This document shows positions 1 to 29,366 of a DNA stretch of 29,366 bases, one piece after another (position 1 is the first letter of the stretch; every line of letters begins with the position of its first letter). The position numbers and the translations under genes were made by a program. The stretch is from Piedraia hortae CBS 480.64 (Eukaryota), in contig MU005982.1 of the NCBI GenBank assembly GCA_010093745.1, positions 186,001-215,366 of the forward strand. The letters are read 5' to 3'. The notes beneath the pieces are model-generated. The model made no database searches. It was not told the DNA's origin and saw only the letters and a list, made by a program, of their open reading frames with translations.

Positions 1-318
1 ACACGACTGAGTCACCATGGCCTGCAAACTGTGCAAAACGAGAGTTCACCGGCATTGGGCTGGCCTGGGCAAAGTTTAACGATGCAAAAGCAACCCTGAG
101 CCGTAAGCAGTCAATCCTGGCAAAAACCAGCCCTAACAACCACGCAACCCAAGTGGAGCGTCATCCATGGCTGATAGCCACGCCCCTGGACTGCAGGCGG
201 GATCTCCCCGTCGTGCCTGTGATACAGCGTCGATGGGATTATGCGGCTGCAGGGAATCAAACCCTCTTTCTTGGATGCAGGCACTTGATTCGCCTATTGA
301 TTTACTTTGTTCAATCCA

Positions 319-1016
319 TTACGACTGCCGCTTTAAACGCTCATTCAGCCGCCGCTTCCCTCGTCGCGTCTCGAAATGTGAGGGAATGGTGCTTGGCTCT
401 TGTTCCTGTGACAACATGACCTCACGCAACTTGTTCCTGTATGCGTCCACTTCCGAGAACGTCAGCCGCGGCCGCAAGCCAAGGGGTGGGAAGAAAACCT
501 ACGGGATCGCTGCAAGAACAGTGTCCGGCCGTTGAAAATCCGTACCTGACCCCAGGATATGCGATAGCCCATCTCGTTTAACGCCATCTCCTCCTGCCTT
601 CGCCGCTTTGTCATGCGCGGAACCGACACCGCGGTCTGACCCCCGACGGGTAGCATTACCGACACTGTGGTTTGACGCCGAACACAGGGTTTACTTTCAT
701 CGTCCGCATTCCCAGCTCCAGGGTTGGAAGCCACCTCATCATCGTCATTATCCCAACACTTGGGTCTCCCTGGCGAGTCGGAAGGCGATCGCATCTGGCG
801 CGGGTAAAATGTGCGCGGGTACACTGAGTTCAGGCGCAGGTGCGAGTCCGGCATGTCGTCCATCTTGACGTTATCCAGCGTGGCCCGCACTCGCACTCGC
901 ATGTTGCGTTGCAAGTCATCCACGATGATAAACTTGCGCCGCTTCGATGGCGTCAGGTCGCCGAAGAGGAGACGCGCCGTCGCTCGATCCTCCCCAGTCT
1001 CGGCTAGCTCATCGGG
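319..1016 (-). CDS. C-terminal half of the same conserved fungal protein (second copy of the domain)
   Basis: Frame of ORF 462..1133 gives KRRKFIIVDD..RVRVRATLDNV..NSVYPRTFYPRQM..EMALNEMGYRISW..FLQRS. Intron 450-502 (GTAGGT..GCTGAC..AAG) continues it as LDAYRNKL..HFETRRGKRRLNERLKRQS, ending at TAA 321-319. A candidate acceptor CAG lies at 1019-1017, but the 5' boundary is uncertain. Confidence 0.75.
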
Positions 1017-1338
1017 CTGGTGGCTCGGTGATTGAGCATCGTTGCCTCCTCTTACCGACGCCGACTCCATTAAGGGCCGCTGGGTGGCCTTTCGCCTTCG
1101 TAACGCCCAAAGATCTTCCCCACAACCCCGCACCCCGCATTCCCCGCAACACGTCTTTATCCCTGCACAGCCTCCCTGTTGACAGCCATCAGCAACCCGG
1201 CACTGGAATCACACCCCTGCTCAAGACATTGACCCTGCTCACTAACATCACGACTTAGATACTGGAACAGACACGACTTTTTAAGATACAGACGAAGCTG
1301 ATAATCTACGTAATAATGCACAGTAAATATACACCAGC

Positions 1339-2946
1339 CTATGACCGACTATGGGTCAAATACTGCGGCTGCTGGTTCGCGATTGGAGACCAGCCCGGGC
1401 CGATTGACGTTGGTGGAGCTTCGCTCCTCATGGCGGGACTGGGGACAGCCGCCACAGTATATGGCAAATTCTGTGTCTGAGCCATTGCAGCTTGTCTCTG
1501 ATTTAACTTCGCCTGGCGCCGCACTCTCCGGCTGCGCAATCGTGGATCCTGGTTACTGTTACGCCAACTGTCGACGGCCCGCTGAATAAGACCGCGTTTG
1601 TCGCGTAAGTTAGGATTCAGCTTCGCCAGGGCCCAGCCAACCGAATTGCACTCCGTCTCATAGACGCGTCGGTTACCCTTGTAGTGGACCTTGTACGCGC
1701 GCGGGTACACGCAGTTGTTGGATTTGAACTCATGGCTGAGTTCGTCGACGTTGACAGACTCCACATCGCAGCGAATCGTGTACTCGTGCTTGACGCGATC
1801 GCGAGAGTATTCAAACGCGATCCATTGTACGCCATTGTCGTCCTGTCGCACAACAAGAGGAGTGGTTGCGGGGATAGGGCCCGGAGCCGGACCAGATCCA
1901 TGCGCGTTGGACATGGCGCGCTGCAACGGTTTAGCCTCAATGCTCCGGTTCCGGGGACGAGCTTGCCCATTGCCGTCCTGCTGGTGCTGTGATGTCGGCG
2001 TTTGTTGCGAATGTTGTCGTGTTTGCGGCTGTTGCTGTTGCTGCTGCTGGGGAGCCTGCTGCTGCTGGTGCTGTGACTGCGGTTGAGACTGCTGTTGCTG
2101 TTGCTGGTGTTGGTGATTCTGGGGCTGCTGGGGCTGATGTTGATGTTGGTGATGCTGATGGTGCGGAGGTGGAAGTTGCTGCAGTGGCTGTGGTGGCTGC
2201 GGTTGGAGATGCTGATGCGGGGACTGCAGAGGAGATCGGTGTGTTTGCTGCATGTGCGACGGGTGAGGCGTCGGCAGCGATGGTGGATGCTGTGCCTGGG
2301 AGATGGCCGGAAGATGCGTCATCAGCATGCCTGGAGCCGATGTGATGCTCGGGTGCGAGCTGTACGGCGATGGGGGGTGCATCTGGTAATGCTGATAGTA
2401 TGCCATGGGAGGCATAACAAACAGCGGTCTCCCATGCGCATCCGTGTGCGGCGAATGGAGAGCTGGAGACCCCGGCTGCGGGCCCTGGTACGTGGTGATG
2501 GGCGGATATGCTGGACGACCAAGGCTAGGCGCAGCCATGCTGTCGGGCGCTTCTGATACCGATTAGCGACGCCGTGCGACCAACGATATCCAGGTCGACG
2601 TACCGCTATAGCTGCCAGGGGCGCTATGATTGCTATACTGGCTGGGGTGTGCTGCGTAAAACGACTCGGCAGCGTGGTGAGGGATATATGTGGACTGCTG
2701 CGGCGGCGGCGGTTGATGCTGCTGGGCCAAGACCTGCGGTGAGTTGGGGCGGTGTGGTTGGAGACGCGACACGTGCGGCGGTGGGAGGCCGCCGGAGAGA
2801 TTCTGTTCTCGTCAGCAGGGTTCGCGAGCCATTTGTTTGCTGTCAGAGACTGCCGGAGCATTTGGACGCTGGCGCGGGCGGCGTACATGACGCAGTGCAA
2901 CGGCGCATCGTGCGTGCGTCGTGCAGCTGCTGTGGACCTTGCCCAT
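1339..2946 (-). CDS. Conserved fungal protein of unknown function, N-terminal half (Gln/His/Pro-rich region plus conserved domain, recalled as DUF8032-like); probably one gene with the 319-1016 half
   Basis: ORF 1339..2538 contains PATTPLVVRQDDNGVQWIAFEYSRDRVK..YTIRCDVESV..NCVYPRAY..ETECNSVGWAL..KRGLIQRAVDSWRN. Two canonical introns extend it upstream in frame: 2553-2603 (GTACGT..GCTAAT..CAG) and 2803-2886 (GTACGC..GCTGAC..CAG). The candidate ATG at 2946 is tentative. The family name is from memory. Confidence 0.8.
1975..2230 (-). repeat. Coding low-complexity CAG/CAA/CAT-rich tract (polyQ/H/P)
   Basis: Runs of gct/gtt/gat triplets on the + strand translate as HQHHQHQHQPQQPQNHQHQQQQQQSQPQSQHQQQQAPQQQQQQQPQ. 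Confidence 0.9.
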
Positions 2947-3873
2947 CCAGGCTAGTCGCTGTCCACTGCAGCCTCTTAACCCAATGGAGAAATAAAACGA
3001 AAAGCAACAAGGAAAAAAGGAAAAAAAAAAAAGAGACATACCATGTCGCCCAGGGACAGGGAATGCGGCTGTCAGGACTGGGGGGCCTGGCGGCTGATGA
3101 GGCTGACAGGTGGGCCGATGTGCGACGGGGGAAAAAAGGTCGGGAGTGAAAAGTCGATCAAGGGCAGGACGCGGAGGTAAATCCGCTATGCTTTGGGCAG
3201 AGATGACGAGCGCGTCCAAGATGTGGTGCGCGTTGTGTATCAAAAACGAACGGAAGAGAAGCGGTACGACCACCCAAAAAAAAGCGCCAAAAACTCAGCT
3301 ATGGACCCGAGCCGTGCCTTATACCAGACCAAGGCCAGACCGGGCCCGCATGCTGCCGGGCCGTGGCGACAGGCGGTGTCGGCGGTGCGCGAGGCAGGAG
3401 ATTGGCAGGCCCATGCACCAAGGCGGGGCCGGCGTCCCCGGCATGGCGCCCGTTTACGTTTCACCCGTCTGTCAGACAATACGGTGGCAGTTTACGTCGA
3501 GCTGCATGCAGCTCATTCGGTTGGTGTTTCATCAATGTTGGTCAAGAGACTCATCAACTTCTATACGTCATCCAGCCAGGTGCTGTCAATTGCCCATCAA
3601 AATTTTGCCATGCGGCTGCTAGCCAGCGTGACACCCATCAAAATCCCCATCAACCTTCCCGTCCCGACTATCCGCTACAACCGCAGCGATCCGCCTGCCT
3701 GGTTGCCTCTTTTGTCTCCTATCTCCTGCCGACGCCTCGTCTCACAGTAATACCGATGAAGAATCACGGCACTGAATGCCAGACTCAGGGCGAGACCCTG
3801 CCGGGTCTTGAGGGAAGCACCGCCACGCCTCAACGGCCGCCACCGAGCGCCACAAAACAAGGCGATTGTTGCA

Positions 3874-3890
3874 TCACGTGACTTCACGTG
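3874..3890. promoter_or_regulatory. Two tandem E-boxes (TCACGTGA, TCACGTG) 10 bp apart; possible bHLH sites
   Basis: Sequence tcacgtgacttcacgtg lies about 0.9 kb upstream of the minus-strand gene. Function is inferred only. Confidence 0.3.
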
Positions 3891-5384
3891 TACCTTTTAC
3901 GCCCCGCATCTGCATCCCGCCCGTTCGCTTCCAACTGTCCCTCGTGATACGTCGTCGTCAGCTCTCTGAGCCGCACCCTGTCACGCGCCTCTCGTCTCTG
4001 TATCACCGTTGCGGCTGCCTGTTCGTGCGGCTCATTGAGCTTCGTAGATTTGAGTGGGTCCAGTCGTCGCCTTTGCGCGACGTCCGATTCGCCTGGAGCA
4101 TTCTATGTCCAGTCGATCATCCCCAGCAGATCCCGGTTTCCGACAATAGACAGACATTCAGTGGCAACGGCAACTGGTGGCAACTGCATTGGCTCTGTTC
4201 ATTCGACGAGTCATTTCGGTGAATTTTAATTTGCCCGAATATCGCCGTCCAATCACGATGACCTGTCCGCCTGTTCTGTAGCTGCACCATGCCGTAAACG
4301 GAGGAACCTCTAACGTTTTTTTACGCGTTGACGTTGATCGGGTTTTCAGCTGGGCAGTGGGAACCTTACCAACTGTGTGATCGGCCCCCTGTCTGAATGA
4401 CTTTTGCACCGTCATTGCATGGGCTACCTGGGAAAAGCTTGCAGCTCAGCTCTCTGTCGACGATTGACCTAGACTAATTCCACTTCAACCTGTCGCAATG
4501 CTTCTACCCTTTTCGGACTTTTCATAGGTCACTGAATGATCCAACCAGGTGGATCGTCATTGATTTTCAGATCCCATGTTGAATCCTTTTCCCCTGCCCG
4601 AAACAATCCTGCTAGGCGGATCAAACAAGACGCTGCCCAACAATGATCGTTCTGCATCGAATGCATGCAAGCAATGAAGTAAGTAGATCGAGTCGGGAGC
4701 GAGTCTATGCTGGTCCACCATTGATGAAAGTTCCATTTTACAGTGCCGCCTTCCGAGTCCACAGTGCTGACCTTCAAGAGGCCATTCATCACCTGCAGGA
4801 AGATATCTGGGATCTCTCATCGTTACTGCGCCAAACAATCTGGTTGAAACCGCATGGCCATCTATCTCAGAGACGCAATAACCCGAATATGTCACTGGCG
4901 ATCTACTCCAAACTCCCCACTAAACGAGATCACAGTTTCCATTCCTTTCCTCTTTGCGGAAGCAGCAATCGGATAGGTACCTTTCTTGATATCTACCATC
5001 CATCATCATATTCCAACGACCAGCATAACACCTACCACGTGATGTTCCTGCATTAAGCCAGTACCACAGCTATATACGTCGTTGATAAAGTACACGTTAG
5101 CATGTCAGCTCCGCCATCAGTTTCTGATCATGTATGTGCGTGCATGAGGCTTCTGCCACAACTATACCAGACGTTGATATAGTTCCACAAATGACTGTCA
5201 AACTCGTCCGACATGTAACATCCAGCCTTTCCCCTCACTTCACTACAGGACAAGGGGTTTGTTTACCCTCTGCAACTCCGCGAGATCATCACCCCGCGCA
5301 ATCGACTGAACGATGTCCACCTCCACCCTCCCAAAAGCCACATCCAATTTTCTTCCAACCAATTGTTTACAAACTACCTAGCTT

Positions 5385-8300
5385 TTAACCCATCCTTAGA
5401 GCCATCTCCCTAAATCCCTGCGGTACGGCCCACCCATGGGTCTCACAAGACCTTAGGTATCCCTCCGCGGCCTCTTTAACCCCGTAATCCGAGCCTGCGA
5501 CTCTATAATCCAGCCTCGCGGGGGGATGGCTCGCAATCGCCATCCTCACTTGCATCAAAACACTCTCCATGCTCATGGCGCTGGACCATCCCGAGTTTGT
5601 CAAGAGTTCCATGCATAGCGCTCCACCGATTACCACGTGGCCGCCTCCGCCTTGAGCGAGCGGCAAGAGACGGGGCCGGATGACGCGGATGTAGGGCGGC
5701 GACCAAGGGTAGTCTTTGTTGAATCGTAGCTCGAGGACGATGCTTCGTATGCCTGCGCTGGACATGTCTTTTACCAAAGCGAGATTGGGGTCCAGGAGGT
5801 GGAAGCTGTGCAGTTCTACGATCCATTGGTACACGTTGTTCAGATTGGTGGTGTCCATATACCATCCTAGGTCGCCAAGGGAGGGGCTTTCGCTTTGGAG
5901 TTTGTTGAGGATTTGGATCTGGCGCATTAGCTGTTTAGTTGTTTGGGGGGAGGCGTAGGTTGGTAAGGGGAGAATTGGAAGGGTTGATAGGTCGAGGGTT
6001 CCTGGGATGAAGTCCGTCTTGGAGTTGGGATGCGGTTGGGGTTGGGAAGGCGGGAGGCTGTCGGGGTCTGGTTTCAAGAGAGCGACGTCTTCAGGTAGGG
6101 TCGTGTCGCTGGATGCACTCAGTGAGCGGGAACGAGTGATTATTTGCTTCAAGTTGAGCCATCTCGAAATCCTTTCTTTGCTGCTATGGCTGCAACTGGA
6201 TGTGATGGTGATTGAGGGGATGCTGATCGACCCGTTGAGTCCTATTGGTGTATGGCTAGGATCTTGAGGGTACGAAACTGGATTGGGCTGGAAATTGTCT
6301 GGCATTCTCAAGGCATCGCTTCCGCACCGGACAAAGAGATACCGCACCTGGATCCAGTCAAGATGCTGCACGACGTAGTATGGCTCGTTGCGTTCGAATT
6401 CGTTTGGAGCGTTGACGAGCTCGTTCAGAGCCAATGCGGCTTGCACCTGCAGCTCTGAGGATGGCCAGGTTATATCCGTGCGTCCGTGGCAGTAGGTCAG
6501 GGACGTAGCGGCATCCCGTGCATGATACACCCCGTTGCCGTAGGTGCGGCCGTGGGAAATACGTAGGTAATTGAGGCCCTGGCGCAGAATCATGTGCCAG
6601 TTGAAAAGTGGACTACCATGGAAGGCAAACATGGTCGGATAGCGCAGGGACAATCGCTGAGCCGTCCGGTTTACTTCCTGGGCAAACCGATGCTCCTTGT
6701 CGGGGGCGCCCATTGCGATCCTGAACTGTTTCCATCCGACCATGCCTGCAATCTGCTCCTGTTGCTGTCCAGTGGCTGCAGTGCCAATCTCCATGATACA
6801 AGCCCGGTTTGTCGCCAGAATCCATCGCAGCACAGTCAACACGCTCGGCGAGATGCGCGTTGTCCACCGCTTCAGCATCCCTCCAGGCGCATTTGTTCGC
6901 AAATATTCCTGCATGGCCGTTATCGACGGCAGCGTGCGTAACAGTGAGGAGATGCTTTTGCATTTGTCTGTCTGGTTCATCTGATCAAAATCAACCTCAT
7001 ATGGCGCCAACTTGGCGGCTGCCCTTTTGAAGTATGTCATCTTTACGTGCTTCTCCAACGTCGGCGTATCAAATATGATGGTGGGATACGAAGAAGTGTC
7101 GATGATTCTGCAATGGACATCGTATACGGACTGGAAAATGTTTACCCAGCTGCCCTCCTTAATGGGCCACTGTCGAGCACCAGTTTTGACGAACGTAAAC
7201 CTTTCTTGGGGCATGTCAAGAGTGATCTCATACATGTTTTCCGTTCCGGTTACTGACGGTACCAGGATGCCCATCTGGTCGGGAAAGAGTTGCAGCGTAA
7301 AGCCCTTGGCACTGGCGTAGCAAACGGAGATCAACAGGTCCACAACATTGGGCTGCGTCATGATCTCATGTTCAATGTTGGAGCCTAAATCCAGTGCAAC
7401 GTATTGATACAGGCAAATGGCCTGATCACAAACGTACGGCTTGATCGACTCATGGTCCGGATTGATTCTGCGATGGCAAACACTGCAGTAGGCGGTGCAC
7501 CGGACGAAACGTCGGACAACAAAGCGCATAGCCGTCAGCGGGAACGAAATGGACAGATCTTCGGTATCATCACCACGGACAATCGTCGGTTTCTCGTCCT
7601 TCATCGCCAGGTATCTGGACAGATGTGCGTTGGTGATATCTGCCCCAGCTTCCAGCTGATAGTCTTGAAAACATGCCTCCGCTCCCCTCCAGCTAAGTTC
7701 TTTCTTGCGTAAACGCACCATGATCAGGAAAAGATCTTTCAGAAGATTGTTCAGCGATCGGGAAAAGAACATCTCTGCTAGATCGTCGTCTCCCGGCTCA
7801 GGCTGAGCCTCCTGTGAAGCTCCGTTTTGAGCCTGCCCATATGCCCGCATTGCATGTGCCCATGTCTTGGGTCTGTAACGTTTGGAGACAAAAACTCGCA
7901 TGTCTACATACAATGGACCAAGTCTAAGCAGGTCGTCCATGTTTTTGTAGCCTTCTGGGTAGAGCAGCATCAATATCAGATACCTCTGCGGATCCATTTG
8001 CCAGGCCCGCAGGACCTCTTCAGTAAGACCGAGCCTGGCCACGCGGATAGAGACGGCCACAAACGCCTTGACATTATGCAATATGTCTCCCAGAGCACCG
8101 ACCTTATAGCCTGCATCCCGCACGGCACGAAGGTCGGACCGTATGCGTGCATGAATGGTTGGATGATTCGTTTCACGGTCCGTGCGGTCGCTTTCGTGCT
8201 CAAAGAGGGCATCGTTGTCATTGGCTTCTTCCTCGTCTTCGGATGAACTCTCTGATTCACTTCCGCCGAGCATATCTACGTCTCGGTCAGGTTCTACGGA

Positions 8301-8624
8301 CCACTTGTGCAACGCTCTGCCGACCATCTCGATCAGTTGCCCAACCGTCTTGCTCTGTGTTCCTCGCAAATTTTGCAAAACCCCGCCGATGTCATCGTGA
8401 GAGTCGTCTTTGGCATAGATCATATATTCATGATTTTTGGGGTAACTGTCTAGTTGTGGGATAAAGGCAGTTATTGTGGTTGGGGTACCAGTCTGCCCCA
8501 CTGGACTAAAAGTAAACTCCAGCTCGCCGTCATCATCGCCTTGTTTAATGCCGTGGATGCCGACTGGAGCATTGCCGCTAGCTTTGGCCTTTTCCAGATC
8601 AGCTAGAAACTGGCGTCGTGGCAT
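5385..8624 (-). CDS. Fungal PARP-domain/ubiquitin-conjugating enzyme fusion (PARP6/8/16-like mono-ADP-ribosyltransferase plus C-terminal UBE2Q-like E2)
   Basis: Uninterrupted 1079-aa ORF. PARP motifs: FHGS (6623-6612), HGRTYGNGVYHA, PYYVVQHLDWIQVRYLFV. PARP6/8-like Cys cluster: YCSVCH..KPYVCDQAICLYQY. UBC domain: IVLELRFNKDYPWSPPYIRVIRPR..GGHVVIGGALCMELLTNSGWSSAMSMESVL, with the catalytic Cys codon at 5615-5613. Confidence 0.93.
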   Translation of the reverse strand: MPRRQFLADLEKAKASGNAPVGIHGIKQGDDDGELEFTFSPVGQTGTPTTITAFIPQLDSYPKNHEYMIYAKDDSHDDIGGVLQNLRGTQSKTVGQLIEMVGRALHKWSVEPDRDVDMLGGSESESSSEDEEEANDNDALFEHESDRTDRETNHPTIHARIRSDLRAVRDAGYKVGALGDILHNVKAFVAVSIRVARLGLTEEVLRAWQMDPQRYLILMLLYPEGYKNMDDLLRLGPLYVDMRVFVSKRYRPKTWAHAMRAYGQAQNGASQEAQPEPGDDDLAEMFFSRSLNNLLKDLFLIMVRLRKKELSWRGAEACFQDYQLEAGADITNAHLSRYLAMKDEKPTIVRGDDTEDLSISFPLTAMRFVVRRFVRCTAYCSVCHRRINPDHESIKPYVCDQAICLYQYVALDLGSNIEHEIMTQPNVVDLLISVCYASAKGFTLQLFPDQMGILVPSVTGTENMYEITLDMPQERFTFVKTGARQWPIKEGSWVNIFQSVYDVHCRIIDTSSYPTIIFDTPTLEKHVKMTYFKRAAAKLAPYEVDFDQMNQTDKCKSISSLLRTLPSITAMQEYLRTNAPGGMLKRWTTRISPSVLTVLRWILATNRACIMEIGTAATGQQQEQIAGMVGWKQFRIAMGAPDKEHRFAQEVNRTAQRLSLRYPTMFAFHGSPLFNWHMILRQGLNYLRISHGRTYGNGVYHARDAATSLTYCHGRTDITWPSSELQVQAALALNELVNAPNEFERNEPYYVVQHLDWIQVRYLFVRCGSDALRMPDNFQPNPVSYPQDPSHTPIGLNGSISIPSITITSSCSHSSKERISRWLNLKQIITRSRSLSASSDTTLPEDVALLKPDPDSLPPSQPQPHPNSKTDFIPGTLDLSTLPILPLPTYASPQTTKQLMRQIQILNKLQSESPSLGDLGWYMDTTNLNNVYQWIVELHSFHLLDPNLALVKDMSSAGIRSIVLELRFNKDYPWSPPYIRVIRPRLLPLAQGGGGHVVIGGALCMELLTNSGWSSAMSMESVLMQVRMAIASHPPARLDYRVAGSDYGVKEAAEGYLRSCETHGWAVPQGFREMALRMG

Positions 8625-9670
8625 AGCTGCGATGTGAATAAGGTAAAAGGAATGGTGATCGCCAAAAATTTAGCACAAAGAAGCTGATGGTTGGATTGGG
8701 TTGATGCAAATCTCACGATTAGTTATGCTGAAACAAAGTGTGGTTGCCAAGACGCTCAAACTTCTTGTAGAGCAGTGCAGAAGAGTGGTCAGTGCACAGC
8801 AACATTTCATTGTTCGCCACGTCAAAAGTCACCGCGTTGACACCTTTCTCAGTGGAAACCGCGATGATGCAGCATGAGTGAGTGTCCAGTAGAATCGATT
8901 GTTAGACAAGTGCTGGGTCAGTCATTGGTACTAGCACTGGCACCGACATGCACTGACCGGTACATGCCAAAGTCTACAAAGCGATGTGTGGCTCTGCACA
9001 AAGTTTCCCCGCGCAGACACACTTATTCCAGTTGTACCCGAACACGCATTTCCTCGAGGTTAAGCTCAAACGGGGAGCTTTCGTGCACACTACAATTAAT
9101 CCTTGAATACTCGCCTATAAGGTCACTTTCTACGCCTCATGGACATGTAATTCCAATAAAGTTCCAGTGACACCGATCTCTTCGCCTTCGCCCTGCCCAA
9201 CTGCAAGGCTGCCGGCCCGTGCCGTTCACTACGGCCCGTCCCGCTTGACAGACAGGGAACGTCAGACCTCAGATGCATTCAAGCATACTAGCTGCTCAGA
9301 AACAACCTTGGGCGGATCGCTCATGGCACGTTGATGGCAGAACTACCTGGAAATATAATTCATACCCACGAGCCTCTCCCAACGGCTGCCAATGATTGCG
9401 TTGATCCCTGTCCAGGGTGAGATATGCGGGGCATTGCGCCCTGCACTAATATCCCTGGACGATGACGCAAGCCATAGCCTACCCACAAGTGAACAGTAAT
9501 GTCGGGGATCGTTACATGAAGATTAACCAACACTATGAGTCAGGGATAGGCGGCCATGATTGCCTCAGCCTGAATTTATCAGATGCTTTTCCAACGGAGA
9601 CTCAATTGTGCATCACCAACTTCCAAACTCAATACCTACGAACTACAATTAACAGGGGAAGCCAGCAATT
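8625..9670. promoter_or_regulatory. Shared divergent intergenic region, possible bidirectional promoter
   Basis: 1046 bp between the two divergent start codons, with no convincing ORF. Confidence 0.5.
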
Positions 9671-12600
9671 ATGACTCCACAAAACCTACTCATCCTTACC
9701 GATGCCACTGCGTCAATGAGCCCCTTCCTCACTGCCCTGAATGATGCTCTGCCTGAGATCATTCGAATGTCACATCTAACAGGAAGTTATTCATCGATTG
9801 GCGTAATCGCTTACCGAGACTACTGCGACGGTGAGCTTCTCGAATGGAGCGGCTGGTACGACTGCGAGAATTCCAAAGGTCGAGAGGATAGGCCACAGCC
9901 TGCGGTCTTGCCCTATTTAGCCAAAGATTCTAAACTGTCAAACCGCAGTCTTCCTTCAATTGACCCTTTGAAAACCACGGACTATGCTTCCCTCCTTGCT
10001 TTCGCTGCTTCTCTTGAGGCAGACGCCGGCGGCGACTACCCCGAAGCTCTGAAAACCGGTCTCTGTGCGGCATGTCAAGCACTTGAGGGCGTAAAAGGCG
10101 ACACAGTGATGATGCTCTTCGCAGATGCACCACCTCACTTGCCCTCAACCGCCGAGGAAAACCTCAGAAGAGAAGAAGACGCACTCCTCAGCCTTCCCAA
10201 CGGCTCTCCATTCATCGACTGGGTCACTGCCTGTGCCACCATGGCGAAGCTTGCTGTTACAGTGTATGCGCTGGTATTTGAAATGCATGGGGACATCAAA
10301 TCATATGGAGGTATTGAACCGCTCATTTGGTTGACTTCAGCGACTGGTGGAATATGTCTCAATGTGGATGATGAGGATGACCTCGCGGAGGCAACTATGG
10401 CCGTCCTACTGGCCCGCATGGGCTTTGATAAGGGGAAGGAGGTCTCGCCTCCAAAGCTTGGCACCATTTGGGCGTTTGATATAAAGCCGTCGGCGGCATT
10501 GAAGAGTGAAGCAGATGCGGCTGCATTTCTTCACCAAGAGGGGAAGGAATGGGTTGGTTTTGACACTTTTCCCGTCACAGCTGAGGGGATTGGGAGCTTT
10601 GTGCCACCCTCAGCTTAGGTCATGGATCTCGCGGCGAGGTACAACATGGGGGAGACGTACCGGCAGCTCGTTGTGCAATGTTTGAAAGAAATTATTCAGA
10701 ACAACGTTGAAGCCATGAGGCTGAACGCCGTCTTCGGCACACTCTGGCGGGCTGTCTGCGCCGATAGGGCGAATACTGAGAGAGATGGCTTGGTCTCCTT
10801 GATGAGTTCCAAGGTTGAGTGCATTGATAATCAGGCAAAGCGAGAGAAGATGAGGTTCTGGTTGCAGACGTCGTACGACTACACAGGCGAGATTTTGGAG
10901 GCTGTGGCGAAAGTTTCCGAGGCAGAAAGGTTCCCCTGCGTCTTCCTGGCGCCCGAATTTGACAGCGAGGTGAAGTTCACAAGAGCGGAGCTTCTTGAGA
11001 TTGGTAGATCCTGTAATCGAGCCGTCCTCGCCCGTCTGGCACAGGCCTTAACCTGTCTGACTTTTGCTGAGAAGGAGGAGGATGCACCACGAGACGCTAC
11101 CTTTCTGCCCCTTGCCCTAATGAAACCAAATTACGGTGGCCGATTTTGGAAACTCCTACTACACCTCATTGTCCCTGGTACGATGCTCGCACCTAGACCG
11201 GCTGCTCTACTTGCCGCTGTGGCTATCAAGATAGGAATCATCTCTCTCTTGTCATCTGCCCAAGATGAAGTGCTTGCTTTCAAAGGCAAATGGAACAATA
11301 TCCACACATCAGAGACATGGAATGTTGGCTGCCTGACTCTTCTGCTTGATGCAGACGCCAATGCTGGTAATGAACTCCTCCATGCACACGATCGACGACT
11401 GTTCCAATTACTCGTCGACTACGTTTTGCTTGAGCGGAACTTGGAGAGTGAAATCAGTGCTGAGATGGGCTGGCGGCCTAGCAAGACACTCGCCTGCATC
11501 GGGCCCACCGTAGTTTGTAGATCATGCAAACACCCGCGCTCAGTTACCATCATGGCTAAGGATGGGACATGTGGCATTTGCATTGATCCAAAGAGCTGCA
11601 ATTGCCCAGCATGCACCAAGGAAGGACCGGAGACTCGAGATGTCGGTGTCTCTTCAGAGGCTGTCTACTGGTTCGAATGCTCGGTCAAGAAGTGTCTGGC
11701 ACAGTATGTTGTCTACAACATCGGGAGACTGAAAGCCAAACCGAAGTGTTTTTACTGTCGACACAACGGCTCCCCGTCTGCGCCTACGATCCAATGCACC
11801 AGATGTTCAAGCAGGGTCATTTACCCTGATGCCTACCGTTCAGCTATGTTGATAGAAAGCGAGTGGATATGTCCGGCTTGCAAAGACGGTAACGTTTCCA
11901 CAATCATCACCCGAAACATCACCCTTCAGGTCTTGATCATCGAAAATGGCCCAGACTTCCTCATCTCAGGGGACGTGCCATCCACTCTCTTCACCGGCGT
12001 GAGTCTCTACAAAACCTTGACCGCGCGCGGCACCACAGATCTGAACATCAAGATCCTACCCACCGTTAGCAACAATGAGCCGGCGCCGAGACTCGTCTAC
12101 CAAGGTAGAGTCATCCACAACGCTGAAAAGCTGCTCGTAACCCTACACAACCTCATCCGCGCCCGTGGATCATCCCTACCGCCATGTTCCCTCTGCTTCG
12201 CCCCCTCGGGGCACACACGAACCTGCGGCCGCAACTCGTGCACATCCCTCCTCTGCGCGTCCTGCGAGCAAGGATGGTACGATCTCAACCGTCCAGGACG
12301 CGCCATCAACCCATCGGCGCTCAAATGTCCCTTTTGCCGACGCGATCCAGCTAAACCACCCCATCGTGCCTTAGCAAGTATGAAGTGGGACGCTGCCATC
12401 GTATATGCCTGGTGTCGCAGCTGCAAACGTGTCCAGGAGATTGGTGAGAGGGTCTGCGGCATCACTCCAGAAGATGTGCAGAATTGGGATTGCGAGGAGT
12501 GCGCTCCTCACATTCATGGTAAGGGAGAGACGCAGCGCCAGTGTCCCGGGTGTGGAATCTGGACGGAGAAGATTGCTGGGTGTGACCATCTTCGCTGTGT

Positions 12601-12697
12601 GGTGAGGTCGTGTGGAGTGCATTGGTGCTGGCTGTGTAGGTTTCGTGCTGAGACGGAGGACAAAGTCTATAGGCATTTGAGGGAGGTGCATGAGTAG
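9671..12697 (+). CDS. vWA domain + multiple zinc fingers + RBR-like (RING1/IBR/Rcat) E3 ligase-like protein with one in-frame TAG at 10616-10618; may be a recent pseudogene, spliced or recoded
   Basis: ORFs 9671..10618 and 10622..12697 share a frame and are separated only by TAG GTC. vWA motifs: LLILTDATASM (DxTxS MIDAS), IAYRDY, GGDYPEA, FADAPPH. C-terminal Cys clusters include CSLC..CGRNSC..CASCEQGWY..CPFC (RING-like), CRSC..CG..CEEC, and CPGCGIWTEKIAGCDHLRC...CGVHWCWLC (Rcat, G-C-x-H Cys at 12581). A frame-preserving intron is possible at 9856-9948. Confidence 0.82.
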
Positions 12698-13043
12698 GGT
12701 GTTTTGAAGGGATTAGAGAAGGGATGGCTGCTGGCTTTAATCTCATTTCTGGCTGTGGATAAAGATTGAGGGAATGGTTGAGCGATTTAACGCATAGGAT
12801 CAAGGGATAAGAGTATATGTTGCTCTGTTGTGTACAGATCAAACACAAGTGTCGTGTCCCCGCGGGGGGGTATTGTTTGGAGCGGCTCCCTGTGAAGTGT
12901 TCTTCGTTGAACCAAAGGTGGTGTTGTCCACGTCGCTCTGCGCAGCGGATGTCGGGTTCCTTGGTCTTCCACTTCCTTTTCCCTTTTCCCTTTTCACCAC
13001 ACCCACCTCACTGAACCTCCCTACGCTCAAGATATCGTTGATC

Positions 13044-13380
13044 ATGTCACAGGACCACCAGCCAGCCGAGCAAACCGATGAGATTGCGCAGTACATGGCC
13101 TCCCTCACGGCGCGCATGCAGGAGCGATTGAGAGAAAGCTAATGTGTCCTAGAGGAAAGCGCTCGTCTTCGGAAAACCATCATTTCCCAGTTGAAAGATA
13201 GTATGACGTACCTGGAAGCATGAAGTAGGCAGCCAAGAGAAAATTATACTGGATTGCGAGACCAACTAGCTAAGATAAAAGACACATATGCGGGTGTTAT
13301 CTCCAAGGACACGAATCCTCAAGAGGTTATTTCTCAAATCAAGAATAATACCTCAGCTTCCTTTCGTCCCATGATCTAGT
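13044..13380 (+). pseudogene. Decayed coiled-coil-like ORF of unknown family
   Basis: MSQDHQPAEQTDEIAQYMASLTARMQERLRES*CVLEESARLRKTIISQLKDSMTYLEA* remains protein-like across stops and follows a pyrimidine-rich leader (about 12960-13020). Confidence 0.4.
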
Positions 13381-14459
13381 GACCAAGAATTTTCTCTTCG
13401 CGGTTGCTCTTGCGATCTGCATGTTCCTGTTGCTTCAGTAAATTGTCAATGGCAGACGCTGATCTTCACAAGTGGGCAGGAAGACGCTGATGGAGGACTG
13501 CACAGGCGAGACCGACCAATTTCAAGGTTCGGAATCACGTCTCGTCCGCAGCCGCGCCGTTGCTCCGGCAAGCATTGCATGGTAGAGAGGTCCGTTCGCC
13601 TTCCCAACCACCAAAAGGTTGTTAGTAAATTTCAGTGTAGTATACCGTTCCGCACAGCTCTCAGGCAGTTTCGCTGCCACCATCAGCTTCGAATCGTTCC
13701 AAGGCTTCAGACCTTTGTCCGACCCTTGGTACGCCTGTCAACGCGGCGGTCACTCTGCAAGGGTTTGTAACGCCCTTTACGTCAAAAGGCTTCGCCTCGA
13801 AGCTGTCAGTGGGAGGAAAAAGAACTCAATATCAAAGTCAATATCTCTAGATGAATCATGTTCTGGGAGGAAACCCTCCTGACTAATTACATGAGAGGAC
13901 TATGTCCTCAAATCCTTTCATATCATCATCTCCTTAATTCGGAGACGGACCCGCTCTCAAAAACCCTTCCGAAAGCAGCAGACTTCTGACCAAATCCCAA
14001 CCCCTCACAAGAGGCAATGGCGACACGCATTCACCGTCATTAGGGACGAGCCCAGCGCCAAAGCAAATAGCCGCGTGGCATGGCTCCCGTATACTCAACC
14101 CGGGAACAAAGCCGCTTAAGCCAGCTGTTCCTCTGGCGGAGGATGACCCCATCTCAACAATGGCACCACCCACTACCGGCGATATCCACGATGTCCAGCG
14201 GTGTCCCAAGTCCTACATATGGACATGCCCCCTCCCTGACTTTTAGAATCTGCTTCTGACGGTAACGTCCGTCACTCCCTGGCCGCTTTCGATGATCACT
14301 AGCTATACAAATTTCACTAAAAAAGCTTGCTGTTGAACCAACATCTTGCGCAAGCGTTGTTGGAAACCTCGCCATTATCGCTACTTGTCCAGACGGGACC
14401 CTCGTTTGCTGGACTATATCCCAATGCGAGCACGTCTCCGTCTTCCCCACAAACTCTTA

Positions 14460-17400
14460 TCAATGGGCCACTTGTGGAAGGCGTGGTTTACTGTGGATTC
14501 TACAAGCGGCTTTTGATTGGGCAATGTCGAAACGAATGGTGCGGGTAACCCGTACCGCCTCCCTCCATTTCGTCGTTCAAGCCCCACTCTGTAAACCTCA
14601 CACGCCAGCGCTGTCGAGGCACCTTATGGAGGTAAGACTGCTGTTAGTGTTGTAGATTGAGCTGTAGATTTGACAGCTCATCAACCCGCTGATTGGGCGA
14701 GTTCAGTAAAGCCAATGGTAGATTCATCTGATTCGTGTGTCGTCTGGCGACATCATTCGCAGACGTGCTCCCACAGTGGCTGTACCATTTTAATCGTCAA
14801 CTTATCAGTGATACTCTGATGAGAACATTCTTGAAAGTGGTAAAGGAGCTTGCAAAGATCCCAACCAGACTCAAAGTACCCTCAATGGGAAGACTGAAGA
14901 AGTGTCGTAAAACCATTCCCAAACCTCAGGTTATTCGTCGCGAGACCAAAGATGAGGCACCAATTCATCAGATTAGTGTGCTTGGCATTGAACGCATGCA
15001 AACCTGTAGGAACATACAGAAGTCGTCCAGTATCCCGATTTGGTGGAGCAAGTGGCAACCTCGACTGATGGGCCTGCTTCGAAAAGTTGTTCCGAGATGT
15101 GGCACGGCACCAAGTGGCGCTGGGAGCTACGTATACAGCGACCTATGAAGATTTTCCGGATCTAAGGGAGGCCAGTCAGTATCTGGCTTGGAGAAGTCCT
15201 GCGGATGAACTCATCCAGCTCGACCAGATACGCCTTGTATTATGGCCTGAAGATTTGCTCTAGCCTGCAGACATAGGCAAACGTGACATATTTCATTTGA
15301 GCGATTCCGGTAGTCTGTTAGAGCCGGTGAACGGGTGCATCCAAGGAAACCGAAGTTCTCTATTCTTACCAAGGACGATATGTTGGAGGTGAGCGAGACG
15401 ACCGTGGTTTTCCTCGAAGAGACCCAAGTTATGGATACCCGGGCCAAGGAAGATGTTGAGTTTGTTCCGCAAGATGAAATGCCGCGCCATGAGGACTTTG
15501 GTTCATTGCTGCGGACCCCATACACGGCAAAGAAGTTCTACACGAAGCATGACGCCCGTGTTGTGCAGCTCAATGTCAGCTTTTGGCAGGACGGGGTAAG
15601 TGCGGCGCGAGGAACACGGTGGAATCACCTGGAAGTGTGGACTATGAATTCGACTGGCTTTTCACGCAGGATGAGTCTTGGCTTTCCATTCGAACAAATC
15701 ATTGTAAGAACTGAACCTAATGCGCGACCTGGTCTAGCACAATTTCACGTCTCTGCCAACTACTTTGTTGCGGTTGGTGCCAAGATGAAGGCCACCAGTA
15801 TGCTCCGTGGGCTGATGCCGAATCTGGTTCGGCCCCAGCGCGGCGTGCGGGCCTTCAACTCGCGCAGTGGCCGCCCTGTGATCATCTCCGGATGCGCCTG
15901 TCGGTTCATGGCCGATAATCCTGCCGCGGCGGCGCTTTGCTCGATCCGTTGGCATGATTTCTATTGGCGCTGGGCAGTATTCAATCAATGGAAGGACCTT
16001 ACCGATGTTCCCAGTCTGGGGTTGCTACGACATACCAAGGGATGAACTTCTCAACCTTTGCCAAGGAAAATGGAAGAGGTCCATGATTGGCCTGCCAAAT
16101 TCTTAGATTTCCGCCCCTAAGATCCAACGTCTGCGCACTCAGCTTCCTGCAACGACCCAAACCGCGTACAACAGGCTGGTCAGCACGTATGGCCTGAGAT
16201 GAAGCCGGAAGGAATGCCGTCAATTCTCTAGATGTCCCGGATCTACATCATGTGGAGTGGGCTCTTTCGTGCAATGCTGGGAAAGCAGCACGATATTCCG
16301 CGTCAACGCGATCCTACGACAGGTTAAGACACTACAGAGGGCGATTGCCCTAGTTGAGGAGTTCCTGACTGTGGCTCCCCAGAGCGCCAACGAAGGCCAT
16401 TGTGCGTCGGTCAAAGTCACCTTGCTCACCTCGACACGAGGTTACAAAATCGTCCCGATAGAGAATCTGGCCCGCGTTCTCAATGTCATGCATTTGCGTG
16501 GCGAGTGGTGTGGCGCAAACCAGGATCTCATCGCTTATCGAACAGAAAAGCAGATGGCCCCTGGTGATGTATGGCCGCACGAGGTAGAGAGCGCGTCTAG
16601 CCGCTGGATGGCCAATGTCCATATGATTAATCTACATAGCTGATTGGGAGGCCAAGCATGACAGGGTTTCTCCACCACCGCGTGGCTTTTGACAGTTTTG
16701 ATTCATTTTGCACACGTCGATGAAAGGTCCCTTATTATGTAGTTTCGGAATCTGGTATTTCATGTCCCCGCTGTGACAGTCTCGATCTTGTCACTTGATT
16801 ACTTTCCCCCGGTTTCTCAGTTGTGATATCCCAAAGCGGAGCATCTGATAAATGCCGAACTTCAGCCTGAAAACGTGTCCGGTGACAGGCTTGTGCCAAG
16901 CAACCTGTCACAATCCGCCTTAGGGAGGATAAGCGGGAGGATGAGAGTTCGTCTTGAGTTGCCTGCCAGTGAGCCCGCTTTGTAATACAGTACTAGGCGC
17001 ACATTTGCCTGAGCAATCGCTTATTTCAATTCTGGCATTGAAGGACCTTCAGGTCTTATTCAAACGAGTGTGTCCCTGCACCAGCCTGCCCTGGCGGCCT
17101 GATGTGGGCTCAGACTCATATCTTGTCGGTGGAGTTAACCTCCGAGGGCTAAAGCGGAACACAGGTCAAGGACAAATGTGTGCACTTGACTCTGGCCCAA
17201 TGGTGGCTATAGATGTCTATATCTATGTGAGGTTCGAAACCTCCACACTATCTCAGTCTAACCGCATTCAGCAAGACAACGTCAATTAACCATGCCCTTA
17301 AGCATGAACGAGACAATGACCCTTCTCAGCGAAAACTTCCTCTATAGAGGTAAAAACCTTGAGAAGTTTTGACTCCTGTATAGGGTTCTAGTGATGTTGG

Positions 17401-17870
17401 GTGCCAGATCCTTTTAACATATTCCCAGCTTTAGGAGCACCTTGATGCAGACCCAATTAATGCTCGATTCCAGACAGAGCAACGAGGTGTAACCAAGAGA
17501 CTGAGAAGGTTTCCGACTTTGCTGCTGACGAGCATCGCAACGCCACGTTCAGGCTACAAAACAAGCATTCGCAAGCAGTCGTTGAGCTCTCGGTTACCGT
17601 CTCATCAGCGTCTTGAACAATTCACGGCCTTCTGAGGCGCAGCGTGGACCTTGGCACGGTAAACTTCACCAGCTTGATCGAGCTTAGCGTCGGCCAAATT
17701 CCGCAGAGGGTTAGTTTCGTCGCGGGGTTTCTTGGCATGTCACTTTTCTTTTGCTTCCAAACAACACCTGCAACCCTAAACGTTTGCACGCGCGCGCATT
17801 CAAAGTGGTCCACCCTGACGTTGTACGAAAACACTACACCTCCTTCGTTGACTTCGCCCGCGAGCAGATG
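14460..17870 (+). mobile_element. Decayed DDE transposase, CMC/Plavaka-like; boundaries approximate
   Basis: Fragments occur in the expected order across frameshifts: a degenerate zinc-finger-like VYCGF.. (about 14485), VPSMGRLKKCRKTIPKPQVI..PIHQISVLGI (14735 ORF), LNVSFWQDGVSAARGTRWNHLEVWTMN..GFS and CRFMADNPAAAALCS (15335..16045), DVPDLHHV (about 16230), QMAP (about 16550) and IPK/EHLI (about 16830). These resemble SDDxSGNxSKxWN, xDNP, DTPxxxLH and PKxHxL motifs as I recall them for this group. Confidence 0.6.
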
Positions 17871-18084
17871 ATCATCATTTTCAATCTGGTACCAAAAGCC
17901 TTGCCAACTTGAACGACAGTCTCCGCGCTGAAGACCTTTAACAGACTCAGATGCTATTGGGTATCACATTGGTCGCTAAAATTCCTTCATTGAAGGGTCT
18001 TCGGCTAAATATGTCTGTGGGAAGCTAAAACAATAACAATTCCAAGGGACACGAATCACCTGGCCTCAACTCCAGAGGCAAGCG

Positions 18085-19024
18085 GTGTCCGATGCCGAGC
18101 AGCAAGTCTTTGGGGAAAGATTTATCCTCCAGTGGGGCAATTCTTGCCGTTGGGATCCTTGGCGTGCTAGCTCCGACTTTGTTCTATCTACAATGTCGAA
18201 CAAGAAACTGAGAGAGATAATCGCGGTCCTCGAGGCAAATAAGGAAATTCTGCGACGTCGTCTTAAAGGAGTGAAAGGATTCGACAAGCACGAAATTGAA
18301 GGACATGGAGCGGTCGAAGACAATATGAATTTAGACGCCAGGAAGGCCCAGCTTCACGAACAGATAGCCACAATGAAAGCCACTGCGGCGACCTCCGCTG
18401 TTTGGTTGAACTGTTTCTCCCGCCTATCACAACCATTGGCCTGGTGGCGCTCAATAGGTTATTTTTGAGAGGGTTTGCAGAAGGCATTAAAGGTTAAGAA
18501 ATGCAAAAGTGAAGGCGGCACAACCGACAGGCCAGGATCCGGAAATGCCGACGAGCAGTGGCTGTCCAGAGTGACCCTCGAGCAGGTAAGGAAGGCCGGC
18601 CTTTCCTCAATGAGCGCCAAGACCTTGCTCTGGTTGCAGAAGGCCACGGCGGACAGCAGTAATGAGTTCGTGCACGGCAGGGCGATCTCAAAGTACGTCG
18701 CGGCGGCCGTTCTAGCCGCCGAAGAGGTCAACATTGCGGAGCGTCAGTTTTTGATGTCGAAGGCTCTACGTAGAGCCCATCAGAACGTTTTCCATGGGCT
18801 CTCGTGACTCCAAGCTGGAGAACAAGCGCTCAGAGCTACGAAAGAGTGTGGAAGAGCGTTTTAGGCTCCCATCTTCGATGCATTTGAAGATGGGCGAGGA
18901 AAAGCCCGGGCATGTGTGTAAAGGAAAGTTCAAGGAACCTAGGTATGGAATGAAGTTCAAACGATTAACGATCTCTTTCGATGACACTGAGTGTGCTAGT
19001 AACGGTTCCGTTTGTATCTTGTGA
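18085..19024 (+). pseudogene. Decayed ORF of unknown family
   Basis: ORFs 18085..18468 and 18475..18807 are in one frame split by a TGA, and 18794..19024 continues in a shifted frame. Composition is charged and helical. Confidence 0.45.
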
Positions 19025-20983
19025 AACACGCCCAACTCAGCCTCCCTTGTGTCCATTTGGTAGCAAACAAATCAAAAATCTCTAGAGTATTTCAAGGCTC
19101 GCGGGTATCGCATGAACTAGCAGAGTAGCATAGTAGCATTCTACGCCGGCTGCATGATGACGATTCAGTCGTTCTTCGACGTTGGGCGTGCAATCAGCGA
19201 TCAGTTATCTTGCTCCTAGACAGCCATGGTGCCAATCGGTGGTATGCTGATCATCTGAAATTTCACGGACCGGATTGGAATCAGTCACGTATGAACGAGG
19301 CGCGAGTAAAGATGGGGGTCCTAAGGGAATGAACGCACTGCAGGCTCTCACAGAGTGAATTGCGCCGGCTGCGAGACCAGCCCTGGAAATAAAGACTAGG
19401 AGGATTCTCCTGGATGCGAAGTTCAGGAGTCCGAAATTTACGGGCATTTTGGTGCGTCGATTAACGTGAGTGGAGAGGTTGGAAAAAGGAAGGCTTCGTC
19501 CGGTGCGTGCGCGAACGTGATCCACGGTCAGCCCAGCATGCAAGCTTGGCCCATTGCGAAGCCAGTAAAGGTGGTCAAAGCTAAGACAGCATAGGCAGCT
19601 GGACGAGGGGCAGATAGGCAGTGAAACTGGAAGGAAACAGTTAGATAAATGTAAGTGACAGAAGAAACACGGCTGCCCAGTGTCGCTTGAGAATACCTGA
19701 TATGGCGAAAATCGTGTACGCTACGACGAGCTGCAGGATCTAACCAACTAAGTAGTTAGATACTTTGGTAAGGACAATGGCCCACGGACATGCCACGTTT
19801 GCATTGTCGCAACTTTCCATGGATGCAAAGGAGCATTATACACTGGCACCTCAGTGCATGAATGACATCCCTTGACAAGACATATTAAACATATATTTTG
19901 GACAATCCGACTGAAGCTCATCAAGACGCTGGTCCCATCGTCAAATTGGCCCTGAGATATATTTGGCCCCAAACATCTCCGGTGGCAATTAACGTGGACA
20001 ATTCACGCGGGGCTCGATTCGTTGCAGTGGAAATTAGGATTATGACCACAAATATGGCGATATCACGAAAAGTGTGTACGCCTTGTTGATGAATGAAACC
20101 CATTCTATTGGTGCCGAGGCCACGAAGGTATGTATAACCATGATGGCCAATGTGAAGAAAATTTTCTCGGTTCTGGTAGGCACAAAGTCCAGATTGTGCA
20201 TATCACCCGTTGCAAGTACCATCGATGCTACCCCGTAATTGACAGGGGATGCTCCTGAATGTCCAGCGATTTAGTTTGACCATCCGGTTATGCAAGCTGC
20301 AAGTCGACCCCAACCAGATGGAGCAAGTGTGGCAGCGGCACAGTGAAGCTCCCCAACCATGTACATAGGGCTGCACAGCTCCGCCATTGACAGGGCCACT
20401 GTCGTGGCGACAATCGGAAATACTGGCTAGCCCCAGCTCCTTGCTGCTGTGCCAACGTAGCCCATAATGTAGTGGAGCGTGTTACTGAAGCTGGGTAGCA
20501 AGCCCAGGACAGCAAACGAGACTGAGAATACGGACCAGAAGTTGAAATTACGCTTGAACTCGAGACAAATACAGCCAACATTTCTTCATCTACGTCCCAG
20601 CTCTGGCCAGCTTCAATGACTGGCACATCTTCTTTTGCCAGTACTGTGGTAACTGGTTCTAATGCCACTGACTTTCTGTGATTAGGTACCATTCACGCAA
20701 CCAACGAAGCTCTCTAGCTCAAGATATGCGAAAAGCATTGAGTCCATACCACTCCCTTGTCTTTTCACAATTATTATGTAGCGACGAGAGGCCTTCGAAC
20801 GTCGTTCAACGGCGATTATGTTGCATCGATTTGTCGAATAGGCCAATTCCGACATTCCCAATCCTTTGCTTCCGATAGAGTTGTCATCATTGTGGCGTGA
20901 CTTGCTGGTCACTGCACTTTCCTGGGATGACCGTAATATGGAAAATTTACCCGACACCAGCAGCTCTAGGAATCCAGAAGGTT

Positions 20984-21079
20984 TTTATTATGATTGTGAG
21001 TAGATATGTACCTGAATACAGATCTCTACGGAAAACTAGTTGACGCGTGAAGTCGAGAGCCGAGCGCCTGTTACTAATA
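20984..21079 (+). repeat. Direct repeat copy A (matches 29271-29366); start of a roughly 500-bp segment also present in diverged form at about 22952-23353
   Basis: Ungapped 96-nt alignment to 29271-29366 with 7 mismatches by manual count. Confidence 0.95.
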
Positions 21080-21316
21080 ATGCGCGTAATATACCGCATA
21101 TTCACAACAGTTTTGTACCAGCCCATTCAAGACCGACACGGACTCATCCGCGGTAAGGCGGTATAATCATGCATCTGTGGAAATGTCGCATGTTCGATAC
21201 CTTATGGCCCAACAGCCTTCTGACGCGCTACGCCCTCCTTACGACAGAATCGTTTGGATTTGTAATCCTTGGTTCCATGTCACGTCCCAACCGCGTTCGT
21301 GATGTCATTGCAGGAA

Positions 21317-21485
21317 TGACGTCAATACCACTCGAGGAAAGAGTCGGCAACACATCCATCGAGGGTAGGCAGTAATTAAAGCCCGCTTGAATTTACAAAG
21401 ATAGAAGCACAGTGCTGGATGGCCTGATTGTTGCATTGATACATAGTTCTGGTGATGATATGACGCAACTGCGCAGCTACGTCAT
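21317..21485 (+). promoter_or_regulatory. Cluster of CRE/ATF-like bZIP sites upstream of the oxidase gene
   Basis: TGACGTCA 21317-21324, TGACGCAA 21461-21468 and TACGTCAT 21478-21485, all within about 260 bp of the ATG. Confidence 0.4.
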
Positions 21486-21573
21486 TGCTGGCCGACTTCC
21501 GACGGGTCATAAGATCGGGAATGAGTTCAGTAGGAGAATTTTACCCCGAACAACCTTAACCAGATCATTATCA

Positions 21574-22875
21574 ATGGCGTACGCAACCACAGTCAATGTC
21601 GCAACGGATCTCAAGCCAGTTTACAGCCGCAAAGGCATCTCCAAAGAAGCAACGGACAAGACCAATGAGCTTTTACAGAAGAATCACGACCAGTTCAACA
21701 TCTTCTTCAATAACAAGGGGTTTCACAACCACATTGCACATCACCTACTCACTATTTGGTCGCTGAGAGCTACTGAAGATCAGGTCGTTCAAGCGTTCAA
21801 GGACAATGAAAGTTATCAGATGCCGGCGAAGGAGGTGCATGAAGATGTTTTAAAGGAGCTCTACGACCCCAAAAAGTTCTCTGAGTCGCTCGGCGTGAGA
21901 GAATACTACCACGAGTTTCTTATTTACTTTCAGAAAGAGATTGAACAGTTGGGCTGGCAGAAAGCCATCTCGAAGCATGTGTTGGAGGAAAGTGAGAACA
22001 ACATGTTAGTCAGGCTTTATGCGGGACTTGTGCACCCTATCATCCATCTCGGATTTGGGGTTGAGTTTGAGCAACCCGCCATTGTTGCGGAAGCGCTGGC
22101 AGAAACTGCTGTCCACAGAGACGATCTCGCCGAATTCTTCCACGACTCTGAGAAGCTTGCGAAGGAGAATGATGACAAGTCGCCAAAGTCAATTGTCCAG
22201 ATGTTTGATGCTATCTATGAGGAAAAGACGCTTCGAGACGCAATTGAATTCAGAGATGAAGACAAGTTGGGTACTACTGAACGGGGCAAGATCGGAGACC
22301 GTGTGAAGAAATTCGCTTCTCAATTCCATGTGCAGCCAAACGACCTAGAGAGGAAAAATGCGGAGCTGACAAATGCTTCTGCATACCTGATGGGCGCAGC
22401 CCCACGCCCTAACAAGATTGTCAAGTTTGACTTTTTCCTCATGCACACCGTGACTAGCTCCATTTTCCTCTCCGCATTTCTGAGACAGGACTGGATCAAA
22501 GATTCTGACAAGGCTCGGCTACTTGCGTGGAAGTCAAGATATGATTTGGTCGAGTACGTTGCACGAGGGGCGCCGGAGTTGCGCATTGAGGTGATAAGAA
22601 ACTACAAACCCAAACAGCCATCAGGGTGGGACGTTCTCGAGGATCGTGTGGTGGCAGTACCCGACGATGGGCATGCTGCTAAGACCGTTCGAGCCCTGGC
22701 TCACGGCCAGCGCATCTGCGAGCCCTACGAACATCGACCGGAGTTTCGCATCAAGCATGATGATTGGTTGCAGCTAGCTCACATGACTATTGACTCTGTT
22801 GAGGGACCGGGAGACGAATGGATTCGGAACACGGGATTTGATGAGGCTTGGAAGAATGTTCCTGCACGCCAATAA
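21574..22875 (+). CDS. Questin oxidase / AflY (HypA)-family oxidoreductase (DUF4243), 433 aa, no intron needed
   Basis: Motifs LLQKNHDQFNIFFNNKGFHNHIAHHLLTIWSL, RLYAGLVHPIIHLGFGVEFEQPAIVAEALAETAVH, KFDFFLMHTVTSSIF, DDGHAAKTVRAL and WIRNTGFDEAW. The first ATG in a good context is at 21574 (tcaATGG). Confidence 0.92.
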   Translation: MAYATTVNVATDLKPVYSRKGISKEATDKTNELLQKNHDQFNIFFNNKGFHNHIAHHLLTIWSLRATEDQVVQAFKDNESYQMPAKEVHEDVLKELYDPKKFSESLGVREYYHEFLIYFQKEIEQLGWQKAISKHVLEESENNMLVRLYAGLVHPIIHLGFGVEFEQPAIVAEALAETAVHRDDLAEFFHDSEKLAKENDDKSPKSIVQMFDAIYEEKTLRDAIEFRDEDKLGTTERGKIGDRVKKFASQFHVQPNDLERKNAELTNASAYLMGAAPRPNKIVKFDFFLMHTVTSSIFLSAFLRQDWIKDSDKARLLAWKSRYDLVEYVARGAPELRIEVIRNYKPKQPSGWDVLEDRVVAVPDDGHAAKTVRALAHGQRICEPYEHRPEFRIKHDDWLQLAHMTIDSVEGPGDEWIRNTGFDEAWKNVPARQ

Positions 22876-22951
22876 GCTCGTCACAAGATATCACCTTGGC
22901 CAGATGTGCTGATTAGGGTCGCCAACCTACGATGTGATGATGCTTACCTTT

Positions 22952-23353
22952 GAAGGGTTTACTGGATTATTATACATTAGAATGTGTGTACGAAGTCATC
23001 CTTGGCAGGGAAATCTCAGTGAAAACTAGGAATGCGTACGCTGTTACGAGTCATGTGTCTGCACGTAAGCAACTTCTTAGGCTGTAAGCAGTATTGCCAT
23101 TTCCTGATCCTCGTGGGAGTGCCTTGGAGCATCTTCACTATAATGACATCTGGAAGGTTTGGATGCTTCTATCGTTAAAGGGCTACTTATCTTCACTGGC
23201 AAGGCTTGCGTGAGCCGTAAATTTCATTGACAGAGCGCGCGGCTTTGTGCGTACTTGGTACCCGGTAATTGGGCGGCGAATCTACACAGAAGACGCGGGT
23301 ACGGAGGTTTAGCAGTCATTGGTTTCTGGAGATGCGTCTCAGCTAAAGCTCAT
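22952..23353 (+). repeat. Diverged direct copy B of the segment upstream of the oxidase gene (20978-21485)
   Basis: Collinear shared blocks: GAAAACTAG 21031/23021, CTGTTAC 21068/23041, TATAAT..CATCTG 21162/23139, GACAGA 21243/23229, CTTGGT 21268/23254, GTAATT..GAATyTACAmAGA 21372/23265, TTCTGGwGATG 21447/23324. Confidence 0.75.
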
Positions 23354-23449
23354 CGTGTTGAGGAGTTTGTTGTGGCACGCGATGGCCGCTGTGTACCTTC
23401 TTGCACTTATTTAGTCCAATGGAAACTGCGATGAAATAGAAGTGGACGA

Positions 23450-26134
23450 AAACATGAATCACATACTATCTACTGTATAGTTGACTCACATTATTCTTCG
23501 CCTCCATGTGGCGTCAATTCCCCCGCAACGGCTTCAAACACTCGTTATAACCTCTCTTCACCCTAAGTCTCGTCCCCGCTGTACTCGGCGTGGTTTTGTC
23601 AATGGTACCCAGTGTGGTCTTTGCGTCATCGCCTTCACTCTCTGCTGCACGCTTAGGTTCAGCTTACACGTTGTAGTAATTCACGGGATGATTCACATGC
23701 CCTTAAGTACCTGTTACACGCTCACGTTCGGCACACATGTAGAAGTTATCCGCGGGATCATTGACCCATTCTCTAGGACGCAGAGGCTGGATGAAGAATC
23801 TAATATGGGGAAAGAGGTCAATGAGCGCCCTCAACATTGAGCATTTCAAAATAACACGCTCTAGCAAACTCATACGTACGGGCAGCAAGAAACGCATCTT
23901 CCGACCTGAGGAGTCGACGCTATCCCGCGAAGGTGACGAGGAGGCTCTTGTGGCCGAGATACCCTTCACTTGTGTACAACTTCATGGCGGCGTTGACGTC
24001 GCCACCATTACAATGGAGCAAACGTTGGAGCTGGGCCGAACGACCCATCTGTGCCTTGATTATCTGCGACGTGAAAGTTGGTTGAGGACGCCACAGCTCC
24101 AAACGAGACGTTTGTGTCCTAAAATTGTCCATGACATACTTGAATTGGTTTACGCGAGCCTTGGCTTTGCTGAGACTAATTCTGGCGACTTTGCGGCTTC
24201 GATCGGAACATACGACGCCCATGTAGTGCCACACGCTGTCGAGAATTGTTTTTGCCGCGATCTTGTCACGCCCGAACACTTGCTTGCTGACCTTGCGCCC
24301 ATAGAATTTGATCAGGTAGTAGGCCATGCCACTTGTGCATGCAAGAATGCCGTAGTGCCACAGTTCTGACCATTCTGCATTGGGATATAGGGTTTTGGAA
24401 GATCGAAAGCCCGTAGACTGGTATCTTTCTGCGTTGAGCACAAGTCTTCTTTGCATAGCTGCGAAGTTTGCCGCAGCTATGGGGAAAGCAGCTGGCTTTG
24501 TAACGCTGGATTCCAGTACGGAAGCGAAAGCAAGTTTAATGCATGCATTATTATCCGCAATCGTGCTTTGGTTTAGAGATGGAGGACCGGTGTTAATATT
24601 AGCGTGGGTATTGGCAGTTTTGCTGTCCGCTGGAGCTTCTTTCTTGTAGGTAGTAATATCAGAAGGGGTGCACTCTTCATGGATGAAGTGGGTGGCCGTC
24701 TGACCGCCGGAGCTAAGTTGATAGGTTCGCTTCTGAAACATTGAGGAATGGGGTACAGTGGTCGAAGATTCGTGAAGCTTTGGATAGGAATGATTGCGCA
24801 ATCTTTGCGGCGCCTGTTCAGCCTAAACACCATCTGCGCAGTCCTGAAGCCCTTTGGCACCCGATTAGCTCTATCACTCGTGTCGGAATGGTAATTTGAC
24901 TCGTAGTGAGACATTTCTCATACTTAAAAGCCTTGTGGTCTGTTCAACTGAGAATATGCCTGTCGATGTTAAATGCTCATCATTAGCTCAATTCAAAGGG
25001 AATCGAAAATATGCGACTTATCATAGTATACCAAGTTCAGAAATGACTGAGAGTGTCTACAGCCTGCGTCGATTATTTCAGATTGGTGAAAATACCTATG
25101 CTTGTGGTATATTGTATTACAAGTTCAAAGCATTTCTCGCCATGATTCGTCGACATCGCATGTTGGAATTTCTCGAGACAGATGTTGATGGACTACTGAC
25201 GTTGGGTGCTACCACTGTTTTCAGTCCATTTCGGCTTTGGCACGCAAAGATCGATGTGGCCCATGTTATTGACCGCACCTCCATGAATGCCAACTCCTCT
25301 ATGGTTCATTGCCGGCGGTGTAAAGTACACTGATCTATACGCTGTTCTAAGGGGCTCTGTTGGAGAGTCTTACACGATGTTGGATGGAACTGTTTCGATG
25401 GGAGTTGGCAGCGTGGACAACCGCGTAAGGCTGAGATGGAAGAACTAACAGCGACACCATCATCATACCCTGCATGCGCAACCCAGCACAACTAAGATCG
25501 TGCCAAGGTGGTCTCGTACTCGTTAAATTTGTGTATGATTTGTTTGGGATGGCTGACTTCGGATGAGTGGTGTCGTATGTGCCACATAGATTTCATACGC
25601 TATGCTGAGGCAACGGCTCCAACCACGTTTTCGCTAGCGGGCACCTCGGCCTGGACATGTTTGGCCGTGTTAGCTATGGCCTTGGACCGTGAAAGCTGAG
25701 AGCTAGCTGGTATCAGCTTCGGTCTAGAAGCAATTTACACGCCCTGCAACGGTAGGGTTGGCTGCGCGCTGGCAGCATTTTTGGCAGAGACTTTCTTCCT
25801 TGCCGCCAGCGGCTTGACGGCTGGTTCCTTGAAACAGCTAATCTCTTATGATTGGCTTCAATTGGCTCCAAATTTGCAGTTTTAGCCATGCGCATTGGGG
25901 GCTGCGATGGTTGCAAGCCTACGGACTGGCTCACCGAGGTCTTCATTACTGCCCGTTGCTTGAAGGTGGCTTCTTTTGCCGGGACAAGCACCATCCTCAC
26001 CCATTCCACGCCGGGGTTTTGATTGACCTGCAGGTAGGGTCGCACCATTTCCTGATCATCTTCATCAAGTCGAGCGAAAGTGATGCAGCTACCGGGCACA
26101 ATGTTTCGTCCAGAGAAAATACGCCTTTAGCCAT
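23450..26134 (-). pseudogene. Long decayed gene of unknown family (S/P-rich N-terminus, helical C-terminal region)
   Basis: ATG at 26134 follows an AC-rich leader. Fragments 25713..26099, 25306..25491, 24573..24914 and 23920..24801 (293 aa) tile the minus strand with stops and frameshifts. The 3' end is approximate. Confidence 0.45.
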
Positions 26135-26160
26135 GTTAAATTGTTCGGTGATGAGTGGGA

Positions 26161-26190
26161 GTGTTGTGTTGCGTTGCGTTGTGTGGTGTT
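26161..26190 (+). repeat. Short imperfect pentamer repeat (GTGTT/GCGTT)
   Basis: gtgtt gtgtt gcgtt gcgtt gtgtg gtgtt. Confidence 0.7.
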
Positions 26191-26444
26191 GGTAATCGGT
26201 GGAAGTGTGATGAGGAAGCAGAGAAAAGTTTTCGAAATCTTTATCCGCAGGATGCTACTTAAAAAGGCTATCACAATCACATGAAAGATGGTTCAATAGA
26301 ATTTTGCGCGACGCCAAAGTGGCTGGCGAGATAACCGGGTATACCGGCAATACCGTGACCCACTTGCTGTGGGCAGCCAGTGCACCAAAGAAAAACCCCG
26401 GGAAAACTTGGATATAGACGCGAGTCCATGCGTACCGTATAATA

Positions 26445-28740
26445 TTAACTAGATGTCCCAGTCTTTGGCTTCCTTGCACTAAGACATTTCTTGCTTAAAG
26501 CAGGTGCCAAATCTGACGCAAGATTGCGAAGTGTGATTTTCGCATGCACAGAAGCCCGCTTCCAGCTACCAATTATATTACCTCCTATTGACCTCTCCTG
26601 TTGTGCAGTTCGCCACGGAGCGATCCGCAGGTGATGACCCACATTCCTGACCAGGGTTCGAGTACTCAGGAATTTTCTTGTAGCTCTAGATACACGTGTA
26701 TACTGACACACCTGTGAGGTGCCGCTGCTTATTGGAACATCTCCGATGCTTGGAAACATCTGTCCTCTAGGACCGTCAAATCTCACTGTAGCAAGGCGTA
26801 GCCAAGAACTATAAAGTGAAATAGAGGCATAAAATCTAAAAGATGTTCAATGCATGTTGTCGTGAAATGAACTGAAGCCTGGAAAGAAGCTTTACTGCGT
26901 GATCTAGTTTGCTTGGAATTCCGCCACGCAAGTCTCTTCCAGCATCGAGAGTTTTGGCAAGAACGAATTGATTCGAGCAAATGATACAATATTTAGCACG
27001 GAATTGGATGATATAAGGCGAGCATGCCTATAAGCGCAGTGATTCTGCAAGATGCGCCACTTGTTGCCATAGCCAGATGGAGTTTGGTCACAATGATTCG
27101 GCTGGGTTAGAATGATGCGTAGGCTATGCGCAAAACACTGCCATGATCAGGCTTCGTCAACTTGATCTTATTTCCAGCAACCTTCAACGATAAAACTTTC
27201 GCTAGGCTAGTCGCATATAATGTTATATTGTGTCACCCCCAAAGTTACAGTGAACTAATAACTTTGGATGACAATCAGGATTTTGTTCTATCCTTACTAC
27301 TGAGCTCTCTAATCCGTCGTTACCAGGACTCGAATAGTCTTCAACTGAACCAAAACATCCTTCAAAGAAGTGATTCTGTCATCGCGCGTATCTTGCCTAA
27401 ACACCCACCTTGCAGCAACAACCACCTATCAGCATCTCGCGCAGCAGCATGTAAAGGAACAACAGTGCCAGAATTTGAGCCCATGAGGGCAATTAGCTGC
27501 CACACTTTCATCATGTCCACCGTTTCATCGGTTTTAAGAGGCGGCCAGGCGTTAGAAGGTGTCTGCGCGACCACATGTTGTTTGTCGTCGGGGTTCTTGC
27601 CCTTTTGTGCCTTTCGAGGTGTAATAGGGACTGCATCTCCCGACTTCAACGAATTTTCCCCCAATTGATGGATCTTGACGCGGCGTTGCCCCAGCTTGCT
27701 CAGACCCATCGTTACATTTGTCACACCCGACTCAACCTCTTTCAATTGCTTGTGCAATCGATCAACCCAGGCATGGTAAATAGCTACTCTGCCGTGTTGT
27801 TTCAACCCGATTTTCGGCGTTTTGTTTAGAACATTGTCGGTGCGCAGGCCAATTTTGCTGTCAACAATTGTGAAGAGCTGCCGCTGCCTACCTCGGAGTA
27901 TGGAGATGGCGTTGCTTGATCATTATTCGGGTGCATGTTCGAAGGGCTAGTCTTGGCTTTCTTAGACTCAAAATAGGTCGTTTCTGTTGGGCTTTCCAAA
28001 ACCTGCGTGTTTCTTGTCGCCGTCACCTTTGGCGCTCAAGCCATTGGTATCATTGTAGACTCTGAGCGTCGTGCACAAGGCAGACTTTTCTTTGACTCCT
28101 AACTGGCCAGCATTTCATCATCAAAGCCATAAGTGGTGCGGTCAGGAGATTTGCCGATAGGTTCTCTCTTTTCCTTTGATTGCGTTGCGGGCTTTTCAGT
28201 GGCTTGGGTCTTCTGTTCCTTCTGCAGCTTGGCACGTTCGCGTCGTTCCTCCGCCAGCAAAATTTTCGTACTCTCCAGTTGCACCGTAAGCTCTGCCACT
28301 TTTTTGCCCTCTCTAGCAGCCCTAGCATTGCTCTCTTCAGCAAGCTTTACACTTTTTTTTTCCAGAGTTCAGTCATTTCGGTGAGACTCTGCTTGGCGCT
28401 ACCTATTTCCCAAGCGTAGTTCTTCTTGGCATAACTTAATCTCTTGCGTAACTCATTTTTGCTCTTCTCCACACACTTCATCTCCGCTTGAACGCAACGA
28501 ACCTCCAATCCTGCAGCGTGCAGTTTCTTGCTCACTTCGACATGCTTTTCATCCATGACACTTAATTCATTGGACCAGCGATTCGACTCCTCAGCCAATC
28601 TCGTGTAGTCATTTTATGCCACCGTTAGTTCAGGTATGTTGTCTATGACGTTCCGGTTGCAAGTGGTTTCAACGAGGAACGTGGTAGTTTTGTTTACCGT
28701 CTTCGAGGGCAGAAGGTCCCTGTTCTCGTTTCTGTGGGGA
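26445..28740 (-). pseudogene. Long decayed gene of unknown family with an N-terminal coiled coil
   Basis: Fragments 28347..28598, 28099..28299 (AELTVQLESTKILLAEERRERAKLQKEQK), 27826..28026, 27362..27805 and 26783..26989 tile the minus strand, joined by single stops or frameshifts. Confidence 0.5.
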
Positions 28741-29270
28741 CTCTGCGCGTCTTGCGTGTGATGTTGTTTTGTTGTTTTAGGGATATGCTCCCTGCGTGAT
28801 AGCAGGTAAGGTTAGTGAACCATTCGGGTGTAGGTTAGACGGATCGATTTCTTCGGGGCGATGCCTGAGTTTTTGTGCTTACTTATATGTATAAACGCAC
28901 TCAGCCAGCAGCGCTTCCGGCAAGCCATTGGATCCTGGAGACGAGGCATACGGTAGGTGGAACGTTTACATCGCACATGATCAGTACTAAGGTGTTTATG
29001 TTGTCTTGCTGCTCGCATATGAGAATGAGCTGCTTCCTGAATGTGCAAACGTACAATGTCTTCTTTCAATCCTTTCCGCCAAGCAAGGGGGTGTGGCTTT
29101 TCGAAGTGCATTCACGCACAACGGTGTTTAGACGACTCCTATCACGACCTTCCGACGATCTACGAGGAATCAACGAAAGTGCGGTGTGAAACTGAGGTAT
29201 TGTCTAAGGTATCTCTATCTGCGGTCGAGCGGCGAGGAGCCGCTCTTGAACCTTACTTCTACATTACCCC

Positions 29271-29366
29271 TTTATTATAATTGTGAGCAGATGTGTACCT
29301 GCATACAAATCTCTACGGAAAACTAGTTGACGCGTGAAGTCGAGAGCCGAGCGACGGTTACTAATA
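29271..29366 (+). repeat. Direct repeat copy C, running off the window end
   Basis: About 93% identical to 20984-21079; offset 8287 bp. Confidence 0.95.

Follow-up and report, generated by a model that had tools for sequence, protein, structure and literature searches.

An in-frame TAG, probably a young nonsense mutation, in a single-exon fungal vWA-RBR ligase homologue gene

It has been reported that UAG codons of about 71 Fusarium graminearum genes are corrected to UGG by editing of the mRNA, and the passages of PMC11156358 which deal with fungal A-to-I mRNA editing describe it as favouring a U at position -1 and hairpin loops, the hairpin-loop position of the edited A being a preference and not a rule. 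According to the same passages, genome-wide editing is known in Sordariomycetes and Pyronema, was not found in cleistothecia of Aspergillus nidulans or apothecia of Botrytis cinerea, and the question of which Pezizomycotina classes have mRNA editing is left open (PMC11156358). The corrected genes, called premature stop corrected (PSC) genes and including PUK1, AMD1, FgRID and FgAMA1, are presented in the relevant parts of two papers as transcribed, Pezizomycotina-restricted genes with a single in-frame UAG and an open downstream reading frame (PMC10776026, PMC11156358). TGG is the main origin of the TAGs in PSC genes, with other codons as frequent further sources, and abundance in hyphae is noted for some of these genes, as stated in the part of PMC10776026 that covers their origin and expression. 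The locus described here shares the four features just named, transcription apparently included, with the PSC genes. It can also be likened to the RBR ligases parkin and ARIH1/HHARI, to ordinary young unitary pseudogenes or nonsense polymorphisms, and to exitrons.

The window, that is, the whole stretch of 29,366 nucleotides of DNA that was analysed, carries on its plus strand a frame (9671-12697) in which 315 sense codons are followed by a TAG, 692 further sense codons and a terminal TAG at 12695-12697 (Table 1). An in-frame TAA at 9650-9652 precedes the start ATG. The letters around the internal stop are GCT TAG GTC ATG (10613-10624), with the A of the TAG at 10617. Codon 316 is the single internal stop of the 1008-codon frame, which contains no frameshift, and translation thus confirmed what had been read from the letters at first sight, namely one in-frame UAG with an ATG two codons later as the sole lesion in 1008 codons. 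Reassignment of TAG to a sense codon was considered and rejected, as TAG terminates the ORF itself and the two other long ORFs that were checked end in TAA; since this codon is also the ORF's own terminator, TAG is read as stop here. A signature of RIP was absent from the coding sequence, the indices being 0.51 for TpA/ApT and 1.41 for (CpA+TpG)/(ApC+GpT).

Table 1 Coordinates of the features discussed in the text, numbered from the first letter of the window
Feature	Position	Strand	Basis
Single-exon gene for a vWA / helical middle domain / RBR-type E3 ligase homologue	9671..12697	+	Translation, 114 family matches (32-43% identity), colinear alignments, Pfam, parkin profile match, model, fold matches
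315 codons before the stop, vWA domain and extension; expected product if the TAG is read as stop	9671..10615	+	Translation, Pfam, model, fold matches
Premature in-frame TAG, codon 316	10616..10618	+	Sequence; contigs of both runs; aligned column P in 83/113 and W in 0/113 homologues
ATG (Met318), two codons past the internal TAG; most likely an ordinary internal Met	10622..10624	+	Column M in 10/113 homologues
Downstream 692 codons, open and conserved: helical middle domain, then Cys-rich region of RBR type	10619..12694	+	Translation, alignment, profile, model
Proposed 66-nt phase-0 intron GTTGGT..TTAG; rejected, coding sequence	10553..10618	+	Homologue residues, predicted strand, no CTRAY, no joints
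Extent of one 3319-nt contig of run X2, with no gap and no difference	9369..12687	+	Contig comparison (run kind 'RNA?' is a guess)
PARP catalytic and UBC (E2-like) gene, divergently oriented neighbour; context only	5385..8669	-	Pfam, homologue names

For the homology search, residues 150-550 of the readthrough protein, with X at the stop, were used as the query at E <= 1e-3. The family matches obtained (114, at 32-43% identity) mostly cover 100% of these residues, nearly all are 940-1240 aa long, and they come from Leotiomycetes, Sordariomycetes, Eurotiomycetes and some Dothideomycetes. The best identities were 38-43% when the locus's own 692-aa product was left aside. Homologues are named in the databases as RBR-type E3 ubiquitin transferase, RING-type or VWFA domain-containing protein, and full-length homology is colinear over about 1000-1130 aa. 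Because same-frame homology to one family lies on both sides of the TAG, the locus is one gene with an interruption, as opposed to two ORFs paired by chance. From these comparisons, the gene is assigned to a widespread fungal vWA-RBR family as a divergent (about 40% identity), single-exon member; the frame is uninterrupted in the family, whereas here a TAG occupies codon 316. No close orthologue was found in the protein search or in a metagenome scan with the 692-aa product, which gave one weak locus (L001) with 28% identity over about 130 residues. The vWA-RBR family is widespread in Pezizomycotina. A literature search, judged by title and abstract, found no published description of a fungal vWA-RBR ligase family.

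The host lineage was approached through the neighbouring genes. The product of the divergently oriented neighbour matched Pfam PARP (1.7e-11) and UQ_con (1.6e-6), and its homologues are named UBC core or E2 Q-like. The best named matches of this PARP-UBC gene and of a questin-oxidase-like neighbour were found in Mycosphaerellales/Capnodiales-type Dothideomycetes at only 50-54% identity, and these matches of the two informative neighbours point to a poorly sampled Dothideomycete-like fungus. No Pfam family was matched by any of the window's 72 other ORFs with 90 aa or more.

The domain architecture was derived from profiles, a structural model and fold matches. Pfam VWA_4 was matched on the N-terminal part (E 1.3e-4) and IBR_2 at the C-terminal end, with 22 and 26.6 bits, respectively; the cut-off is 27 for both, and IBR_2 misses it narrowly. 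When 25 family members were made into a profile, it matched the IBR-RING2 region of parkin (E 7.9e-9 to 1e-6) as well as ARIH1, HOIL-1 and RNF216. The vWA metal-site motif DxTxS is kept as D11, T13 and S15, all of which are invariant family columns, and a C-terminal IBR/Rcat-type zinc-binding Cys/His pattern is present with every invariant Cys column kept. An AlphaFold model computed from the 25-sequence family alignment (mean pLDDT 77.6, pTM 0.52) predicted an alpha/beta domain that reaches from residue 1 to about 250 and has an extension ending at about 309, then a helical domain (320-592) and, from about 594 on, a zinc-finger-rich part. With the N-terminal part, Foldseek retrieved the vWA domains of Rpn10 (target TM 0.70), integrin beta, ITIH1 and Cav alpha2delta, with E values from 5.5e-6. 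In comparison with parkin and ARIH1/HHARI, the likeness consists of the profile match to IBR-RING2 and ARIH1, the IBR_2 match and the conserved Cys/His pattern. However, the Ubl/RING0 or Ariadne domain is replaced here by an N-terminal vWA domain together with a helical middle domain some 270 residues long, RING1 is unrecognised by Pfam in the gene product, and ligase activity is putative. The stop had been assigned to the boundary between the vWA and E3 parts; it does lie in a predicted coil (about 310-319) between the vWA extension and the helical domain, but the RBR fingers start only about 280 residues later.

The degree of conservation was used to judge the age of the stop. In the 25-sequence alignment, 139 of the 156 columns that are invariant in the other 24 members are kept, including every conserved Cys, and downstream of the stop 109 of 119 such columns are kept. 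The 17 deviating columns include W249R, R139E, D327G, D427A and R676L, and they fall 7/37 upstream and 10/119 downstream, a difference which is not significant (Fisher p = 0.126). In the same alignment 23 of the 24 other members deviate in 0-4 columns, and one mis-modelled homologue in 13. When all 114 sequences were aligned and columns at least 95% conserved were counted, the gene product ranked 12th of 114 with 7 deviations (median 1), and the sequences ranked above it were mostly fragments. Judged by these alignments, the gene product appears divergent but not extreme. The earlier statement that all motifs are intact is mostly right: it holds for the conserved Cys and for DxTxS, while some of the 17 deviating columns are altered radically.

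Between 3.4 and 4.2% of the possible point substitutions in the ORF yield a stop, which corresponds to about 1.0-1.3 new stops expected per 1% of neutral divergence over 3024 nt, indels not counted. One stop and no frameshift would thus leave little or no time for neutral drift, at most a percent or two. Since all Cys and most invariant columns are kept in spite of about 60% divergence, this divergence would have accrued mostly under constraint and the stop would have come late. At the column of codon 316, the 113 homologues have P (83), A (11), S (6), L (4), R (2), Q (2), M, E, G and D (1 each) and one gap, and neither W nor a stop occurs in any of them. One-step precursors of TAG present in this column are S, L, Q and E, and P needs two steps. 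The proposal of a recent CAG>TAG change is accordingly retained as far as a recent nonsense change is concerned, which fits best, but CAG is not singled out as the precursor codon.

The TAG was checked in the contigs of two sequencing runs from different samples, and the same TAG was present in both with 0 differences. A contig of run X1, whose kind is given as 'DNA?' and which is possibly the source data of the window, spans 5000-13932. Run X2, from another sample and another study, has a single contig over the gene, with 0 other letters and an A at 10617; its kind 'RNA?' is a guess and its growth stage is unstated. The contig depths were 13.5 and 49 in the two runs. No joints (splice junctions) were present in the contigs of either run across 5000-16000, but contigs drop rare variants, so that low-level or stage-specific editing, splicing or readthrough would not show. 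Cover of X2 is missing at about 9099-9368 and over most of 12688-13800, and these parts were not used as evidence; likewise, nothing was concluded from the end of the X2 contig 8 nt before the terminal TAG, and the X2 depths of 89.6 and 49 for two neighbouring genes were not used to rank expression. The TAG is therefore real in two runs, in a frame that is otherwise open and homologous to the family on both sides, and the spanning contig is unspliced. Should X2 be RNA, its consensus transcript runs unspliced across both halves of the gene and has A at 10617; should it be DNA, the genomic TAG is confirmed a second time.

On this evidence, the TAG is probably a real nonsense mutation of recent evolutionary date, in a vWA-RBR ligase gene that has a single exon, is transcribed and is otherwise intact. 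Ribosomes would stop at codon 316, so that the product would be a vWA fragment of no more than 315 residues, lacking the helical middle domain and the catalytic RBR part, and the locus would be a fresh loss-of-function allele or unitary pseudogene, either fixed or segregating in the lineage. We infer the young age of the stop, actual termination at it and the absence of a rescue mechanism. The locus resembles an ordinary young unitary pseudogene or nonsense polymorphism in having one stop and no other lesion, a transcript that is apparently still made and a family that is otherwise uninterrupted, and on present evidence no difference from such cases is seen. Some points count against a simple nonsense mutation. 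Among stop codons, TAG alone can become a sense codon through fungal A-to-I editing, and the stop here is a TAG; the gene is apparently expressed if X2 is RNA, and the 692 downstream codons are open. In combination, these features also match the look of a PSC gene as characterised in the part of PMC10776026 that describes such genes.

Restorative A-to-I editing is therefore the first alternative to be weighed. By this explanation, UAG would be changed to UGG (Trp) by the Tad2/Tad3 ADAT complex at a sexual or stress stage, and the full-length ligase would be made only then. The site has a U at -1 and a G at +1 as preferred in fungal editing (TTAGG, 10615-10619), although a U at -1 is true of any TAG, and the downstream ORF is fully intact in a gene that seems to be transcribed, if X2 is RNA. 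However, the spanning X2 contig reads A at 10617, with the reservation that the run is only guessed to be RNA and that contigs hide minor variants. The predicted RNA structure is also unlike that of a favoured site: in the minimum-energy folds the A lies outside hairpin loops, where it opens a 5-bp stem (folds of 41 and 61 nt) or is part of an interior loop right after a 9-12-bp stem in the 101-nt fold, and none of the folds is better than shuffled sequences (z-scores +1.39, +0.79 and -0.54). Furthermore, W is absent from the family column, and the neighbouring genes point to a Dothideomycete-like lineage, outside the classes with demonstrated mRNA editing; a literature search judged by title and abstract found no report of A-to-I mRNA editing in a Dothideomycete. 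Compared with the F. graminearum PSC genes, the locus thus differs in that no editing is seen in the one spanning contig, the site is outside a predicted hairpin loop, the host is Dothideomycete-like, and neither TAG nor TGG is conserved in relatives. The contig-level data neither support nor exclude editing; the TAG, the intact ORF and the expression fit it and nothing specific supports it, and we regard it as unlikely.

A broader version of this explanation, in which the UAG is a stage-gated recoding site that is edited or otherwise bypassed only in some developmental or stress state, with full-length ligase made only then, is likewise improbable. The sequence-only reading had listed four options (a recent nonsense change, an intron, editing or readthrough, and a split into two proteins) and suggested that the last three would act as a switch between a sensor-only protein and the full-length ligase. 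The recent nonsense change turned out to fit best, and the idea of a switch rests on the less likely options.

A functional split of the gene is quite unlikely. It would give a free 315-residue vWA protein with a function of its own, perhaps together with a 691-residue ligase started at the ATG at 10622 by reinitiation or from an internal transcript, an internal transcription start being something that contigs cannot reveal. This ATG sits 3 nt past the stop codon, its -3 and +4 positions both being G, and in the model the vWA part is a complete folded domain. On the other hand, a Met at this column is ordinary family variation, the residues in the 113 homologues being chiefly Q (40), L (13), T (11), A (10) and M (10), and reinitiation after a 315-codon ORF is inefficient in eukaryotes. 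An unfiltered search of all representatives with the 315-aa part (E <= 1e-3) gave 300 matches, and most of the 150 listed are about 900-1240 aa long. Thirteen short members among the 150 listed were inspected; most of them pass the junction into the downstream domain and break off in the ..DFA.RY..NPVFG.. region past it, or are cut, so that they look like fragments, and free-standing vWA proteins of about 300 aa were not established among these 13. The proposed split into a free vWA protein and a 691-aa ligase thus finds no support in the family architecture.

Programmed readthrough of the UAG, by which a small share of full-length ligase would be made, is very unlikely. Several residues are tolerated by the family at the position of the stop, which lies in the predicted inter-domain coil, and a small hairpin can form just downstream. 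Known readthrough contexts include UGA-CUA and UAG-CAR-YYA, and UAG-G with GUC AUG downstream fits neither of them. Moreover, local folds are no more stable than shuffles, and the same TAG codon ends the ORF itself.

An artefact of assembly or consensus, or a minor allele in a heterogeneous culture, is a highly improbable source of the TAG. X1 may be the window's own source, and the two runs, which show no difference along more than 7 kb, are maybe of the same strain; but they come from different samples and studies and both have the TAG with 0 other letters, and whichever kind X2 is, an assembly error is made unlikely.

The weakest explanation, an in-frame intron or exitron of 66 nt (10553-10618) that removes the stop in some transcripts, can hardly be credited, because the 22 codons of the segment align to the family motif ..L..lP.r..PV.DFA, with 15 or more residues separating the W294 and V317 columns in 24/24 homologues of the 25-sequence alignment and 112/113 of the 114-sequence alignment (the sole exception being an N-truncated fragment), the model places a strand (297-302) inside it, it contains no CTRAY branch site, and neither run has a joint there, the X2 contig being gap-free. 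The boundaries had been read correctly, since GTTGGT begins at 10553, TTAG ends at 10618 and CTGAG is present at 10581-10585, and the length is a multiple of three with only 6 GTNNGT in the 3-kb coding sequence. However, any TAG is a potential YAG acceptor, in-phase GTs 45-200 nt upstream number 3 against 2.65 expected by chance, and the chance of a GTNNGT at such an in-phase position is about one in ten. Measured against general splice consensus motifs rather than motifs worked out for this genome, the segment has GT and YAG, a T at +3 of the donor, and CTGAG at 34 nt from the acceptor. The locus thus resembles exitrons in its GT..AG boundaries, length and place inside coding sequence, but it differs in the lack of any observed junction, the weak donor, the missing CTRAY and boundaries that are expected by chance. 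The proposed phase-0 intron was rejected, and the segment is coding sequence by homologue alignment, model and contigs.

If stage-gated recoding were true, restorative editing would extend beyond Sordariomycetes and Pezizomycetes and would be tied to a ligase gene that lies head-to-head with a PARP-E2 gene. If editing were true, this would be the first restorative A-to-I case in a Dothideomycete-like fungus, and it would bear on the question of which classes have editing, as posed in the part of PMC11156358 on its distribution. If instead the preferred reading of a young nonsense mutation is true, the locus would be an ordinary young pseudogene. Its value for annotation is that the locus should be called one interrupted gene, and neither a pair of 315-aa and 691-aa genes nor a gene with a 66-nt intron.

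In the read-through protein of the vWA-RBR E3 gene, the vWA domain was found to carry an insertion of approximately 35-40 residues (residues ~66-105, window ~9866-9985), which was missing in all 24 fungal family members aligned with it. Residues 70-92 within this insertion had pLDDT values below 50 in the AlphaFold model built from that alignment. Further downstream in the same gene, an inverted repeat was noticed within 10579-10615, in which ~10579-10587 pairs with 10607-10615. In the 101-nt fold, one of three minimum-energy RNA folds around position 10617, this repeat formed a stem of 9-12 bp ending immediately 5' of the premature TAG, and the stability of the fold was no greater than that of shuffled sequences (z -0.54).

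Beyond this gene, many short contigs with numerous variant letters were placed at 14800-16000, alike from X1 and X2, two sequencing runs from different samples (guessed to be DNA and RNA, respectively). The summed contig depth there was much raised, up to ~128 in X1 and ~763 in X2, and loose contig ends were located at 13833-13841 and 15952. This region looks like a multi-copy repeat family; a 243-aa ORF at 15314-16045 had no match in the Pfam search. Positions 1-4000 of the window were GC-rich (0.57-0.61), with a GC skew of +0.275 at 2001-3000, and held numerous long ORFs (up to 407 aa) that overlap one another and lie on either strand; the Pfam search returned no family for them.

Genes of the window and their arrangement
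Gene	Position	Strand	Remarks
PARP-UBC gene	5385-8669	-	PARP catalytic domain fused to UBC (E2-like) domain
vWA-RBR E3 gene	9671-12697	+	Oriented divergently to PARP-UBC gene
Questin-oxidase-like gene (HypA/AflY-type)	21391-22875	+	Reading frame intact

The closest matches of the questin-oxidase-like gene were from Mycosphaerellales-type Dothideomycetes (50-54% identity), and no further secondary-metabolism domain was detected by Pfam in the nearby ORFs of the window.

Both domains of the PARP-UBC gene were recognized by Pfam (PARP, 1.7e-11; UQ_con, 1.6e-6). This gene and the vWA-RBR E3 gene are oriented head to head, ~1 kb apart; the E2-like and E3 genes, which would have a divergent promoter in common, could form a functional pair.
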